Shown here in pieces: positions 1-64,000 of a DNA stretch of 64,000 bases. The DNA comes from Candidatus Yanofskybacteria bacterium. GTDB lineage: Bacteria; Patescibacteriota; Minisyncoccia; 2-02-FULL-40-12; IGHO2-12-FULL-4. A program made the translations under genes and the position numbers. The number at the start of each line of letters is the position of its first letter. Positions within the stretch are counted from its first letter, which is position 1. A model generated the notes under the pieces. It was not told the DNA's origin. It made no database searches and saw only the letters and a list, made by a program, of their open reading frames with translations. The DNA is taken from positions 23,008 through 87,007 of the forward strand of contig JACPNK010000007.1 in the NCBI GenBank assembly GCA_016185525.1, given 5' to 3'.

Positions 1-180
1 GACAGCATCAAGGCCCAGTTAAGGATAGCCAACAGGCTAAGGGTTAAATTTGCGGTAATCATCGGACACAAGGAAGCTTTAGACAAAACCGCAATTTTAA
101 GGGAGATGGACAGCGGTATTCAAGAGATTATTCCGATGGACAGTATCATTGAGTCGGTGAAGAAGAGACTTAAAGGCTAA
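1..180 (+). CDS. hisS: Histidyl-tRNA synthetase, C-terminal anticodon-binding fragment (5' truncated by window edge)
   Basis: Frame 1 reads ...ANRLRVKFAVIIGHKEALDKTAILREMDSG... up to a TAA at 178-180. This matches the class II aaRS anticodon-binding domain of HisRS. Confidence 0.55.
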   Translation, partial: DSIKAQLRIANRLRVKFAVIIGHKEALDKTAILREMDSGIQEIIPMDSIIESVKKRLKG

Positions 181-255
181 AGACTAAAGTCTAACGACTA
201 AAGCCGGAAAATTCATGCTTTAGACTTTGGTCCTTAGTCTTTAGACAAAATATGC

Positions 256-597
256 ATGGATATTTTCTGTAAAATTATTAACAGAGAGTTGTCGGCCGAA
301 GTAGTTATTGAGGATAAAGATTTTATTGTGATTAAAGATATTCATCCGGCGGCTCCGGTGCATGTCTTGATTATTCCCAAGAAACACTTAGACATAATAC
401 ACGAGATCAGCCACGAAGAGTTGGATATTTTGGGAAAAATGTTTGTTGTTGCCGGCCAAGCCGCCAAAAAGCTTGGGGTTGAAAAGACCGGCTATCGTTT
501 AATATTGAATCAGGGTCCCAATGCCGGCCAGTTGGTGCCGCATTTGCATTTGCACTTGTTGGCCGGTAAACCATTGGGGTCCAAGATTGCCAGTTAA
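256..597 (+). CDS. HIT (histidine triad) family hydrolase
   Basis: 113 aa with the C-terminal HLHLHLL histidine triad motif (HxHxHxx). Confidence 0.85.
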   Translation: MDIFCKIINRELSAEVVIEDKDFIVIKDIHPAAPVHVLIIPKKHLDIIHEISHEELDILGKMFVVAGQAAKKLGVEKTGYRLILNQGPNAGQLVPHLHLHLLAGKPLGSKIAS

Positions 598-612
598 TAG
601 AAGGAGGTTTTT

Positions 613-876
613 ATGGATGTAAAAAGAAAACCGAATGAGACCATAGGCAGTATGATGAGAAGATTTTCAAAGGTTGTACAACAGAGCCACGTTTTGCCGC
701 AGGTTAAAGAATCCAGATTTTACAAGAAAAAGAAAAGTGAAAGACAAAACAAAAATAGAGCAATTATGCGTGAAGAATTGAAGGCTTTGCGCAAAAGACT
801 GGAACGGCTTGGCAAGTACAGCGAAGAAAGTTTTGAGGAAGAAAAAAGAAAAATTAAGCAGAAGTTAGATCTATAA
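613..876 (+). CDS. rpsU: 30S ribosomal protein S21 with a C-terminal coiled-coil extension
   Basis: The MRRFSK...ESRFYKKKKSERQNKNRA segment matches the S21 signature (RRF...FYEKPSE-RKR). A GGAGG RBS lies upstream. Confidence 0.75.
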   Translation: MDVKRKPNETIGSMMRRFSKVVQQSHVLPQVKESRFYKKKKSERQNKNRAIMREELKALRKRLERLGKYSEESFEEEKRKIKQKLDL

Positions 877-877
877 A

Positions 878-1366
878 GTGTTGCAAGAACGGATTAAAAA
901 AGAACTAACAGAGTCTTTGAAATCAGGCGACCAGCTAAAGCGCTTGGTTTTGGGTACTCTTTTAACCGCCATCAAGAATCGTGAGTTGAGCAAGAGAACT
1001 CGGCTTAGTAAGACTGTTACCGACACCGCAGAGTTGGAAAAACAGAGCCGGCTCAACGACGAAGAGGTTTTAGAAGTCATTGCCGGTGAGGTTAAAAAAA
1101 GAAAAGATTCAATTGAGCAATTTGCCGCTGGCGGCAGGAAAGACCTTGCTGAAAAAGAGGAAGCTGAAGAAAAGATCTTGAAAGCGTATCTGCCGGAGCA
1201 GTTAAGCAACGAGGCGGTTAGGGAGGAAATAAAAAAAGCCATAGAATCATCAGGAGCAAAGGAACCCAAAGAAATGGGCAAGGTTATGGCTTTGGTCATG
1301 CCCAAACTCAAAGGGCGCGCTGATGGCAGTATTATAAGCCGCATAACAAAGGAGTTGCTTGGTTAG
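878..1366 (+). CDS. GatB/YqeY domain protein
   Basis: 162 aa resembling the YqeY family. It sits directly after rpsU, which is typical synteny. It has a GTG start. Confidence 0.7.
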   Translation: MLQERIKKELTESLKSGDQLKRLVLGTLLTAIKNRELSKRTRLSKTVTDTAELEKQSRLNDEEVLEVIAGEVKKRKDSIEQFAAGGRKDLAEKEEAEEKILKAYLPEQLSNEAVREEIKKAIESSGAKEPKEMGKVMALVMPKLKGRADGSIISRITKELLG

Positions 1367-1382
1367 CAAGATTTAAATCATA

Positions 1383-1835
1383 ATGCTGGACTTTAGTTTC
1401 AATAACCTCACGAAAGATAAAAGTTTTTCTAAAAACTTTTTTTATAAAATCGTCGTAAAAACTCTCAAAGAGCTTAACTTAGACAAGAAAAATCTCGGAA
1501 TTTCCCTGAACCTTGTTGGCGCTGACAAAATCAGGCGTCAAAATAAAAAGTATCTCGGAAAAGACAAGCCAACCGATGTTTTGTCTTTTCCGTTGGATAA
1601 AGTTTCCTCTGAAAACAAGAGCCTTGTTTTGCTTGGCGATATTTTTATTTGTCCGCTATTTGCCAAAAGGCGCGCAAAGAGGGAAAATGTTAATATAAAA
1701 CTAAAGATGGCTTGGCTGACAGTTCATGGCACCCTGCATCTGCTGGGTTACGACCACGTAAGATCTTCAAAAGAATCAGATAAAATGTTTTTGCTGGAAA
1801 ATAAAATTCTTAAAATTTTGAACCCTGACCGTTGA
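1383..1835 (+). CDS. ybeY: Endoribonuclease YbeY (rRNA maturation factor)
   Basis: HGTLHLLGYDH metal-binding motif (HxxxHxxxxxH). Confidence 0.85.
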   Translation: MLDFSFNNLTKDKSFSKNFFYKIVVKTLKELNLDKKNLGISLNLVGADKIRRQNKKYLGKDKPTDVLSFPLDKVSSENKSLVLLGDIFICPLFAKRRAKRENVNIKLKMAWLTVHGTLHLLGYDHVRSSKESDKMFLLENKILKILNPDR

Positions 1836-1860
1836 TTTTTAAATTTAAAAAATACTAACT

Positions 1861-3129
1861 ATGTCCAGTTCTCACACCATTGCCGGTATTGATATCGGTA
1901 ACTCTTTGGTGAAAACAGTTGTGGCGGAGTTGGATCGGGAAACCTTAAATCCTAGGATTTTGGGTGTGGGAATCTCCGAGTCACATGGCCTAAGAAAGGG
2001 AGTGATCGTTGATATGGGCGAGGCCATAAGGGACATAGAAGAATCTGTAAGGAAAGCTGAAACAAGTTCGGGTGTCAAAATACGCAGAGCTTATGTTTCT
2101 GTGAATGGCCTTCATATCAAGAATCAGCTGTCCCGAGGCGTTATTGCTGTTTCTAAAGCCGATAACGAGATTGCTCCTCATGACTTGGAAAGAGTCATTG
2201 ATGCCGCCTCAATCGTCAGTTTGCCCGCAAATAGGGAGATTATACACATTCTTCCAAAAAACTACCTGGTTGACGGCCAGGAATACGTAAAGAATCCTTT
2301 GGGCATGAAAGGCGTACGTTTAGAAGCGGAGGTTTTGATTATTGACGGCCTCTCACCATATATTAGAAATATTGCCAAATGCCTAAACGCAAACGATATT
2401 GAGGTGGTTGAGTTTGTCTTTTCTCCTTTAGCCTCCAGTTATTCCGTGCTTGATAAAAACCAGAAAGAGCATGGAGTGCTTAACCTTGATCTTGGCGGCG
2501 GAGTTTCCACTCTCTCATTCTTTCATGAAGGCGAACTGGCTTATGCCGCCACTCTTCCTTTAGGTTCAAGACATATAACCAATGACTTGGCTGTTGCCTT
2601 GCGTACTTCAATGGACATTGCTGAAACGGTTAAGTTGCAGCATGGCTATGCCTGTGCAAGTTTGGTTTCACAGAAAAATTTGGTTGGACACGGCAAGAAA
2701 GATGAGGTTGACCTGTCTGATGTTATTGGAGAAGAAAACTTTGTCATACCAAAAAAAAATATTGCTAAAGTTGTAGATGCCAGAATAGGCGAAGTTTTTG
2801 AGATGGTGCAGTCGGAGATGAAAAAAATTCCTCATTCCGGAATGATTCCTGCCGGTATAGTGATTACTGGCGGCGGCGCCAAATTGCCCGGGCTTAGTTA
2901 TTTTGTTAAGGAGAAACTAAAGCTTCCAGTGAGAATCGGAATAAGATATCCTTTTGAAGGCATGGCCGATCAAGTTGAGGATCCTTCTTTGTCTGTTGCT
3001 GCCGGTTTGGTTTTGTATGGAATGGAAAAAGAATATTCTAAAGCAAGACAGGTTTCGTCTTTAAGTTTGGGAGAATATCTTAATCCTCTAAAAAAGTTTT
3101 TTTCCTGGCTTAAGAACTTCTCTCCCTAA
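1861..3129 (+). CDS. ftsA: Cell division protein FtsA
   Basis: 422 aa actin-like ATPase (IAGIDIGNSLVKTVV...). Immediately upstream of ftsZ. Confidence 0.9.
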   Translation: MSSSHTIAGIDIGNSLVKTVVAELDRETLNPRILGVGISESHGLRKGVIVDMGEAIRDIEESVRKAETSSGVKIRRAYVSVNGLHIKNQLSRGVIAVSKADNEIAPHDLERVIDAASIVSLPANREIIHILPKNYLVDGQEYVKNPLGMKGVRLEAEVLIIDGLSPYIRNIAKCLNANDIEVVEFVFSPLASSYSVLDKNQKEHGVLNLDLGGGVSTLSFFHEGELAYAATLPLGSRHITNDLAVALRTSMDIAETVKLQHGYACASLVSQKNLVGHGKKDEVDLSDVIGEENFVIPKKNIAKVVDARIGEVFEMVQSEMKKIPHSGMIPAGIVITGGGAKLPGLSYFVKEKLKLPVRIGIRYPFEGMADQVEDPSLSVAAGLVLYGMEKEYSKARQVSSLSLGEYLNPLKKFFSWLKNFSP

Positions 3130-3214
3130 GAAAGAACGAAGTTAACAACTTATCCACAGGTTGTTACATCCAAACTTGTGTTGGTTTTTACTTTGTGTTA
3201 AATCAGACTCAATT

Positions 3215-4396
3215 ATGGCTCAACTAAAACCCCCCTTTGAAACATTTGCCAGAATTAAGGTCATAGGCGTAGGCGGAGCTGGTGGCAATGCTTTAATGCG
3301 CATGATTTCTTCCCGTATTCAGGGGGTGGAGTTTGTTGCTGCCAACTCAGATTTTCAAGACCTTCATAAATCAGGAGCTCCGGTCAAACTTCAAATCGGT
3401 AAAAACCTCTCAAGAGGTTTGGGTGCTGGTATGAATCCTGAAATCGGCAAACAAGCCGCCACAGACGCCAAAGAAGAGATTACCGAAGCGCTCAAAGGCG
3501 CTGATATGGTTTTCATCACAGCCGGTATGGGTGGGGGTACTGGTACCGGAGCGAGTCCGGTGATTGCCGAAATTGCCCGAGACTTGGGGGCGCTAACCGT
3601 TGCTATCGTAACCAAACCTTTTTTGTTTGAAGGTGCGCAGCGTTCAAGGATAGCTGAAGGCGGCTGGAATCTTTTGAGGGACAAGGTTGACTCTATTATT
3701 ACCATTCCCAACGACAGACTGTTATCCATTATTGACCGCAAGACCCCTATCTTAGAAGCATTTGCTGTTGTTGATGATGTTTTGCGGCAAGGTGTTCAGG
3801 GTATATCCGACTTGATTACGATTCCGGGTATAATCAACGTTGATTTTGCCGATGTCAAAGCCGTTATGCAAAATTCCGGTTCAGCTCTGATGGGTATTGG
3901 CCGCGCTTCCGGAGAGGACAGAGCAATTTCTGCGGCAAAAATGGCAATCAACTCGCCTTTGCTTGAAGTTGCGATTGATGGCGCGAGAGGGGTTTTGTTC
4001 AACGTTTCCGGCGGTTCAGATTTGAGCATGTCGGAGATCAACGAAGCCGCTAAAATTATTACTGAAAATATAGACCCGAATGCGAAAGTAATTTTTGGCG
4101 CCGTGGAGGACGATAAGCTTAAAAAAGGCGAGATTAAGATTACCGTGATTGCTACTGGTTTTAGCGGTGATGCTATTCAAGGAAGTTCTAAATCTGCGAA
4201 CGTTGGTTTACTGACTCAAGGGCCGACGTTGTTTGACGAAATTTCATCTGGCAAAAAAAACAGTGACCCCACTGGTCATTCATTTGTCAATGGACGCAGT
4301 GGTCAAGAGGCAAAAAGAGAATTTATTGACAGCTCTCTAGAGGATGAAGCAATGTTTGATATCCCGGCTTTTATCAGGAAAAAAATGAAAGAATAG
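3215..4396 (+). CDS. ftsZ: Cell division GTPase FtsZ
   Basis: [11 protein letters not shown] and GGGTGTG tubulin signature. The ORF track starts at 3161, but the ATG at 3215 (MAQLKPP) is the likely start. Confidence 0.92.
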
Positions 4397-4477
4397 TCTG
4401 TAGAGAGACTTCCTTAGAGTTATCAACATTGCACCGTTGCTTTACTGTTGTAAAATTTAATTGACGTTTTATTTTAA

Positions 4478-4505
4478 ACAGATAACGACCCTCGGGGTCG
4501 TTTAC
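4478..4505 (+). terminator. Hairpin aacgaccc-tcg-gggtcgtt after ftsZ with a weak T tail
   Basis: Inverted repeat read directly from the sequence. Confidence 0.4.
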
Positions 4506-4515
4506 TTGTCTCAAT

Positions 4516-7359
4516 ATGTCACAATTTTCTATTTTTGAAGAAGAAAAAGGGTCAGACTTTTTCCCGCTAAGCGAGCCGGAAGAAATGGCCAATGGTTTTA
4601 TTAATGATTCAGAACCCCCCGTTTTGTTAAAAGACAGTGAAGCCAAAACACATCAAGGCGAGGGCCTGGTTTGGCAGAGCCAGTTTTCTGACGGTGATCC
4701 TTTCAACGAAATTATTTGGGACAAAAGAACGGCAAAAATAGTTAAGAGCGGAGGCGAAGTGGTTTTTGAACAAAAAGATGTAGAGGTTCCTAATTTTTGG
4801 TCTCAAACAGCTACGGACGTAGTAGCTTCAAAATACTTCAGAGGCAAAATTGGTTCGCCGGAAAGAGAAAAAAGCGCTAAAGAAATGGTCAAGCGGGTGG
4901 CGGATACCATTGCAACTTGGGGCTGGGAAGATGGCTATTTTGATAGTGAAAAAGACTACTTAAACTTTAAAAATGACCTGCGGTGGATACTCATAAACCA
5001 ATTTGGGGCCTTTAACAGTCCTGTTTGGTTCAACGTCGGGGTTTACGATAAGCCACAAACTTCAGCTTGTTTTATCCTTGCCGTTGAAGACACGATGCAG
5101 TCAATTTTGGACTGGTATAGGGATGAGGGCTGGATTTTTAAATTCGGTTCGGGTTCCGGACTCAATGTTTCCAAACTGCGTTCTTCCAAAGAAGCTCTTT
5201 CAAAAGGTGGTTTTTCCTCCGGCCCGGTTTCCTTTATGAAAGGGGCTGATGGTGTGGCTAACAGTATTCGTTCCGGCGGTACCACCAGGAGAGCGGCGAA
5301 AATGGTCGTTCTCAATGTTGATCACCCGGATATTAAAGATTTTATCTATTGCAAAAAAGTTGTTGAAGAAATGACTAAGGCTTTGGCGAGAAGCGGTATA
5401 AAAGATTCAATTACGGCTGATATTTTTGATCCTTATACTCTTTTGCCTTACCAGAATGCCAACAACTCTGTCAGGGTTACTGACGAGTTTATGAGAGCGG
5501 TGGAACAGGACGAGGACTGGGAGCTAAAGGCTGTATCAACGGGCCAAGTTTTAGAAAAAGTTAAGGCCAGACAAATTATGGATTGGGTTGCAGATGCCGC
5601 TTGGCATTCTGCCGATCCTGGCATGCAGTATGACACAGCTATAAACTATTGGCACACTTGCCCCAACGCCGGCAGGATAAATGCTTCCAATCCTTGTGCC
5701 GAATACATGCATTTGGACAACAGCGCTTGTAACCTAGCCTCAATAAATCTTCTAAAGTTTTTAAGAAAAGACAGTACTTTTGACGTTCAGCTTTACAAAA
5801 AAGTTATAGATACTTTCATACTTGCCCAAGATATTGTAATTGACAATTCCTCTTTTCCTACGGAAAAAATCAGAGAAAACGCTAGAAATTACAGAGAACT
5901 TGGTCTAGGCTATGCCAATCTGGGAGCGTTATTGATGACTTTAGGTATTCCTTACGATTCTGACGAGGGTCGGGCTTGGGGTGGACTTTTGACTTCTATC
6001 TTAACCGGTGAGGGATACAGAATGTCGGCTGAAATTGCCAAGGCCGGCGGACCGTTCAGGGGTTATCAAAAAGACCGTCAGGGTATGCTGGATGTAGTTG
6101 GAAAGCATTGTGAAGCGGCAGAGAATTTGTCTCATATGGCGGAAGCCGGCGGAATTATCGGAGACCAGTCTTTAATTTTTGAGTCTGTTAATGTCTGGCG
6201 CGAAGCTTTGCGGCTTGGCAGAGAATTTGGCTATCGCAATTCGCAGGCTACCGTCTTGGCTCCCACCGGCACGATTTCTTTTTTGATGGATTGCGCCACT
6301 ACCGGCATTGAACCGGAGCTGGCTTTAGTTAAATACAAAAAACTTGTCGGCGGCGGCACGCTAAAACTGGTTAATCCGCAAGTTTCAACGGCTTTAAACA
6401 ATCTTGGTTATCGGGAAGAAGAGGTGGGCAGGATCACGAATTATATTTTAGAAAAAGAAACCATAGAGGGTGCGCCCGATTTGAAAGAAGCCCACCTGCC
6501 GGTCTTTGATTGTTCTTTCCGTCCGGTTAACGGCCAGAGGAGTATTCACCATATGGGCCATTTAAAAATGATGTCAGCGGCCCAGCCTTTTGTTTCCGGC
6601 GCTATTTCTAAGACAGTTAATCTTCCGGCGGAAGCGACAGTTGAAGAAGTTAAGAATTCTTTTATTGAGGCATGGAGGTTAGGTTTGAAGGCTGTGGCTT
6701 TTTACAGGGATGGCAGTAAAACAATTCAACCTCTAAGCACATCGGCAGACGAAAAAAATGATTTGGTGGAAAAGATCAACGGCCACACTCGCTTTAAGAT
6801 GCCCGACGAAAGGCCGGCTATAACCCATAAATTTTCGGTCAACGGGCATGAAGGCTACTTGACTGTCGGGCTATATCCGGGAACTCAAAAAGTGGGGGAA
6901 ACATTCATTAGAATTGCCAAAGAGGGTAGTACGGTCTCGGGGTTGCTTGATGTGATTGCGACTCTGACTTCCATCTCTTTGCAGTCGGGCGTGCCTTTGA
7001 AAGTGCTTGTCAGGAAGTTCAAAGATATGCGATTTGAACCTTCAGGATTTACCAATAATGAAGATGTGCCGATTGCCAAGTCAATTATTGACTATGTCTT
7101 TAGATTTTTAGGAACGAGATTTTTGACTGAAGCCGAAAAAGAAGAAGTTTTTGGTTCCGCTTATCAACCTGCGACTGACAATAGCAACAGTCCAAAAACT
7201 GCTACTGCAACTTTGGTTTCTGCTCATACGCAGGCTGGTTATGCTGTTGCAGAAGCCGATACTGAAGCAACGGTCTGCGAATGCGGCGCCATCATGGTCC
7301 GCGCCGGCTCCTGCTACTCTTGTCCTAATTGTTTCTCAACAACAGGGGTGTGTAATTAA
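4516..7359 (+). CDS. nrdJ: Class II (adenosylcobalamin-dependent) ribonucleotide reductase
   Basis: 947 aa with the NPCAEYMHLDNSACNLASINL active-site region and a C-terminal Cys-rich tail (CECGAIMVRAGSCYSCPNCF). Confidence 0.85.
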   Translation: MSQFSIFEEEKGSDFFPLSEPEEMANGFINDSEPPVLLKDSEAKTHQGEGLVWQSQFSDGDPFNEIIWDKRTAKIVKSGGEVVFEQKDVEVPNFWSQTATDVVASKYFRGKIGSPEREKSAKEMVKRVADTIATWGWEDGYFDSEKDYLNFKNDLRWILINQFGAFNSPVWFNVGVYDKPQTSACFILAVEDTMQSILDWYRDEGWIFKFGSGSGLNVSKLRSSKEALSKGGFSSGPVSFMKGADGVANSIRSGGTTRRAAKMVVLNVDHPDIKDFIYCKKVVEEMTKALARSGIKDSITADIFDPYTLLPYQNANNSVRVTDEFMRAVEQDEDWELKAVSTGQVLEKVKARQIMDWVADAAWHSADPGMQYDTAINYWHTCPNAGRINASNPCAEYMHLDNSACNLASINLLKFLRKDSTFDVQLYKKVIDTFILAQDIVIDNSSFPTEKIRENARNYRELGLGYANLGALLMTLGIPYDSDEGRAWGGLLTSILTGEGYRMSAEIAKAGGPFRGYQKDRQGMLDVVGKHCEAAENLSHMAEAGGIIGDQSLIFESVNVWREALRLGREFGYRNSQATVLAPTGTISFLMDCATTGIEPELALVKYKKLVGGGTLKLVNPQVSTALNNLGYREEEVGRITNYILEKETIEGAPDLKEAHLPVFDCSFRPVNGQRSIHHMGHLKMMSAAQPFVSGAISKTVNLPAEATVEEVKNSFIEAWRLGLKAVAFYRDGSKTIQPLSTSADEKNDLVEKINGHTRFKMPDERPAITHKFSVNGHEGYLTVGLYPGTQKVGETFIRIAKEGSTVSGLLDVIATLTSISLQSGVPLKVLVRKFKDMRFEPSGFTNNEDVPIAKSIIDYVFRFLGTRFLTEAEKEEVFGSAYQPATDNSNSPKTATATLVSAHTQAGYAVAEADTEATVCECGAIMVRAGSCYSCPNCFSTTGVCN

Positions 7360-7617
7360 AACCTTCTCGCTGAAAATCGCGGAGTCTGCGCAGACTTTAG
7401 GACTCTACGCGATTTTCAGCCATAAAGGTTTGCTCAATTTCATCGTTAAAACCTCCGCTTGAGATTCGCCGTACTTTTAGTACGTCTCATCTCAATGCTC
7501 GGTTTTGCCTCGAACTTGAGCAAACGAGAAAGTTTTAAAGAGCAATACATAAGCCTTGAAAACTTTTTAGTTTATGTTAGTATTTTGTGACCGTTATTTT
7601 AAAAGGAAAATGTAAAG

Positions 7618-7821
7618 ATGAAATCTGCACGCAAGACTAAAGTCAGCGGCTCTCCTTTAAGAAGTTGGAAATGTCCCAAGTGCAAGAAATCAGGCAGGCC
7701 AAAATTCGACAAAAATGAGTCAGTTATGAACATTGTGTCATGTGTTTTAGATGCACACGAAAAATTGAGTCCAAAATGTGACCCTGACAACGTCGTTTTC
7801 AACTGGTCCCGGCTTCAGTAA
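7618..7821 (+). CDS. Small zinc-ribbon protein (CPKC...C...C), hypothetical
   Basis: 67 aa ORF followed by a hairpin and T-run terminator at 7823-7850. Confidence 0.35.
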   Translation: MKSARKTKVSGSPLRSWKCPKCKKSGRPKFDKNESVMNIVSCVLDAHEKLSPKCDPDNVVFNWSRLQ

Positions 7822-7875
7822 AAGTTTCCTTTCAGGGAACTTTTTTTATTTTTAGACTTTTGTTAGAGTGCTTTT

Positions 7876-9393
7876 ATGCATAAGTCGCAACTCTTTTTTA
7901 TTCTTCTTTGCTGTTTTGTCGCCGGAGTTGCGGTTGGCTCTTTTTTGGCTTTTCCACAGCATGTTTTATATCTCTTTTTTATTCCGCCTTTAATTTTGGT
8001 CGGCATCTTTTGGCGGAGAAACTGGAAGATGGTTTTTGTTGCTTTTTCAGCGGCCATTTTTTTGTTCGGCATCCTCCGCGTTTTTGACGCCAGAGTCAGC
8101 ACTACTTTTGTAAAAAAATTTGCTGAGACCAACTTTTCTTCAACTTTAAACGGTTATGTTGCCGGTGAGTTTCAAAACAAGGGCGAGTACGGGCAGTTTG
8201 TTTTCAGAGTTAAAGAGCTGAAAGTTCCGGATTTTACTATCCCCGAAGAGCTTAACGAAAATATTTTGGTTATAACCGACTCTTTTCCGCGCTACCGCTA
8301 TGGCGACAAGCTTTCTTTGGAAGGTAAGATATCTTTGCCAAAAAACTACAACGACTTTGACTATATTTCCTATCTGGCAAAAGACCAGATTTATACAATA
8401 TCCTACCGGCCGGAAATTAAGGAAACCGGTTTACGTCTTGGATTTTTTGAAAAAATGAAAATCGGCTTTTTTGGTCGTATTTTTAGTTTTAAAAATAAAT
8501 TTGAAAATGCGATAGGCATGAGCGTTAGAGAACCCCATGCTTCTTTTCTCAACGGCATTCTGCTTGGTTCAAAACAAAATATACCCGAAGATTTAAAAAA
8601 AGATTTTAACACTGCCGGGATTTCCCATATTACAGCTATTTCCGGCTATAACATCACGATTGTCGCTTTACTTGTTTCTTGGTTTTTACTTTTCTTTTTC
8701 CGGAGAAATGTTGCTTTTTGGTTTTCTGTTGGAGCGATTTTTGTTTTTACAATCCTAACCGGCGCCTCGGCTTCGGTTATTCGTTCGGCTTTAATGGGCG
8801 GGCTGGTTTTACTTGCTAATAACTCTGGCCGCTTATATGATTCAAAAAACTCTCTGGCTTTAGTCGCTTTTTTGATGGTTTTGGCAAATCCGATGATTTT
8901 ACGTTACGACGTCGGTTTCCAGCTCTCGTTTATGGCGACGTTGGGCATTTTATACCTTGCTCCTCTGCTCAAAAACTATTTTAAAAAACTGCCTTCCGTA
9001 TTGAATTTTGGCGAGACTTTTTTAATGACAGTTTCGGCGCAGATTATGGTTCTGCCTCTTATTTTGTTTTATTTCCACAATCTCTCGCTGGTTGCTCTGC
9101 CCGCTAACTTATTAATTCTACCTTTGGTGCCCTTGGGGATGCTGGCCGGATTTGTTACGGGAATTGCCGGAATAATTTTGCCTGTTTTGGGATTAGTCGT
9201 CGGGTCAGTAGCTTGGCTGGTTTCTTCTCTCGTAATTTTTTTAGCCAGATTTTTTTCCGGTTTGCCGTTTACTACGCTTAATATTTTCGTTTCTTGGTAT
9301 GCGGTTGCGCTAATTTACGTTTTAATTTTTTGGTTTTTATATTATCTTTTCCGCAAACAAAAAATCCGTCAAAAGACGGATTCAGATTTTTAA
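7876..9393 (+). CDS. comEC: ComEC/Rec2-like competence protein, N-terminal membrane part (DUF4131 plus competence domain)
   Basis: 505 aa polytopic membrane protein with the typical ComEC channel-domain architecture. The matching metallo-beta-lactamase domain is a separate ORF at 12128. Confidence 0.7.
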   Translation: MHKSQLFFILLCCFVAGVAVGSFLAFPQHVLYLFFIPPLILVGIFWRRNWKMVFVAFSAAIFLFGILRVFDARVSTTFVKKFAETNFSSTLNGYVAGEFQNKGEYGQFVFRVKELKVPDFTIPEELNENILVITDSFPRYRYGDKLSLEGKISLPKNYNDFDYISYLAKDQIYTISYRPEIKETGLRLGFFEKMKIGFFGRIFSFKNKFENAIGMSVREPHASFLNGILLGSKQNIPEDLKKDFNTAGISHITAISGYNITIVALLVSWFLLFFFRRNVAFWFSVGAIFVFTILTGASASVIRSALMGGLVLLANNSGRLYDSKNSLALVAFLMVLANPMILRYDVGFQLSFMATLGILYLAPLLKNYFKKLPSVLNFGETFLMTVSAQIMVLPLILFYFHNLSLVALPANLLILPLVPLGMLAGFVTGIAGIILPVLGLVVGSVAWLVSSLVIFLARFFSGLPFTTLNIFVSWYAVALIYVLIFWFLYYLFRKQKIRQKTDSDF

Positions 9394-9432
9394 TCTAGTA
9401 CAAGGGATGTCCTTATACCATGTCCTTACATA

Positions 9433-9702
9433 TCATACTCCATGTTTGTGAGAGTGGGTCGTCCACTTAAGAAACTCGGCAATATTTCCAAGACATGTCT
9501 CTTCGAAAACACATTCGGGTGCAGGAAAAAATGAATACTTTCGCCACCTACCGAACCATCGGACTTGTCCTAGAAATCCGCCTGCTTTAGCAGTGACCTC
9601 CCAGATGTTAGTCTTACCGCTTTTTGGTTGGTCTTCAGAAAGCGAAAATCTGATATATTTACCTTCCCAATCTGATGGGTCGCTTCCAATGGCTGTTAGC
9701 AT
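9433..9702 (-). CDS. Hypothetical protein
   Basis: 89 aa ORF with a GGAGA RBS 5 nt upstream of the ATG on the minus strand. Confidence 0.4.
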   Translation of the reverse strand: MLTAIGSDPSDWEGKYIRFSLSEDQPKSGKTNIWEVTAKAGGFLGQVRWFGRWRKYSFFPAPECVFEETCLGNIAEFLKWTTHSHKHGV

Positions 9703-9790
9703 TGTTTATCTCCGCACGTTACTTGCTGAACAGTTGAAATATAATAACATATTTTAAAATTATTGCAAGCAAATGTGATTCCCATCAAGG

Positions 9791-10843
9791 TTAAACCTTG
9801 ATGATTTTTTCCCAAGGCAAACTTGGCTTGCTGAAGTGGCCGTAAGTAGCTGTTTGAGTAAAAATGGGTTTGCGCAGACCCAGCCTTTCAATGATTGCCA
9901 ACGGAGAAAAATCAAATTTTTCTGCGATTACTTTTTTAATTCTCTTCTCGTCGCCTGTTTTATAAGTTTCTACCTCAACCATAAGAGGTTCTTTTTTGCC
10001 TATGGCGTAAGCGATGCTGACCAGGCATTTTTTTGCCAGTTTGTTGGCGACTATGTTTTTGGCGGCAAAGCGGGCCATGTAGGCGGCCGAACGGTCAACC
10101 TTACTTGCGTCTTTTCCGGAAAAACAGCCGCCGCCGTGAGGAATCAGTCCGCCATAAGTGTCAACCATGATTTTTCTGCCGGTAAGACCGGTATCAGCAG
10201 TAAAACCTCCAACGACAAATCTGCCGGTTGGGTTTATCAGTACTTGATAGTTGCCGGAGCCAACTACCGGCTTAATCAATTTTTTTGTGAGCAGTTCCCG
10301 TATCTCTGACAACCCCATCTTTTCGTCGTGCTGGCAAGAAACAACAACCGCACTTACTTTTTTTCCCGCCACAGTAACTTGAGATTTGCCGTCCGGTCTT
10401 AACCACGAAAATTGAGGGTTTTTTCTTCTCAACTCTTCCAAACCCTTTGTGAGTTTGTGCGCCAAAACTACGGGCAAGGGCAGTAATTCGGGGGTTTCGT
10501 CAGTGGCGTAACCATACATAATACCTTGGTCGCCGGCTCCGCCTGTGTCCACCCCCATAGCTATATCGGGTGATTGTTTGTTTACATTTACCACTATTTT
10601 CGGTTTATCTTTGTAGCCGATTTCGTAATATATTTTTTTGACCAAGGAGGGCACGTCTACAGTTCCCTTGCTTGTCACTTCTCCGCCGACAACTATTAGT
10701 CCGCTGGAACCAAAAGTTTCCACGGCGACTCTGCTTTTGGGATCTTGTTCCAAAAATGCATCCAATATGGTATCTGAAATTTGGTCGCAGATTTTGTCCG
10801 GATGGCCGGAGGTAACGCTCTCGGCTGTAAATAATTTAGCCAT
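9791..10843 (-). CDS. metK: S-adenosylmethionine synthetase
   Basis: The MAKLFTAESVTSGHPDKICDQISD N-terminus is diagnostic for MetK. Confidence 0.92.
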   Translation of the reverse strand: MAKLFTAESVTSGHPDKICDQISDTILDAFLEQDPKSRVAVETFGSSGLIVVGGEVTSKGTVDVPSLVKKIYYEIGYKDKPKIVVNVNKQSPDIAMGVDTGGAGDQGIMYGYATDETPELLPLPVVLAHKLTKGLEELRRKNPQFSWLRPDGKSQVTVAGKKVSAVVVSCQHDEKMGLSEIRELLTKKLIKPVVGSGNYQVLINPTGRFVVGGFTADTGLTGRKIMVDTYGGLIPHGGGCFSGKDASKVDRSAAYMARFAAKNIVANKLAKKCLVSIAYAIGKKEPLMVEVETYKTGDEKRIKKVIAEKFDFSPLAIIERLGLRKPIFTQTATYGHFSKPSLPWEKIIKV

Positions 10844-10990
10844 AAAAAAATGTTATCAGATAAACAGTTGCTGTCAACGTGTATTTTTCTTTTTACCCAT
10901 GCTTGAAAATTTTAGGTTGGCCATATGCCTTAATTATGGCTTAAAACCTAGGTTATTCCACAACGTGTGCGTGGATAGTACCGAAGACAC

Positions 10991-11020
10991 TTGACAGGCG
11001 GAGATGATAAATGGTAATGT
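10991..11020 (+). promoter_or_regulatory. Putative sigma70 promoter (TTGACA, 18-nt spacer, TAATGT)
   Basis: Read directly from the sequence upstream of the 11050 gene. Confidence 0.35.
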
Positions 11021-11049
11021 ACACCAAGAGTTATTTGAAAGGAGCAAAT

Positions 11050-11319
11050 ATGGGAGTACTGATAGTGGGAATAACGGGCGCAGTTCTGGGTCTATTGGCT
11101 GGAGTAAAGTTCTTGCTCTGGTGGATGGGGAGTGGATATATGCCGGGATATTATTTCTGGGGTGGCGAAGTGTTGTTTTGCCTAACGCTTTTAATACCCT
11201 TGGCCGTTTCCATAATGTTGGGATTCGAGCTGGGCATTTTTGCTGGAAAAATGTTCACTCTTGGCCTTTACTCCTATCTGGATAAGCTGGATAAGGTAAA
11301 AAATACAAAAACCGACTAA
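11050..11319 (+). CDS. Small integral membrane protein, hypothetical
   Basis: AAAGGAG RBS 6 nt before the ATG at 11050. The protein is 89 aa, hydrophobic and Gly-rich. The terminator hairpin at 11307-11338 overlaps the stop codon. Confidence 0.55.
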   Translation: MGVLIVGITGAVLGLLAGVKFLLWWMGSGYMPGYYFWGGEVLFCLTLLIPLAVSIMLGFELGIFAGKMFTLGLYSYLDKLDKVKNTKTD

Positions 11320-11334
11320 CATCGGTTTTTCTTT

Positions 11335-11685
11335 TTGCCATCTCTGCTTGAAAGTTTTAAGAAAAAAGCTAATATCTTATCTAGCACATTGAGAAAGGGG
11401 AAAGTATATGAATTGCGACAATGCCAGAAGTACCTTAAGAAAGATGCATGCACCAGTGACAACCACGATTTTATTGGAGAAAGAGAGGCCGATTACGCCC
11501 TTGAGCATGCTTCTGGATGCGATAATTGTAAAGCTTGGTTTAAGGAAGAATTGTGTGAAAGGTTGAGAGAACAAGCCGAAGGCAACAGTTTGGCAGAAGA
11601 TGTGTTGATGAGCCACGGCATGATGCACGAAATCTTAGATATTGATTGTCCTACTTTTGACGATCTTGGTAATCTTAGAAATTGA
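11335..11685 (+). CDS. Cys-rich putative zinc-finger protein, hypothetical (start uncertain)
   Basis: 116-codon open frame with a C..C/H..C..C pattern. There is no in-frame ATG before the C-terminal end, so a TTG start at 11335 or 11412 would be needed. An alternative 53-aa frame-2 ORF at 11408 has the better RBS. Confidence 0.25.
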   Translation: MPSLLESFKKKANILSSTLRKGKVYELRQCQKYLKKDACTSDNHDFIGEREADYALEHASGCDNCKAWFKEELCERLREQAEGNSLAEDVLMSHGMMHEILDIDCPTFDDLGNLRN

Positions 11686-11696
11686 GGGTGTAACAC

Positions 11697-12095
11697 ATGA
11701 ACGAAGTCTGTCAGAGGTTGTCTATTCAGGATTCTGTTTTGTTGTCAGCGTCCCGCGCAAATTTACCCAAAACTATCAAAGCTGTTATTGAGGAGGGTGT
11801 AGACCCAAATATTAAGAGATTAACTGATGGATATACGCCTCTGTTGTTGGCGGCTTGGGATGGGCTATTGGATAACGTAAGGGTTTTGGTTGAGGCAGGC
11901 GCTGATATTAACGCAGTTAGCAACGAAGGCGGTTCGGCGCTTATGCTTGCGGCGCAAAGGGGCTGGAGAGAGATTGTTGAATATCTGCTTTCTCGTGGTG
12001 CGGACAAAACGCTTGTTGATCTAGAGGGATACACAGCTTTAGGTGCCGCGCAAACAATGGGCCATTTAGAGATAGTCAAGTTGATTAGCCGATAA
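11697..12095 (+). CDS. Ankyrin-repeat protein (3 repeats)
   Basis: DGYTPLLLAAWDGLLDNVRVLVEAGADINA, GGSALMLAAQRGWREIVEYLLSRGAD and GYTALGAAQTMGHLEIVKLI are canonical ANK repeats. The region is locally GC-richer. Confidence 0.8.
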   Translation: MNEVCQRLSIQDSVLLSASRANLPKTIKAVIEEGVDPNIKRLTDGYTPLLLAAWDGLLDNVRVLVEAGADINAVSNEGGSALMLAAQRGWREIVEYLLSRGADKTLVDLEGYTALGAAQTMGHLEIVKLISR

Positions 12096-12113
12096 CATCG
12101 GCTTTTCTTTTTG
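12087..12113 (+). terminator. Rho-independent terminator (agccgat-aac-atcggct plus T-run); near-identical copy at 11307-11338
   Basis: 7-bp stem plus tttcttttt. The 20-nt tail atcggNttttctttttgcca is shared 19/20 with 11321-11340. Confidence 0.6.
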
Positions 12114-12127
12114 CCAATTTTTGTGTT

Positions 12128-12997
12128 ATGAAATTTGAAATGGGTGAAAATATTTCTAAAAAAGAATGGGCAATTTTGGGAGGCTTGGTTCTTGTCGCTT
12201 TTCTCTCTTTTTCTTTTGGTAGCAACGATGGTTTACTTCATATTTACTTTTTGGATGTCGGGCAAGGAGACGCGATATTTGTAGAGACTCCGAGCGGCAA
12301 GCAAATTTTGATTGATGGCGGGCCGGACGAAACTATTTTGCAGAGACTAGGCGAGGTGATGCCTTTTTATGACAGGGTTATAGATTTAGTCATCAACACG
12401 CACCCGGATGCCGACCATTTGGCTGGTTTGTTGAGTGTTCTGGAAAGATACAAAGTTCTAGCGATTGCTGAAACAGGAATGGCTTGTGAGACTTCTTTGT
12501 GCGCCGAGTGGAAAAATTTAAAAACTGACGAGGGTGCTGATTTGATTAATCTTGTTCTTGGGCAGGAAATGGAGGCGGGCGGAGCCCGCTTTTTGGTTTT
12601 GCATCCTTTTGAGGATGAAACGGGCAAGACTTTTTCTAAAAGGAACAACGGCGGAATTGTTTTGAAGCTTGTTTTCGGGTCTCAATCGCTTTTACTTACC
12701 GGTGATATTGAAAAGCAGGTTGAGAACAAACTGGTTTCGGCGGGGATAAATATAGATTCAGATTTTTTGAAGATTGCGCATCACGGCAGTAAGACTTCAA
12801 GCACGGAAGAATTCATAAAAAAAGTCAGCCCCTTGGCGGCTTTTATTGAAGTGGGGCGGAATAACAAATACGGACACCCTACGGAAGAAGTTATAAACAG
12901 ACTTGCGGATTTTAAGATTCCGTATTATCGTACAGATATAGACGGGACGGTTGAATTAAGGTTGGATAGGGCTGGCGGTTATAAAGTGATCAAGTAA
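12128..12997 (+). CDS. Metallo-beta-lactamase-fold protein matching the ComEC C-terminal domain, with an N-terminal TM helix
   Basis: HPDADHLAGL and IAHHGSKTSS...GRNNKYGHPTEEV are characteristic of the ComEC MBL domain. Confidence 0.8.
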   Translation: MKFEMGENISKKEWAILGGLVLVAFLSFSFGSNDGLLHIYFLDVGQGDAIFVETPSGKQILIDGGPDETILQRLGEVMPFYDRVIDLVINTHPDADHLAGLLSVLERYKVLAIAETGMACETSLCAEWKNLKTDEGADLINLVLGQEMEAGGARFLVLHPFEDETGKTFSKRNNGGIVLKLVFGSQSLLLTGDIEKQVENKLVSAGINIDSDFLKIAHHGSKTSSTEEFIKKVSPLAAFIEVGRNNKYGHPTEEVINRLADFKIPYYRTDIDGTVELRLDRAGGYKVIK

Positions 12998-13076
12998 AGT
13001 TGGTCATTTGAACATTAGACATTGGGGTTTCTTTAGAATAATTAGGTCAATTAGAATAATTAGAAATTAAAATTTT

Positions 13077-13589
13077 ATGTCTGATCAACTGCAACGAACC
13101 TTAGTCTTGCTAAAACCCGACACGATAAATCGGGGGATTGTTGGTGAGATTTTACAGAAATTTGAGAGAGTTGGCGCGAAAATGATCGGTCTCAAGCTTA
13201 TACAATGCGATGAAAAAACTGCTATGTGTCATTATGGCGAAGATGTTGTCCGCAGGCGCGGAGAGCATATCAGAAAGCTGATGGTTGAGATGCTCACAAC
13301 GAGCCCGGTTGTTGCTGTCGTTTTTGAAGGCGTAGAGATAGTTGAGGTGGTGCGCAAGCTTGTGGGCGAAACGGAACCTAAAAAAGCCGCGCCCGGCACA
13401 ATTCGGGGCGACTATGCCCATGTTTCTTATGCTTACTCTGACGCCAAAAAAATCGGCGTATTTAACTTAATACATGCTTCGGCCAATCCGGAAGAAGCGA
13501 AAGCAGAAATTGATGTTTGGTTTAAACCGGAAGAACTGGTGAACCACAAGCCTTTATATACAAAGTATGTTTTAAGAGAAGATGACTGA
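13077..13589 (+). CDS. ndk: Nucleoside diphosphate kinase
   Basis: TLVLLKPDTINRGIVGEIL...NLIHASANPEEAKAEIDVWF matches the NDK family. Confidence 0.8.
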   Translation: MSDQLQRTLVLLKPDTINRGIVGEILQKFERVGAKMIGLKLIQCDEKTAMCHYGEDVVRRRGEHIRKLMVEMLTTSPVVAVVFEGVEIVEVVRKLVGETEPKKAAPGTIRGDYAHVSYAYSDAKKIGVFNLIHASANPEEAKAEIDVWFKPEELVNHKPLYTKYVLREDD

Positions 13590-14109
13590 CGTTGGACGTC
13601 CGGAAAAAGCAACAGTCATCAGATCAACCAACAAGAACTTGCAAAAACTTGATCCAAAACTGCATATCGTGGCGGCGACTGCAATTATTGTAAAAGATAA
13701 TAAATTTTTGATTGCAAAAAGAGCGTCTTGGGAAAAAGCCTTTCCTGACAAGTGGACAGTCCCGGGCGGAAAGTTGAAGTTTGGCGAATATAAACTGGAA
13801 AGAGTCGCTTCCGGTTTTCCACAGCAGTATAATGTCGTGGATTGGCTGGTTCGCAAGGAAGTTAAAGAAGAAGTCGGTTTGGAAATAAAAAAGCCAAGCT
13901 ATCTTTGCGACTTGGTTTTTATCCGGCCGGACGGCTTTCCGGTGGTTACCCTTTCTTACTGGGCTCATTACAAAAGCGGCAAAGTCAAGCTTTCAAAAGA
14001 AATGACTGACCATGCTTGGGTTAATCTTAAAGAGGCCAAAAAATACGATCTGATTGACGGTATTTGGGATGAATTAAAAATGGTTGATAGTATTTTGAAG
14101 AAGAGTTAA
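13582..14109 (+). CDS. NUDIX hydrolase
   Basis: Nudix box ...REVKEEVGLE. Confidence 0.75.
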   Translation: MTDVGRPEKATVIRSTNKNLQKLDPKLHIVAATAIIVKDNKFLIAKRASWEKAFPDKWTVPGGKLKFGEYKLERVASGFPQQYNVVDWLVRKEVKEEVGLEIKKPSYLCDLVFIRPDGFPVVTLSYWAHYKSGKVKLSKEMTDHAWVNLKEAKKYDLIDGIWDELKMVDSILKKS

Positions 14110-14290
14110 AATATTATCGGAGGCTGGACTGGTTTGAGGTGAAGATTTAGGACATTTAATTTTTCCAGGGAGTCTTTATAGAATTTCTTTAATGAAATTT
14201 CATTGTTTGGAATTTCTGATAGGAAGTTTTGCGGACACCCACTTAATTTTAGCTAAATTCTTAACCTCTGACCGGTTTCAGCCTTCAATT

Positions 14291-14320
14291 AAAAATCCCC
14301 CATTGGGGGATTTTTTTTGT
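14291..14320. terminator. Bidirectional terminator aaaaatccccc-attg-ggggatttttttt between convergent genes
   Basis: Perfect palindrome with A/T runs on both sides. Confidence 0.6.
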
Positions 14321-14330
14321 AATCTTTGCT

Positions 14331-15428
14331 TTAGACTTCGTCAAATAAAAATGGCGGTCTAAAAAAATGGTCAGCAAGCAGTTCTTTGTAGATTCCCGAG
14401 TCTTTCAGCCAGAGGACAGCCGCAACTGAAGAAAGTAGGGCGTTGCCGTCTTGAGGGGTGAAACAGCGGCCGACAACTTCGTGGCCTCCGGAGATAACCT
14501 CAATTGATGGCAGACAGACCACTGTTTGGTTTAGGATTCTTCCGTAATTTCCACGGTCTCTACCTCCAGAAAAAATTTGGTTGTTGGTGTTTCGGTAGGT
14601 GACAGCTGTTAAGGGGTTGTTGCGGAATCTTTTTTCCACTTCTTCTTTCGTAACAAAACTTTTTGTCATGATAGAAAAATATACCGTATGCATATATGAG
14701 TTATTGAGAATGTCGGCTGCCGTGTGAATGTCCAAATTTATGTCGCCCAAAGTTCTTAAAACTCGAATGGCATCTACTGCTTGGTGCGAGCCGTAACCCG
14801 TGTCTGTCGGTTCTCCCACCTCTACTCCGACGGTGGACTCTGACTGTGAGACATCGCTTGCCCGTCTTCCAAGATAGAATCGCGCTCTGATTAAGTTATC
14901 ATAGTTAAATTTCCCCATGTTTTCTGGGTCTAGAGCCAAAGTTTTCAGCAAGACTAAGACTTGATGAGTATTACAGCTTACAACCTGCAGAAACCGATCT
15001 CTACCCGGTTCTAAAGCCGAGTCATTTATATTCAGAGCGTACGGCTTGCCGAATCCCTTTTCTGATCCTTGGGCGATAAAGCCTAGTTTTCTGGCGGTTT
15101 TTTCATAATATTTTCTTTTAAATTCTCTAGCTATGCCTTTGTCGGTGCAGTCAACAATAATGTCGGCTCGGTTAAGGGCTTGAGTGAAAGTGTAGTCCGG
15201 TTCCAAACAGTATCCTTCAAGAAGCTTTTTAAAATTATCCAAGCTTTCAGATGGGACTGCTAGCTTGGCTCCTTCGTGGATAAAATCAACTATAAAACCG
15301 CGGTCTTTTAGTAACGGTAAGTGTTTGTGAAAAATAATCTCATCAATGCCAAGAGCCTTTTTTACAGTTAAAAAAAGCTTTATTAAAGGCTGTCCAATGG
15401 TGCCTGTACCAACCACCAAAATTCTCAT
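14331..15428 (-). CDS. gap: Type II (archaeal-type) glyceraldehyde-3-phosphate dehydrogenase
   Basis: N-terminal Rossmann fold (VVGTGTIG). Catalytic VVSCNTHQV aligns to archaeal GAPDH VVSCNTTGL. RRASD and MHTV also match the archaeal enzyme. Confidence 0.6.
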   Translation of the reverse strand: MRILVVGTGTIGQPLIKLFLTVKKALGIDEIIFHKHLPLLKDRGFIVDFIHEGAKLAVPSESLDNFKKLLEGYCLEPDYTFTQALNRADIIVDCTDKGIAREFKRKYYEKTARKLGFIAQGSEKGFGKPYALNINDSALEPGRDRFLQVVSCNTHQVLVLLKTLALDPENMGKFNYDNLIRARFYLGRRASDVSQSESTVGVEVGEPTDTGYGSHQAVDAIRVLRTLGDINLDIHTAADILNNSYMHTVYFSIMTKSFVTKEEVEKRFRNNPLTAVTYRNTNNQIFSGGRDRGNYGRILNQTVVCLPSIEVISGGHEVVGRCFTPQDGNALLSSVAAVLWLKDSGIYKELLADHFFRPPFLFDEV

Positions 15429-15510
15429 TTTAACTCCCTCAAGTTTTTTTAAAGATCTTTATACCGAAAATATTAGACTTTTTGATGTTTAAGTACAAGA
15501 GCGCTCACTA

Positions 15511-15539
15511 TTGACTTTTTGTGGGCAAAGTATTATAAT
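15511..15539 (+). promoter_or_regulatory. Consensus sigma70 promoter (TTGACT, 17-nt spacer, TATAAT)
   Basis: Exact hexamers with optimal spacing about 75 nt upstream of the 15613 ORF. Confidence 0.55.
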
Positions 15540-15612
15540 TAATAGAATAACTAGCCTTTACTTTTGCTTAGCATTGCGCTAACTTAGTAGATTAGTAAAT
15601 TAACCTTAAATT

Positions 15613-18075
15613 ATGCAGAAATACCCGATAAGTAATAAAAAGCTTTTATTTTCAAGTCTGATTATCTTATCTCTCATATTTTCTCTTTTGCCTCTCAATG
15701 GTGATTTTAGTGTTCAGAGTGTTCGAGCAGATGGCCCGAGATGCTTTTTGAACTGGGCTGCGCCTACCCTAAATGATGGCAGAGGAGTGAGAAGAATTGG
15801 TGAACCGTCAAATGTGGCCATTGAATTTCTGGGTTTCAGCCCGAATGAAACAGTGGTGCTTAAGAATACTAATTTAAACAACGGCGACACTCGTTCCGCA
15901 CCGATAACTGTAGATGACTACGGCAATTTTTATGTTTATGACCAGACTCCCATTCGTGCCGATGAGTACAAGCCGGGAACTTACAAAACAGAAGTTGTTG
16001 ACGCTTGGCACCGTGTTTTAGCTACTTGCGATAGAAGTTTTGTGATTTTGTCTAACACCACCACCACAACCGTGCCGTCTACTACAACTACGACTGTTCC
16101 TCCGACTACCACGACTACCGTTGTACCAACCACGACTACTACCACAACCATTTCTCCGACAACGACAACTGCCGCTCCAACTACCACAACGACTGTCGCT
16201 CCTACAACCACTACTACCACCACTGTTGCGCCGAGATCAGTCAATATAATTTTACCGGGAAATAATATTGAAACTTGGGAACAAGGTGAAACTTATCCTA
16301 TTCTTTGGCAATCTACGGGCGGGATAAGCGGGATTCACATAAGATTTAACCTGTATGGCGGTGCGATTTTTGATGTGTTGTTAAATAATAATCCAGGAAC
16401 TTATGATTTTACCGTGCCTTATTACTATCCGACAGGTTTAGCTAAAGTTTACGTTATTGACAGAGACAATCCGGACGTTTTCTCGGTAAGGGGAATAAAG
16501 ATTTCAGATTTTTCTTTTTCAACACCCGTTCCGACGCCTACTCAAAATTACTCATCTTTAGATTTAAGAACGTTTAACGTCAGAAATATTTCAAGAGGAC
16601 AATCATCTTTCGGCCAAAGTGTTTCGGTTGAAAGAGGCGATGAGCTGGAGTTTTTCATCAACGTTTCCAACTTTTCTTCGGCTTTAGCAAGAGATGCTTG
16701 GCTTGAAGTAAATCTGCCGTCTTATCTGACGTTTACGCCCAACTCTCTTATTGTCAGAGGAAATCGTCTTTCAAATTCAAGTTTCGGCGGAGTCTTTTTG
16801 GGCAATTTTTACTCCGGAGATCAACAGGATATATTCTTCCGCGCCCGAAGCACTGGCTACCAAAACGGAACAAATCAAATCTATGCCAATCTTTCAGGTT
16901 CTAACTTCGGTTCCAACACCAGAAGTGTGACGGCCTACTTAGACGGTGGTTTTACTCCGACACCTACACCCGGCTATTCTAGTTTTGTTTCTATCAGCAA
17001 GTTAGGCAAGAACATTTCAAAAGGTGATACTAACTGGTTAAAAACAGTTCAAGCTGAACCGGGCGACATCGTACAGTTCTCAATCATGCTTACATCTAAC
17101 GGCGGTGTGACTGCTAGAAATATCTATACCCGCGATTTTCTTGACGGTTTGCTTGAATTTATTCCGGGGTCAGTTGCGATTAACAGCATTTCATCTTCGG
17201 ACTCTCTGATTAACAGCGGCAACGGTCTTTATGTCGGCGATATTTATCCGGGTGATGTGAAATTTGTTAAGTTTCAGGCTCGAGTTGCTCCAGCCGGCAA
17301 CTTTCCAAGAACCAACACCATTATTTCCAACAGAGCCGAAGTCAGGGGGAGCAATATATCAATGCAAAGCGATAACTCGAGCGTGAATGTCTTTAACCGT
17401 TTTACAAGTGCCACACCAGCTCCGACTCCTTCACCAACTAACCCGGTGGTAATACAACAGCTTGTCTATGTAAATTCTAACTTTGTTGACGTTATCAAGC
17501 TTGGAAAAAACTTAACGGCTGGCCAAAAAACAGCCACCAAGCAAATTACTGCCGCTCCCGGTGATGAATTAGAGTTTCAAATCAAAATTACCTCAACCAG
17601 TTCCAGAAAAGTCAGCAAGGTTTTCGTCAAAGACTCTCTTCCTGAACAAATTGATTACATATTCAACTCTAGCCGTATGGAGAATAGTGTTTTGGATACA
17701 GATATTGTCAGGCAGGGTGTAAGCATTGATTCTCTTAAACCTAATGAGAGCAGAGTCATCACCTATCGGGCTAGAGTTCTGCCGGCTGATGAATTTTCCG
17801 ATAGAAAAGGCGAAGACCTTGAGGTTGAAAACTCTGTAACTGTAACCGGTGAAAATATGCCCCAAGCCAGCGATGAGGTTAAGATTTTGATTAATTTACG
17901 GGGAACAAGGAACTTGCTGGGCGGACTTTTGTCTGCCGGCGGTAACTGGCTTCTGCTGATCTTGGCGGTGGCCGTGGCATTGGTTCTGTTTTTCCTCCTT
18001 AGAGAAGAAAAGAAGAGATCAAGAAACGGCTTTGCTTCTCAACCTGTGGCCTTAGACAGATATCAAACAAATTAA
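15613..18075 (+). CDS. Cell-surface protein: signal peptide, Thr/Pro-rich linker, three DUF11-like repeat domains, C-terminal TM anchor
   Basis: 820 aa with a hydrophobic N-terminus and T/P tracts. It has three paralogous roughly 50-aa segments (..GD.LEF.I..). The C-terminus reads LLILAVAVALVLFFLL followed by a basic tail. Confidence 0.7.
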   Translation: MQKYPISNKKLLFSSLIILSLIFSLLPLNGDFSVQSVRADGPRCFLNWAAPTLNDGRGVRRIGEPSNVAIEFLGFSPNETVVLKNTNLNNGDTRSAPITVDDYGNFYVYDQTPIRADEYKPGTYKTEVVDAWHRVLATCDRSFVILSNTTTTTVPSTTTTTVPPTTTTTVVPTTTTTTTISPTTTTAAPTTTTTVAPTTTTTTTVAPRSVNIILPGNNIETWEQGETYPILWQSTGGISGIHIRFNLYGGAIFDVLLNNNPGTYDFTVPYYYPTGLAKVYVIDRDNPDVFSVRGIKISDFSFSTPVPTPTQNYSSLDLRTFNVRNISRGQSSFGQSVSVERGDELEFFINVSNFSSALARDAWLEVNLPSYLTFTPNSLIVRGNRLSNSSFGGVFLGNFYSGDQQDIFFRARSTGYQNGTNQIYANLSGSNFGSNTRSVTAYLDGGFTPTPTPGYSSFVSISKLGKNISKGDTNWLKTVQAEPGDIVQFSIMLTSNGGVTARNIYTRDFLDGLLEFIPGSVAINSISSSDSLINSGNGLYVGDIYPGDVKFVKFQARVAPAGNFPRTNTIISNRAEVRGSNISMQSDNSSVNVFNRFTSATPAPTPSPTNPVVIQQLVYVNSNFVDVIKLGKNLTAGQKTATKQITAAPGDELEFQIKITSTSSRKVSKVFVKDSLPEQIDYIFNSSRMENSVLDTDIVRQGVSIDSLKPNESRVITYRARVLPADEFSDRKGEDLEVENSVTVTGENMPQASDEVKILINLRGTRNLLGGLLSAGGNWLLLILAVAVALVLFFLLREEKKRSRNGFASQPVALDRYQTN
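16060..16235 (+). repeat. Degenerate tandem ACN-codon repeat encoding the Thr/Pro-rich linker
   Basis: Repeated accac(c/t)ac(n) units inside the CDS. Confidence 0.7.
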
Positions 18076-18172
18076 TGTAATCAAAAAGACACCGAACGGT
18101 GTCTTTTTGATTACTTGCTTAATAAGAAAATTAGTGTTACGATTTAGCCAGAAGTTTTACAAAGGGGATAGA

Positions 18173-18730
18173 ATGACAAAGATGTGTCTTTTGAGAGTTT
18201 TGATTATTTCGTTGGTTTTTATTCTGTTGTTCCTTGTCGGGAGTTCGGTGTCAGCCCAAAAAATGACGATGGACCCGGTCTTGCCCGAAGGTTTCAAAGA
18301 CTGGCCCCATAAGTTTGAAAAATCAAAGAAAATCAATGACAAAAGCACTCTTACTTTAAACTTCTACGCCAAAAGAAAAGAAGGAGTGTTAAACCTTTTG
18401 AGGATATGGAGTGTTAACGGCCAACTTGTGCATTCAGTTTTTATGGAAAGCGGTACTGGCTTGAATGGTAACGAGGGTGGGTGGTCGGATCAGTACTGGC
18501 TTGGAGATGCTGGTGGTTACATAAGCTGGAGCTGGGGGGTTAGGTCTGATCCAAAAGACACAATCAAATTTCCGACTAAAGATGAGTTGGATATAATAAT
18601 GAGTATTGTCGTTGGCAACATTAAAAATAAATTTGACTTTGATTTTAACAAGCAATCTAAAGAGTTTGAGTACGATTCGGACTTAAAACGACTTATATTA
18701 GAGACTGTTCAAGAAGAAAAGCCTAAGTAG
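18173..18730 (+). CDS. Secreted or exported hypothetical protein (signal peptide)
   Basis: AAAGGGGA RBS precedes the ATG at 18173. The N-terminus MTKMCLLRVLIISLVFILLFLVGSSVSAQ is signal-like. The ORF track start at 18107 looks spurious. Confidence 0.5.
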   Translation: MTKMCLLRVLIISLVFILLFLVGSSVSAQKMTMDPVLPEGFKDWPHKFEKSKKINDKSTLTLNFYAKRKEGVLNLLRIWSVNGQLVHSVFMESGTGLNGNEGGWSDQYWLGDAGGYISWSWGVRSDPKDTIKFPTKDELDIIMSIVVGNIKNKFDFDFNKQSKEFEYDSDLKRLILETVQEEKPK

Positions 18731-18735
18731 TTTCA

Positions 18736-18762
18736 CCCGCACTTTAAAGCGGGTTTTGTTTT
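18736..18762 (+). terminator. Rho-independent terminator cccgc-actttaaa-gcggg plus T-run
   Basis: Read directly from the sequence. Confidence 0.6.
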
Positions 18763-18765
18763 ACT

Positions 18766-18843
18766 TGGTCGGGCCGGCGGGAGTCGAACCCGCTAAAACC
18801 TCACCCACCCCAAGGGTGCGTGCTACCGGTACACCACGGCCCG
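18766..18843 (-). tRNA. tRNA-Pro (anticodon GGG), CCA encoded
   Basis: The reverse complement folds with acceptor CGGGCCG/CGGCCCG, C1-G72 and discriminator A (Pro-typical). The anticodon loop is UUGGGGU, the T-arm GCGGG-TTCGACT-CCCGC, and the 3' end is CCA. Confidence 0.8.
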
Positions 18844-18855
18844 CTAAAATTAAAG

Positions 18856-19047
18856 TTATCGAGTGGCGGCAGTTTTGGTAAGAGATTTTATACAGGAAGT
18901 GCAAATGCGCAATCTTTTGCCTTGGACTTTTGCCCATTGGAGATTCACGTTTTTGCGGTAGCGATTTACCGGATTATAATTACCGCGCAAAAGCTTGCGT
19001 TTATTGGCCATCATTGATTTTTTTCCGCAAGTCGGACAGCGAGTCAT
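18856..19047 (-). CDS. rpmB: 50S ribosomal protein L28
   Basis: MTRCPTCGKK...NYNPVNRYRKNVNLQ...RICTSCIKS matches L28 (C.C..GN..SH..TKR...PNL...RVC..C). The internal ATG at 19047 is chosen over the longer ORF-track start. Confidence 0.75.
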   Translation of the reverse strand: MTRCPTCGKKSMMANKRKLLRGNYNPVNRYRKNVNLQWAKVQGKRLRICTSCIKSLTKTAATR

Positions 19048-19125
19048 AATCTTTACACAATAATCTAAAAGTGATATTTTTTCAAGCGGTTCTTTTATGA
19101 TAGTATTTAGGGAAAATAAAACCAA

Positions 19126-19743
19126 ATGGAAACATCAATAATTTTTATAGCAGTTCAAATTTTGGTTGTTCTCTTTTCTATCGTCTTACATGAGGTTGCT
19201 CATGGGGCTATGGCCAACCATTTGGGTGACCCAACGGCTAAAAATCTTGGCAGACTGACGCTAAACCCTTTCAAACACCTAGACCTTTTTGGTTCGGTGA
19301 TTCTGCCTTTAATGACTTTTTTCATTGGCGGTTTTATTTTCGGCTATGCCAAGCCGGTGCCGTATAATCCGTTTAATTTGAGAGATCAAAAATACGGTCC
19401 GGCCAAAGTTGCCGCCGCCGGTCCGGCTACCAATATTGCGCTAGCGGTTCTGTTTGGCTTGATTCTGCGTTTTCTGCCGGCAGATTCAGTCTTGCCCCAG
19501 TTTTTGCATCTGCTTAGCTTTATAGTTTTCATGAATCTGATTTTGGCCATCTTTAACTTGGTGCCAATTCCGCCGCTTGACGGCCATTGGTTTGTCCTGA
19601 CCTTTGTTCCCGATCGCTACTATCAGTTCAAGCAAGCTTATATCCGCTCCGGCTTTTTCATTTTCCTTATCTTCATTCTCTACGGTTTCAGATTAATCAT
19701 ACCGTTAACAACTTGGCTTTTTAGACTAATTACCGGCAGTTAG
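19126..19743 (+). CDS. Site-2 protease family (M50-like) membrane zinc metalloprotease
   Basis: HEVAHG (HExxH) in a TM helix plus the NLVPIPPLDGHW motif. Confidence 0.75.
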   Translation: METSIIFIAVQILVVLFSIVLHEVAHGAMANHLGDPTAKNLGRLTLNPFKHLDLFGSVILPLMTFFIGGFIFGYAKPVPYNPFNLRDQKYGPAKVAAAGPATNIALAVLFGLILRFLPADSVLPQFLHLLSFIVFMNLILAIFNLVPIPPLDGHWFVLTFVPDRYYQFKQAYIRSGFFIFLIFILYGFRLIIPLTTWLFRLITGS

Positions 19744-19760
19744 GATTTTTCAAAATTAAA

Positions 19761-19782
19761 ATGACCCACGGGGGTCATTTTT
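19761..19782. terminator. Hairpin atgaccc-acgg-gggtcat plus T-run, shared by convergent genes
   Basis: Read directly from the sequence. Confidence 0.55.
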
Positions 19783-20014
19783 ACTTGTTTTCGGGGTTGG
19801 TGTTCAGAATTAACGAGATAAGCAAAGCATCCTCAACCTCAACTTGGTTTTCAAGTATATTCAGTTCCCGAGCCTCTTCAAGAAAACTTTCAAGATCACA
19901 AATAATTCTTATTTCTTCCGGTGTAGGATCTCGATAAGGAATTGCCTCAAAACCGTAACTTTCAACTAGATCCTTTTCTTTCTCACTTTGGTAAAACATC
20001 TTAAACCTTGGCAT
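19781..20014 (-). CDS. Hypothetical acidic small protein
   Basis: 77 aa ORF with no recognisable motif. Confidence 0.3.
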   Translation of the reverse strand: MPRFKMFYQSEKEKDLVESYGFEAIPYRDPTPEEIRIICDLESFLEEARELNILENQVEVEDALLISLILNTNPENK

Positions 20015-20191
20015 ACTCTTTTCTCCTTTTTTCTAAAATAAAGAACCAATTTGGAATCTAGCATAAAGCCAAAAGCACGTCAACTTTTATCAAGTATCAA
20101 GATTTAACCTTGATGTCCTCACTGAGGACAGTCCTCAGGAGCGGGTAGAATTGACTTTAAGACTTACTTTTGCTAATCTTTTCAAATCAAT

Positions 20192-20602
20192 ATGCCTACT
20201 TTCAACCAGCTTTTGAAAAAACCCAGAAAGAAAGTTAAAGCGAAAACAAAATCGCCTGCTTTGGCTTACAGCTTTAATAATATTTTGAATTCTCCCGTTT
20301 TTCACAACTCGCCTTTTAAAAGGGGTGTAGCTTTGAGCGTTAAGACCATAACTCCGAAAAAGCCAAACTCGGCTTTGAGAAAAATTGCCAGAGTCAGACT
20401 CACCAATGGTATGGAAGTGACAGCCTATATACCGGGCATGGGACACAATCTTCAGGAGCACTCTGTGGTTGTTATCCGGGGCGGCAGAGTCAAAGATTTG
20501 CCGGGAGTCCGCTATCACATTGTCCGCGGGCGTTTGGACGCCTCGGGAGTTGAAGGAAGAAAACAGGAGAGAAGTAAGTATGGAGCCAAGAGGCCTAAAT
20601 AG
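20192..20602 (+). CDS. rpsL: 30S ribosomal protein S12
   Basis: [10 protein letters not shown]...[16 protein letters not shown]... Confidence 0.95.
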
Positions 20603-20705
20603 AATTAATCTAATTCACCTAATTATTCTAATTAATCTAAAATTTGAAAATTGGAACTTGGGACTTGTTTAGACTAATTAGAGCAATTAGAACAATTAGA
20701 AATTT
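20603..20705. repeat. AT-rich 'aattagNNcaattag' repeat cluster (family also at 13003-13076 and 21186-21346)
   Basis: Repeated aattagaRcaattagaa units in the rpsL-rpsG spacer. Confidence 0.6.
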
Positions 20706-20717
20706 AGCGAAGCGCTT

Positions 20718-21185
20718 ATGCGAAGACCAGTAAAAAAGAAAATCAGGCTTGAACCGGACACAAAGTATTCAAGTACTCTTATTGGCCGTTTGATTAATCA
20801 AGTCATGAGCGATGGTAAAAAACTTATGGCCAGAAAGATAGTTTACACCGCTTTGGCTGAAGCTGAATCAAAACTAAAAAAACCGGCGCTTGAGGTTATA
20901 GAGCAGGCGGTGGAAAATGCCGCTCCGCAGTTGGAACTTAGATCAAAGAGGGTTGGTGGCGCCAACTATCAAGTTCCTTACGAAGTTAGAGCTGACAGAA
21001 GATTGACTTTGGCTTTAAGATGGATTGTCGGTTCAGCCCAAAAGGGCAAGGGGAAGCCGATGAGCAAGAAGTTGGCTGAAGAAATTATAAACTCATTCAA
21101 TAATACCGGTACCGCAGTTAAGAAGAAAGAAGATATGCACAGAATGGCTGATGCCAATAAGGCTTTCGCCCATTTCGCCTGGTAA
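20718..21185 (+). CDS. rpsG: 30S ribosomal protein S7
   Basis: [17 protein letters not shown]...GKK; canonical S7. Confidence 0.95.
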
Positions 21186-21346
21186 AAATTTAAATTATTC
21201 TAATTATTCTAATTGACCTAATTATTCTAAAGAAACCCCAATGTCTAATGTTTAAATGACCAAAGAAAGCTTTGGACATTGGTTATTAATCATTGGGATT
21301 TCATTAGGTCAATTAGAGCAATTAGTATAATTAGGTCAATTTTTTG
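21186..21346. repeat. Palindromic roughly 160-bp MITE-like element of the aattag family; its left half is the reverse complement of 13003-13076
   Basis: The left arm (ctaattattctaattgacctaattattctaaagaaaccccaatgtctaatgtttaaatgacc) matches the reverse complement of 13003-13073 almost exactly. The right arm mirrors the left. Confidence 0.65.
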
Positions 21347-23449
21347 AGAGATTATCCGATAGAAAAAACTAGAAACATTGGCATCATCGCCCACATAGAC
21401 GCCGGGAAAACAACCGTTTCCGAGCGTGTTTTGTTTTACACGGGAGTTTCCCACAAAATTGGCGAAGTCCATGAAGGCGATACGGTTATGGACTGGATGG
21501 AACAGGAGAGAGAAAGGGGAATCACGATTACCTCGGCGGCGACGACTGCCTACTGGACACCGACCGGTCTATCTAAGTCAAAAGAAAATGAATATAAAAT
21601 AAACTTAATTGATACGCCCGGTCATATTGATTTTACAGTTGAGGTCAAAAGATCCCTAAGAGTTTTAGATGGGGCGGTGGTTGTTTTTGACGGCGTTGCC
21701 GGCGTTGAGCCGCAGTCGGAAACCAACTGGCGTTATGCCGATGATTACAAGGTGCCCAGAATTTGCTTTATCAATAAGCTTGACCGTTTGGGCGCTTCGT
21801 TTGAACGATCTTTTCAGTCAATTTTGGAGCGTCTGTCTCCTTTTGCCGTTAGGATGCAGATTCCGGATGGAGAGGAAGACCAGTTTAAAGGAGTGGTGGA
21901 TTTGCTGAAGATGAAGTATTACATTTTTGAGGGCGCTCACGGCGAACAAGTTGTTGAACAGCCGATCCCCGAACACATAGGAGAAAGAGCTAAAGAATTG
22001 CATGGCATTCTTATTGAAAAGATAGTGGAACAGGATGAAGCGGCGATGGCTGAATATTTGGAAGGTAAAGAAATAACATCGGAGAAATTAATGGCTGTTA
22101 TAAGAAAGGCCACAATTGAAAATAAAATTATTCCTGTTTTTACGGGTTCAGCTCTAAAGAACAAAGGTGTCCAGTTTATGCTTGACGCTGTGGTGAACTA
22201 TCTGCCGTCTCCGGTTGACTTGCCGTCCGTGTCGGGAATTGACCCCAAAACTTCTCAAGAGATTAAACGCGAAGCTAAAGATGAAGCGCCTTTTGCATCT
22301 CTGGCTTTTAAAGTGGCGACAGATCCTTATGTCGGCCAGCTTACATTTTTCCGCGTTTATTCCGGAACTTTAAGCAGTGGTTCTTATGTTTTAAATTCCT
22401 CAACCGGACAAACCGAAAGAATCAGCCGTCTTTTGCGTATGCATGCCAACGAAAGGGCTGAAATAAAAGAGGCTTTGGCTGGCGATATTGTCGCTACTGT
22501 CGGTTTAAAAGCCACTAAGACCGGGGATACGATGTGCGAAGAAGCCCATCCCATAGTTTTAGAAAAAATCGTTTTTCCGGAGCCGGTTATATCTTTGCGC
22601 ATTGAACCCAAGACAAAAGCTGACCAGGAAAAAATGAGTCTGTCTTTAAAGAAACTTTCCGATGAAGATCCAACCTTTAGGATAAAAACCGATGAGGAAA
22701 CTTTGGAGACAATTATCTCCGGAATGGGCGAACTCCACCTTGATATTTTGGTTGACCGTTTAAAGAGAGAGTTTGGCGTTAATGTTAATGTCGGCCGACC
22801 CCAAGTTGCCTATAAAGAAACTGTTACTTCCAAGTCTGAAGCCGAGGGCAAATATATCAGGCAGTCTGGGGGCAGAGGTCAGTACGGACATGTTTGGTTA
22901 AGAGTCGAGTCTAAAGACAGGGGTTCCGGTTTTGAGTTTGTTGATGAGATTAAGGGGGGAGTTATTCCTTCGGAATTTGTTCCGGCTATCCAAAAAGGCA
23001 TTAAAGAAGTTTTGGATAAAGGCGTGATTGCCGGCTTTCCCCTGGTTGACTTGCAAGTTACAGTTTACGATGGTTCCTATCATGAGGTTGATTCTTCTGA
23101 AATTGCTTTTAAAATTGCCGGATCCATGGCTTTGCAGGAAGGCGTGAAAAGAGCAAAACCGGTTTTGTTGGAGCCGATCATGAAGGTTGAAGTTATAATC
23201 CCCGATAAATTTATGGGTGAAACAACCGGAGATTTGAGTTCCAGAAGAGGCAGAATTGAACAAATGAACGACCGCCCGCTTTTGAGTCTGAAAGTTATTG
23301 ACGCTAAAGTGCCTTTGTCTGAAATGTTCGGCTATGCCACCTCAATCAGATCTTTAACCGAGGGACGCGGCACTTTTACGATGGAATTCAGTCACTATGA
23401 AGAGGTGCCCAATAACATTGCCCAGTTGATTATAGAAGGAAAAAAGTAA
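21344..23449 (+). CDS. fusA: Elongation factor G
   Basis: [15 protein letters not shown]-domain and full-length EF-G. TTG start in the ORF track. Confidence 0.95.
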
Positions 23450-23524
23450 AAAACAATCTGTGGGACGTTGAACGTCCCACAATAGGAGGTTGCAACTAAT
23501 CATTTTTTTGCTAAAATTTATTCA

Positions 23525-23827
23525 ATGAATTTGGAGGAAATAAAAAAAGTGGTTAATAACTTGGGTGGGGCTGTGATTTTTGACAAAGACGGATCAAGAA
23601 TGGTTGTTTTGTCTTACGAAAAGTATTTGGAACTATTTGGTCAAAATCAGGACGAACGGGATGACCCCGAACAGAAAATTAAGCTTAATCTCTATGCTGA
23701 AAACTTTAAAAATGGGGCGGCTGATCAGGAGGTTATAGAAAAGCTAAACCAAGATATTGCTATTTTGAAGGAAGAGATTAGGAAGAAAGAATTACAGGAG
23801 ATTGACCAAGATTTGGATTCGGCTTGA
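23525..23827 (+). CDS. Small protein with a Phd/YefM-antitoxin-like N-terminus and an acidic coiled-coil C-terminus
   Basis: GGAVIFDKDGSRMVVLSYEKYLELF resembles the Phd/YefM beta-strand core (..vvI.r.g...V.ls.eeYe.l). No toxin partner is adjacent. Confidence 0.4.
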   Translation: MNLEEIKKVVNNLGGAVIFDKDGSRMVVLSYEKYLELFGQNQDERDDPEQKIKLNLYAENFKNGAADQEVIEKLNQDIAILKEEIRKKELQEIDQDLDSA

Positions 23828-23833
23828 TGTTGT

Positions 23834-23862
23834 TGACTAAAATTGAATATTTGCTACAATGT
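23834..23862 (+). promoter_or_regulatory. Putative promoter TTGACT, 16-nt spacer, TACAAT upstream of tuf
   Basis: Read directly from the sequence. Confidence 0.4.
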
Positions 23863-23955
23863 TTAGACGTTTTAGAATATACTAAAAAGGGAGCAATAAA
23901 TATCGGGCAATGCGCTTTGGCTAGTTGCTCGGTGTCTATTATCCGCAATCTATAA

Positions 23956-25155
23956 ATGGCAGGGAAATTTGACAGGACAAAACCACATTTGAACGTTGGT
24001 ACTATTGGTCATGTTGATCATGGCAAGACTTCGCTGACAGCGGCTATTTTGCATACTCTTAATTTGCTGGGCAACGGTTATAGCGCCAGAGCGGAAGGTG
24101 TTAATGAAATTGATAATGCTCCCGAAGAAAGGGCCAGAGGCATTACAATTGCTTTGCACCACTCGGAATACGAAACTCCAAAGAGGCACTATGCTCATGT
24201 GGATGCTCCGGGTCATGCCGATTATATAAAAAATATGATTACCGGCGCGGCTCAAATGGACGCCGCTGTTTTGGTTGTTGCCGCTTCAGATGGTCCCATG
24301 CCTCAAACCAGAGAACACATACTTTTGGCCAGACAGGTTGGTGTGCCGAATATAATTGTTTTTCTAAATAAGGTTGATCAGGTTGATGATCCGGAACTTT
24401 TGGATCTTGTTGAAGCTGAAATCAGAGAGTTGCTGAATAAATACCAATATCCGGGAAATACCACTCCTATCATCCGCGGCTCTGCGACAAAAGCCCTTGA
24501 AGCTAAAAACAAAGATGATGCTTCAGCGCAGCCCATAATAGAACTTGTGAAACAGCTTGACGAGTATGTTTCTGATCCTGTTCGTGAAACTGACAAACCT
24601 TTTCTAATGCCCATTGAAGATATTTTCAGTATTGAGGGCCGTGGAACGGTTGTTACCGGAAGAGTTGAAAGGGGCAAAGTCAAACTGAACGAAGAAGTTG
24701 AAATTGTCGGTTTGACTCCCACACAGAAGACAGTTGTTACCGGCATTGAGATGTTTAACAAGCAACTGGACGAAGGAATGGCAGGCGACAATGCTGGAGT
24801 TTTGTTGCGCGGTGTTAAAAAAGAAGACATATCCAGGGGTCAAGTTTTAGCTAAGCCCGCAAGCATCACGCCTCATACCGAATTTGAGACAGAAATTTAT
24901 GTCTTAAATAAAGAAGAAGGCGGCAGGCATACTCCGTTTTTCAAGGGTTATAAACCGCAGTTTTATTTTAGAACAACCGACGTTACCGGTGAAGTAACTT
25001 TGCCCGAAGGCTCTGAAATGGTTATGCCCGGCGATACTGTTTCTGTTAAAGTTAAATTGATTGCTCCGATTGCCATGGAAGAAAAACAAAGGTTTGCTAT
25101 CCGTGAAGGTGGAAAAACCGTTGGCGCAGGGGTTGTTACGAAAATCATTGCATAA
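23956..25155 (+). CDS. tuf: Elongation factor Tu
   Basis: [22 protein letters not shown] and NKVD motifs. Confidence 0.95.
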
Positions 25156-25163
25156 ATTCAAAG

Positions 25164-25192
25164 CCCCGCTATTATAGCGGGGCTTGAGTTTG
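25164..25192 (+). terminator. Hairpin aagccccgc-tattata-gcggggctt after tuf
   Basis: 9-bp stem with a weak T tail. Confidence 0.5.
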
Positions 25193-25293
25193 TACCTTGT
25201 AATAATGAGATTGTCTAATTTAGAAAATAATAAAAATGTCGGCAGAGCAATTTCGGCAGATAAGGAGATCTGTAGACTTTTTCAGCTTTCTAA

Positions 25294-25629
25294 ATGACTA
25301 CCGAAAAGAAAAAAAACAAAGAAGTCTCCCAGAGAATAAGAATCAAACTGAAAGCTTATGACAATAAGATCATTGATAAGTCGGCGAAGCAAATAGTTGA
25401 AACCATAGAGAGATCCGGCGGTAAGGTGGTGGGTCCTGTGCCTTTGCCGACAGCTACTCACAAATATACTGTTAACAGATCTCCTTTTGTGTATAAAGAT
25501 TCTCGGGAACAGTTTGAGATGAGAGTTCACAAAAGGTTGATTGACGTCTCTAGTCCAACACCTAAGATTATTGACGCTCTTATGAACCTAAATTTGCCAG
25601 CCGGAGTGGATATAGAAATAAAAATGTAG
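25294..25629 (+). CDS. rpsJ: 30S ribosomal protein S10
   Basis: [16 protein letters not shown]... Confidence 0.9.
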
Positions 25630-25769
25630 ACCAGAATAATCAAGGAGATTATTTTGGTGTGCATTTTTATGTACAAATCAAATCCAATAGTTTTAAATTT
25701 TGATTTTTAGTTTTAATTTTACGGTTTAGTCGTATCTTGCCGGCTACAACCGGCCTTTTGTTTAAAATT

Positions 25770-26324
25770 ATGAAGTTTATTTTGGGGAAAAAATTAGGCA
25801 TGTCGCAGGTTTTTAATGAAAATGGAAAAGTAACGCCGGTTACGGTTGTTTTTGCTGAACCAATGAGTGTAAGACAGATAAGAACCCGGGAAAAGGATGG
25901 CTATGCGGCTGTACAGTTTGGTAACAGCAAGAAAAAAAGGGAGCATCGAGGCCAGGCGGAGGAAACAAAATTAGGCGATATCATTGATGTTTCAGTTTTC
26001 AGCGCGGGCGACTCGGTTAAAGTAAGCGGCCTCTCAAAGGGTAAAGGATTTCAAGGCGCCATGAAGAGACATGGTTTTCACGGTATGCCAGCCAGCCACG
26101 GACACAAACATGTTAAGAGGCACGTCGGTTCAATTGGCCAAAGATTCCCGCAGCACACTCTTAAGGGTATGCGCATGGCCGGAAGAATGGGCGGGGACAG
26201 GGTCAGCGTCAGAGGTCTTAGTATCGTAAGCGTTGATAAAGAAAATAACTTGCTTGCTATTAAGGGCGCAGTACCGGGCAGAAAAGGGGCGCTATTGGAA
26301 ATAAGAGAGATGACCAAAGTCTAA
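25770..26324 (+). CDS. rplC: 50S ribosomal protein L3
   Basis: MKFILGKKLGMSQVF... The ATG at 25770 is preferred over the TTG at 25737. Confidence 0.9.
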   Translation: MKFILGKKLGMSQVFNENGKVTPVTVVFAEPMSVRQIRTREKDGYAAVQFGNSKKKREHRGQAEETKLGDIIDVSVFSAGDSVKVSGLSKGKGFQGAMKRHGFHGMPASHGHKHVKRHVGSIGQRFPQHTLKGMRMAGRMGGDRVSVRGLSIVSVDKENNLLAIKGAVPGRKGALLEIREMTKV

Positions 26325-26408
26325 AGTCTAGAGACTAAGGCCAGAAAAAGCTTTAGTCTTTAGTCTTTAGTCTTTAGTCTTTAGTCTTTAGTCTTTAGTC
26401 TTTAGACA
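26320..26408. repeat. Tandem heptamer (tctttag) x9 with an inverted (ctaaaga) arm; related element at 181-250
   Basis: Perfect tandem copies in the rplC-rplD spacer. Confidence 0.8.
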
Positions 26409-27071
26409 ATGAAAACTGACTTATACAATCAATCGGGTGAAATTATCGGCAAAACTGACTTACCAGAGGAAGTTTTTGGTTTAAAAATAAATCCGGATTT
26501 GTTGCGTCAGGTTATTGACATCCAAACATCAAACGCAAGGTCTGTCCTGGCTCACACTAAAGATCGGAGCGAGGTTAGAGGCGGCGGCAAAAAACCTTGG
26601 AAGCAAAAAGGCACCGGGCGGGCAAGGCACGGTTCTATAAGATCCCCTTTGTGGAAAGGCGGAGGCGTGACTTTTGGTCCCACTAAAAACAAAAATTTCA
26701 GCAAGAAGATAAATAAAAAGATGAAAAGAAAAGCCTTGTTCATGTCTTTGTCCAACAAAGTTTCAGATAACCAGTTCATGGTTTTGGACAGCATCAAGAT
26801 TGACCAGCCCAAGACAAAAAAAGCTCAGGGAATTTTTGATGTTTTGGCTTCAAAAACATCGGGTTACGTAAAGAGTAACAAAAAAAGAGACAGCATTCTT
26901 CTGATCTTGGGCAGTAAGAATAAAAACATAGAGCGTTCTGCCGGCAACCTTTCGTTTGTGAAAATACTGGAGGCTAAGAGCTTGGATGTTTTCAACGTGC
27001 TGTCTAATAAATTTATTTTTTTAGATAAAAGCGCAATTCCAGTCATTCAGGAAACATACAAGTTAAAATAA
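26409..27071 (+). CDS. rplD: 50S ribosomal protein L4
   Basis: GGGKKPWKQKGTGRARHGSIRSPLWKGGG. Confidence 0.9.
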   Translation: MKTDLYNQSGEIIGKTDLPEEVFGLKINPDLLRQVIDIQTSNARSVLAHTKDRSEVRGGGKKPWKQKGTGRARHGSIRSPLWKGGGVTFGPTKNKNFSKKINKKMKRKALFMSLSNKVSDNQFMVLDSIKIDQPKTKKAQGIFDVLASKTSGYVKSNKKRDSILLILGSKNKNIERSAGNLSFVKILEAKSLDVFNVLSNKFIFLDKSAIPVIQETYKLK

Positions 27072-27076
27072 AAAAG

Positions 27077-27478
27077 ATGCTGTTAAAAAACTTTTTTAAA
27101 AAATCAAAAAAAGAGAAAGCTGTCGTTGAAAAAAAAGCCGTCCAAGAAACCGGAGACGCTGTTAAAAATTTGCCAAGCGTCAGCTTAAAAGGCGACGATT
27201 TTTCTTTTCAGGTTTTGGTGGGGCCGCATATTACCGAAAAAGCTTCAATTGTAAATAATCTGAATCAATATATCTTTAAAGTTTTTAAAAATGTTAACAA
27301 GTTGCAGATAAAAAGAGCGGTAGAAAAACTTTATGAAGTTAATGTTGATGATATAAAAATTTTAAATATGCCTGCTAAAAAGAGAAAACTGGGGAGGACA
27401 GAAGGAGAAAGATCAGGTTTCAAAAAGGCCATGGTTAAATTGAAAAAAGGTCATAAAATTGACTTAATTCCTAAATAG
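27077..27478 (+). CDS. rplW: 50S ribosomal protein L23 (with N-terminal extension)
   Basis: VLVGPHITEKAS...YIFKV core. Confidence 0.85.
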   Translation: MLLKNFFKKSKKEKAVVEKKAVQETGDAVKNLPSVSLKGDDFSFQVLVGPHITEKASIVNNLNQYIFKVFKNVNKLQIKRAVEKLYEVNVDDIKILNMPAKKRKLGRTEGERSGFKKAMVKLKKGHKIDLIPK

Positions 27479-27480
27479 TT

Positions 27481-28308
27481 ATGCCTAAGATTTATAAACC
27501 AACAACTGCTTCAAGAAGACACATGATGGGTTATGACTTTTCTGGCCTGTCTAAGATTAAGCCTCTAAAATCAAAAACGGCGTCTTTTAAGCGTTCTGTG
27601 GGCAGAAATAGTGGAGGATTGATAACGGTTAGGCACAAAGGCGGCGGTGTAAAAAGGCTATATAGAGAGATTGATTTTAGTCAAAACAGGTTTAATGTTT
27701 CAGGCAAGGTGTTTTCGGTTGAATATGATCCGAACCGAACGGCTAGAATAGCCAGGATACACTATACCGACGGGCACAAAGCTTACGTTTTGGCTCCCGA
27801 GGGACTTGAGGTTGGGGATGAAATTGTGACTTCAGATAAGGTTGCGCTTAAACCGGGCAATCGGGCCAAATTGAAGAATATTCCGCAAGGCACTGAAGTT
27901 CACAACATTGAGATATTCCCGGGTTCTAAAACTGGTTTGGTTCGTTCCGCGGGTTCAAAAGCTATGGTTATGTCCAAAGATGCCGGCCGGGTGCAAGTCC
28001 AGCTTCCTTCTTCAGAGTTAAGGATATTTGATGAGAATTCCTTGGCTACAATTGGCAGGCTTTCCAACCAGGAACATAGCTCAATCGTGATTGGCAAGGC
28101 CGGACGTTCCAGATATTTGGGCATCAGGCCTTCGGTCAGGGGCAGTGTCATGAATCCCGTTGACCACCCGCATGGCGGAGGAGAAGGCAAGCAGCCAATC
28201 GGTTTAACCGGACCAAAGACGCCTTGGGGCAAGCCGGCGCGTGGAGTCAAAACGAGAAACAGGAAAAAAAGAAGCTGGAAGTTTATAGTCAGGCGTAGAA
28301 GTAAATAA
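27481..28308 (+). CDS. rplB: 50S ribosomal protein L2
   Basis: Canonical L2 (GRNSGG...HPHGGGEGK). Confidence 0.95.
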
Positions 28309-28315
28309 ATTAAAT

Positions 28316-28663
28316 ATGTCTAGAAGTATCAAAAAGGGAGTATTTGTTCATCCGAAGCTGCTTAAGAAATTAAGCAAGCTTAGGGTCGGAGACAAAACCG
28401 TGATAAAAACATGGTCGCGCGCTTCTACAATTACTCCGGAAATGATCGGTTTTACATTTGGCGTGCATAATGGCAAAATCCACATTCCTGTTTTTGTTAC
28501 CGAGGATATGGTGGGTCACAAGCTGGGAGAGTTTTCACTTACCAGAAAGTTTGTCAGGCATGGCGGAAGAATGCAGAAAGAACTGGAAGCGGCGGCTAAA
28601 CAAAAAGAGATAGATGCCGCCAAAGCAGCGAAAGTGGAAACGGCAGCTCCGGAGAAGAAATAA
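28316..28663 (+). CDS. rpsS: 30S ribosomal protein S19 (with Ala/Lys-rich C-terminal tail)
   Basis: [13 protein letters not shown]...[13 protein letters not shown]. Confidence 0.9.
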
Positions 28664-28673
28664 TATTAATAGT

Positions 28674-29219
28674 ATGCAAGTTAATGCACAGTTAAACAAT
28701 TTAAGAATAGCGCCAAGAAAAGTCAGGCTGGTTGCCGGTTTGATTAAGGGCATGGATGTTGCTGTGGCAGAGCGCCAACTTTTATTTCTTGTGAAAAGGT
28801 CATCCGTCCCGTTGGCGAAACTGCTTAAATCGGCGGTTGCTAATGCTGAAAATAACTTTGGATTGCTCAAAGACAACTTGTTTATTAAAGATTTGATTGT
28901 AAATGAGGGCATGAAGATCAAAAGATATATGCCGAGAGCTATGGGACAAGCCAGTATGATTCAGAAAAAATCATCTCACATTAAGATTACTTTGGAGGAA
29001 AAAGTACCCGGTCTTAAACATGCTAATATAAAAACCGGATCTGTTAGTGAAGATAAGGTTTTAAAATCAAAAGAAAGCGAGTCTGTTGAATCCAAAGATT
29101 TAGGATTGGAGAAAAAGCCCGACTTCGGCACCGGTGTAAAGAAAGAGATATCAAAAAAGGGAGTTTTCGGCGGGGTTCAAGATATCAGTAGGAAATTGTT
29201 CAGAAGAAAAAGCGTTTAA
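28674..29219 (+). CDS. rplV: 50S ribosomal protein L22 (with roughly 70-aa C-terminal extension)
   Basis: MQVNAQLNNLRIAPRKVRLVAGLIKG... The ORF-track N-terminal extension overlapping rpsS is taken as spurious. Confidence 0.85.
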   Translation: MQVNAQLNNLRIAPRKVRLVAGLIKGMDVAVAERQLLFLVKRSSVPLAKLLKSAVANAENNFGLLKDNLFIKDLIVNEGMKIKRYMPRAMGQASMIQKKSSHIKITLEEKVPGLKHANIKTGSVSEDKVLKSKESESVESKDLGLEKKPDFGTGVKKEISKKGVFGGVQDISRKLFRRKSV

Positions 29220-29271
29220 GTATATGCCCGCACGCAGTCGAGCGTAGCGAGATGAGTACGGTAGCAGATAC

Positions 29272-29386
29272 TTACCCCGCCCTATCTGGAGTCAAAATCA
29301 TAGTTACTACTCCAGCTAGAGACGAAGTCGCCTTACGGCTCTGGTTATGCTTAAAGCATGACTTTGAACCCAGATAGGGCGGGGTG
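29272..29386. repeat. MITE-like insert with perfect 16-bp terminal inverted repeats (accccgccctatctgg / ccagatagggcggggt) in the rplV-rpsC spacer
   Basis: The inverted repeat and its structured interior were read directly. The rplV-rpsC gap is 228 nt, which is abnormally long. Confidence 0.55.
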
Positions 29387-29447
29387 CAGGTTTTCTAGCA
29401 ACTCAGCGGCGCAATCAGAATTGCTTGCTTCGTTGAGAAAATCTAGC

Positions 29448-30092
29448 ATGGGACAAAAAATATCACCAACATCTTTCAGGATAGGTTTAAATAAGGACTG
29501 GCTTTCCCGGTGGTTTGGTCTTGGCAGAAAGTATGTGGAATATTTTAGAGAAGATTTTGTCATCAGACAATTTTTGTCTAAGAAGATCAAAAATATGAGT
29601 GTAGACAGAGTGGAAATTGAAAAAAGTCCGGATGTTTTAACAATTATTATCCATACCGCCAGACCCGGTTTGTTGATAGGACGGGGCGGAACCGGTGCGG
29701 AGGATTTAAAAAAAGAAATTTTAAGACTGGTTAAGAGAAAGACCGCTATCAGAATAGATATCCAAGAATATAAAAATCCGGAAACTTCAGCGGCAATTAT
29801 GGCGGAGTCTATAGTTGAGCAAATAGAAAAAAGGATGCCTTTCAGAAGGATATTAAAACAGACATTGGCAAAAATTATTGCTAACAAAAAAGATGTAAAA
29901 GGAGCAAAAATTGAAGTTGCCGGCAGGCTTAATGGCGCAGAAATTGCCAGAACCGAACATTTGGAAGAAGGAAATCTACCGTTACAAACATTGCGCGCTG
30001 AAATAGATTATGCCAAAAGGACTGCTCATACGACTTATGGCACAATCGGTGTTAAAGTCTGGATATATAAAGGAGAACGATTTGGTTATTAA
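29448..30092 (+). CDS. rpsC: 30S ribosomal protein S3
   Basis: [18 protein letters not shown]... The N-terminal extension in the ORF track (start 29358) is spurious. Confidence 0.9.
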
Positions 30093-30109
30093 TAAGTTAT
30101 TTTTTAATT

Positions 30110-30514
30110 ATGCTTCAGCCAAAAAGAATAAAACATCGCAAAGTGCATCCAGGCAGACTTCCAAAAAAGGCAACAAGAGGCTTTACTTTAAGCTTTGGCG
30201 GTTTTGGTCTGAAAGCGCTGGAATCTGCTTGGATAAATTCCCGTCAGATAGAGTCGGCAAGGCGTACTATGACTCGGTTTATACAAAGAGGCGGTAAAAT
30301 ATGGATAAGAGTTTTTCCTGATAAGCCGGTTACCGCAAAACCGCCGGAAGTCGGAATGGGCGGAGGAGCCGGAGCTTTGAAAGAGTTTGTTGCTCCCATA
30401 GGAGCCGGCAAGATATTGTTTGAAATGGATGGTGTCAGTGAGGCTGTTGCCAGAGAAGCTTTCCGGCTTGCGGCTTTCAAGTTGCCGATAAAAACACAGT
30501 TTATTAAAAGATAA
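30110..30514 (+). CDS. rplP: 50S ribosomal protein L16
   Basis: [13 protein letters not shown]... Confidence 0.9.
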
Positions 30515-30515
30515 T

Positions 30516-30707
30516 ATGAAATTTAAAGAAGTCAAAGAAAAAAAACAGGAAGAGTTGCGGGAGATGCTTAAAAACTTGCGCATTAAGCTGGGCAAACTGC
30601 TTTTTGACTTGAACAGCAACAGTTTAAAGGACTTTAGCCAGGTTCAGAAAACAAAGAAAGATATTGCCAGAATTTTGACTGCTTTGAAATTAACCGTTAG
30701 TAATTAA
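30516..30707 (+). CDS. rpmC: 50S ribosomal protein L29
   Basis: 63 aa with the L29 pattern, sitting in the S10-spc operon position. Confidence 0.8.
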   Translation: MKFKEVKEKKQEELREMLKNLRIKLGKLLFDLNSNSLKDFSQVQKTKKDIARILTALKLTVSN

Positions 30708-30713
30708 TTACTT

Positions 30714-30968
30714 ATGAATCAAAAAGACAAAACACCGCGTATTTTGAAAGGAGTTGTGGTTTCCGATAAGATGCGGAAAACCGTCGTAGTTGAAGTCGTT
30801 CACCTTAGAAAACATCCGAAATACAAAAAATATTTTAAGGTTTCCAAAAGGTATAAGGTGCACGATGAACAGAATGAATACCACACAGGAGACAAAGTCT
30901 TGATTCGGGAAACCAGGCCTTTGTCTAAAGACAAGAGGTTTAAGGTTTATTCAAGGGTTAGTAAGTAA
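30714..30968 (+). CDS. rpsQ: 30S ribosomal protein S17
   Basis: [18 protein letters not shown]... Confidence 0.9.
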
Positions 30969-30979
30969 TTTTTTCTACC

Positions 30980-31345
30980 ATGTTGCAGATGCGTTCAATA
31001 ATTGATGTTGCCGATAATAGTGGAGCCAAAAAGGTTGGCCTTATTAAGGTTTTGGGCGGGACGCGCAAAAGATACGCCCAGATTGGAGACATAATTGTTG
31101 TTTCCGTAAAATCGGCAGAACCGCGCAAGCAGGTAAAGAAAAAAGATGTTGTCCGGGCTTTGGTAGTCAGACAGAGACAGCCTTTCCGCCGGCCGGACGG
31201 CAGTTATATCAGGTTTGATGATAACGCGGTTGTTATCTTAGATGGTAAAGAACCGAAAGGCGGCCGTGTTTTTGGACCGATACCAAGAGAGATCAAGGAA
31301 CGAGGTTATGATACGATTGCAAGTTTGGCGCAAGAAGTTGTCTAG
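30980..31345 (+). CDS. rplN: 50S ribosomal protein L14
   Basis: [18 protein letters not shown]... Confidence 0.95.
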
Positions 31346-31377
31346 TTGTTAACAAGTTTTGAAAATATCAATCTTTC

Positions 31378-31544
31378 AGTACGTTCGTCTGCTCCTGCGG
31401 CAGACTCACTCGCGCTGAAGTTGCAAAGGAGAAGTTTCTGGTGGGCGGTGCTTTAGCCCGCCCATAGAATCTCCTAGGGTTTGCTCGCAGTTATAAGAAT
31501 AATTATACTGCTCGCAACCAAGCAACCCTCAACTTCAGAGCGAC
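31378..31544 (+). repeat. Structured intergenic repeat element (second copy at 57608-57741)
   Basis: Both copies share the blocks agtacgttcgtctgctcctgc...ggcagactcactcgcgctgaagttg...gggtttgctcgcagttataagaataattatactgctcgcaaccaagcaaccctcaacttcagagcgac. A long-range pairing cgctgaagttg/caacttcagagcg is present. Confidence 0.7.
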
Positions 31545-31586
31545 TTCAAGAGTGATATTCTCAAAACTTGTTAAAAGAGTAGTCAT

Positions 31587-31904
31587 ATGAAAATCAAGAA
31601 AAATGACAAAGTAAAAATGCTTTCGGGAAAAGACCGGGGTAAAACCGGCAAGGTGATTTTTGTTTTGAATAAGGAGGACGAAGGCGCGAGAGTGGTGGTG
31701 GAGGGTTTAAATAAAATTAAGAAGCACCAGAGACCGAAGAAGCAGGGTCAAAAAGGACAGATTGTTTCTGTGGAAAGAGCGGTAGCTATTTCCACAGTGC
31801 AGTTAGTTTGTCCAAGTTGCGGCAAACCGACCAGAGTAGGCCAAAAAATTGACGGCAAAAACAAGACGAGAGTTTGTAAAAAATGTGGAGCAGTAGTTTT
31901 GTAA
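31587..31904 (+). CDS. rplX: 50S ribosomal protein L24 with a C-terminal CxxC...CxxC zinc ribbon
   Basis: KOW motif (KIKKNDKVKMLSGKDRGKTGKV), then CPSCGK...CKKCG. Confidence 0.85.
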   Translation: MKIKKNDKVKMLSGKDRGKTGKVIFVLNKEDEGARVVVEGLNKIKKHQRPKKQGQKGQIVSVERAVAISTVQLVCPSCGKPTRVGQKIDGKNKTRVCKKCGAVVL

Positions 31905-31918
31905 ATCGTTATCAAAAT

Positions 31919-32479
31919 ATGCCAGTATCACGTTTACTAACAAAATATAGAAAAGAAGTGATTCCTGCTATGCAGGCTAAGTTTGGCTACAAGAATATCA
32001 TGCAAGTACCCAAGGTAATCAAGGTGGTTTTGAATATTGGTGTGGGCAAGCATCTCAAAGACGACAAAATGCTGGCGAATATTGAGAAGGACTTGGCTTT
32101 GATTGCCGGACAAAAACCGGTGCCGACATTTGCCAAGAAGTCTATTTCCGGTTTTAAAGTAAGAGCCGGCATGAAAGTCGGCTACAAACTTACCTTGCGC
32201 GGAAGCAGAATGTATGGTTTTATAGATAGATTAATTTCTATTGCTTTACCCAGAACAAAAGACTTCAGGGGTATTGATGCCAAGTCTTTTGACGCTAAAA
32301 GTGTTTTGAATATGGGTATTTTGGAGCATAGCGTTTTTCCGGAGATCCATTACGAATCTCTTAAGGACGTGTTTAGCTTTGAAACAGCCGTGGTGACTAA
32401 CTCAAGAAAAAGAGAAGAAACTGTGGAACTGTTGAAATTAATGGGGTTTCCAATAAGAGTTAGTTCAAAAAGTTCGTAA
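31919..32479 (+). CDS. rplE: 50S ribosomal protein L5
   Basis: MPVSRLLTKYRKEVIPAM... The ATG at 31919 is preferred. Confidence 0.9.
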   Translation: MPVSRLLTKYRKEVIPAMQAKFGYKNIMQVPKVIKVVLNIGVGKHLKDDKMLANIEKDLALIAGQKPVPTFAKKSISGFKVRAGMKVGYKLTLRGSRMYGFIDRLISIALPRTKDFRGIDAKSFDAKSVLNMGILEHSVFPEIHYESLKDVFSFETAVVTNSRKREETVELLKLMGFPIRVSSKSS

Positions 32480-32563
32480 AGTTAGAAAGTTCATAAAGTA
32501 AGAAATTAAAACTTGATGAACTTGATAAACTTTTAACTTGATAAACTAGTTTGTGAAACAAAT

Positions 32564-32749
32564 ATGGCAAAAGAATCAACAAAAGCAAGAGCTAAGAAAA
32601 AACCAAAATTTTCCAGCAGAATTGTCAGGCGCTGTTTTGTTTGCGGCAGGAAATATGGTTACATGCGCAAGTTTGATATTTGCCGCATTCATTTCAGAGA
32701 ATTGGCAAGCGAGGGTCTTTTGCCTGGGATTAAAAAAAGTAGTTGGTAG
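32564..32749 (+). CDS. rpsZ: 30S ribosomal protein S14 type Z (zinc-binding)
   Basis: 61 aa with CFVCGRK...CRIHFRE. Confidence 0.9.
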   Translation: MAKESTKARAKKKPKFSSRIVRRCFVCGRKYGYMRKFDICRIHFRELASEGLLPGIKKSSW

Positions 32750-32767
32750 TAAATTATTTTAAAAAAT

Positions 32768-33169
32768 ATGGTTAATTCAGTTGCCGACATGTTAATAAGA
32801 ATAAAGAATGCTCAAATGGCAGGCAAGGAGCGTGTTTTGGTTCCTTTTTCCAGGGCAAAGTTTGATGTGGCTAAAATACTGAAAGAAAACGGTCTGGTTC
32901 AGGAGATTGAAAGAAAAAAGAAAAAAGTTAGCAAAACAGAACAAGTGTTTTTGGAAGTAAAACTGGACTTAAGCCGCGGGATAATGCCGATTGCCGGAAT
33001 TAAGATTTTTAGCAAGCCGTCCAGACGGGTTTATCTTGGCAAGAAAGATATTAAGCCGGTTGTTTCCGGGTATGGCATATCTATAATTTCAACTTCACGC
33101 GGAATTATGAGCGGACAAGATGCTAGAAAAAATAATTTGGGCGGGGAGTTGATTGCGGAAGTCTGGTAA
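32768..33169 (+). CDS. rpsH: 30S ribosomal protein S8
   Basis: DMLIRIKNAQMA... Confidence 0.9.
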   Translation: MVNSVADMLIRIKNAQMAGKERVLVPFSRAKFDVAKILKENGLVQEIERKKKKVSKTEQVFLEVKLDLSRGIMPIAGIKIFSKPSRRVYLGKKDIKPVVSGYGISIISTSRGIMSGQDARKNNLGGELIAEVW

Positions 33170-33185
33170 AAATCAAACAAACCAC

Positions 33186-33731
33186 ATGAGCAGAACAGGA
33201 AAAAAACCAATATTGTTGCCAAGCGAGGTTGAATTAAAAGTTCAAGATGGTTTTGTTGTGGCCAAGGGGCCAAATGGCGAGTTGAAAAAGAAGCTTGATC
33301 CGAGGATACTTGTTGAAGTCCGAGATGGCAAGGTTTTTGTCAAACCGAAAGACATAAACGAAGAAACCGCTCCCCTTTGGGGATTATACCGGTCTTTGAT
33401 ATTCAACATGGTGAAAGGTTCTTCGTCGCAATTTGAAAAGATTTTGACTTTTCAGGGGGTGGGCTTTAGGGCGTCTGTTAAGGGAAGTGATTTAGAGTTG
33501 CATCTTGGATTTACCAATCCCGTAACTATCAAAGGTCCCGATGGAATTTCTTTCAAAGTGGAGAAAAACAAAATCATAGTTTCCGGCAGTGACAAGGAGA
33601 CGGTTGGGCAGGTGGCGGCAGAAATAAGAAAGCAAAGAAAGCCGGAACCCTATCAAGGCAGCGGCATTAAATATGAAAAAGAAGTTATTGTCAGAAAAGC
33701 CGGCAAGAAAGCTGCGGTAGCTGCGGCCTAG
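33186..33731 (+). CDS. rplF: 50S ribosomal protein L6
   Basis: MSRTGKKPILLPSEVELKV... Confidence 0.9.
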   Translation: MSRTGKKPILLPSEVELKVQDGFVVAKGPNGELKKKLDPRILVEVRDGKVFVKPKDINEETAPLWGLYRSLIFNMVKGSSSQFEKILTFQGVGFRASVKGSDLELHLGFTNPVTIKGPDGISFKVEKNKIIVSGSDKETVGQVAAEIRKQRKPEPYQGSGIKYEKEVIVRKAGKKAAVAAA

Positions 33732-33752
33732 TATGTTTAATTAAGTTTTAAA

Positions 33753-34103
33753 ATGGCTGAAAAAACAAACAAAATAATACAACGCCGTAAAAGACATATT
33801 CGTGTCAGGGCTAAAATCAGCGGTACAGAAAAAGTACCCAGAATTTCTGTTTTTCGCAGTGCGAAGCATGTTTATGTCCAAGCCGTCAATGACACTATAG
33901 GTAAGACCGTTTTTTCCGCGAGCGATAGTGACCTGAAAGAAAAAAATAAAATTAAAAAATCTTTTGCGGTTGGTGAGATGCTTGGCCAAGCGATAAAAAA
34001 AGAGGGTATTTCTAAAATATTGTTTGATCGGGGAGGCTTCAAATACCATGGCCGTATAAAAGCTTTGGCAGATGGGCTTAGAAGCGCGGGTCTTAAGTTC
34101 TAA
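33753..34103 (+). CDS. rplR: 50S ribosomal protein L18
   Basis: RRKRHIRVRAKISGT...PRISVFRSAKH. Confidence 0.9.
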   Translation: MAEKTNKIIQRRKRHIRVRAKISGTEKVPRISVFRSAKHVYVQAVNDTIGKTVFSASDSDLKEKNKIKKSFAVGEMLGQAIKKEGISKILFDRGGFKYHGRIKALADGLRSAGLKF

Positions 34104-34111
34104 TTTGTCCG

Positions 34112-34714
34112 TTGTTTATGAACAAAAATTTCAGCAGTTTCAATAACAAGGAAAAAGGAGGAAGAGAGCGTTCTGCTAACTGGCGCAAAAAAGACGGCCT
34201 TTCACCCGACAAGAGGTCTGATTTTGATCAGAAGGTTTTAGATATTGCTCGAGTAACCAGGGTTACCAAGGGAGGCAAGCGTTTCAGTTTTAGGGCAACC
34301 GTTGTTATCGGCGACAAAAAAGGCTCAGTCGGTCTTGGTGTTGCTCAAGGCAAGGATGTTTCACAAGCTATTCAAAAAGCTGTTCATCAAGCTAAAAAAG
34401 AAATAATAAAAATTCAGGTTAAAAACGGAACAATTTTGCATCAGGTTACCGCCAAGTACAATAGTGCGGTGGTTATAATAAAGCCGGCCGGTTTGGGCAA
34501 TGGCGTCAAAGCCGGCGGACCGGTTAGGGCAGTCGCCAAACTTAGCGGTATAGAAAATATTACCGCCAAACTTTTGTCCAGAACGGGCAATAAAATAAAT
34601 ATAGCCAAGGCTGCGTTAGAAGCCTTGAAAAAACTTAGAGTGGAAACCGTTGTTGAAAGCAAAGCGGAAGCAGATAATTTGGTCAATAATACGACACAAA
34701 ATGCAAATACATGA
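34112..34714 (+). CDS. rpsE: 30S ribosomal protein S5
   Basis: VTRVTKGGKRFSFRATVVIGDKKG. Confidence 0.9.
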   Translation: MFMNKNFSSFNNKEKGGRERSANWRKKDGLSPDKRSDFDQKVLDIARVTRVTKGGKRFSFRATVVIGDKKGSVGLGVAQGKDVSQAIQKAVHQAKKEIIKIQVKNGTILHQVTAKYNSAVVIIKPAGLGNGVKAGGPVRAVAKLSGIENITAKLLSRTGNKINIAKAALEALKKLRVETVVESKAEADNLVNNTTQNANT

Positions 34715-35159
34715 ACTGAAAAAATTAAATAAAACCAAGACTAAAAAACGGGTTGGCCGCGGAGGCAAAAGAGGCACTTTTTCCGGGCGGGGCAGTAAGG
34801 GCCAGATGGCCAGAGGCGCCAGACTGGGCGCAGATTTCAGGGGCGGTAATGCTCCCCTCTGGAAGCTTTTTCCCAAGAAAAGAGGATCAAACAAAAAGGT
34901 TGAAATCAAACACCGCAGTTTTAATGTGAAACAGTTAAAACCAGAGATTATTAATTTGGGGCGGATTAATGATATGTTTTCCGAAGGAGATTTGGTAAAT
35001 CCAAGGACTTTGAATGAGAAAAAAGTTACTCGGTCTAAAATCGCGAAGATTAAGTTGCTTGGCGATGGTGAGCTTGTCAAAAAACTTATTTTTTCAGGAA
35101 TTACATTTTCTGGTCAGGCCAGAGAAAAAGTTCTAAAGTCGGGGTCTGAAATAAAATAA
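34701..35159 (+). CDS. rplO: 50S ribosomal protein L15 (overlaps rpsE by 14 nt; no rpmD/L30 gene in between)
   Basis: MQIHELKKLNKTKTKKRVGRGGKRGTFSGRG. Confidence 0.85.
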   Translation: MQIHELKKLNKTKTKKRVGRGGKRGTFSGRGSKGQMARGARLGADFRGGNAPLWKLFPKKRGSNKKVEIKHRSFNVKQLKPEIINLGRINDMFSEGDLVNPRTLNEKKVTRSKIAKIKLLGDGELVKKLIFSGITFSGQAREKVLKSGSEIK

Positions 35160-35166
35160 ATTTTTT

Positions 35167-36426
35167 ATGGATAAACTTTTGAGGATTTTTAAAATCAAGG
35201 ACTTGAGGAATAAAGTTTTTTTCATTCTTGGGATTTTGGTTGTTTTCAGAATTGCTTCCGCTATCCCTATTCCAAGCGTTGATGCGGTTAGATTGAAGGC
35301 GTTTTTTGAAGATAATCAGCTTTTCAGTCTGATTAGTGTTTTCACCGGAGGAGGGTTATCCAGCCTTTCAATTGTAATGTTGGGTTTGGGGCCGTATATT
35401 ACCGGATCTATTATAATGCAGCTTTTGACCATGATTTTTCCATCACTGGAGGAAATATATAAATACGGAGGCGAGGCCGGCAAAGCCAAATTCAACCAAT
35501 ACTCTAGGATGCTGACAGTTCCCTTGGCCTTGCTACAGGGGTATGGTTTTATGCTTTTGCTTTCTCGGCAGGGAGTTTTACAGCCTTTGAATTTAATGCA
35601 GTGGGCTTCATCTTTGATTGTCGTTACCGCCGGCGCTGTGCTTTTGATGTGGCTGGGCGAACTGATAACGGAGAAAAATATAGGCAACGGCATATCTATT
35701 TTAATTTTTGCCGGAATTATGGCCGGCTTTCCTACCGCTCTTCAGCGAACTAAAGAGACTTTTGATTATACACAACTCTTTACTTATCTGGGTTTTGCTA
35801 TAGTTGCGCTTATCGTGATTGTTGGCGTAGTTTATTTAACCGAAGCCCAAAGGAATATTCCCATCAATTATGCCAAGCGAGTCAGGGGAATGAAAATGTA
35901 CGGCGGAGTTTCCACCTACTTGCCCATGAGGGTTAATAATGCCGGAGTTATGCCTATTATTTTTGCTTTGTCCATTTTATTGTTTCCGGGCATGATTGCT
36001 AATTTTTTTGCCGCTTCCAACATCAGTTTTGTCGCTAATGTGGCTAACTTTTTGAACGGCTTTATTCAAAACAGTTATTTCTACAGCGCGTCTTATTTTA
36101 TTTTGGTTGTCGTCTTTACTTATTTTTATACGGCTATCACTTTTGACCCTAAATCAATTTCTGAAAATATCCAGAAACAGGGCGGCTATATTCCGGGCAT
36201 ACGTCCGGGCTTGGCGACGACCCAGTTTTTGTATCACCTGCTCAATCGTATTACTTTGGTTGGCGCTGTGTTTTTGGGCGTGATTGCCGTCATGCCGAAT
36301 ATCGTTCAGGGTTTTACCGGAATAACCTCTTTCAGTGTTGGCGGCACCTCTATTTTGATTGTAGTTTCGGTTGTGCTGGAAGTTATGAAGCAGATGGATG
36401 CACAGATATCAATGTATGAGTACTAG
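35167..36426 (+). CDS. secY: Preprotein translocase SecY
   Basis: 10-TM protein with SecY signatures. Confidence 0.95.
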   Translation: MDKLLRIFKIKDLRNKVFFILGILVVFRIASAIPIPSVDAVRLKAFFEDNQLFSLISVFTGGGLSSLSIVMLGLGPYITGSIIMQLLTMIFPSLEEIYKYGGEAGKAKFNQYSRMLTVPLALLQGYGFMLLLSRQGVLQPLNLMQWASSLIVVTAGAVLLMWLGELITEKNIGNGISILIFAGIMAGFPTALQRTKETFDYTQLFTYLGFAIVALIVIVGVVYLTEAQRNIPINYAKRVRGMKMYGGVSTYLPMRVNNAGVMPIIFALSILLFPGMIANFFAASNISFVANVANFLNGFIQNSYFYSASYFILVVVFTYFYTAITFDPKSISENIQKQGGYIPGIRPGLATTQFLYHLLNRITLVGAVFLGVIAVMPNIVQGFTGITSFSVGGTSILIVVSVVLEVMKQMDAQISMYEY

Positions 36427-36538
36427 AGCTTTAGCGAGGAGCTATGCAATCCACAGTTCGCAACGCCTTCAAAAGCATTATCTCTAAAGCCCCTTAAACC
36501 ATTGGTCACAATTAGCGTTTAGGATTATAATTGTACTT

Positions 36539-37204
36539 ATGAAAAAGGCTGTGATATTAATAGGCCCTATTGGTTCAGGCAAAGGAACGCAGGCCGATAT
36601 TTTGGCGGAAAAATTTGGACTGATTCATCTTGAAACCTCCAAGCTTCTTGAGTATGAATTTAAAAATGGAGATCAGGCAGATTCTAAACTGATTGAACAG
36701 AAAAAGCTTTGGGAATCCGGTATATTATGCGATCCGGAATGGGTAACCGGTCTGATTTTAAAGGAAGTTGCCAAGTTGGTCCAACAAGGCAGAGGAATTG
36801 TTTTCAGCGCGTCTCCGCGCACTCTTTTTGAAGCCGAAAAACAAATACCAGAGCTAGAAAAAGTTTTTGGCAAAGAAAACATTTATGTTTTTCACATCGG
36901 TCTTAGTGAAGCGGAGTCTATCAAGAGGAACAGTGGCAGGAGAATTTGTGAAGAAAACCGTCATCCTATTCCCGATTTTCCAGAGTTCAAAAACGCAACA
37001 ACTTGTCCGAAAGACGGCTCGAGACTTATTACTAGAGAATTAGACAAGCCGGAAGTGATTAAAATCAGGTTTCAGGAATATATGAACAGGACTTATCCAA
37101 TTTTAGGTTATCTTCAAGAGCGTGACTACAAAATTATTAGAATTAACGGCGAACAGCCGATAGAAAAGGTGTCAGAAGATATTTTAAAGAATTTCAATGA
37201 TTAA
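36539..37204 (+). CDS. adk: Adenylate kinase (zinc-lid type)
   Basis: P-loop GPIGSGKGTQA plus the CEEN...C lid. Confidence 0.9.
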   Translation: MKKAVILIGPIGSGKGTQADILAEKFGLIHLETSKLLEYEFKNGDQADSKLIEQKKLWESGILCDPEWVTGLILKEVAKLVQQGRGIVFSASPRTLFEAEKQIPELEKVFGKENIYVFHIGLSEAESIKRNSGRRICEENRHPIPDFPEFKNATTCPKDGSRLITRELDKPEVIKIRFQEYMNRTYPILGYLQERDYKIIRINGEQPIEKVSEDILKNFND

Positions 37205-37961
37205 AATCAAAACAAAACAACAAATAGAAACGATGGCTGACGGCGGGAAGATTTTGAAAGAAATTTTACAAAATCTTTCACTGGCCGTTAAGCCGGGAAT
37301 TAAGACCGAGGAATTAGACAAGCTTGCAGAAGAGCTTGTTTTTTCGTGGGTCAAAAAAAATCCCGAAGCAAGCATCCTCTCTTCTTTTAAAGGTTATCGG
37401 GGCTATCCGGCGTTTATCTGTATTTCTGTAAACGACGAGGTTGTTCATGGTTTGCCTTCAGACAGAGTTATAAAAAAAGGCGATGTTATCGGCTTGGACT
37501 TTGCTGTTAAGTATAAAGGTTTGCATGTTGATTCGGCTTTAACTGTGGGGGTTGGTGAAATTTCTACCGAAGCTAAAAAGTTAATTAGAGTTACGAAAGA
37601 AGCTTTGGATGTTGGTATAAAAGAAGCGACGGTTGGCAATACCACCGGAGATATTGGTTTTGCTATTCAAAAATATGTAGAAAAAAATGGTTTCAGCGTG
37701 GTTAGGGAGTTGGTTGGCCATGGCATCGGCGAACATCTCCACGAAGAGCCTTATGTGCCAAATTATGGCAAAAAAAAGGAAGGGGAGACTCTTAAAGAAG
37801 GAATGACCATTGCTATTGAACCGATGGTCAATTTTGGTAAACACGAAGTAGTCTTGGCTAAAGACGGAATTACTTACAGAACAAAAGACGGCAGTTTGTC
37901 GGCTCACTTTGAGCATACGGTGGTGATAACAAAAGACGGGCCACGGATACTGACAACTTAA
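37197..37961 (+). CDS. map: Methionine aminopeptidase type I
   Basis: Canonical MetAP fold residues (D..D..H..E..E). Confidence 0.9.
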   Translation: MIKIKTKQQIETMADGGKILKEILQNLSLAVKPGIKTEELDKLAEELVFSWVKKNPEASILSSFKGYRGYPAFICISVNDEVVHGLPSDRVIKKGDVIGLDFAVKYKGLHVDSALTVGVGEISTEAKKLIRVTKEALDVGIKEATVGNTTGDIGFAIQKYVEKNGFSVVRELVGHGIGEHLHEEPYVPNYGKKKEGETLKEGMTIAIEPMVNFGKHEVVLAKDGITYRTKDGSLSAHFEHTVVITKDGPRILTT

Positions 37962-38022
37962 TTTTTATTTGTTATTTTACCGCTAAGCTTATTTAATAAC
38001 GTCTGCTTAAGCAAACTTTGCC

Positions 38023-38046
38023 GCCCAGTATTTCTGGGCTTTTTTT
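38023..38046 (+). terminator. Rho-independent terminator gcccag-tatttc-ctgggc plus T7 ending the S10-spc-secY-adk-map unit
   Basis: Read directly from the sequence. Confidence 0.7.
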
Positions 38047-38074
38047 GTGCTAATTTTTATGCTAGCTTGTATGT

Positions 38075-38788
38075 ATGTTTTTGTCTGTCATTATCCCTGC
38101 TTACAATGAGGAAAAACGAATAGCCAAAACGCTTTTGGCTGTGGACGAGTATCTAAAAAGGCAGACTTATCAGTACGAAATTTTGGTTGTAAACGACGGT
38201 TCAAAAGATAAGACGGCAGAGATGGTGAACGAATTAAAATCTCAAGTTTACAATTTAAGGTTGATTGACAACAAAGAAAATAATGGCAAAGGTTTTGTTG
38301 TCAGGCAAGGCATGCTGGCGGCGGGGGGCGATGTAAGATTGTTTATGGACGCCGACAATTCCACAAACATTGACCAGGTTGCCAAGTTCTTGCCGTACTT
38401 CAGTGAAGGTTACGATATTGTGGCTGGCTCAAGGCGGGCTGTCGGTTCGTTGACTGTTGTTAAACAATCCGGGTTCAGAGAATTTTTGGGTAAAATGTTC
38501 AGGTTGCTTGTGCGCATAGTCGTTCCTTTGGGAGTTGAAGACTCACAGGCTGGGTTTAAAGCTTTTTCAAAAAAGGCCGTTGAAACAGTTTTTCCGAAAC
38601 AAACTATTTTCCGCTGGGCTTTTGATGTGGAGATTTTGGCTATTGCCGGAAAATTTGGTTTCAGAATCAAGGAGGTGCCTATAATCTGGTCCAATGACGC
38701 CGAAAGCCATGTAAAATTGGGCGGGATGATTAAAATGCTTTTTGAAGTTTTAACGGTTAGAAAAAATTTATGGAGCGGAAAATATTAA
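38075..38788 (+). CDS. Family 2 glycosyltransferase (dolichyl-/polyprenyl-phosphate sugar synthase-like)
   Basis: VIIPAYNEE...VVNDGSKD...DADN. Confidence 0.8.
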   Translation: MFLSVIIPAYNEEKRIAKTLLAVDEYLKRQTYQYEILVVNDGSKDKTAEMVNELKSQVYNLRLIDNKENNGKGFVVRQGMLAAGGDVRLFMDADNSTNIDQVAKFLPYFSEGYDIVAGSRRAVGSLTVVKQSGFREFLGKMFRLLVRIVVPLGVEDSQAGFKAFSKKAVETVFPKQTIFRWAFDVEILAIAGKFGFRIKEVPIIWSNDAESHVKLGGMIKMLFEVLTVRKNLWSGKY

Positions 38789-39843
38789 ACGAATTCAGGC
38801 AGGATTTGGTTTCAGGCGACTGGGTGCTTTTTGCTACGGGGAGAGCTAAACGCCCCGGTCCCGATATTGAGCAGGTCTTTGGCAAGCAGGGGCGGAAGGG
38901 ACCGCTGACAATATCGGGCTCGGGAGTTTCAACAAAAAGCAACTTCGGCATTGGGACGGCGAAGTGTCCCTTTGACGACCCCATTGCTTCCGGTCAGGAA
39001 ATTATAAAACTTTATCCATCGGAGAAGGACTGGCAGATTGCTGTAATTAAAAACAAATATCCGGCTTTGGTCTACGGAGTTTGCGAGGCGCCGAGACAAC
39101 AGGGCCCTTTTAGAGTTGCAGAAGCTTCCGGTTTTCACGAGGTGGTGATTACCAGAGATCACAATAAAAATCTTCAAGATTTTAGCGAAATAGAAACACT
39201 GGAAGTTCTTAAAGTTTTTAAGGACCGCTATCAGACAATAGCTTCTGAATTTTGCGGGCAATATATTTTAATATTTCACAACTTTGGTCTTCAGGCCGGC
39301 GGAAGCGTCCAGCACCCTCACTCTCAAATTATGGCTACGCCGATTTTGCCGCCTGATGTTATGAATAGCGTGGTCGGCGCGGAAAAGTTTTACCTTAAAA
39401 ATAATCGCAAGGTTCACGAAGTTTTGATGAATTGGGAGTTGGAACAAAAAACCAGGATAGTGAATGAAAACGAATCATTTATCGCTCTTTGTCCTTTTGT
39501 TTCAAAAAAGCCGTATGAAGTTAGAATTTTTCCAAAAAATATGAGTTCTCAATTCGAGGTAACCAACGGCAACGAATTAGAAAATCTTGCGGCAATACTC
39601 AATTCTGTTTTGAGGAAATTAAAAAAAGTTTTAAATAATCCGTCGTACAATTTTTTTATTCATTCGGCTCCAATCAAGGTTCTGGACGCAGTCGGTATGG
39701 GCGTTGAACAGTATTATACTTGGCATATGGAAATTTTTCCTCACACTTCTACTGTCGGTGGTTTTGAACTTGGCACTGGTATGGATATTAATATCATAGA
39801 TCCTGATAAAGCGGCATCAGAATTAAGAAATGCCGACTTGTAG
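38770..39843 (+). CDS. galT: Galactose-1-phosphate uridylyltransferase-like (HIT superfamily branch III)
   Basis: FHNFGLQAGGSVQHPHSQ matches the GalT FxNxG..AG.S..HPHxQ active site. Confidence 0.7.
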   Translation: MERKILNEFRQDLVSGDWVLFATGRAKRPGPDIEQVFGKQGRKGPLTISGSGVSTKSNFGIGTAKCPFDDPIASGQEIIKLYPSEKDWQIAVIKNKYPALVYGVCEAPRQQGPFRVAEASGFHEVVITRDHNKNLQDFSEIETLEVLKVFKDRYQTIASEFCGQYILIFHNFGLQAGGSVQHPHSQIMATPILPPDVMNSVVGAEKFYLKNNRKVHEVLMNWELEQKTRIVNENESFIALCPFVSKKPYEVRIFPKNMSSQFEVTNGNELENLAAILNSVLRKLKKVLNNPSYNFFIHSAPIKVLDAVGMGVEQYYTWHMEIFPHTSTVGGFELGTGMDINIIDPDKAASELRNADL

Positions 39844-39858
39844 TGAGTTTACCGAACT

Positions 39859-40488
39859 ATGTTTGGATTTTTATCAACTTCCTTGGACAAAGCAGTGGTG
39901 TTTCTTGGCGCTTTAGGTTATGCCGGTGTTTTTTGGGCTTCTTTCCTGGACAGGTTAACCGTATTTCTGACTCCGGCGGAAATAGTTCTGCCCGCTTTCG
40001 GCATCCTTATAAGTCAGGAAAAACTTTCTTTTTGGCCGGTAATGATATGGCTTACCGCGGGTAATTTTTTGGGCAATCTGGGTCTTTATTTTATTTTTCT
40101 CAAGGGGGGCAGACTGTTTCTGGAAAAATACGGCAAATATTTTTTGATAACAAAACACGAACTGAACCACTTAGACAAATGGTTTGCCAAATACGGTGAC
40201 AAAATAGTTTTTTGGGGGTATTTCATACCATCATCCGGCAGAAGCATTGTTCCAATTCCGGCCGGCATATCAAGGATGAGTTTGTCTAAATTTTCTCTCT
40301 ATACCTTTTTGGGGTCAATGCCTCTTAACTTTCTGTATGTTTATATCGGAATCAGAGCGGGGGATAATTTGGACAGAATCTTTTCTTTTTTGGATAAGTT
40401 TAATTATGTTTTTGTCGTTGTGCTGATTGTTTTGGTAATATGGCATGTATATTGCCATGGGGCCAAAAAGCATTTAACCCATGAATAA
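39859..40488 (+). CDS. DedA/SNARE-associated (VTT domain) membrane protein
   Basis: Polytopic membrane protein with GRSIVPIPAGISRMS, the DedA signature. Confidence 0.65.
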   Translation: MFGFLSTSLDKAVVFLGALGYAGVFWASFLDRLTVFLTPAEIVLPAFGILISQEKLSFWPVMIWLTAGNFLGNLGLYFIFLKGGRLFLEKYGKYFLITKHELNHLDKWFAKYGDKIVFWGYFIPSSGRSIVPIPAGISRMSLSKFSLYTFLGSMPLNFLYVYIGIRAGDNLDRIFSFLDKFNYVFVVVLIVLVIWHVYCHGAKKHLTHE

Positions 40489-41191
40489 GATAGTAATTGC
40501 CAACTGGAAAAACCATCCGGAAACTTTGAAAGAAGCCAAAGAGCTTTTTGAATTTGAAGTTGCTGAGGCTTCAAAGTACGAAGGGGTCAAAACAGTTATT
40601 TGTCCGCCGGAACAATTTCTGAAGCCGTTACTACGGATAAATGCAGAATTTGTCGGCGCGCAGGATGTTTTCTGGAATTTAGGAGACGATAACTATGTGA
40701 TAAAATATGCGTTGGTAGGCCATTCTGACCGTCGCCAAGCGGGAGACACGGACGAAAAAATAAACGATAAGTTAAAAGTTGCTTTGGCTTCTGGCGCAGT
40801 GCCCTTTCTGCTTGTGGGAGAAAAAGAAAAAGGCGATAACCGACAGGAAATATTGGAGAGGCAACTTTTTGGCGCTACCACCAACCTAATGACCTCGCAG
40901 GTCGTTAACATTGTAATTGTTTATGAGCCGGTTTGGGCAATTAGTACCAATCCCGATTCTGAACCAGACAAGCCGGAAAACACATTGGAAGCTTACAAAA
41001 TTATCAATAACTTTTTGTTTAAAAATTATAGCCTAGAACCTAAAGCAATATTTTATGGCGGGAGTGTTAATCAGAGCAATGTTGCCGATTTTCTTAAACA
41101 TCCGGAAATCAACGGCGCGGTTATTGGCGGAGCAAGCCTGCGAAAAGAAGAATTTGGAGAAATTTTAAAAATAGTTTCCGGCTTAAAATGA
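40481..41191 (+). CDS. tpiA: Triosephosphate isomerase
   Basis: IANWKNH...ALVGHSDRRQ. Confidence 0.85.
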   Translation: MNKIVIANWKNHPETLKEAKELFEFEVAEASKYEGVKTVICPPEQFLKPLLRINAEFVGAQDVFWNLGDDNYVIKYALVGHSDRRQAGDTDEKINDKLKVALASGAVPFLLVGEKEKGDNRQEILERQLFGATTNLMTSQVVNIVIVYEPVWAISTNPDSEPDKPENTLEAYKIINNFLFKNYSLEPKAIFYGGSVNQSNVADFLKHPEINGAVIGGASLRKEEFGEILKIVSGLK

Positions 41192-42339
41192 AATTCTTAG
41201 AAGATTTAGGTAAAAAAGAGCTTGACGAAAAAAAAGTTTTTTTGAGGGTTGATTTTGATGTACCCGTTGAAGCTGGAAAAATTAAAGAAAACTTCCGCAT
41301 CAAGGCACAAAAAGAGACCATTGATTATTTGGCAAATAACGGCGCCAAGGTGATGCTGGCTGGCCACATTAGCTCCACTGATAGTTTCTTTTCGATCGCA
41401 GAGGAGATAGGAGAAATTATTGGACATACTTTAACTTTAGTGCCTCATTCAGAATTGAACTCTATTGGCAGTCTTTTCACAGAATGCCCAGTTTTACTTT
41501 TGGATAATTTAAGACAAGACTCTCGCGAGGAACAAAACAAGGATGAGTTTGCTCGGGGGCTGTCTAAGGGTTTTGACTTTTATGTAAACAACGATTTTGC
41601 GGTTTGCCACCGCAGTCACGCTTCAGTTTCAGCAATCACTAAATACTTACCTAGTTATGCCGGTTTCTTGGTTAAAAAAGAAGTAGAAAATTTGTCTAAA
41701 GCCATAAAGGCTCCGCTGGAAGGCAAGATATTGGTTGTGGGCGGAGCTAAAATTTCTACAAAACTGCCGGTGATCAAAAACTTTTTAGATAAAGCCGAGA
41801 AAGTTTTGATTGGCGGGGCGTTGGCCAATAACTTTTTTAAAGAACAAGGAGTAAGTGTCGGCTCTTCTGTTGTTGACAACTCGGTTACCCCCAACTTTCT
41901 GACACCCGGTGTCAGAAAGTTGATTTTACCGGAAGACATCTTGGTTTCATTTGATAAAACCGGAGAAACAACTCCCGAGTCGTATCCCGTTAAAAATTTA
42001 GATCCAGCTGGTATCATCGTTGATATTGGTCCGGAAACGGCCAAACATTTTGGGGAGATAATCAGAAATTCATCAATGGTAATTTGGAACGGGCCGATGG
42101 GTTTGTCGGAAGTAGAAAAGTTTGCTGGAGGAACAAGGGTAATTGCTGAAGCTGTTACTAAAGCTAAGTATTCCATTATTGGTGGCGGCGATACGGTTGC
42201 CGCAGTTGACAAGCTTGGTTTGCTTGGTAAATTCAGCTATGTTTCCACGGGCGGTGGCGCTATGCTGGCTTTTCTGGCAGGAGAAGAGCTGCCGGGGTTG
42301 AGGGTGTTGGGCTACTATCCGGACCAATCTAACCAGTAA
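41188..42339 (+). CDS. pgk: Phosphoglycerate kinase
   Basis: Full-length PGK (...STGGGAMLAFLAGEELPGL). Confidence 0.92.
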   Translation: MKFLEDLGKKELDEKKVFLRVDFDVPVEAGKIKENFRIKAQKETIDYLANNGAKVMLAGHISSTDSFFSIAEEIGEIIGHTLTLVPHSELNSIGSLFTECPVLLLDNLRQDSREEQNKDEFARGLSKGFDFYVNNDFAVCHRSHASVSAITKYLPSYAGFLVKKEVENLSKAIKAPLEGKILVVGGAKISTKLPVIKNFLDKAEKVLIGGALANNFFKEQGVSVGSSVVDNSVTPNFLTPGVRKLILPEDILVSFDKTGETTPESYPVKNLDPAGIIVDIGPETAKHFGEIIRNSSMVIWNGPMGLSEVEKFAGGTRVIAEAVTKAKYSIIGGGDTVAAVDKLGLLGKFSYVSTGGGAMLAFLAGEELPGLRVLGYYPDQSNQ

Positions 42340-42340
42340 A

Positions 42341-43288
42341 ATGAAATACCACATTTATTTTCATGATGACTTTGACGGCACGGCTTGTGCCGCTTTAATG
42401 TCTAATTTTTTAAGTTCGCGAGGTGACGGTGTGGCTTCCTTTAATCCGATTGATTATGTCCCAGGCCTTAAAAAGCAATGGCTTAATTACAAATTCAAGA
42501 GGCCGTTTATTCTTGTTGACTTTATGTATCATCCCAAAGCAGACTGGTGGTTTGACCATCACGTAACCTCGTTCTTAAAACCGGAATGGCAAAAAGGACT
42601 TAAAAATGACCCTCGGCACTATTTCGACCCTTCTTACAAGTCTGTTTACGGAATGACTCTTAATTTTTTGAAAAGAAAATATAAATACAAACCACCAAAG
42701 CAACTAAACGACTTGGAACACTGGGCGGACATTATAGACTCTGCTTCCTACAAAACAGCCAAAGAGGGAATTACGTTCAGGTCTACTGCTCAAAAGTTAA
42801 TGCTTCTGCTTGGTAACTATGAAAAAGTTGCAAAAACCGGCTATGGAGAAATGCAGTTAGAGCTCGTAAAAACTTTGGCCGAAGGAAAAATTTACGTTTT
42901 TCTGAAAAAATATAAAAAGCATTTGCTGAAGCTCAAAGACAAACTCAAAAAAGGAGTTCTGGTTTTTAAAAAATACGCGATTTTAAAAGGTAAAGTTGTT
43001 GTGCTTTCTGAAGAAGGTCTAGAAATAATTTTCAAAGGCTTTCTTGGTTACTACATTTTTCCTAAGGCCGAATATGCGGTTACGGTTTCCAAAGATAGCA
43101 GCGGCTTCCATTTGCATGTCGGCAGAAATCCTTGGCTTAAGAAGGAAAGCAATTTAAGCATAGGGGATTTAATGAAAAAATACGGCGGTGGCGGCCATAA
43201 AAATGTTGGCGGCGCTGAAACCAAAAATTATAAAGAGGCCCTGAAAATAAGCAATGAGATAGTAGAGCACTTGAATTCCAATGATTAA
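42341..43288 (+). CDS. DHH-family phosphoesterase (NrnA-like) with DHHA1 domain
   Basis: HDDFDG, DHH and GGGH motifs. Confidence 0.7.
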   Translation: MKYHIYFHDDFDGTACAALMSNFLSSRGDGVASFNPIDYVPGLKKQWLNYKFKRPFILVDFMYHPKADWWFDHHVTSFLKPEWQKGLKNDPRHYFDPSYKSVYGMTLNFLKRKYKYKPPKQLNDLEHWADIIDSASYKTAKEGITFRSTAQKLMLLLGNYEKVAKTGYGEMQLELVKTLAEGKIYVFLKKYKKHLLKLKDKLKKGVLVFKKYAILKGKVVVLSEEGLEIIFKGFLGYYIFPKAEYAVTVSKDSSGFHLHVGRNPWLKKESNLSIGDLMKKYGGGGHKNVGGAETKNYKEALKISNEIVEHLNSND

Positions 43289-43859
43289 GCATATTCTTAA
43301 CAGGCGTCCTAAAAAGTTTGTGGCTGATACCGGTATTAAGCGCCGGCCTTTGATTTTTGTTGACTCGGAATTTTCAGGTTTAAATTTGAATAACGAGGTT
43401 ATAGAAATAGGCTGTCTAGTGGTTGATCCGAAGACTTTGAAGATTAAAAAAGAATGGTTTGCTAAAATTAAACCAGAAAATATAAAAGCAGCTGAAACCA
43501 GCTCTCTTGAAATAATTGGCTACTCCAAAGATGAATGGAAAGATGCTATTTCGCTTAGAGACGGCATGTTAAATTTTAATAAAATCGCCAAAGACGGAGT
43601 TTTGGTTGGCTATAACGTAGCTTGGGATTTTATGTTTTTGGAAAAATCTTTTTTTGAGCTGGGAATAAAACCGGCCTTCCACTGGCAGATTCTGGATGTG
43701 CTTTCAATGGTGTTCTATAAATTTTATAATAAACTGGGAGTCAAAGGTTTTCGCATGAAAGAAGTGGAAAAGTTTTTAAACATCAAGCATGGAGTTTGGC
43801 ATAATCCTTTGGATGACGCCCGGGCCACCTACGAAATATTTTTAAAAATACTAAAATAG
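43281..43859 (+). CDS. DEDDh 3'-5' exonuclease (DnaQ/oligoribonuclease-like)
   Basis: IFVDSEFSGL (Exo I) ... WHNPLDDARA (Exo III). Confidence 0.7.
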   Translation: MIKHILNRRPKKFVADTGIKRRPLIFVDSEFSGLNLNNEVIEIGCLVVDPKTLKIKKEWFAKIKPENIKAAETSSLEIIGYSKDEWKDAISLRDGMLNFNKIAKDGVLVGYNVAWDFMFLEKSFFELGIKPAFHWQILDVLSMVFYKFYNKLGVKGFRMKEVEKFLNIKHGVWHNPLDDARATYEIFLKILK

Positions 43860-43884
43860 TGACCTACATGGTCACTAGAGTAAA

Positions 43885-44319
43885 ATGGATAAATATATAA
43901 TACATACCGATGGAGGAGCAAGGGGTAATCCTGGGCCGGCGGCTATTGGTGTTGTAATCAGTAAGCCTAACGGTGCTTTGAAAAAGCATTATAGCGAATA
44001 CATTGGCAGTGCGACCAATAATGAGGCCGAATACCAAGCGGCTATTTTTGCTTTAAAAAAACTAAAACAGCTTATCGGGAAAGAAGAGCTTAAAAAAGTT
44101 GCAGTTGAAGTCAGCGTTGATAGCGAGTTTCTGGAACGGCAAGTTAATGGAATATATAAAGTTAAGGAGCCGGAAATTCAGAAATTATTTCTTGAGTTGT
44201 GGAATTTAAAACTTGATTTTGGAGAAGTTAATTTTAAGTCTGTGCCGCGGGAAGATAATTCTGAAGCCGATGAGTTGGTAAATGTAGCTTTAGACAAAGA
44301 ACTGAATAAATTATTGTAA
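43885..44319 (+). CDS. rnhA: Ribonuclease HI
   Basis: IHTDGGARGNPGPAAIG...NNEAEYQAAI. Confidence 0.85.
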   Translation: MDKYIIHTDGGARGNPGPAAIGVVISKPNGALKKHYSEYIGSATNNEAEYQAAIFALKKLKQLIGKEELKKVAVEVSVDSEFLERQVNGIYKVKEPEIQKLFLELWNLKLDFGEVNFKSVPREDNSEADELVNVALDKELNKLL

Positions 44320-44349
44320 CCAACGCCTCTTTGTGGTATAATTTATTGT

Positions 44350-44860
44350 CTTGGTAAGTTGGGTAGCTACCGTGGAGCGGTCCGCCTGTGCTAAGGCTAC
44401 GGCGAGACGCTTCGCGGAGGAAAGTCCGAACACTTATTTAATGGCAACTTAAGAGCTATTAAAAACAGTAGCGGGTAACGCCCGTCGGCAAACGAGGCGA
44501 TTCTACAGGCGACTAAATCCGTTTGCAAGAAATTTCGCCTTACAAATGCCAGAGGTGCGAGCAGAGACGTCTCAAAGCGCAAGCCGAGAGACACCCTTAT
44601 GGGGTGAGCTTTGTTGGTAACAACGAGGGTGAAACGGCTAAATCCTTACTGGAGTGCAAGTACAGCGTTCTTCCACAGACTCAGGATAAGTTTTCCTGTT
44701 GACTGTTGTGAGGTTCGAAAAGTTAGTACGCAGAAGTCCTTAAGTAATGAAGGGCTAGATCCAAGCGGTAACGTTTGGACCAGATAAATTGCTACACATT
44801 AGCTGCCGTCGCTAAAGCTATGGCGGCCGAGGACAGAATTCGGCTTATAGACTTGCCAAG
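44350..44860 (+). ncRNA. rnpB: RNase P RNA (bacterial type A-like, with expansions)
   Basis: GGAGGAAAGTCCGAACAC (P4 5' strand) ... ACAGAATTCGGCTTATAG (P4 3' strand), with P1 pairing cttggtaag/cttgccaag. The element is followed by a perfect terminator. Confidence 0.8.
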
Positions 44861-44865
44861 ATATT

Positions 44866-44896
44866 AAAAACCACCCGCTATTAGCGGGTGGTTTTT
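44866..44896 (+). terminator. Rho-independent terminator aaccacccgc-tatta-gcgggtggtt plus T5
   Basis: 10-bp perfect stem. Confidence 0.8.
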
Positions 44897-44933
44897 AATT
44901 GAAAAATTATTTTTTTTGTTATAAGGTTAACCC

Positions 44934-46319
44934 GTGAAAAAATCTGAATTATTCTTCAATACACTCCTTTTGCCTGTTGATTTCTTGATGATTGTCTTTG
45001 CCGGTATTGCTACATACTTGTTACGTACTAAAATTTTCTCTTCTTTTAGGCCGGTATTGTTTGAATTTAATCTGCCTCTGGAAAAATACTTCCTTTTGGT
45101 CTTTTTGGTCTCGGTCTTATTTATCGGTATTTTTGCCATCTCCGGTCTCTATAAGTTGAGGACAACCACAGGAAGAATTGAGGAGTTTTTTAGGGTGGCC
45201 ATAGCTTCCTCGGCAGGTGTGATGGTTTTGATTGTTTATATTTTCTTGAGACAAGAACTTTTCAACTCTAGGTTCTTGATTTTAGGTGGTTGGTTTTTGT
45301 CTGTTGTTTTTGTTTCACTGGGCAGATTTCTGGTTCGTTATTTACAAAAAAGATTGGTGGCTATGCACGATTTCGGAGTTCATAGAGTTTTGGTTATTGG
45401 CGATGACAAGATTTCAAACAAACTCACTCAAGAAATATCCCAAAATCGGGCAATCGGCTATCGCATTGTTAAACATCTGGAGAATCCCGAAGTGGCGGAA
45501 GTAAAACTAGCTATTGGCAGTCCCGGTATAGATGAGGTCATATTGGCTAACCCAAACTATCCGGGAGAAAAAATATTGGAGATAGTAGATTTTTGCAACG
45601 AAAACCACCTGACATTTAAATTTGTGCCGAATATTTACCAGACTTTAACAACTAACTTTTCTATTGATGTGCTGGCTGGAGTTCCCATGATTGAGCTTCG
45701 TCGCACTAACCTAGATGGTTGGGGCAGAGTCATCAAAAGATTTATAGACATTGTTTTTAGTTCGCTCGCTCTACTTGTTTTTTCGCCACTTTTTTTGATC
45801 GCAACTCTTGCTATTAAGTGGGAGACCGAGGGATCAGTCTTTGTAAGGTTGCGCCGAGTAAGTCAGAATAAAGAGTTTAATTTGCTGAAGTTCCGCTCTA
45901 TGATAAAAAACGCTGAAGATTTAAAACCATTTTTGGCGGACTTAAACGAAAGAAAAGACGGCCCTCTTTTTAAGATTAAAAACGATCCACGTGTTACAAA
46001 AGTCGGAAGATTTATCCGGCATTATCGTTTAGATGAACTGCCTCAATTTCTTAATATCATCAGAGGCGACATAAGCTTGGTCGGCCCCCGCCCTCACCAA
46101 CCAGATGAAATTTCAAAATACCAAAAACATCAAAAGAAAGTTTTATCCATTAAAGCTGGTGCGACAGGTTTGGCGCAGGTTTCCGGCAGTTCTGATTTGC
46201 CGTTTGAAGAAGAGGTTACGCTGGACTCTTTTTATATTGAAAACTGGTCTCTTTTTCAGGATCTAAAAATTATTTTAAAGACGATTGGCAAAATGTTTAC
46301 CGACCGCTCTGCGGTCTAA
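44934..46319 (+). CDS. Polyprenyl-phosphate sugar phosphotransferase (WbaP/EpsL-like bacterial sugar transferase)
   Basis: N-terminal TM helices plus the C-terminal LKFRSM...DELPQ...GDISLVGPRP signature. Confidence 0.85.
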   Translation: MKKSELFFNTLLLPVDFLMIVFAGIATYLLRTKIFSSFRPVLFEFNLPLEKYFLLVFLVSVLFIGIFAISGLYKLRTTTGRIEEFFRVAIASSAGVMVLIVYIFLRQELFNSRFLILGGWFLSVVFVSLGRFLVRYLQKRLVAMHDFGVHRVLVIGDDKISNKLTQEISQNRAIGYRIVKHLENPEVAEVKLAIGSPGIDEVILANPNYPGEKILEIVDFCNENHLTFKFVPNIYQTLTTNFSIDVLAGVPMIELRRTNLDGWGRVIKRFIDIVFSSLALLVFSPLFLIATLAIKWETEGSVFVRLRRVSQNKEFNLLKFRSMIKNAEDLKPFLADLNERKDGPLFKIKNDPRVTKVGRFIRHYRLDELPQFLNIIRGDISLVGPRPHQPDEISKYQKHQKKVLSIKAGATGLAQVSGSSDLPFEEEVTLDSFYIENWSLFQDLKIILKTIGKMFTDRSAV

Positions 46320-46327
46320 CGACTAAT

Positions 46328-47476
46328 ATGAGAGTTGCTCTGGTTCACGACTATCTTAACCAGTATGGAGGAGGAGAAAGAGTCCTCGGGTTTTTGTGTG
46401 AGATGTTTCCGCGGGCCCATATTTTTACTTTAATCTACGATGAGCGATTAACCGGTGGCGCTTTTCGGGGTCGGCAAATTCACACCTCTTTTCTTCAAAA
46501 AATTCCTTGGGCCAAAAAAAACCACAGATTTTTGCCTATACTCATGCCTTTGGCAGTAGAACAGTTTGATTTATCAAATTTTGACTTGGTTATTTCCAAT
46601 TCAGCTTCTTTTGCCAAGGGTGTAATAACCAAGCCTTATACAAAGCACATTTCTTATTGCATGACTCCGACCAGATATCTTTGGGACGATAGCCAGCGTC
46701 ATTTACAGGATTTTTTTGGTGTTAAAATTTTCAACAGAAACAAGCGGCTTAATGCTCGCCTCGCCGAAGCCTTCGGCGGAGCGCGGGCCGATATTGTCTC
46801 ATGGTTTGCCTTACCTTTGCTTAGCTACTTAAGAATTTGGGACCAGCAGGCGAGTAAAAGACCCGATGATTTTATTGCAATCTCTGAATTTGTAAAGCAA
46901 AGAATAAAAAAATATTATGGCCGCGCTTCGTTGGTGGTTTATCCTCCGGTTGATTCCGCAAGATTTAAGATTTCCGCTGAAATAGCCGACTATTTTCTTA
47001 TGGTCGGCCGGCTAGTTTCCTATAAGAGATTTGATCTGGCAATTAAAGTTTTTAACAACCTCGGCTGGCCTTTGAAAATTATCGGTGACGGGCCGGAGAG
47101 AAAACGTTTGCAAAAGTTGGCCGTTCCGAATGCCGACATTGAGTTTCTGGGATTAGTTTCAGACTATAAATTACCGTCTTACTATTCAAGAGCTAGAGCT
47201 TTAATTTTTCCCCAGGAAGAAGATTTTGGCATAGTTGTTGTTGAGTCTATGGCTTCAGGCAGGCCGGTTGTGGCTTTTAGGGGCGGTGGCAGTTTGGAAA
47301 CTATTAAAGAGGGAGAAACCGGAGTTTTTTTTGGCGAACAAACGGAGGAGTCTTTAACGGCTGTGCTTAGAGAATTTAATCCTTTTGATTTTGATTCCCA
47401 AAAGATAAAGGCAAGAGCAACACTTTTTGATAAAGGTATTTTTCGGGAAAAGTTTTCAGCAATTTTAAACATTTAG
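46328..47476 (+). CDS. Family 4 glycosyltransferase
   Basis: EDFGIVVVESMASGRPVV (GT4 EX7E region). Confidence 0.85.
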   Translation: MRVALVHDYLNQYGGGERVLGFLCEMFPRAHIFTLIYDERLTGGAFRGRQIHTSFLQKIPWAKKNHRFLPILMPLAVEQFDLSNFDLVISNSASFAKGVITKPYTKHISYCMTPTRYLWDDSQRHLQDFFGVKIFNRNKRLNARLAEAFGGARADIVSWFALPLLSYLRIWDQQASKRPDDFIAISEFVKQRIKKYYGRASLVVYPPVDSARFKISAEIADYFLMVGRLVSYKRFDLAIKVFNNLGWPLKIIGDGPERKRLQKLAVPNADIEFLGLVSDYKLPSYYSRARALIFPQEEDFGIVVVESMASGRPVVAFRGGGSLETIKEGETGVFFGEQTEESLTAVLREFNPFDFDSQKIKARATLFDKGIFREKFSAILNI

Positions 47477-47488
47477 TCTTTTTTAGCG

Positions 47489-48616
47489 ATGATGATAGGA
47501 ATAGACATAAGAGTTTTAGCGGGAGATTTGCAAAACGGCATTGCTCAGTATCTTTTAAATATTCTGCCGGAACTTATTAAACTGGATCCCCAAATAAAAT
47601 TTAAACTTTTTTTCAGCTCGCTTAAGAAGCATAAGCTTGATTACGACTGGCTTAAGGAAAAAAATATTGAGCTTTATAGGTTTAAGATTTCTAATCATTT
47701 TCTTTTTGCTTCATCAAAGATTTTTAACCGTCCCTGTTTAGACAAGATGGTCAGAGGAGCAGATATTTTTTTTAGTCCCCATTTTTTCCTTGCCCCTCTC
47801 TCTGGTGAATGTAAGTCGGCAGTCGTATTTCATGATCTTTCCTTTTTACGCTATCCCGAATTTTTTTCTTGGCGAAAAAATATCTGGCATCGTTTTGAGA
47901 TGAATCCCAAAAAACAAGCTTTGGCGGCCGACAAAATTATTGCTGTCTCACGTTCAACCAGGAATGATCTGATATACTTTTTTGGCACCAACTCAAATAA
48001 AATCAAGGTCATCTACTCCGGTTTGTCTAAAAACTTCTTAGTTAAGCCAAACCAAGAAGAGATGGAAAAAGTGAAGAGTAAATATCTGTTGCCTGAAAAA
48101 TTTTTCCTGTATCTGGGCAAGATCGAACCCAGAAAAAATATTATAGGCATAATTAAAGCTTTTGAGACATTTTCTGACAAAAGTTTTCACTTGGTTATAG
48201 CCGGAGAATTGGGTTGGCTTTGTAAAGATGTTTTAAAGGCTTACGATACAAGTCCTTGCAAAAGGTTAATACACTTTATCGGTTCAGTAGATGAAAAAGA
48301 CAAATCATCTGTTTATCAATTGTCTAAAACGTTAATATACCCTAGTTTTTTTGAAGGCTTTGGTTTTCCGCCTCTTGAGGCTATGGCCCTAAGAATACCA
48401 GTAATCACATCCAGGAACTCATCTATACCAGAGGTGGTGGGCGATTCAGCTCTTTTGGTTGATCCGTATAATGTTGGGGAGATATCTCAAGCCATGGAAA
48501 GCCTTATTTCTAATGATTTTTTGAGACAAAGTTTTGTGGAAAAGGGTATCCAAAGAAGTAAACTCTTTTCTTGGCAAAAAACAGCGGAAGAAACACTGGA
48601 TTTTTTAGTTTCTTAA
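47489..48616 (+). CDS. Family 4 glycosyltransferase
   Basis: EGFGFPPLEAMALRIPVI. Confidence 0.85.
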   Translation: MMIGIDIRVLAGDLQNGIAQYLLNILPELIKLDPQIKFKLFFSSLKKHKLDYDWLKEKNIELYRFKISNHFLFASSKIFNRPCLDKMVRGADIFFSPHFFLAPLSGECKSAVVFHDLSFLRYPEFFSWRKNIWHRFEMNPKKQALAADKIIAVSRSTRNDLIYFFGTNSNKIKVIYSGLSKNFLVKPNQEEMEKVKSKYLLPEKFFLYLGKIEPRKNIIGIIKAFETFSDKSFHLVIAGELGWLCKDVLKAYDTSPCKRLIHFIGSVDEKDKSSVYQLSKTLIYPSFFEGFGFPPLEAMALRIPVITSRNSSIPEVVGDSALLVDPYNVGEISQAMESLISNDFLRQSFVEKGIQRSKLFSWQKTAEETLDFLVS

Positions 48617-48754
48617 CCCCTCCTAATATTTGGCAAAAATTTGAACCGCCAAAGAGTTGTGAGATTGTGATATAATAGTTTTATAGAAAACAGGGAATCA
48701 AATCTAAAACCAATTTTTGATATCAAACCGGTAGACCAGACCGGCAAGGTTGAT

Positions 48755-51139
48755 TTGGTAAAAATTAAAAATGTTGCCAAGGAGATTAATTTAAGAGGAA
48801 CACCAAGGTCCGACCTTGGGGAGGGAAATTTAACGCCGATATTTTCTTTGCCGACCTGCCCGCCAGTCGCCTTGGCTTCAGGCCATGGCAGGCGGGGTTT
48901 GCGTGCTGTTGAAGTTAAAAAAACTCAAAATCGTGACGAACTAGTTAACGAGTTACATAGTGAATTACAAAAAAAGGATGAACTAGAGTTTGTCTTAGCT
49001 GAAGTGGGCGGGATGATGCATAAGAATGGTTTAAAAGAGAGCTTTAGAAAAAATATTCCTGTGCCGAGAGTGGAAAATATAGCCTTGGCCGAGTTAACTG
49101 TTTCGCCGGCGGCCAGAGAGATGGAAGTGCGGTTAGAGAATTTTCAGAATCTCGCGTCATCCGATGACGCGAGTGCCAATTATTCTAATTTACTTAATCA
49201 AGTCCCAACAACCAATGCGGGTATCCAGAAAGAACAGCGGACTCAAAGACGATATTTATCAAGGTTAAAACTTACTGCTTTTGGCGTATTGCTTATTGCT
49301 TTTGTTTTTTTCGGGCTTTTTAAACTAAAAAATAACTTACAGACAGAAGTAGCACAGAGCGGAAATGAGGCTGTTGAAAATCTGGAAACGGCCAAGGCGG
49401 ATATTGAAAAATTTGATTTTGCTTCGGCTGCCAGACATTTTGCTTTGGCTTATGAAAGTTTTTCCAGCGCTTCTTCTGATTTAAATTTACTGGGAAATTC
49501 GCTCTCTTCTTTTTTGGGCGAGATTCCCGGATTCGGTAAACTTAAATCGGTCCAGAACTTATCTAAAGCGGGAGCAAATGTGGCAGAGGCGGGCAAGACT
49601 CTCTCTCTGGCGGTTGACAGTTTTTATCGCTCCAACCTGGCTTCTGAAAAAAAATCTTTTTTGGACTTCATCACTCCGCTTAAAGCCTCTTTGACTTCCG
49701 CTCAAGGGCAGGTCAAATTGGCCAGTCAACTCTTGGCTGATATTGACGAAAGTGCGATACCGGAAGAAAAAAAAGAATCTTTTTTGAATTTTAGTTCCAA
49801 GCTGCCTGATTTGCAGAACTTTGTGGACGGAGCATTGAATTATGCCGGATTTCTGTCGGAAGTGGTGGGAGAGTCGGGGCCTAAAAAATACCTGATTCTT
49901 TTCCAGAACAATACCGAGTTAAGGCCGACCGGCGGATTTGTCGGCAGTTACGCCTTGGCCGACTTTTCCAGAGGGTTTTTAAGAGACTTGAAAGTTGAAG
50001 ATGTTTACCATACGGACGGGCAGGCCAAAAAAAATATCATTCCGCCGAAAGAACTTCAGCATATAACCCCGAATTGGGGCATGAGGGATGCTAACTGGTT
50101 TGTTAACTTTCCAGATTCAGCGCGCAAAGTGATGGAGATGTATACCGAGAACGACGGCGGACCGTTGGTGGACGGAGTTTTAAGTATTACTCCGGACGTC
50201 ATCTTGAAAATTTTGGAAATAACCGGCCCGATTGGACTCCCGGAATACGGCCGGACGATTGACAGTAAAAACTTTTTGGCCGAAATTCAGGAGGAGGTGG
50301 AATATGGAGAAAACAGGGAAAAACCCAAACAGATTCTGGTTGACTTTATGCCAAAGTTTATGGAGATACTGGGCCGACAAGACAAGGAAAAATGGCTGGA
50401 GATTATTAAAATTTTGGCGGCAAGCGTGGAGCAAAAGCATATTCTCGCCTATTTTAAAAATTCTTCTTTAGAGAAAGCGGCAACTGACAATGGTTTTGGC
50501 GGCGAAGTCGTAGAGACAGACGGAGACTTCCTTATGGTCGCGCACAGCAATGTAAAAGGCTCAAAGACGGACGCGGTGATTGATAATTCTTATGAACTGG
50601 ACTCTTGGCTGTCGGAAGATGGTTTTGTTGAACACGAGTTAAAGATTAAGAGAAAACACAACGGCGGAAAAACAAAACTAGGTTTTTATAACAGGACTAA
50701 TTATGACTTTGTCAGGGTTTTGGTGCCGGAAGGCTCGGTCTTGTCAGAGATAAGAGGCAATTACAAAGCCAACTTTAAACCACTTATAGATTATAAAGAA
50801 AGCGCTACTTTTGTGACAGACGCAGACTTGGAAAATTATGAGAGTAGCCCAAAAGAAAGCGGAAAAAGCGTTTTTAGTTTTTGGCTTAAGCTTGAACCGG
50901 GACAATCTCAAGAAGTGGTTTTAGAATATCGGACGCCGATTAATGTTGGTGCCGGTAACTACACTCTTTTGGTCCAAAAACAGCCTGGTACAACTGATGA
51001 CGAATTTAATTTTATCTTCCAGCTGCCTGCGGGAAAGAAGGTAACTTACAAGTATCCTGAACTTGCCACTCAAGATGATGTAGTGTATTTTGACACTTAT
51101 CTTTTGAAAGACTTGGTTATCGGGCTTAAATTGCAATAA
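48755..51139 (+). CDS. Large membrane-anchored extracytoplasmic protein, possibly DUF4012-like (start uncertain)
   Basis: TM helix (LTAFGVLLIAFVFFGLF) after a coiled-coil region, and an RPTGGFVGSYA motif. The first in-frame ATG is at 49013; the ORF track uses TTG at 48755. Confidence 0.45.
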   Translation: MVKIKNVAKEINLRGTPRSDLGEGNLTPIFSLPTCPPVALASGHGRRGLRAVEVKKTQNRDELVNELHSELQKKDELEFVLAEVGGMMHKNGLKESFRKNIPVPRVENIALAELTVSPAAREMEVRLENFQNLASSDDASANYSNLLNQVPTTNAGIQKEQRTQRRYLSRLKLTAFGVLLIAFVFFGLFKLKNNLQTEVAQSGNEAVENLETAKADIEKFDFASAARHFALAYESFSSASSDLNLLGNSLSSFLGEIPGFGKLKSVQNLSKAGANVAEAGKTLSLAVDSFYRSNLASEKKSFLDFITPLKASLTSAQGQVKLASQLLADIDESAIPEEKKESFLNFSSKLPDLQNFVDGALNYAGFLSEVVGESGPKKYLILFQNNTELRPTGGFVGSYALADFSRGFLRDLKVEDVYHTDGQAKKNIIPPKELQHITPNWGMRDANWFVNFPDSARKVMEMYTENDGGPLVDGVLSITPDVILKILEITGPIGLPEYGRTIDSKNFLAEIQEEVEYGENREKPKQILVDFMPKFMEILGRQDKEKWLEIIKILAASVEQKHILAYFKNSSLEKAATDNGFGGEVVETDGDFLMVAHSNVKGSKTDAVIDNSYELDSWLSEDGFVEHELKIKRKHNGGKTKLGFYNRTNYDFVRVLVPEGSVLSEIRGNYKANFKPLIDYKESATFVTDADLENYESSPKESGKSVFSFWLKLEPGQSQEVVLEYRTPINVGAGNYTLLVQKQPGTTDDEFNFIFQLPAGKKVTYKYPELATQDDVVYFDTYLLKDLVIGLKLQ

Positions 51140-51250
51140 AAACTTTTACGTAAAGTTTAATAGGTGCAGTTGATAGCCGCTGACACATTGACATCTTTAC
51201 TTGTTTCAGGTATTATTAGTTAGAAGTTGAACATTAAAAAGGAGTCGGCG

Positions 51251-51712
51251 ATGAATGAAGCCAAGGAAGTTAAGCTGAATAAAATTGATGATAGTACCTA
51301 TGGTTCAAGCAAGCCTGGTAATAATGAAGAACTAGTCTTTTGCCCAAAATGTTCTTCTTTGTTTACTAGTGGCGAGATGAAGAAAGCTTACCAAGAGTAT
51401 ATAAGGCTGAAAGGGGAAGCTCAAAAGGAAAAAGCGTTGAAAGATGCTTTCAGCGCAGAATTTGCTTCGGAAATTAGTATGTTTAATAGGAATCATAAAA
51501 TTCTTGCAGTTTTTCCTTACTCAATTCTTTTCGGTATTTTTTTGATGCCTTTTGTTTTAGGTTGGGGTAGTTACATTCTTAATTTTTGGCTTCCGATAGC
51601 TGTGACTGTGGCTATAGTCGTAGCCACAGGAAATGCATTTTACGCTTTCATGTTTATCAAACGAAAAGATAAGCTTTTTCAAGAGTTTAAGGCAAAGCAT
51701 CCCAAATTTTAA
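51251..51712 (+). CDS. Hypothetical protein with a CxxC element and two C-terminal TM helices
   Basis: AAAAAGGAG RBS 6 nt before the ATG at 51251. Confidence 0.45.
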   Translation: MNEAKEVKLNKIDDSTYGSSKPGNNEELVFCPKCSSLFTSGEMKKAYQEYIRLKGEAQKEKALKDAFSAEFASEISMFNRNHKILAVFPYSILFGIFLMPFVLGWGSYILNFWLPIAVTVAIVVATGNAFYAFMFIKRKDKLFQEFKAKHPKF

Positions 51713-51746
51713 AAGCGATCGCAAGGTCGTTTTTTGATTTACAAAA

Positions 51747-52475
51747 TTACAATGGGCATCTTTGCAAGGATTGCAAAGATGCCCATTGTAATTGTATGAT
51801 TGGTTACATATGAACTATAGAGATTATAAACAATTCGGAGTAGGCAAATACTACCATATTTTTAATAGGGGCAATGAAAAGAAAAATATTTTTATTGACG
51901 AGAGCGATTTCAGCTTTTTTATAACCAGACTAAAACAAAACTTATTTCCTGATGACAAATTAAAAACACGCATTCGTCTATTGCCACCAAATTCTTTTTC
52001 TTTGGTTTGTTATTGTTTAATGCCAAATCATTTTCATTTTCTAATCAGACAAAACAAAGAAATACCCATAAGCAAACTTATGGCAAAATTGTGTACTAGC
52101 TATTCGAAATATTTTAACAAAAGATATGATAGAGTAGGTCATGTTTTTCAGGACCAATTTAAACAAGTTTCAGTTAGCGGTAATTCTTATCTGACTTGGC
52201 TTTCGTGTTATATTCATCAAAACCCGAAAATTTCAGGTTTGGTAAATAGAGCTACTGACTATAATTGGAGTAGTTACGCCGAGTTTGTTAAGCCTTCCGG
52301 TTTTTCAATTTGCGAAAAAGATATTGTCCTCAGTCAATTTAAAAATGTAGCTCATTATGAAAATTTCGTTGAGAGTAGCTATGAGACCATAAAGAAGAGG
52401 AAAGATCTTGGCGAATTTCTACTTAACTAAACAATGGGCATCTTTGCAAGGACTGCAAAGATGCCCATTGTAGGC
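51747..52475 (+). mobile_element. IS200/IS605-family (Y1 HUH transposase) element bounded by near-identical roughly 40-bp palindromes
   Basis: Left palindrome: aattacaatgggcatctttgcaaggattgcaaagatgcccattgtaatt (51747-51795). Right palindrome: caatgggcatctttgcaaggactgcaaagatgcccattg (52433-52471). The TnpA ORF lies between them. Confidence 0.75.
51810..52430 (+). CDS. tnpA: IS200-like / REP-associated tyrosine transposase (TnpA, Y1 HUH)
   Basis: YHIFNRGNEKKNIF...CYCLMPNHFHFLIRQ (HuH motif) ... catalytic Tyr region. The ATG at 51810 is preferred over the TTG at 51792. Confidence 0.75.
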   Translation: MNYRDYKQFGVGKYYHIFNRGNEKKNIFIDESDFSFFITRLKQNLFPDDKLKTRIRLLPPNSFSLVCYCLMPNHFHFLIRQNKEIPISKLMAKLCTSYSKYFNKRYDRVGHVFQDQFKQVSVSGNSYLTWLSCYIHQNPKISGLVNRATDYNWSSYAEFVKPSGFSICEKDIVLSQFKNVAHYENFVESSYETIKKRKDLGEFLLN

Positions 52476-52477
52476 TT

Positions 52478-54343
52478 ATGCAAAATATCCGCAATTTTGC
52501 AATTATCGCTCATATTGATCACGGAAAATCAACTTTAGCTGATCGGCTTTTGGAATTGACGGGGACGATAGAGAAAAGAAAAATGCAGGAGCAGTTTTTG
52601 GATACGATGGAGCTGGAAAGAGAAAGAGGAATTACCATAAAACTTCAACCGGTAAGGATGATGTATAGGCTGTCTAAAGACCAAAGTCCAAAGTCTAAGG
52701 TGGAAGTCCCTGGCTTTAGCCATTCGACTTTAGACTTTAGTCAGGAATATGTTTTGAATTTGATTGATACGCCGGGGCATGTGGACTTTACTTATGAAGT
52801 TTCTCGCTCGCTGGCGGCGGTGGAGGGGGTGATTTTATTGGTGGATGCGACGCAGGGTGTGCAGGCGCAGACTTTGGCTAACTTGGTTTTGGCCCAAAAA
52901 CTGAAACTGGCAATAATTCCCGTGATCAATAAAATTGACTTGCCGAATGCCAGAGTCAAAGAAGTTGAAGAAGAAATTTTCAATTTGCTGGGGGTGGGTC
53001 CGGACGAGATTCTCAAGATATCAGCCAAGACCGGCGAGGGAGTCAAGGAAGTTCTTGAGGCAGTGATTGAGCGTGTTCCTCCGGCGCCGACCGGTGACGG
53101 CGAATTCAGGGCTCTAATTTTTGACTCGGTTTTTGACACTTACAAAGGGGTTATTGCTTTTGTCAGAGTTTTCGGCGGCTCCTTGAAGGCGGGTGATGAG
53201 ATCAAGCTTTTTGCGGCAAAAGAAAAGGGCGAAGCGTTGGAAGTCGGGTACTTTTCGCCTAAACTTCAAAAGAACCAGGAGCTTACTAGCGGGGAAATAG
53301 GTTATGTGGCGACTGGCATAAAGTTGCCCCAAAAAGTCAGGGTTGGCGATACGATAATGAAAAGTAACTCTAGCGCCATAGCCTTGCCGGGGTATCAGGA
53401 TCCCTTGCTTGTTGTCTTCGCCAGTTTTTATCCAGAAGATTCTGATCAGTTTGACGACTTAAAAGACGCTTTGGGTAAATTGAAGTTAACTGATGCTTCG
53501 CTTTCTTTTGAACCGGAAAGCTCACCGGCCTTAGGGCGGGGTTTCCGTCTTGGATTTTTGGGTTTGCTTCACATAGAGATTATAAGCGAGAGACTGAAGA
53601 GAGAGTTCGGTCTTGGTCTGATAATTTCTTCGCCGACAGTTGAGTACGAAATGACTCTGAAAAAAGGGCAAGCAATAAAAATACGCTCGGCCAATCAAGT
53701 TCCCGACCCTACTTTTATTGAAAAAATAAGAGAGCCAATCAGTCTGTTGAATATAATTACACCTTTGGCCTACTTGGGTTCAGTTATGAAGCTTATCGGC
53801 GAGATCAGGAGCAGTTACAAGGAGACAAATTATTTAAGCAAAGAAATTGTGCGTTTGGTTTACGAGGTGCCGCTTAGCGAAATTATTACCGATTTTTATG
53901 ATCGTCTTAAGAGTGTCAGTTCCGGTTATGCCTCAATGAGCTATGAACCAACTGGCTACAATGAGGCTGATTTGATAAGATTGGATATATTGATTGCCGG
54001 TGACAAAGTTGAACCTTTTTCTAAAATTGTGCCCAGAGACCAAGCCGAAAGAGTCGGTCGGGCGATGGTTGAGAAACTCAAGGACGTGATACCTCAACAG
54101 CTTTTTGCAGTTTCTCTGCAGGCAGCGGTTGGCGGTCCTTCGACAGGCTCAGGACATGGCAAAATTATTGCCAGAGAAACGATAAAGGCCAGAAGAAAAG
54201 ATGTTACCGGTTATCTTTATGGCGGAGACGTTACCAGAAAAAAGAAGCTTTTGGAGAAACAAAAAAGGGGTAAGGAAAGGATGAAGGAAGAAGGCGGGGT
54301 AAACATTCCTCAAAAAGTCTTTTTGGAGATGTTAAAAAAATAG
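52478..54343 (+). CDS. lepA: Elongation factor 4 (LepA)
   Basis: IRNFAIIAHIDHGKSTLADRLL plus the LepA-specific C-terminal domain. Confidence 0.92.
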   Translation: MQNIRNFAIIAHIDHGKSTLADRLLELTGTIEKRKMQEQFLDTMELERERGITIKLQPVRMMYRLSKDQSPKSKVEVPGFSHSTLDFSQEYVLNLIDTPGHVDFTYEVSRSLAAVEGVILLVDATQGVQAQTLANLVLAQKLKLAIIPVINKIDLPNARVKEVEEEIFNLLGVGPDEILKISAKTGEGVKEVLEAVIERVPPAPTGDGEFRALIFDSVFDTYKGVIAFVRVFGGSLKAGDEIKLFAAKEKGEALEVGYFSPKLQKNQELTSGEIGYVATGIKLPQKVRVGDTIMKSNSSAIALPGYQDPLLVVFASFYPEDSDQFDDLKDALGKLKLTDASLSFEPESSPALGRGFRLGFLGLLHIEIISERLKREFGLGLIISSPTVEYEMTLKKGQAIKIRSANQVPDPTFIEKIREPISLLNIITPLAYLGSVMKLIGEIRSSYKETNYLSKEIVRLVYEVPLSEIITDFYDRLKSVSSGYASMSYEPTGYNEADLIRLDILIAGDKVEPFSKIVPRDQAERVGRAMVEKLKDVIPQQLFAVSLQAAVGGPSTGSGHGKIIARETIKARRKDVTGYLYGGDVTRKKKLLEKQKRGKERMKEEGGVNIPQKVFLEMLKK

Positions 54344-54447
54344 CATGTTCAGCAAAAAGTTTATAAAAATAATCTCAATCGTGGTTGCTGTTCTGGTTAT
54401 AGTGAGTATGACCATCTTTTTAGTTTTACCAGTTTTTTATTACTAAA

Positions 54448-54822
54448 ATGCCAGGCTTTCTTAAGTCCAAATTTTTTACAATCCTGATTTTGGCGGGAGT
54501 GTTTTTTTTGTCTATCTCTCTTGTCCGTGTCTATCCGCAGAAAATAGCAGTTGAGAAACATTTAGAAAGCCTTGAGGACAAAATAAAGGAAATTGAGCGT
54601 TCCAACTCCTCTTTAGCCAAACTTATGGCTTACTTTAAAAGTCCGGCTTATTTGGAGCGCGAGTCAAAATTAAAACTCAATGTCCGTCGTCCGGATGAAA
54701 ATGTCGTTTTTATTTTTCAAGATGAAAAAGAGGCGATAGTTAAAGAGGAAAAAAGTATAAGTTTACCGGACTTGGAAGGTCTGACTAATTTTGAAAAGTG
54801 GACGAAGTATCTGTTTAAATAA
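54448..54822 (+). CDS. ftsB: Septum formation initiator (FtsB/DivIC-like)
   Basis: 124 aa with an N-terminal TM helix then a coiled coil (LESLEDKIKEIERSNSSLAKL). Confidence 0.55.
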   Translation: MPGFLKSKFFTILILAGVFFLSISLVRVYPQKIAVEKHLESLEDKIKEIERSNSSLAKLMAYFKSPAYLERESKLKLNVRRPDENVVFIFQDEKEAIVKEEKSISLPDLEGLTNFEKWTKYLFK

Positions 54823-54882
54823 GTCTCGCCTTTGCGAGTTTTTGCGGGCTTCGCTCGCCAAAGCTCGCTTCGGCGAGCGAAG

Positions 54883-54953
54883 GCGGGCGTCGTATAGTGG
54901 CAATACATTAGCTTCCCAAGCTAAGGACGGGAGTCCGATTCTCCTCGCCCGCT
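54883..54953 (+). tRNA. tRNA-Gly (anticodon CCC), CCA not encoded
   Basis: Acceptor GCGGGCG/CGCCCGC. D arm GTAT-AGTGGCA-ATAC. Anticodon arm TTAGC-TTCCCAA-GCTAA. T arm GGGAG-TCCGATT-CTCCT. Discriminator U. Confidence 0.8.
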
Positions 54954-55110
54954 CAAAAAGATAATTTTTTCTAAAAATTCTCAAATAAGTCAGTAGTCAT
55001 CTTAATTTTCAGAGGTTCGAACCTTGTGTTTTTTGATTTATGAGTAAAGTTATAAAAAGTTACGATTTACTATGCAATATCTATGCTTCTAAGAGGTCCG
55101 AACCTAAAAA

Positions 55111-55139
55111 CAAAGCCCTTCGTTCTAAGAAGGGCATAT
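55111..55139 (-). terminator. Hairpin gcccttc-ttagaac-gaagggc followed by a U-run on the minus strand
   Basis: Read from the reverse complement. Confidence 0.5.
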
Positions 55140-55149
55140 ACAGCAAACT

Positions 55150-55524
55150 CTAGCTCATAAATACACAGTCGGGTTCCAGATATGAAACCCCATCTTCATC
55201 TACACGGTACTTTAGTCGTGCTCCGCCGCCAGACAGAGTTGCAACGTCTTCAAATGCTATTAAAGCCGTTATCTCAAACTCGGTTTGAGCCGTAGAAAAA
55301 TCGGTAATGGTAAATATCCCATATCGCCTGCCGTAAGAATATTTTTCAAATATCTTGTCCAGAGGTGCTTCGGTTTCTAAATCTTCAGGAACATATAGAC
55401 CGCCTGGTCTGTGTTCATGATTAGCTTTTAAATCTCTTAGGATGTTTCTGAAAACATTTTCGTTATCCCTGGCGGCTTGCCTATAATCTTGGACAGGATA
55501 CATACGGAGTTCCCCCTTCAACAT
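55150..55524 (-). CDS. Hypothetical protein
   Basis: 124 aa ORF followed by a terminator. Confidence 0.4.
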   Translation of the reverse strand: MLKGELRMYPVQDYRQAARDNENVFRNILRDLKANHEHRPGGLYVPEDLETEAPLDKIFEKYSYGRRYGIFTITDFSTAQTEFEITALIAFEDVATLSGGGARLKYRVDEDGVSYLEPDCVFMS

Positions 55525-55649
55525 TAAAACATTATATAGTAAAGTTATAAACTAGTCAAGTTTTTAATTGATTTTAGCCACTTCTGCTGTTAAACTAGGT
55601 ATATGAAATAAGTCAGTTGATGACTGGAAATAGGTTCTAATGTCATCCC

Positions 55650-57509
55650 CTAAACGGGGTCTGCAAGATTGTGATTGTTTATAATTTCTGCGATCTCTTT
55701 GCTGTTCAAAGTTTCTTTCTGAAGAAGTTCCTTGACCAAAAAAATTAAAGTTTCTTTGTTTTCATTAAGAATTTTTTCGGCTTTTTCTTTACCCTCTCTC
55801 AAGATTCTGTCTATTTCTTCATCAACCTGCTCGGCTTTCTTCTGGCTGGCGTTAACGCCTGTTTGCGTAGCCATAACTTTTCCTAAAAAAGGATGCTCTG
55901 TGTCTTTGCCGAATGTTCTTAAACCAAGAAGGTCGCTCATGCCGTATTTTGTAACCATCTCCCAAGCTTTTTCCGTTGCAACTTTAAGGTCGTTGGAAGC
56001 GCCGGTTGTCTCTATCTTGAGGAATATTTTTTCCGCGCATCGGCCGGCCATTAAAACGGCAATCTGGCTTTCAAAGTATTGTTTTGAATAGTTATATTTT
56101 TCTTCCGAGGGCAATGTCTGGGTAAGTCCCAGAGACATACCTCGGGGAATAATCGTGACTTTGTGCACCGGGTCGCTTTCAGGAGTAAGGCACGCGACCA
56201 AAGCATGTCCGGCTTCGTGGTAAGCGATGACCTCTTTGTCTTTTTCGGTCATGATCAAGCCTTTTCTTTCCTTGCCCATCATGACTTTTTCTTTGGCTTC
56301 CTCAAGGTCAGACGGTGTGACGCTTTTTCTGTCATATTTGGTGGCGTTCAGACTGGCTTCGTTTATCAAGTTGGCAAGTTGAGCTCCGGAAAAACCCGGC
56401 GTCCCTCTGGCGATGACTGAAAGATTCACATCTTCGGCTAAGGGTACATTTTGGCTGTGGACTTTCAGTATGGCCTCTCTGCCTCTGACGTCCGGCAAGG
56501 GGACAACTACTTCTCGGTCAAACCGGCCCGGTCTTAAGAGCGCTGGGTCAAGAACGTCCGGTCGGTTTGTAGCGGCTAAGATAATTACTCCCTTTTCCGA
56601 TTCAAAGCCATCCATTTTAACCAATAGTTGATTTAAAGTTTGTTCCCGTTCATCGTGGCCTCCGCCCAAGCCGGTGCCGCGGTGTCGTCCGATGGCGTCA
56701 AGTTCATCAATGAATACTATGCAAGGAGCGTGCTTTTTGCTTTGTTCAAACAGATCCCTTACTCTGGACGCTCCCACACCAACGAACATTTCCACAAAAT
56801 CTGAACCGCTGATTGAGAAAAACGGCACGTCAGCTTCACCGGCCACGGCTCTGGCTAAAAGTGTTTTGCCGGTACCCGGCGCGCCTACCAATAGCACCCC
56901 TTTGGGTATGTGGCCGCCCAGTCTTTGAAATCTTCCCGGATCTTTGAGGAATTGGATTATTTCAGTCAGCTCCTCTTTCGCCTCATCTACTCCGGCCACA
57001 TCCTGGAAAGTTACTTTTTTGTCCTGGTTGGGAGCAAAAAGTTTGGCCTTGCTTTGTCCGAAGGAAGAGAGTCCCTTTGAAGAACTGCCTATCCGTTTAG
57101 TCATAAAAATAAAGAAGGCCACAAAAAACAAAAGAGAAAGGAGGGGGAGAATCACATTCAAGTTCAAGATACTTTCTTGTTCCGGCAGGATATTAACCTT
57201 GACATTTTGCGCGGCTAAGCTATCGGCGATTCTGGAGGTTGAGGCCGAGGGGATATGGGTTTTAAAGTTCCTTACTTCTTTGCTGTCAGAGTTTTTATAC
57301 TTACCCTTAACTTCATCCTCATTTATAATGATAACTTCTGTAACTTCCCCTTTCTCAATTTTTTGCTGGAGAACTGTATAGTCAATTTCTTCTTCCGGAA
57401 TACCTCTTTTTCCGGTAAACATAGTTAAGATGAAATAGAACATTCCTATGGCCAAAGTCCAAGCCAAAATATTGCGTAATGTCAGCGGATCTTTTCTTGG
57501 ATCTTTCAT
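55650..57509 (-). CDS. ftsH: ATP-dependent zinc metalloprotease FtsH
   Basis: [18 protein letters not shown] Walker A, SRF and HEAGHA zinc site. Confidence 0.95.
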
Positions 57510-57607
57510 TATTCTGCCTTTTTAAAGAACCTTTGATTTTATTGGCTTACTTTACATTAGTGCATAGTATTAGTCAAACTAGAAAGCTTGTAAAATACCG
57601 CTTCTTT

Positions 57608-57741
57608 AGTACGTTCGTCTGCTCCTGCCTGCCTGCCGGCAGGCAGGCGGCAGACTCACTCGCGCTGAAGTTGGGGTTTGCTCGCAGTTATAAGAATAAT
57701 TATACTGCTCGCAACCAAGCAACCCTCAACTTCAGAGCGAC
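57608..57741 (+). repeat. Second copy of the structured element seen at 31378-31544, here with an expanded (cctgcctgcc/ggcaggcagg) hairpin
   Basis: About 90% identity over the shared blocks. It lies in the prfB 5' region. Confidence 0.7.
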
Positions 57742-57771
57742 CGCAGAAGGCAACTGCGTTACAATTTAAAG

Positions 57772-58804
57772 ATGGCCGAAAAAGACACCAAAATAGAAGA
57801 TTTAAAAACTGAACTCCGCCAGCTTGCGGAGCGTCTTTGAGGTTGCTCAAAAGACAGAAAAAATCAAAGAGATTGAGGTAAAAATGCAGGCTTCGGATTT
57901 TTGGAAGGACTACGAATCGGCCCAAAAAATGACCGGTGAGCTAAGTTATTTGAAGAGTGAAGTTGAGGAGGTTGAGAAACTGGAAAAAGACTTTGAAAAT
58001 CCGGAACTTTGGCAGGAAGCAGAAAAAAGACTTAAGTCTTTGAAGCTTAAAACTCTTTTTTCAGGAAAGTATGACAAAAGCAATGCTTTGCTTGAAGTTT
58101 TTTCCGGCGCCGGTGGGATAGATGCCCAGGATTGGGCAGCTATGCTTTTCAAGATGTATCAGCGTTACGCGGAAAAAAATAATTTTAATTTCAGAATTTT
58201 ACATCAGTCTTTCGGAGAGCAGAAAGGTTTAAAGTCGGCTACAGCCGAGATCAAGGGCAAGTTTGCTTACGGTTATTTGAAAGGCGAGTCGGGTGTGCAC
58301 CGCTTAGTCAGAATTTCGCCATTTTCAGCCAAAAACTTGAGACATACTTCATTTGCTTTGGTTGATTTTCTGCCTTTGATTGAGGATGTCAGTTTTCAAG
58401 TCAGAACCGAAGATTTAAAAATAGACACATTCAAGTCGTCCGGTCCCGGCGGTCAGAATGTAAATAAACTGGAGACGGCCGTAAGGGTTACTCATTTGCC
58501 AACCGGTTTGGCGGTGGCGGTGCAATCAGAAAGATCACAGAGTCAAAACAAGGAAAAAGCTTTGCAGGTGCTATACGCTAGGCTGGCGCAGTTAATGGAG
58601 AAACAAAAGATAGAAGAGCTTTCAAAGTTAAAGTCGCAAAAGGAACCGGGCGGCGTGGAGTGGGGCAGTCAGATCAGGTCTTATGTTTTGCATCCTTACA
58701 AATTAGTGAAAGATCACAGAACAGGTGTGGAATCTTCCCAGCCGGAAAAAGTTTTGGACGGAGAATTGGAGGAATTTATTGAAGCAGAAGTCAGTTTATT
58801 ATGA
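57772..58804 (+). CDS. prfB: Peptide chain release factor 2, with programmed +1 frameshift at CUU UGA (57835-57840)
   Basis: Frame 0 from ATG 57772 reads MAEKDTKIEDLKTELRQLAERL then hits an in-frame TGA. An SD-like GGAG lies 3 nt upstream of CTT. The +1 frame continues EVAQKT... through the SPF and GGQ motifs. Confidence 0.9.
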
Positions 58805-59484
58805 TTCATTTTAAAAAAGTAACAAAAAAATATAACCATGATTTCTGGGCTCTTCACGGAGTTGATCTTGAAATTAAAGACGGAGAGTTTGTTTCCCTGG
58901 TCGGACCTTCCGGAGCGGGTAAGTCTACTTTGATAAAGATGCTTATCAAGGAAGACCGGCCTACTTCCGGCCAGATTCTTTTGGACAATGTTGATTTGGC
59001 CGACGTGCCTGATCAGGACATTCCTTTTTTGAGAAGAAAGATCGGAATGATTTTTCAAGATTTTCGTCTGCTTGAGAGCAAAACGGCTTTTGAAAATGTA
59101 GCCTTTGCTTTGGAGGTTTCCGGTGTGCCGGAAGAAAGCATAGCCGAAGACGTAAAACAGGTTTTAACGATTGTCGGCCTTTCAGACAAGCAAAAAAACT
59201 TTCCGCGGGAGCTTTCCGGCGGAGAAAAACAAAGGCTGGCTTTGGCTAGAGCCTTGGTGCACAGGCCAAAGATAATTTTGGCCGATGAACCGACCGGCAA
59301 CTTGGATTTAGTCAACAGCTATGATGTGGTAAAATTACTTTGGCGGATCAATGAACTTGGGACTACGGTGATTCTGGCTACGCATGATGTTCAGATTGTA
59401 AATACGGTGGGCAAGAGGGTGGTGACTATGGAAAAAGGCAAAGTAGTCAGAGATCAGCTTGAGGGCGGGAAATATATAATTTAA
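58801..59484 (+). CDS. ftsE: Cell division ATP-binding protein FtsE
   Basis: ABC ATPase (GPSGAGKST, LSGGEKQR), paired with ftsX. Confidence 0.9.
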   Translation: MIHFKKVTKKYNHDFWALHGVDLEIKDGEFVSLVGPSGAGKSTLIKMLIKEDRPTSGQILLDNVDLADVPDQDIPFLRRKIGMIFQDFRLLESKTAFENVAFALEVSGVPEESIAEDVKQVLTIVGLSDKQKNFPRELSGGEKQRLALARALVHRPKIILADEPTGNLDLVNSYDVVKLLWRINELGTTVILATHDVQIVNTVGKRVVTMEKGKVVRDQLEGGKYII

Positions 59485-59486
59485 AC

Positions 59487-60416
59487 ATGGAGAAACAGAA
59501 GGATTATAAAAATTATTCTTTGGGCAGAATTATCAAAACCGGCTGGGTCAGTTTCAGGCGCAACAGTTTTTTGAGTTTCGGCGCGACGGGCGTGATGGCT
59601 CTGGCTTTGCTTGTTTTTTCAAGCTTGATTGTTTTTAATTTTTTTACCAACCGCCTGATCAGTTTTTTAGATGAAAAAGTTGATGTCAGCGTTTATTTTC
59701 AAGGCGAGGCCAAGGAAGACCAAATTCTTAAAATTAAGTCTGATCTGGAAAGCTTATCAAGCGTAGAAAGGGTTGTTTATGTTTCGCGAGAGCAGGCTCT
59801 TGAAGATTTTAAAGTCCGCCATAAAGACGATCAGCTGATCCAGGATTCATTGGCGGAATTGGAGTCCAACCCTCTGCAGGCTTCTTTGAACGTTAAAGCT
59901 ATAGACACCGGACAGTATGCGTCAATTACAAACTTTTTGGAACAAAACAGTCTGAAGACTGTTATTGATAAGATAAGTTTTTACGAAAACGAGGGGGCGA
60001 TAGAGAGGGTCAGAGGTTTTTCCAGAGGTTTGTATGGTTGGGGACTTTTGGCCACGATTGCTTTGGGACTGGTGGCGGTGCTGGTAACTTTTAATACAAT
60101 CCGGCTGACTATATATAACAAAAAAGAGGAGATTGAAATCATGAAGTTGGTGGGAGCGTCCAATTGGCATATCCGCGGACCATTTTTGGTTGAGGGCGGA
60201 CTCTATGGTCTTTTTGCCGCCGTCTTGGCTCTGGCCATATTTTATCCGGGTATTTATTTTGTTTCAGACAAGCTTGGCGCTTTAGCTTCTTCTTTGAATC
60301 TTTTTTCATATTTCGTCGGCTACTCTTTGCAAATGATTTTAGTGATTGTCGGTTCTGGTCTGGCTCTCGGTGTTTTTAGCAGTTTCTCGGCCATCAGAAG
60401 GCACCTCAAAATTTAA
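59487..60416 (+). CDS. ftsX: Cell division permease FtsX
   Basis: 4-TM FtsX-like permease directly after ftsE. Confidence 0.85.
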   Translation: MEKQKDYKNYSLGRIIKTGWVSFRRNSFLSFGATGVMALALLVFSSLIVFNFFTNRLISFLDEKVDVSVYFQGEAKEDQILKIKSDLESLSSVERVVYVSREQALEDFKVRHKDDQLIQDSLAELESNPLQASLNVKAIDTGQYASITNFLEQNSLKTVIDKISFYENEGAIERVRGFSRGLYGWGLLATIALGLVAVLVTFNTIRLTIYNKKEEIEIMKLVGASNWHIRGPFLVEGGLYGLFAAVLALAIFYPGIYFVSDKLGALASSLNLFSYFVGYSLQMILVIVGSGLALGVFSSFSAIRRHLKI

Positions 60417-60478
60417 TAGACTATGGACAGATGGTTCAAGTTATGATAGTATCTTGAGAAGCAGAAAAGGAGGTTAAG

Positions 60479-60637
60479 ATGTTGAAAGTAGCGGACCTTA
60501 AAAAGCTGTTAGTTTTTGTGCTGGTGGTTGTCCTGGTCATATTTTTGGCAGGATTTTTGAAAATGATTTTTCTGCCAGTAATTATCGGCTTGGTTGTATG
60601 GCAGATTATAAGGCTTGTCTTAGGGAAAGAACATTAA
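60479..60637 (+). CDS. 52-aa single/double-TM membrane peptide (not in ORF track)
   Basis: Strong AAAGGAGG RBS 8 nt upstream of the ATG. The protein reads MLKVADLKKLLVFVLVVVLVIFLAGFLKMIFLPVIIGLVVWQIIRLVLGKEH. Its stop overlaps the next ATG (taATG). Confidence 0.5.
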   Translation: MLKVADLKKLLVFVLVVVLVIFLAGFLKMIFLPVIIGLVVWQIIRLVLGKEH

Positions 60638-61152
60638 TGAAAGAAATTGAGAGGAAGTTTTTAGTTAAGAAGTTACCGCCAGGTTACAATTTTTCAAGGT
60701 CTAAAATAAGGCAAGGTTACATTGTAATTTCGCCAGATTTAAAAAGCTGCGTTAGGCTTAGGGAAGAAAGACATTTGCCCGAAAAAGGATTTAAGTTCAG
60801 AGCTTTCAAAGAATTTACACAGACTGTCAAGCGAGGCAGTGGCAAGGTCAGGGATGAGTTTGAGATAGAGACTTTTCAATGGCAATTTACGGCGCTTTGG
60901 CCGACAACTGCCGGAAGAAGGCTGGAAAAAACAAGAAATTATTTCTATGACCCGTCTTTTTACAAAGGGCAACTGTGTCTTCTGGACGTTTTTCATAAAA
61001 ATCTTAAGGGATTGATTCTGGTTGAGGTGGAGTTTAACTCTGAAAAGGAAGCCGATGCTTTTGTTCCGCTTGATTGGTTCGGAAAAGAAGTTACGGAAGA
61101 TAAGAGATACAGTAACCAAAGTCTCGCCACGCACGGTCTGCCAGCCGGATAG
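60637..61152 (+). CDS. CYTH-domain protein (CyaB/thiamine-triphosphatase-like triphosphate tunnel metalloenzyme)
   Basis: N-terminal EIERKFLV (ExExK) signature. ATG 60637 is translationally coupled to the upstream peptide. Confidence 0.65.
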   Translation: MKEIERKFLVKKLPPGYNFSRSKIRQGYIVISPDLKSCVRLREERHLPEKGFKFRAFKEFTQTVKRGSGKVRDEFEIETFQWQFTALWPTTAGRRLEKTRNYFYDPSFYKGQLCLLDVFHKNLKGLILVEVEFNSEKEADAFVPLDWFGKEVTEDKRYSNQSLATHGLPAG

Positions 61153-61165
61153 ACAAGTTTGCCAT

Positions 61166-61191
61166 AGAGCGTTAACACGCTCTTTTGTTTT
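61166..61191 (+). terminator. Terminator agagcg-ttaaca-cgctct plus tttgtttt; its 3' half is duplicated at 62857-62879
   Basis: Read directly from the sequence. Confidence 0.6.
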
Positions 61192-61195
61192 AAAT
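61173..61195 (+). repeat. 23-bp direct repeat taacacgctcttttgttttaaat (left copy) bounding the GC-rich segment
   Basis: Identical 23-mer at 62857-62879. Confidence 0.8.
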
Positions 61196-61196
61196 C

Positions 61197-61319
61197 GCGG
61201 CGGCAGATAAGCTGTAACTCTCACCCCAATACAACTTTGTCTCTACTGGTGGTGGGGCAGTGCTAGCATTCCTGGCGGGGGAAGAGTTGCCAGGGTTAAA
61301 AGCTTTGGAAACAGTCTAA
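61197..61319 (+). pseudogene. pgk: Phosphoglycerate kinase 3'-terminal fragment with an internal stop
   Basis: Translates AAADKL*LSPQYNFVSTGGGAVLAFLAGEELPGLKALETV*. This is about 85% identical at the protein level to the C-terminus of the intact pgk at 42.2 kb, but divergent at synonymous sites. Confidence 0.6.
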
Positions 61320-61362
61320 TTTTGACTATTTTTCGGGGGTTTTGGTCGGGTAGTACATACAC

Positions 61363-61391
61363 TTGACAAACCCATAAAAAAAGAGTATAAT
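61363..61391 (+). promoter_or_regulatory. Perfect consensus sigma70 promoter TTGACA, 17-nt spacer, TATAAT
   Basis: Exact match read directly from the sequence. It points into the GC-rich segment. Confidence 0.55.
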
Positions 61392-61599
61392 TAAAGTATT
61401 GAAAAGTGGTTATTCCGGGTCACGGGTCAGCCTTTTTTCATTTTTTGCTCTTTTATAAATAAAAATAAATAAAAAAGACTTTTACCCCGACGCGAAGGGG
61501 ACTGACGGTCGCGAGCAGAGGCAATTACGCTTCTTCGCGGCCAAGGTAGTTGCAGTAAAAAATCAGTCCCGCTATGGAGCGCGGACGGGGGAGAAGAAA

Positions 61600-61818
61600 A
61601 TGTTATTAGTAGGGATGTGGGTGGAAGTGAGTGGAGTCGCAATGAATTATGACTCCACTAAAAAAATGTATTTACCCGCCGCGGCAAGAGGCGAACGGGG
61701 GGTTGTTAACTCCAACCATCCCAGTGGGATGGTTGGAGTCAGATTTTCAAAGTTTGTAGGATACGGCCATCAGCCGTACTTCTACTACTTTAAGGAAAGC
61801 GATCTCATCGAGTTATAA
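61600..61818 (+). CDS. Hypothetical 72-aa protein (aromatic-rich C-terminus), ends inside a 15-bp perfect hairpin
   Basis: GGGGGAGAAG RBS before the ATG. A hairpin ggaaagcgatctcat...atgagatcgctttcc lies at 61781-61822. Confidence 0.3.
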   Translation: MLLVGMWVEVSGVAMNYDSTKKMYLPAAARGERGVVNSNHPSGMVGVRFSKFVGYGHQPYFYYFKESDLIEL

Positions 61819-62113
61819 TGAGATCGCTTTCCAAGGGTTTGAGGATTTTCCCGCGGTAAATAAAAATCCTAGCTCTTTCAATAAAAGCGCAAAGAAAGGA
61901 GAACATTTGCACATAAGATAGCAGGGGATCGTCCTGCTGAAAAAACGACTAGGTCTGGCGAGTACCTGAAACTAAAACTCGCCACCTTAACTCAAGCTAT
62001 CAATATAGTGTTGACGGCTTGATCCAAGGTTAGGACGTTAAAAAAATAAATAGCCGGGTTTAACTCGGCGAGCAGGGGACTGCTTGAGTGTCCCACCCTT
62101 GAAAGGAGGGTTT

Positions 62114-62278
62114 ATGAGATCAGAGGTTTTATTGAACAGATTAGATATGGAGGCAGCACTGGCGAATGCCTCCGAAGAAATTTTGACCCCGTACTGGGGG
62201 GTGGTGGGTGGCGTGACCAAAATGGGAGTCGCCGCCGCGATAGCAACAGGGCGGGGGCCAGGAGTGGTCAATAAGTAA
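62114..62278 (+). CDS. 54-aa Gly/Ala-rich small peptide, bacteriocin-like (speculative)
   Basis: AAAGGAGGG RBS 4 nt before the ATG. Sequence MRSEVLLNRLDMEAALANASEEILTPYWGVVGGVTKMGVAAAIATGRGPGVVNK. Confidence 0.35.
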   Translation: MRSEVLLNRLDMEAALANASEEILTPYWGVVGGVTKMGVAAAIATGRGPGVVNK

Positions 62279-62303
62279 TGGCCACCTGTCGCCCAAAAGC
62301 GAT

Positions 62304-62492
62304 TTGGTAATTTATGTAAATATTGCCCTCGCGGAGTTGGTGGGCGGCAAGGCGGAAGCCCAGGGGCTGACGCCAACTTTATTGAGAAGGAGATTGGAGA
62401 GGATGGGGCTACTCACCGAGGCCGGTGAGTGGCGGACAGGTTGGATCGGGAACCGTTATCGGTTCCAGGTGGATCCGGTGGCCTGTCGGTAG
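62304..62492 (+). CDS. Second small ORF (62 aa from TTG 62304, or 29 aa from ATG 62404 which has an AAGGAG/GGAGAGG RBS)
   Basis: Contains LAELVGG. Followed 4 nt later by a terminator. Confidence 0.3.
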   Translation: MVIYVNIALAELVGGKAEAQGLTPTLLRRRLERMGLLTEAGEWRTGWIGNRYRFQVDPVACR

Positions 62493-62495
62493 AAT

Positions 62496-62518
62496 CGTCG
62501 GCAGGATCGACGTTTTTT
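62496..62518 (+). terminator. Terminator cgtcg-gcaggat-cgacg plus T6
   Basis: Read directly from the sequence. Confidence 0.6.
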
Positions 62519-62823
62519 AGTGAATTGAATCGCAATGCTTCTTCGGAAATGCACAGCGATTCGACCGCATGGGTAATGGCGGTATAGCCGGGCGCAAGCT
62601 CGAGGTGCATGGATCGAAGATTTCTTTCGACCCTGGTAAATTAAAAATCCGAGCATGACCTACCTTTTGCCGCGAGGCATCTAGAGGGTCATGGGCTCCT
62701 ACGAATTGGAGCAAAATGCAATCATAAAGAATTTATATATAGGGAGATCTCGTTTGATCGACATCTCCCTTCCTTACTCAAGTTCGGAAGTGAAAACTTA
62801 CGAATTTGAATGAAAGTTTTTTT

Positions 62824-62851
62824 GAGCCAGCCCCAAGCTGGCTCTTGTTTT
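62824..62851 (+). terminator. Terminator gagccagc-cccaa-gctggctc plus ttgtttt
   Basis: Read directly from the sequence. Confidence 0.6.
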
Positions 62852-62856
62852 ACCCG

Positions 62857-62879
62857 TAACACGCTCTTTTGTTTTAAAT
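62857..62879 (+). repeat. 23-bp direct repeat, right copy
   Basis: Identical to 61173-61195. Confidence 0.8.
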
Positions 62880-62955
62880 TATTTTAGTTAAGATGAAATT
62901 ATTGCGGGATCGTCTAGTGGTATACAAAAATCAAAGTCTATGATAGAATTAATGT

Positions 62956-63858
62956 GTGGAAAGTTGTAAATTATGCGATAAAAAATTCAAAATAATAAGT
63001 AACACGCACCTATTACTGGCACATCAAATTAGAGTTCGAGACTACATTAAAAAATTTGGTCATAAAGGGGTGGGCTTTATTGTTAATGTTTTAAAATTGC
63101 CAAAGGACGACCCGCGTTATATTTTTTGGAGGAAAAGTTTGGAAAGAAGAAATACGGGCTGGGCTAAGGGTTTTACCAAAAATACTCATCCTAGCTTAGC
63201 AAAAATGGCCCAAACTTTTAAAACAAAGAAGATTGATAATTTTAAAAAATGGAGGGAAGAGTCTAAGCTATCTGGTAAAATTCCTGCAAGTTATCCTGAA
63301 TTTAAAAAAGATAAGAACTTGGCTTTTTTGATAGGGATGACCTTGGGTGATGGTAATATATATAAATTTCCAAGAACAGAGAACTTAAGGATAGCGTTGG
63401 CCTCCAAATATCCTAAGTTGGTTGCATTTACTGCCAATGTCATTAAAAAAGTTTTTAGCAAAACTCCGACCGTTAGGAAAATCAAAAATTCAAGGTGCTT
63501 TACGGTTGGCATTTACCAAAACAATATCAGTAGTCGCCTTGGCATTCCAACAGGAGAAAGGAGTCGACTCAATTTTAACATACCAAGTTGGATTTCCGAA
63601 AATAAAATTTTTCTTACAAATTTTCTAAGAGGATTATTTGAGGCAGAGGGTTCCCTTTCGGTTCATTTGCCGACATGTACTTATAACTTCTCTTTTGCTA
63701 ATAGAAACAAAAGTTTATTGAAAATTGTTGAAAAGTCGTTAAAATTACTAGGTTATCATCCAGAAATAAGATCTGTTGCTGTTCGTTTGCGTAGAAAGGT
63801 CGAAGTTGAGAATTTTAAGCAGTTAATTAGTTTTAGAGTTTACAAATTGCGGGGTTGA
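62956..63858 (+). CDS. LAGLIDADG-type homing endonuclease with an N-terminal C2H2-like zinc finger
   Basis: CKLCDKKF...HLLLAH, then two dodecapeptide motifs (KNLAFLIGMTLGDGNIY and FLRGLFEAEGSLSV). GTG start. The 3' end overlaps tRNA-Gln by 11 nt. Confidence 0.6.
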   Translation: MESCKLCDKKFKIISNTHLLLAHQIRVRDYIKKFGHKGVGFIVNVLKLPKDDPRYIFWRKSLERRNTGWAKGFTKNTHPSLAKMAQTFKTKKIDNFKKWREESKLSGKIPASYPEFKKDKNLAFLIGMTLGDGNIYKFPRTENLRIALASKYPKLVAFTANVIKKVFSKTPTVRKIKNSRCFTVGIYQNNISSRLGIPTGERSRLNFNIPSWISENKIFLTNFLRGLFEAEGSLSVHLPTCTYNFSFANRNKSLLKIVEKSLKLLGYHPEIRSVAVRLRRKVEVENFKQLISFRVYKLRG

Positions 63859-63922
63859 GCAATGGTAGTCTCGTCAGGCTCTGAACCTGAAGATCCTGGT
63901 TCAAGTCCAGGCCCCGCAGCCA
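63848..63922 (+). tRNA. tRNA-Gln (anticodon CTG), CCA encoded
   Basis: Acceptor TGCGGGG/CCCCGCA with U1-A72 and G73 discriminator (Gln-typical). Anticodon arm TCAGG-CTCTGAA-CCTGA. T arm CCTGG-TTCAAGT-CCAGG. 3' end CCA. Confidence 0.85.
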
Positions 63923-64000
63923 ACAAGGATAAGATTAGATTGAAAGGTTTAAGATTTAGAATAAAAAAACGGGCAAAGTCCGAAAGGGACTACCCTGTGT

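Follow-up and report, generated by a model that had tools for sequence, protein, structure and literature searches.

Two copies of a branched, palindromic element are present in the stretch of Candidatus Yanofskybacteria DNA analysed here (64,000 nucleotides, referred to as the window), and both are best explained, with a probability of roughly 0.55, as members of a previously undescribed, non-autonomous and modular palindromic repeat (family A), part of a superfamily in Ca. Yanofskybacteria and related Parcubacteria that would spread and recombine at the DNA level and be passively carried. Genomes of CPR bacteria (Patescibacteria) have the reputation of being small and streamlined, with little mobile DNA, yet the Yanofskybacteria lineage carries several families of branched hairpin repeats, which have invaded the normally tight S10-spc operon, the leader of prfB and the reading frame of a glycosyltransferase gene. 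The usual logic of a MITE is inverted in these repeats, the centre being conserved and the ends free but compensated; together with concerted evolution, module swapping and nesting, this suggests that the factor that spreads them is unlikely to be a standard transposase. A literature search found no account of such repeats in CPR bacteria.

The two copies in the window

An earlier note on this DNA had reported two copies in the same orientation, and both are found where it placed them, at 31378-31544 (copy A) and 57608-57741 (copy B), on the + strand. The long identical blocks that it described number three, each of them 100% identical (23-27 nt; 27 nt, 31397-31423 = 57647-57673; and 68 nt, 31477-31544 = 57674-57741), and fall within 31376-31544 and 57606-57741. 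No such match arose in 100 dinucleotide shuffles of the window, and a doubt that the blocks might be low-complexity sequence was dispelled. The pairings proposed earlier (cgctgaagttg with caacttcag, and gtctgc with gcagac) form part of the minimum-free-energy folds of the copies, for which z-scores against shuffles are -9.3 (copy A) and -7.6 (copy B) as RNA; folded as DNA, both strands are equally stable, with z about -11 on either. An expanded GC hairpin in one copy corresponds to a 20-nt palindromic (CTGC/GCAG)n extension of the first hairpin of copy B (approximately 57629-57648), and the insert with its own hairpin in the other copy, put at roughly 55 nt, measures 53 nt in copy A (31424-31476). 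The covariation-like differences that had been read from this pair do not exist, since copies A and B differ only by such whole-hairpin insertions or deletions and show no compensatory substitutions; compensatory changes become abundant once copies from other genomes are added.

The originally proposed unit of 140-170 nt was too small, as each core is closed by an outer stem of 20-30 bp, and copy A extends over approximately 31349-31577. Its copy-specific left arm (TTAACAAGTTTTGAAAATATCAATCTTTCAGT, 31349-31380, + strand, like all parts described here) forms a 32-nt inverted repeat, 88% complementary to 31543-31574, which is paired in both the RNA and the DNA folds. Pattern searching and alignment delimit the adjoining hairpin-1 module (31381-31412; ACGTTCG, stem, TCCTGCGG loop, stem, ACTCACTCG), which is common to families A, B and C. 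The 5' strand of the basal helix of the long arm (CGCTGAAGTTG, 31413-31423) pairs with 31530-31542 and is designated helix 4 in the family A alignment and helix 6 in the superfamily alignment. Between this strand and the distal long arm lies the 53-nt insert, a nested mini-hairpin module that is confined to copy A, being missing in copy B and in nine of nine other copies. The distal long arm (31477-31529), with an apical hairpin (GCAGTTATAA..TTATACTGC) and a conserved asymmetric bulge (CCAAGCAACCC, 31518-31528), is 100% identical to 57674-57726. It is followed by the 3' strand of the basal helix and the junction (CAACTTCAGAGCGAC, 31530-31544), identified by folding and alignment, in which GCGnC is kept across the superfamily, and by the right arm of the outer stem (31545-31577), identified by inverted repeat and fold, which ends 9 nt 5' of the rplX ATG (31587).

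The core of copy B (57608-57741), defined by fold and alignment, comprises hairpin 1 (57611-57662), with its 20-nt extension, and then the long arm; the extension recurs in the copy of locus L003. The outer arms of copy B are a degenerate version of those of copy A. The left arm (AAGCTTGTAAAATACCGCTTCTTTAG, 57584-57607), of the AAGCTTCGCAG stem subfamily, matches the left flank of copy A with 80% identity over a 45-nt stretch and pairs weakly; the right arm (57742-57775), located by folding, ends 8 nt 5' of the prfB ATG (57783), and a covariance-model match covers 57580-57768.

Both genomic settings given in the earlier note are correct. Within the S10-spc operon, copy A separates the rplN stop codon from the Shine-Dalgarno region of rplX, filling the spacer from 3 nt after the stop to the 9 nt that precede the ATG, and copy B is directly upstream of prfB, where it fills most of the divergent ftsH-prfB spacer. 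The prfB gene has the usual programmed +1 frameshift site (CTT TGA) 19 codons past its ATG (57783-57845), which places copy B in the leader of an autoregulated gene. Neither a sigma-70-like promoter nor a terminator-like site was found on the + strand in copy A or B, and from this the copies may reasonably be predicted to be co-transcribed with the neighbouring genes. The rplN-rplX spacer is empty (14-18 nt) in three related lineages (RplX identity 90%, 82% and 80%), and in the metagenome-assembled genome JACOZX01 (RplX identity 87%) it is occupied by a 240-nt element of family B, similar in its outer stem and different in its long arm; the insertion in the window is therefore derived, and the site has been hit or remodelled more than once. 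A reading of the element as a ribosomal protein leader was rejected.

Further rod-like hairpins occur in the str, S10 and spc spacers of the window, at 21193-21341, 25603-25685, 29217-29448 and 32480-32563. The hairpin in the rpsG-fusA spacer (21193-21341, z = -7.8) has arms of 9-nt periodic units (AATTATTCT/AATTGACCT), and related 9-nt-periodic repeats are located at 20603-20649, 13022-13063 and 49178-49198; tandem units of 7 nt (CTTTAGTC/CTTTAGAC) at 171-248, 26351-26409 and 52714-52744 form hairpins or arrays in spacers such as rplC-rplD. Three strong hairpins in succession (29217-29448, z = -6.2) occupy the 139-nt spacer between rplV and rpsC together with the beginning of the rpsC open reading frame; the first contains GCAGATAC, a box also present in many family A outer stems, and one with 28-nt arms (29274-29301 and 29358-29385) suggests that the called S3 open reading frame has a spurious N-terminal extension. 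The rplE-rpsN spacer (32480-32563) is 84 nt long, compared with 12 nt in relatives (L013-L018), and consists of imperfect inverted repeats rich in AAGTT/AACTT. Close relatives carry another repeat, family E (approximately 135 nt, stem CCGATATTGCA...TGCAACGTCGG), as a clean insertion in their rplP-rpmC and rpsN-rpsH spacers (L014, 537-660 and 2577-2720; L013, 537-660; L026, 3498-3631); in the window, L019 and L025 there is no insert at the rplP-rpmC site, which measures 1-5 nt.

Related copies, shared architecture and compensatory change

Nine further copies were found elsewhere, in other Ca. Yanofskybacteria and in groundwater contigs. The window belongs to a Yanofskybacteria metagenome-assembled genome, and its RplX is 100% identical to the protein P0121. 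An exact-word scan of 185,579 species genomes found at least three, those listed all being in the Ca. Yanofskybacteria genome JACOZX01, and a metagenome scan found at least six groundwater contigs with copies, so that family A comprises at least 11 copies (two in the window, three in JACOZX01 and six in metagenome contigs) from at least three genomes or metagenomes. These copies share a core of approximately 112 nt with 91-100% identity, and each has its own outer stem of 20-30 bp, copy-specific in sequence and nearly perfect in its Watson-Crick pairing. A covariance model of the family A copies gave full-length matches (E from 1e-11 to 1e-21) to other families in the loci examined: family B in L019, L005 (twice) and L001; family C in L020 and L030; and additionally the insert of L032 and an element in the spacer between mreB and a glycosyltransferase gene in L030. 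The family A and B cores had no matches in scans of viral contigs. A comparison of the six translated frames with 5.8 billion proteins yielded one extra protein only, a truncated orthologous glycosyltransferase, which indicates that the element family is rare among called proteins. Nothing relevant was found in Rfam 15 with the whole window (at the gathering threshold), with copy A (E <= 10) or with the family A, B, C and L032 loci (E <= 1).

Short-read assemblies that carry the RplX or FtsH of the window break inside both window copies, as would be expected of a repeat; the exact-protein look-ups returned only such contigs. The practical consequence is that these repeats interrupt short-read assemblies and give rise to spurious N-terminal extensions, and to differences in length, among annotated genes.

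The common architecture is a rod of 160-230 nt with a three-way junction from which the outer stem, hairpin 1 and the long arm with its asymmetric bulge extend. Among the 11 copies of family A, 95.2% of the cells in the alignment pair and 31 of 55 pairs have changed on both sides, with 62 double changes and only four one-sided cells (of the G-U type); none of 500 shuffles reached the observed pairing, and slid controls paired at 30-42%. The copies thus show compensatory changes beyond controls, as in a generic test for structured RNA. In the 18-member alignment of the superfamily, which was fitted to the model and leans towards its structure, 93.6% of cells are paired, 45 of 55 pairs have changed on both sides and 14 cells are one-sided. 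Hairpin 1, which is helix 3 of the family A alignment and helices 4-5 of the superfamily alignment, has compensatory changes in both, and its loop is conserved while its stem varies. Constant across families are the ACGyTCG and CTCG flanks of hairpin 1, the loop YCCAGCG, the sequence GGaTT and, at the three-way junction, GCGnC; the motif of the asymmetric bulge, cmwGCAAyCC, is kept in families A, B and C and in L032.

Conservation of the junction and bulge across families in which the helices have fully covaried is what a functional RNA would show. The small number of one-sided changes and the equal folding of the two DNA strands fit a Watson-Crick or DNA-type constraint, and the compensatory signal, being expected of a DNA palindrome too, does not separate an RNA reading from a DNA reading. 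Folded as RNA, the antisense strand is slightly more stable than the sense strand in 16 of 16 elements; as DNA, the strands are equal, and the difference was taken to carry no information on sense versus antisense. The elements are co-oriented with neighbouring genes at 10 of 13 intergenic loci (14 of 17 if gene inserts are counted), and those of L008 and L025 and the family B copy of L001 are antisense to their neighbours.

In the approximately 270 kb of related sequence examined, no copy has a transposase gene next to it, and no gene that might mobilise the element was linked to it. Flanking direct repeats indicative of target-site duplication were absent at 10 copies, the termini are not conserved, and the left flanks of the copies have no common motif; TTAA at both ends of copy A and of the L003 copy is part of the palindrome. 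A search for joined stem-junction sequences, such as solo stems or excision footprints would contain, gave only chance matches in coding DNA.

Turnover, module exchange and the glycosyltransferase insert

Where loci are orthologous, the core has diverged far less than neighbouring synonymous sites, which are close to saturation, as would also be the case for a functional RNA: it is 97.3% identical between L001 and L005, compared with 60% at flanking third codon positions, and 97.6% identical between L002 and L007, compared with 69.6%. The L001 and L005 copies nonetheless have different junction types and differ at five of eight stem-box positions, all of them compensated. Variants of the apical loop mostly follow the source of the DNA: one is found in both window copies, a second in L001 and L003 of JACOZX01 (L002 of the same genome differs), and a third in L004, L005, L007 and L009 from contigs named Ga020954x (L006 from the same sample differs). 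Reassortment among the copies affects stem type, junction type, hairpin-1 extension and loop variant, and the 53-nt insert of copy A is 96% identical, in the opposite orientation, to part of a family D element in the glycosyltransferase gene of another organism (L023/L024). The pattern is one of concerted evolution with module exchange, rather than of simple vertical decay or vertical conservation.

The outer stem of the L020 element has as its left arm native coding sequence (CCG CCA GTC..., for a conserved YPPV motif) and as its right arm the reverse complement of that sequence, with at least nine extra base pairs that reach into the conserved codons. Chance would give such a match at a frequency of about 4^-9, and templated inverted copying at the DNA level is the simplest source of it in this single case. 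Also a single case, L021 keeps only the left arm and hairpin 1 and is accordingly a deletion derivative. A truncated piece of family B (left arm and 5' half of hairpin 1) at 850-897 of L003, in the dprA-topA spacer and directly upstream of the family A copy there, likewise ends near the hairpin-1 loop. The antisense family B copy of L001 (3326-3640) is situated in the 5' end of rsmI and is flanked by a diverged direct duplication of approximately 40 bp over the rsmI start (MPKLCVIGTP... / MPKLYVLATP...), a single case; the orthologous locus of L005 has neither the family B copy nor the duplication.

In a gene for a GT4 glycosyltransferase, the whole element with its arms is inserted in frame (168 nt = 56 codons) and the gene is intact. 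The insert is found in L002, L007 and L009 and in the proteins P0001 and P0003, between the conserved motifs VIYPP and YFLIVSRLF, and all glycosyltransferase inserts are multiples of three and free of stop codons. In the L002 lineage, hairpin 1 has an extra C and an extra G that pair with each other, so that the frame is shifted around a stop codon and the helix is kept. The same linker in orthologues holds a diverged family A element (L022, with many compensatory changes), an element of family C, family D or the L032 type, or nothing, and in-frame copies have been seen at this one gene hot spot only. Two of the three sense frames are open in minimal copies (shuffle probability approximately 0.02); over all families, the sense strand has open frames in 14 of 19 elements and the antisense strand in one of 19.

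These observations are most simply accommodated by a repeat that would insert into short spacers and permissive coding linkers, turn over at the DNA level, exchange modules between copies by recombination or gene conversion, and accept nested mini-hairpins. Complementarity of the arms would be kept by selection on the folded form or by templated repair within the hairpin, and the near-invariant core is presumably the part recognised by a putative trans-acting mobilising factor. The window copies are most probably passive passengers of the rplN-rplX transcript and of the 5' UTR of prfB, presumably neutral for the host, and the glycosyltransferase copy would be translated as a linker insert of 56 residues.

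Alternative explanations and comparison with known elements

The earlier note had offered a structured RNA or a MITE as explanations; the element is indeed multi-copy, strongly structured and of a MITE-like kind, but conserved terminal inverted repeats and target-site duplication, the hallmarks of a MITE, are lacking, and nothing in Rfam matches it. That it is a functional RNA module, the main rival explanation, is possible but not probable. According to this explanation, the core would be a small RNA or a cis-acting signal for protein binding or processing, and the outer stem would be an RNase III-type processing stem, like those that flank rRNA, which would release the core or cut the polycistronic mRNA at rplN-rplX, the prfB leader and other sites. 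At orthologous loci, an identity of approximately 97% in the core beside 60-70% at third codon positions would be understandable in these terms, as would the constancy of the junction residues, the hairpin-1 loop (CCAGCG) and the bulge (cmwGCAAyCC) in spite of fully covaried helices. Outer stems that are long, near-perfect duplexes would suit such processing, although G-U intermediates are nearly absent (four against 62 double changes) and cleavage of a copy inside an intact open reading frame would destroy that mRNA. Most copies are co-oriented with the flanking genes, transcription would read through them for want of a terminator, and several other rod-like hairpins occupy S10/spc spacers of this genome; against this, the copies of L008, L025 and family B in L001 are antisense to their neighbours, and the rplN-rplX site is empty in close relatives, which suggests that the element is dispensable there. 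Its lack of a match in Rfam also counts against an RNA, as does the L020 arm copied from host coding sequence, and turnover at the DNA level is indicated by the loop variants that follow the source and by the mosaic modules.

Mobilisation by an HUH/Y1 tyrosine transposase acting on the folded single-stranded DNA of the element, as with REP/REPIN-RAYT or IS200/IS605-derived PATE elements, is unlikely; hairpin 1 would then be the recognition hairpin. REP/REPIN-RAYT and PATE elements have no terminal inverted repeats, make no target-site duplication and insert in an orientation tied to replication. The present element resembles them in its lack of target-site duplication and of conserved terminal inverted repeats. 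Also in favour of this reading are the conserved hairpin-1 loop on a varying stem and the orientation bias of the copies, both window copies having the same sense on the + strand, which is the leading strand by GC skew. The window also encodes a Y1_Tnp (REP-associated tyrosine transposase)-like protein (51792-52430; Pfam PF01797, E = 1e-11; NCBIfam NF047646, 48.5 bits, below the cut-off of 80) between two near-identical, perfect palindromes of 42 nt (ACAATGGGCATCTTTGCAAGGATTGCAAAGATGCCCATTGTA; 51749-51790 and 52431-52472), a layout like that of a REPtron. These palindromes, however, share no sequence with elements of families A-E and have no other copy in the sequence examined, the left boundary of the element lacks a conserved tetra- or pentanucleotide, and REPINs have conserved arms and a variable centre, the opposite of what is seen here.

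Removal of the element from RNA as an intron-like or IVS-like intervening sequence, with the outer stem joining the flanks for excision and the host mRNA or protein being restored, is very improbable. The long closing stem exactly at the borders of the element, and the normal length of the linker once 168 nt are subtracted from the L002 glycosyltransferase, are what such excision would leave to be seen. The inserts in this gene are nevertheless multiples of three and stop-free, and the paired extra C and G of the L002 lineage shift the frame around a stop, which suggests selection for translation through the element; moreover, excision would delete the conserved YPP codons that form part of the L020 stem, and no group I, group II or ribozyme model matches. 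Two other candidates were rejected. A hammerhead-like appearance of hairpin 1 on the antisense strand (UGAG...CGAA, tandem G-A) was dismissed by eye, the CUGA box being absent, the motif not being kept in families B and C, and no ribozyme model matching. Integron attC sites have R''/R' boxes at the stem base (RYYYAAC...GTTRRRY) and form an array next to an integrase; on reading of the sequence the stem ends do not fit these boxes, and the copies are solitary and located in housekeeping operons.

A more specific proposal, and a speculative one, is that the core (hairpin-1 loop CCAGCG, junction residues and cmwGCAAyCC bulge) is the ligand of a dedicated protein. The element might then represent a class of hairpin mobile elements whose closing stem is rebuilt from the host flank by inverted templated copying, as in L020, and whose cores are swapped within resident stems, or else a family of small RNAs released by RNase III from operon spacers, 5' UTRs and open reading frames of CPR bacteria.

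The preferred reading of a passively carried DNA repeat may be compared with several known systems. Like a classical MITE, the element is small (160-230 nt, the class being smaller than approximately 600 bp), non-coding and present in multiple dispersed copies, but its arms differ from copy to copy while its centre is conserved, in place of conserved terminal inverted repeats, and it has no target-site duplication of fixed length. The Correia/NEMIS and RUP MITEs are also small, non-coding, multi-copy, hairpin-forming and co-transcribed with neighbouring genes; the element differs from them in having no conserved terminal inverted repeats or target-site duplication, and no parent insertion sequence is apparent beside the copies in the approximately 270 kb examined. 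The palindromic elements of Rickettsia (RPEs) are approximately 100-170 bp long, belong to several families, and occur in spacers and in frame in unrelated protein genes, with no known transposase (PMC10969869). The resemblance to them is one of behaviour, as both are palindromic repeats of several families in a small genome, found in spacers and as an in-frame gene insert with an open sense frame (PMC10969869). The host phylum is different (Patescibacteria/CPR), the core here is near-invariant across species, each copy has a closing stem of its own with compensated changes, modules show nesting and reassortment, and in-frame copies are restricted to one gene hot spot.

ERIC/IRU elements are likewise imperfect palindromes transcribed in operons, with longer variants made by extra blocks at fixed internal sites (compare the 53-nt and 20-nt inserts), but they have conserved ends and a simple foldback, whereas the ends are variable, the centre is conserved and a three-way junction is formed here. 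REP, BIME and REPIN-RAYT elements and PATEs, systems mobilised as single-stranded DNA, are similarly hairpin-based and non-autonomous, with no target-site duplication or classical terminal inverted repeats, and a RAYT-like gene is found between palindromes in the window; unlike REPINs, which have conserved arms and a variable loop, and unlike REP/REPIN-RAYT systems generally, the element does not have the same hairpins flanking a RAYT gene and dispersed in the genome. Nor is it inserted 3' of a conserved tetra- or pentanucleotide, as are IS200/IS605-type PATEs, which have subterminal hairpins at both ends, compared with one small conserved hairpin (hairpin 1) in the element. Intervening sequences and processing stems of rRNA share with it a long closing duplex, free in sequence with pairing kept, and a sporadic distribution among relatives, but the element is located in mRNAs and open reading frames rather than in rRNA, and its cleavage would be only putative. 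Coding palindromes in the mitochondria of Nematomorpha are also long in-frame inverted repeats of which both arms are translated; they are, however, perfect two-arm palindromes, mitochondrial, with no conserved branched core or dispersed copies (PMC6649704).

Elsewhere in the window, the REPtron-like unit spans 51745-52472, its palindromes being unrelated to the element studied here. Within 61152-63919, approximately 1.8 kb contains no convincing open reading frames and has no Rfam match (E <= 0.1); this stretch is followed by an open reading frame encoding a LAGLIDADG domain (62956-63858), the end of which overlaps a tRNA gene (63848-63919).

Follow-up and report, generated by a model that had tools for sequence, protein, structure and literature searches.

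Among the systems described so far, those most similar to the locus analyzed here are the fungal mitochondrial "gene hybrids", found in the atp6 gene of Allomyces macrogynus and in the atp6, atp9, cox2, and nad3 genes of Glomus, in which the native remnant resembles the gene of a relative and the working copy is foreign (PMC3630166). Another precedent is the autorepression of I-TevI, whose operator resembles the homing site and overlaps its own promoter (PMC2988022). In bacteria of the candidate phyla radiation (CPR), group I introns are present in tRNAs other than the one considered below (PMC13011429), and a paper on rRNA insertions of this same group mentions tRNA 0 times (PMC11270868). Neither the survey of tRNA introns nor that of rRNA insertions reports the cassette presented here, and no account of such a tRNA-Gln cassette was found by full-text searching of the literature; the combination of box, ORF, and tRNA seems to be undescribed so far.

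The window, i.e., the whole stretch of DNA that was analyzed, comprises 64,000 nucleotides of an ultra-small CPR bacterium, a Candidatus Yanofskybacteria bacterium, and all coordinates given below refer to it. Our main reading, to which we assign a probability of about 0.7, is that the region spanning approximately 62924-63922, together with a tRNA-5' box at 62903-62923, constitutes a free-standing homing endonuclease cassette located in the 5' part of a tRNA-Gln(CTG) gene. The cassette is best read as a promoter, an I-DmoI-like zinc-finger endonuclease, and a complete tRNA-Gln(CTG) with a non-resident D-arm, all of them, like the box, on the plus strand.

The ORF (62956-63858) starts with GTG and encodes a free-standing, monomeric, two-motif LAGLIDADG endonuclease of 300 aa. 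The protein matches the Pfam family LAGLIDADG_3 in two stretches with an E-value of 1.9e-10, over the curated cut-off; this is the profile check that the earlier note had suggested. The LAGLIDADG enzyme with an N-terminal zinc finger proposed there is borne out. Motif 1 (LAFLIGMTLGDGN; 63319-63357, aa 122-134) contains the catalytic Asp132, and motif 2 (FLRGLFEAEGS; 63622-63654, aa 223-233) the catalytic Glu231. None of the residues G131-D132-G133 and E229, A230, and E231 varies among 20 relatives, and both catalytic acids are retained throughout the family, with GDG in 88/88 members and EAEG or EAEA in 88/88. Two LAGLIDADG motifs, each ended by an acidic residue, are the signature of a monomeric two-motif enzyme as far as the sequence can tell, and the pseudo-symmetric alpha-beta-beta-alpha-beta-beta-alpha fold, repeated twice, is predicted by the AlphaFold2 model (pLDDT 88.9). 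A profile search against the PDB matched I-DmoI (E 3.5e-5), and the best Foldseek matches of the model in the PDB (top E 2.2e-8) include I-DmoI (TM 0.64-0.68, target-normalised), I-AniI, and PI-PfuI; I-DmoI is thus the best match among solved structures by both sequence and fold.

The N-terminal region contains a Ros/MucR-like Cys2-His2 zinc finger (CKLCDKKFKIISNTHLLLAH; 62965-63024) whose residues Cys4, Cys7, His18, and His23 are unchanged across the 20 relatives. The match of the window protein to the Pfam family ROS_MUCR is weak, PF05443 is precomputed for some of its homologues, and the finger region forms a beta-hairpin plus a helix in the AlphaFold2 model. The subfamilies of about 260 and 232 aa are devoid of the finger. 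We found 463 homologues of the 300-aa protein at E<=0.001, and the best 120 of them, leaving out the window's own protein, share 46-77% identity with it. The public record of an identical protein (P0002, 239 aa) lacks the first 61 codons, and with them the zinc finger, and some relatives are mislabelled as WhiA in the databases.

Ahead of the ORF, a consensus scan of the window detected a promoter-like site (62921-62949) composed of TATACA, a 17-nt spacer, and a TG-extended TAGAAT. Its end is 6 nt ahead of the GTG, and it is not accompanied by a Shine-Dalgarno motif, as in leaderless genes, suggesting that transcription may start near the GTG. The same architecture is recurrent in the family: a TANNNT sequence ends 4-9 nt ahead of the start codon in 59/74 loci (TG-extended in 43), and a Shine-Dalgarno-like motif appears in 0/74. 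The tRNA-5' box overlaps the -35 of the endonuclease promoter in the window and the -10 in other lineages.

The tRNA-Gln(CTG) at the other end of the cassette (63848-63922) is intact, with an encoded CCA and a fully paired acceptor stem (7/7), and was recognized by ARAGORN and by the Rfam tRNA model (54.6 bits); we take it as the working copy. Its D-arm is GAGC..TCTC, the canonical one being GTCT..GGAC. The TGA stop of the ORF (63856-63858) falls 11 nt inside this gene, in agreement with the earlier note, which had the ORF ending within the first 11 nt of an intact tRNA-Gln. The note had also pointed to an upstream stretch resembling the tRNA 5' end; its sequence, tgcgggatcgtctagtggtat, was right, although it is not placed at 62912-62935 but at 62903-62923.

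This box (TGCGGGATCGTCTAGTGGTAT) comprises the acceptor 5' strand, the D-stem 5' strand, and the D-loop of a tRNA, and ends 33 nt before the GTG, counted from the conserved GGTA at 62919-62922. The 22-nt match at 73% between the box and the window tRNA would be, taken alone, weak evidence. That the box is a general motif of this genome was discarded, since no other good match to it exists elsewhere in the window. The comparison with the closest endonuclease-free relative, L208, is more telling. The box is identical to the tRNA of L208 at 20/21 positions and to its own tRNA at 14/21, and the lineage variant TCTAGTGG is common to the window box and the L208 tRNA. The working tRNA of the window shares 50/73 positions with that of L208, and two endonuclease-free relatives share 59/72. 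The sequence comparisons thus support that the box is the displaced 5' end, of about 21 nt, of the resident tRNA-Gln(CTG) gene that received the endonuclease gene, and that the cassette carries along at least the 5' part of the working tRNA gene, and probably all of it. Since the cassette brings its own divergent tRNA or 5' tRNA segment, the tRNA beside the ORF cannot simply be equated with the former resident gene.

A box was located upstream of the ORF in at least 51/74 non-redundant homologous loci, and its distance to the start codon is fixed at 33 nt in about 23 of them, the window included. Across loci, the box has retained its D-arm part and its acceptor part is decaying, a contrast inflated by the fact that the boxes were found via a D-arm motif. 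Other origins for the box were considered and discarded. Gene conversion between a box and its own tRNA was rejected, as the tRNAs of other loci resemble the box just as much (6.6 of 13 positions, compared with 6.4 for its own tRNA), and an origin in tRNA-Gln(TTG) was dropped since the tRNA-Gln(TTG) sequence of L002 is unrelated.

The cassette was found patchily in at least 87 related genomes, all of them Patescibacteria (CPR). The order tRNA-5' box, leaderless-type promoter, ORF, and tRNA-Gln(CTG) is reported for 87/87 informative loci, with the box itself counted in at least 51/74 as stated above, and tRNA-Gln(CTG) lies 3' of the ORF on the same strand in all 87, which belong to Parcubacteria and Microgenomates lineages. 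Among the 74 non-redundant loci, the distance between the ORF stop and the beginning of the tRNA is between -15 and +39 nt, and it is 0-7 nt in 50/74. In many loci, the cassette directly follows ftsX, and three different N-terminal architectures of the enzyme occur inside one host clade. No family-wide conserved sequence that could be part of the cassette was found downstream of the tRNA, and carriage by phages was discarded, as no relatives of the endonuclease were found in the IMG/VR viral contigs.

The existence of alleles devoid of the endonuclease has allowed us to compare occupied and empty versions of one site. In endonuclease-free relatives, ftsE-ftsX is followed, directly in several of them, by an uninterrupted tRNA-Gln(CTG); in L099, L113, L118, L149, L157, and L204, the tRNA starts 2-61 nt after the ftsX stop, and the site is also empty in L208-L215. 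In cassette loci, the box begins a few nt past the ftsX stop and matches the tRNA through GGTAGGA, so that the position of the box is the position where the tRNA starts in the empty alleles. The insertion into the 5' end of tRNA-Gln postulated in the earlier note is borne out by these ftsE-ftsX alleles, which have the whole tRNA where the others have the box. The endonuclease-free loci did not contain any convincing endonuclease remnant, which counts against homing.

Several observations point to the mobility of the cassette. Carriers and non-carriers are interleaved in the FtsX+FtsE neighbour-joining tree, and the endonuclease gene is lacking in 8/8 of the closest FtsX-anchored relatives, which were picked blind to tRNA and endonuclease. 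The composition of the gene is also foreign: the ORF has 34.1% GC in a window of 41.4%, and the mean GC3 of the endonuclease genes is 31%, compared with 46% for the neighbouring ftsEX, being lower in 23/26 loci. Moreover, the identity among endonucleases follows that of the host marker only loosely (Mantel r 0.39), with discordant pairs such as those of L068, and the comparison of L001 with L002 hints at conversion tracts ending inside the tRNA. The earlier note had stated that an ORF-tRNA pairing conserved in related genomes as ancestral synteny would speak against it. The pairing is indeed conserved (87/87), and ancestral synteny does not hold, because close relatives lack the gene and carriers are interleaved with non-carriers on the host-marker tree; it is a conserved property of a mobile cassette. 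On the other side, the tRNAs do not follow either the endonuclease or the host in their similarity (matrix correlations, r 0.07 and 0.09, respectively), values that were uninformative on a joint transfer of tRNA and endonuclease.

The D-arm of the tRNA might hold a hint of immunity to cleavage. The canonical D-arm is present in 6/8 endonuclease-free tRNAs, in 10/75 cassette-linked ones, and in 0/22 of those beside zinc-finger-type enzymes, counts that ignore the kinship among loci. Nevertheless, some cassette tRNAs are identical to empty alleles across the presumed target, e.g., that of the cassette-bearing L058, whose enzyme belongs to the 232-aa subfamily, over its first ~45 nt, and thus a simple immunity by target change fails for some subfamilies. 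Moreover, L212 has neither endonuclease nor box and carries the GATA..TATC D-arm found beside the L001 endonuclease, indicating that D-arm variants are also natural polymorphisms.

On the homing reading, the enzyme would target a canonical tRNA-Gln(CTG) gene that is still uninterrupted and cleave it at about tRNA position 21-24, i.e., in the D-loop or the 3' D-stem, and a cassette-bearing copy would serve as repair template, with the tRNA 5' segment as left homology arm and the tRNA 3' part as right arm. The promoter, ORF, and replacement segment of the tRNA would be copied in by this repair, and the first ~21-24 nt of the resident gene would remain stranded upstream as the box. The replacement tRNA would maintain the viability of the cell and, because its D-arm is re-coded, would probably no longer be a substrate for cleavage. 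For the box, two roles are conceivable, alone or together: that of a half-site operator in autorepression and that of the left homology arm.

A rather doubtful extension of this scheme is a CPR-wide tRNA gene drive, in which the host tRNA-Gln(CUG) would be replaced by a cleavage-resistant copy, with addiction through promoter capture and the half-site as operator. Since the tRNA abuts the ORF and leaves no room for a separate promoter, the cell could produce this essential tRNA solely as the terminal part of the endonuclease transcript, and the loss of the endonuclease would then cost the cell its tRNA. If true, this would explain the intact copies of a selfish gene and would be direct evidence of frequent DNA exchange among CPR lineages.

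An unlikely alternative to homing is that the protein has been domesticated, i.e., that a LAGLIDADG gene entered the tRNA-Gln locus once in ancient times, was kept for a host function, and became patchy by repeated loss. The protein might then be a DNA-binding regulator of its own transcription and that of the tRNA, with the box as operator, or an RNA/DNA chaperone for the tRNA-Gln(CTG) transcript. Decayed copies are expected of a homing cycle, and yet all 88 endonuclease copies look intact, which fits domestication, with the proviso that the homologue search favoured intact copies. It also counts against homing, and in favour of a host function, that the endonuclease is on average at least as conserved as FtsEX (mean pairwise identity of 54.6 and 48.8%, respectively). 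The significant correlation of its identity with that of the host marker (Mantel r 0.39, 0/2000 permutations), the promoter architecture and 33-nt spacing fixed in about 23 loci, the retention of the D-arm part of the box while its acceptor part decays, and the lack of relatives in viral contigs can be read in favour of domestication. Domesticated relatives such as WhiA and the maturases typically lose the catalytic acids. Here, on the contrary, both are invariant, the sister lineages and all 8 nearest FtsX relatives have clean endonuclease-free alleles, and the gene remains AT-rich relative to its neighbours. In addition, pristine boxes match actual tRNA sequences of relatives, as would be expected if the insertions were independent and recent, and a single ancient entry does not sit well with three N-terminal architectures in one host clade.

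The tRNA-like duplication could also be explained by an interrupted tRNA, in which the box would be the true 5' exon and the ORF stretch a group I, group II, or archaeal-type intron, or by an integrase-type island. The box resembles a well-formed tRNA 5' end, group I introns exist in other CPR tRNAs (PMC13011429), and in L002 the pairing of the tRNA 3' strand is complete (7/7) with the acceptor strand of the box, compared with one G.G mismatch for the proximal 5' strand. This lead failed to generalize: the proximal tRNA is complete and paired 7/7 in 51/51 loci, whereas the box reaches a mean of 3.8/7 pairs with the 3' acceptor strand. The D-stem strand of the box has no 3' partner, and the box does not resemble its own tRNA more than those of others. 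With 33 nt upstream of the ORF and none downstream, there is no space for a ribozyme core, and when 58000-64000 was searched against Rfam at E<=1, the tRNA and two chance-level matches were returned, with no intron or ribozyme. The pairing and similarity counts effectively refute the split tRNA, and the judgment of the earlier note that this is not an intron stands. In the integrase scenario, which we regard as highly improbable, the 61.2-63.9 kb stretch would be one element site-specifically recombined at tRNA-Gln, with the box as duplicated att core. Foreign-looking DNA flanked by a tRNA-like duplication, the adjoining GC-rich block, and the presence in L002 of a gene for a large serine recombinase immediately 3' of this tRNA would be compatible with it. 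However, no recombinase is encoded between the box and the tRNA, the two copies of the repeat, which is located at the tRNA 5' end, share only 14/21 positions, and the cassette directly follows ftsX in many loci. The GC-rich block (61196-62856, 1.7 kb) has its own perfect 23-nt direct repeats, whose end is 22 nt upstream of the box, and a foreign pgk 3' fragment lies at its beginning; none of the remaining loci that were fetched contains it, among them the 87 further endonuclease loci. Thus, the single element of 61.2-63.9 kb envisaged in the earlier note is not borne out, and the block is an insertion separate from the endonuclease cassette. Its small ORFs have no Pfam matches. The product of orf184 and that of the 181-aa ORF occupying the corresponding place in L209 are not homologous.

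If the homing reading is correct, a family of free-standing LAGLIDADG homing endonucleases would here have a bacterial tRNA gene as its target and restore it by supplying a replacement segment, a strategy documented, as far as we found, only for mitochondrial protein genes. Since homing requires donor and recipient DNA in one cell, the patchy spread of the cassette would be a usable marker of gene flow across many CPR lineages of uncultured, host-dependent bacteria. Specificity studies and enzyme engineering would also benefit from the family, which offers dozens of naturally occurring variants of the enzyme, a conserved gene in which the ~20-bp target is predictable, and matched, putatively resistant, tRNA alleles.

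Concerning the known systems, the enzyme resembles WhiA in that both are bacterial chromosomal proteins on a LAGLIDADG scaffold. The LAGLIDADG_WhiA match of our protein (E 0.0063, 17.1 bits) is under the 23.2-bit Pfam cut-off, and the Pfam search of the 300 aa detected neither the WhiA HTH domain nor any HTH family; unlike WhiA, the enzyme retains its catalytic acids and has a patchy, not universal, distribution. As in the integrative elements that target tRNA genes, a working tRNA and a partial duplicate are present after insertion. Those elements rely on an integrase and on identical att core sequences, which are usually placed at the tRNA 3' end. The cassette contains no recombinase, and its duplicate is at the 5' end and only 14/21 identical. 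The free-standing endonucleases of phage T4 that perform intronless homing, such as SegB, encoded between tRNA genes, also have their own promoter and lie beside tRNA genes, but they belong to the GIY-YIG or HNH families and to a phage host, and the listed target of SegB is a tRNA intergenic region, with no gene segment duplicated (PMC2988022). The overlap of the tRNA-like box with the -35 or the -10 recalls the operator of I-TevI, although autorepression is here hypothetical. With the I-DmoI group, our enzyme shares two LAGLIDADG motifs per chain, a catalytic acid in each, and the predicted fold, and with the LAGLIDADG enzymes of CPR rRNA insertions (PMC11270868), the same bacterial group. 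It differs from them in lying outside any intron, intein, or rRNA insertion, in its association with a tRNA gene, and in its N-terminal extension of ~120 aa with the Cys2-His2 finger.

The gene hybrids offer the closest parallel. In both cases, a free-standing endonuclease ORF (LAGLIDADG or GIY-YIG) brings a foreign copy of the segment that it displaces, and the native segment stays as an unused remnant, which here is the box, 20/21 identical to the tRNA of L208, to which the working tRNA is identical at 50/73 positions. Nevertheless, the host gene is here a bacterial tRNA gene instead of a mitochondrial protein gene, and the remnant overlaps the endonuclease promoter. Moreover, it is the 5' end that has been replaced, and thus the ORF lies upstream with no in-frame fusion, whereas the gene hybrids show a 3' duplication that is often fused in frame. 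The cassette is therefore not a member of the gene hybrids in the narrow sense, but it works like the elements that form them.

An ORF of 300 aa runs from a GTG at 62956 to a TGA on the plus strand of the window (62956-63858), and its stop codon lies 11 nt within a tRNA-Gln(CTG) gene of the same strand (63848-63922; called by ARAGORN, 54.6 bits with Rfam). Upstream, also on the plus strand, there is a 21-nt stretch resembling the 5' end of a tRNA-Gln(CTG), here called the box (TGCGGGATCGTCTAGTGGTAT, 62903-62923), and a consensus scan finds a promoter-like site (62921-62949) consisting of TATACA, a 17-nt spacer and TAGAAT, with a TG upstream of TAGAAT. The ORF, the tRNA and the overlap of the stop codon are as the earlier note described them, but the box had been placed about 9 nt too far downstream.

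The ORF product matches the Pfam family LAGLIDADG_3 (E 1.9e-10), as had been anticipated from its motifs, and residues 4-36 show a weak match to ROS_MUCR. In an alignment of 20 relatives, Cys4, Cys7, His18 and His23 are invariant, as are Gly-Asp-Gly of motif 1 and Glu-Ala-Glu of motif 2, and both acidic residues are kept in 88/88 family members collected. I-DmoI is the first match in a PDB profile search (E 3.5e-5). The AlphaFold2 model (mean pLDDT 88.9) also matches I-DmoI (TM-score about 0.67, normalised to the target), and I-AniI, PI-PfuI and others come next. Judged by sequence and predicted fold, the product is a LAGLIDADG enzyme of the monomeric two-motif type, whose active site is intact and which bears an additional module of DNA-binding type at its N-terminus. 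The window belongs to a Patescibacteria (CPR) genome, and an identical protein is on public record for a Candidatus Yanofskybacteria assembly (P0002); that entry, 239 aa long, begins at an internal TTG (residue 62) and thus lacks the first 61 residues, including the conserved zinc finger, whereas the GTG start at 62956 is backed by 296-aa relatives. One source names some relatives 'DNA-binding transcriptional regulator WhiA', a label that is unsupported because the catalytic residues are retained and the HTH domain is absent.

A search with the protein finds 463 homologues (E<=0.001), of which the best 120 are mostly 230-310 aa long and, the window's own protein excepted, 46-77% identical. Loci were collected by exact look-up (7) and from the genomes of species representatives (80), and a tRNA-Gln(CTG) directly follows the ORF on the same strand in 87/87 loci, a tally of loci not ended by a contig edge or a run of N. 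Among 74 non-redundant loci, the distance from stop codon to tRNA ranges from -15 to +39 nt, being 0-7 nt in 50, and the stop lies within the tRNA in 9. The box is found upstream of the ORF in at least 51 of these 74 loci (consensus TTGCSGGRTCRTCTAATGGTAG), and in about 23 loci, the window among them, precisely 33 nt separate its end from the start codon; in Microgenomates-type loci, the TGGTA of the box is joined straight onto TATAAT. A TANNNT hexamer ends 4-9 nt before the start codon in 59/74 loci (TG-extended in 43 of these), and a Shine-Dalgarno-like motif precedes the ORF in none of the 74. Expression of the endonuclease is probably of the leaderless type.

A metagenome scan for the canonical 5' part of tRNA-Gln(CTG) returned 120 loci, only 1 of them with the endonuclease. 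In six CPR-like loci (L099, L113, L118, L149, L157 and L204), an uninterrupted tRNA-Gln(CTG) begins 2-61 nt after ftsE-ftsX. The same ftsE-ftsX neighbours are shared by 36 cassette-bearing loci, where the box starts a few nt past the ftsX stop and matches the tRNA through GGTAGGA (about position 24). Uninterrupted tRNA alleles are thus found in related genomes where the box starts in carriers, consistent with the event at the tRNA 5' end suspected in the earlier note. Empty ftsX-tRNA alleles, together with a box at the tRNA start, indicate that the ancestral order is ftsX, tRNA-Gln and the derived one ftsX, box, promoter, ORF, tRNA-Gln.

We have also picked 8 FtsX homologues (58-78% identity) solely on the length of their contigs, without regard to tRNA or endonuclease. 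All 8 loci are endonuclease-free, with tRNA-Gln(CTG) 70-2400 nt after ftsX. The window box agrees at 20/21 positions with the 5' end of the tRNA in L208, the closest relative among these (FtsX 78%), with which it has the lineage variant TCTAGTGG in common, versus 14/21 for the window's own tRNA. The working tRNA of the window matches that of L208 at 50/73 positions, whereas two endonuclease-free relatives match each other at 59/72. Upstream of the window box, a terminator, TTTTGTTTTAAA and a short spacer resemble the region upstream of the intact tRNA of locus L209. The same signature is known from the gene hybrids of Allomyces and Glomus mitochondria, where a native remnant matches a relative, the working copy is divergent, and endonuclease-mediated replacement of a gene segment has been inferred (PMC3630166).

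The order tRNA-Gly(CCC), tRNA-Thr(CGT) (in relatives), prfB, ftsE, ftsX, tRNA-Gln(CTG) is common to many Parcubacteria (window 54883-60416; loci L213-L215), and in the window ftsH and a 124-aa ORF on the minus strand lie between tRNA-Gly and prfB. Short conserved stretches occur 5-35 nt past tRNA-Gln(CTG) in loci L041, L051 and L053, e.g., CACATTACACGCCGAGTRACTGAGTCGC, and similarly in L020/L023 and L039/L040; they are limited to subsets of loci in different hosts, with no family-wide conservation, and candidates for their identity are a further small RNA, a family of terminators and an attachment site.

The earlier note had suggested that the neighbouring GC-rich block and the endonuclease may form one element spanning 61.2-63.9 kb, a proposal that does not hold. 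The block (61196-62856, 1.66 kb) is bounded by its own perfect 23-nt direct repeats (TAACACGCTCTTTTGTTTTAAAT, 61173-61195 and 62857-62879), which correspond to the loop, 3' half and T-tract of the terminator following a 184-aa ORF, and stops 22 nt short of the box. In the other 87 loci the cassette is present and the block is not, the cassette often lying straight after ftsX, and no counterpart of the block was found in about 215 fetched loci. The first part of the block is a 3' fragment of a phosphoglycerate kinase gene of foreign origin, which shares about 72% identity with the end of the window's own pgk (42196-42330); a perfect TTGACA-17-TATAAT promoter follows (61363-61391). The small ORFs of the block gave no Pfam match and the block no Rfam match. 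The block is separate from the endonuclease cassette.

Loci with the endonuclease (28) and without it (11) are intermingled in a neighbour-joining tree built from FtsX+FtsE. Within the window's clade, L140 (without) and L068 (with) are sisters; L113, L118 and L157, all without the endonuclease, nest together with L041 and L060, which have it. In 23/26 loci the endonuclease gene is richer in AT than its neighbours (mean GC3 31% vs 46%), and the window ORF has 34.1% GC vs 41.4% for the whole window. Endonuclease identity follows host-marker identity only moderately (Mantel r 0.39); between L068 and the window the flanks are 60% identical and the endonuclease core only 45%, with a different N-terminal architecture. 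The window box and the L001 box resemble different natural variants of the tRNA, and so suggest that the insertions were separate. We consider it probable (about 0.7) that the ORF and the tRNA form a homing-type cassette, and are less confident of its specific regulatory and immunity details.

The endonuclease of L001 and L003 is identical to that of L002, and their tRNA differs from that of L002 at several T-arm and 3' acceptor-strand positions (tRNA 3' part and region beyond it, L002:3438-4978). In L002 an intact 493-aa large serine recombinase gene lies right after the tRNA, and L001 and L003 have a shortened 312-aa version. The L002 tRNA carries a G4.G69 mismatch, and the L002 box (TGCCGGG) could form 7/7 pairs with the 3' strand of that tRNA. 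The differences may stem from a second, recombinase-borne element that uses the tRNA 3' end, or from a conversion tract that stopped within the tRNA.

An intron, or a box acting as a tRNA half, has been rejected, in agreement with the earlier note regarding the intron: the acceptor-like part of the box pairs with the tRNA 3' strand at a mean of 3.8/7 positions versus 7/7 for the genuine 5' end, the D-stem strand of the box lacks a partner, Rfam gives no ribozyme or intron family in the region, and the space up to the tRNA is taken up by the ORF. Boxes are no more like their own tRNA (6.4/13) than those of other loci (6.6/13). They run from pristine to decayed: 14/51 are at most 1 nt off a real tRNA-Gln 5' 21-mer from elsewhere, and the remaining ones have mostly lost the acceptor part. 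The D-arm part is better conserved, partly an ascertainment effect since boxes were found via the D-arm motif. In locus L056 the box is interrupted by a GC-rich hairpin-like insert of about 45 nt (TTGCCGGATCGCCTGCCTGCCATGCCTGCGCATGTAGGGCAAGCAGGTCTAATGGTAG) that looks like a miniature insertion within the remnant. A role of the box as operator for the endonuclease promoter is plausible, because it overlaps the -35 or -10 and spans about half a LAGLIDADG site beside the junction; I-TevI binds a homing-site-like operator overlying its own promoter (PMC2988022). A putative role as left homology arm is plausible as well.

A function of the endonuclease retained by the host also fits the data, since the gene is intact in 88/88 copies and the average conservation of the protein matches that of FtsEX; neither decayed copies nor remnants of the gene were seen in the loci examined, with a search method that favours intact genes. 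Within the homing-type reading, re-coding of the working tRNA to escape cutting has partial support: the canonical D-arm (GTCT..GGAC) is present in 6/8 endonuclease-free tRNAs and 10/75 cassette-linked ones (Fisher p 4.7e-4, without phylogenetic correction), and in 0/22 beside zinc-finger-type enzymes. However, the tRNA of the cassette-bearing L058 equals endonuclease-free alleles across its first ~45 nt, and L212, without endonuclease or box, has a "re-coded" D-arm.

In full-text literature searches, no account of LAGLIDADG genes associated with tRNA-Gln in CPR bacteria came up. In a recent survey of tRNA introns in Patescibacteria (PMC13011429), tRNA-Gln is not mentioned and no LAGLIDADG enzymes are reported from the introns, and a survey of CPR rRNA insertions contains no mention of tRNA (PMC11270868). 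The closest known systems in function are the mitochondrial gene hybrid elements; I-DmoI-type LAGLIDADG enzymes belong to the same protein family, and free-standing phage endonucleases ("intronless homing"), including SegB, which is located among the T4 tRNA genes (PMC2988022), have a similar lifestyle. Unlike all three, the CPR cassette lies in a bacterial chromosome, has a tRNA gene as its predicted target, duplicates the 5' end of that gene, and carries the remnant over its own promoter.
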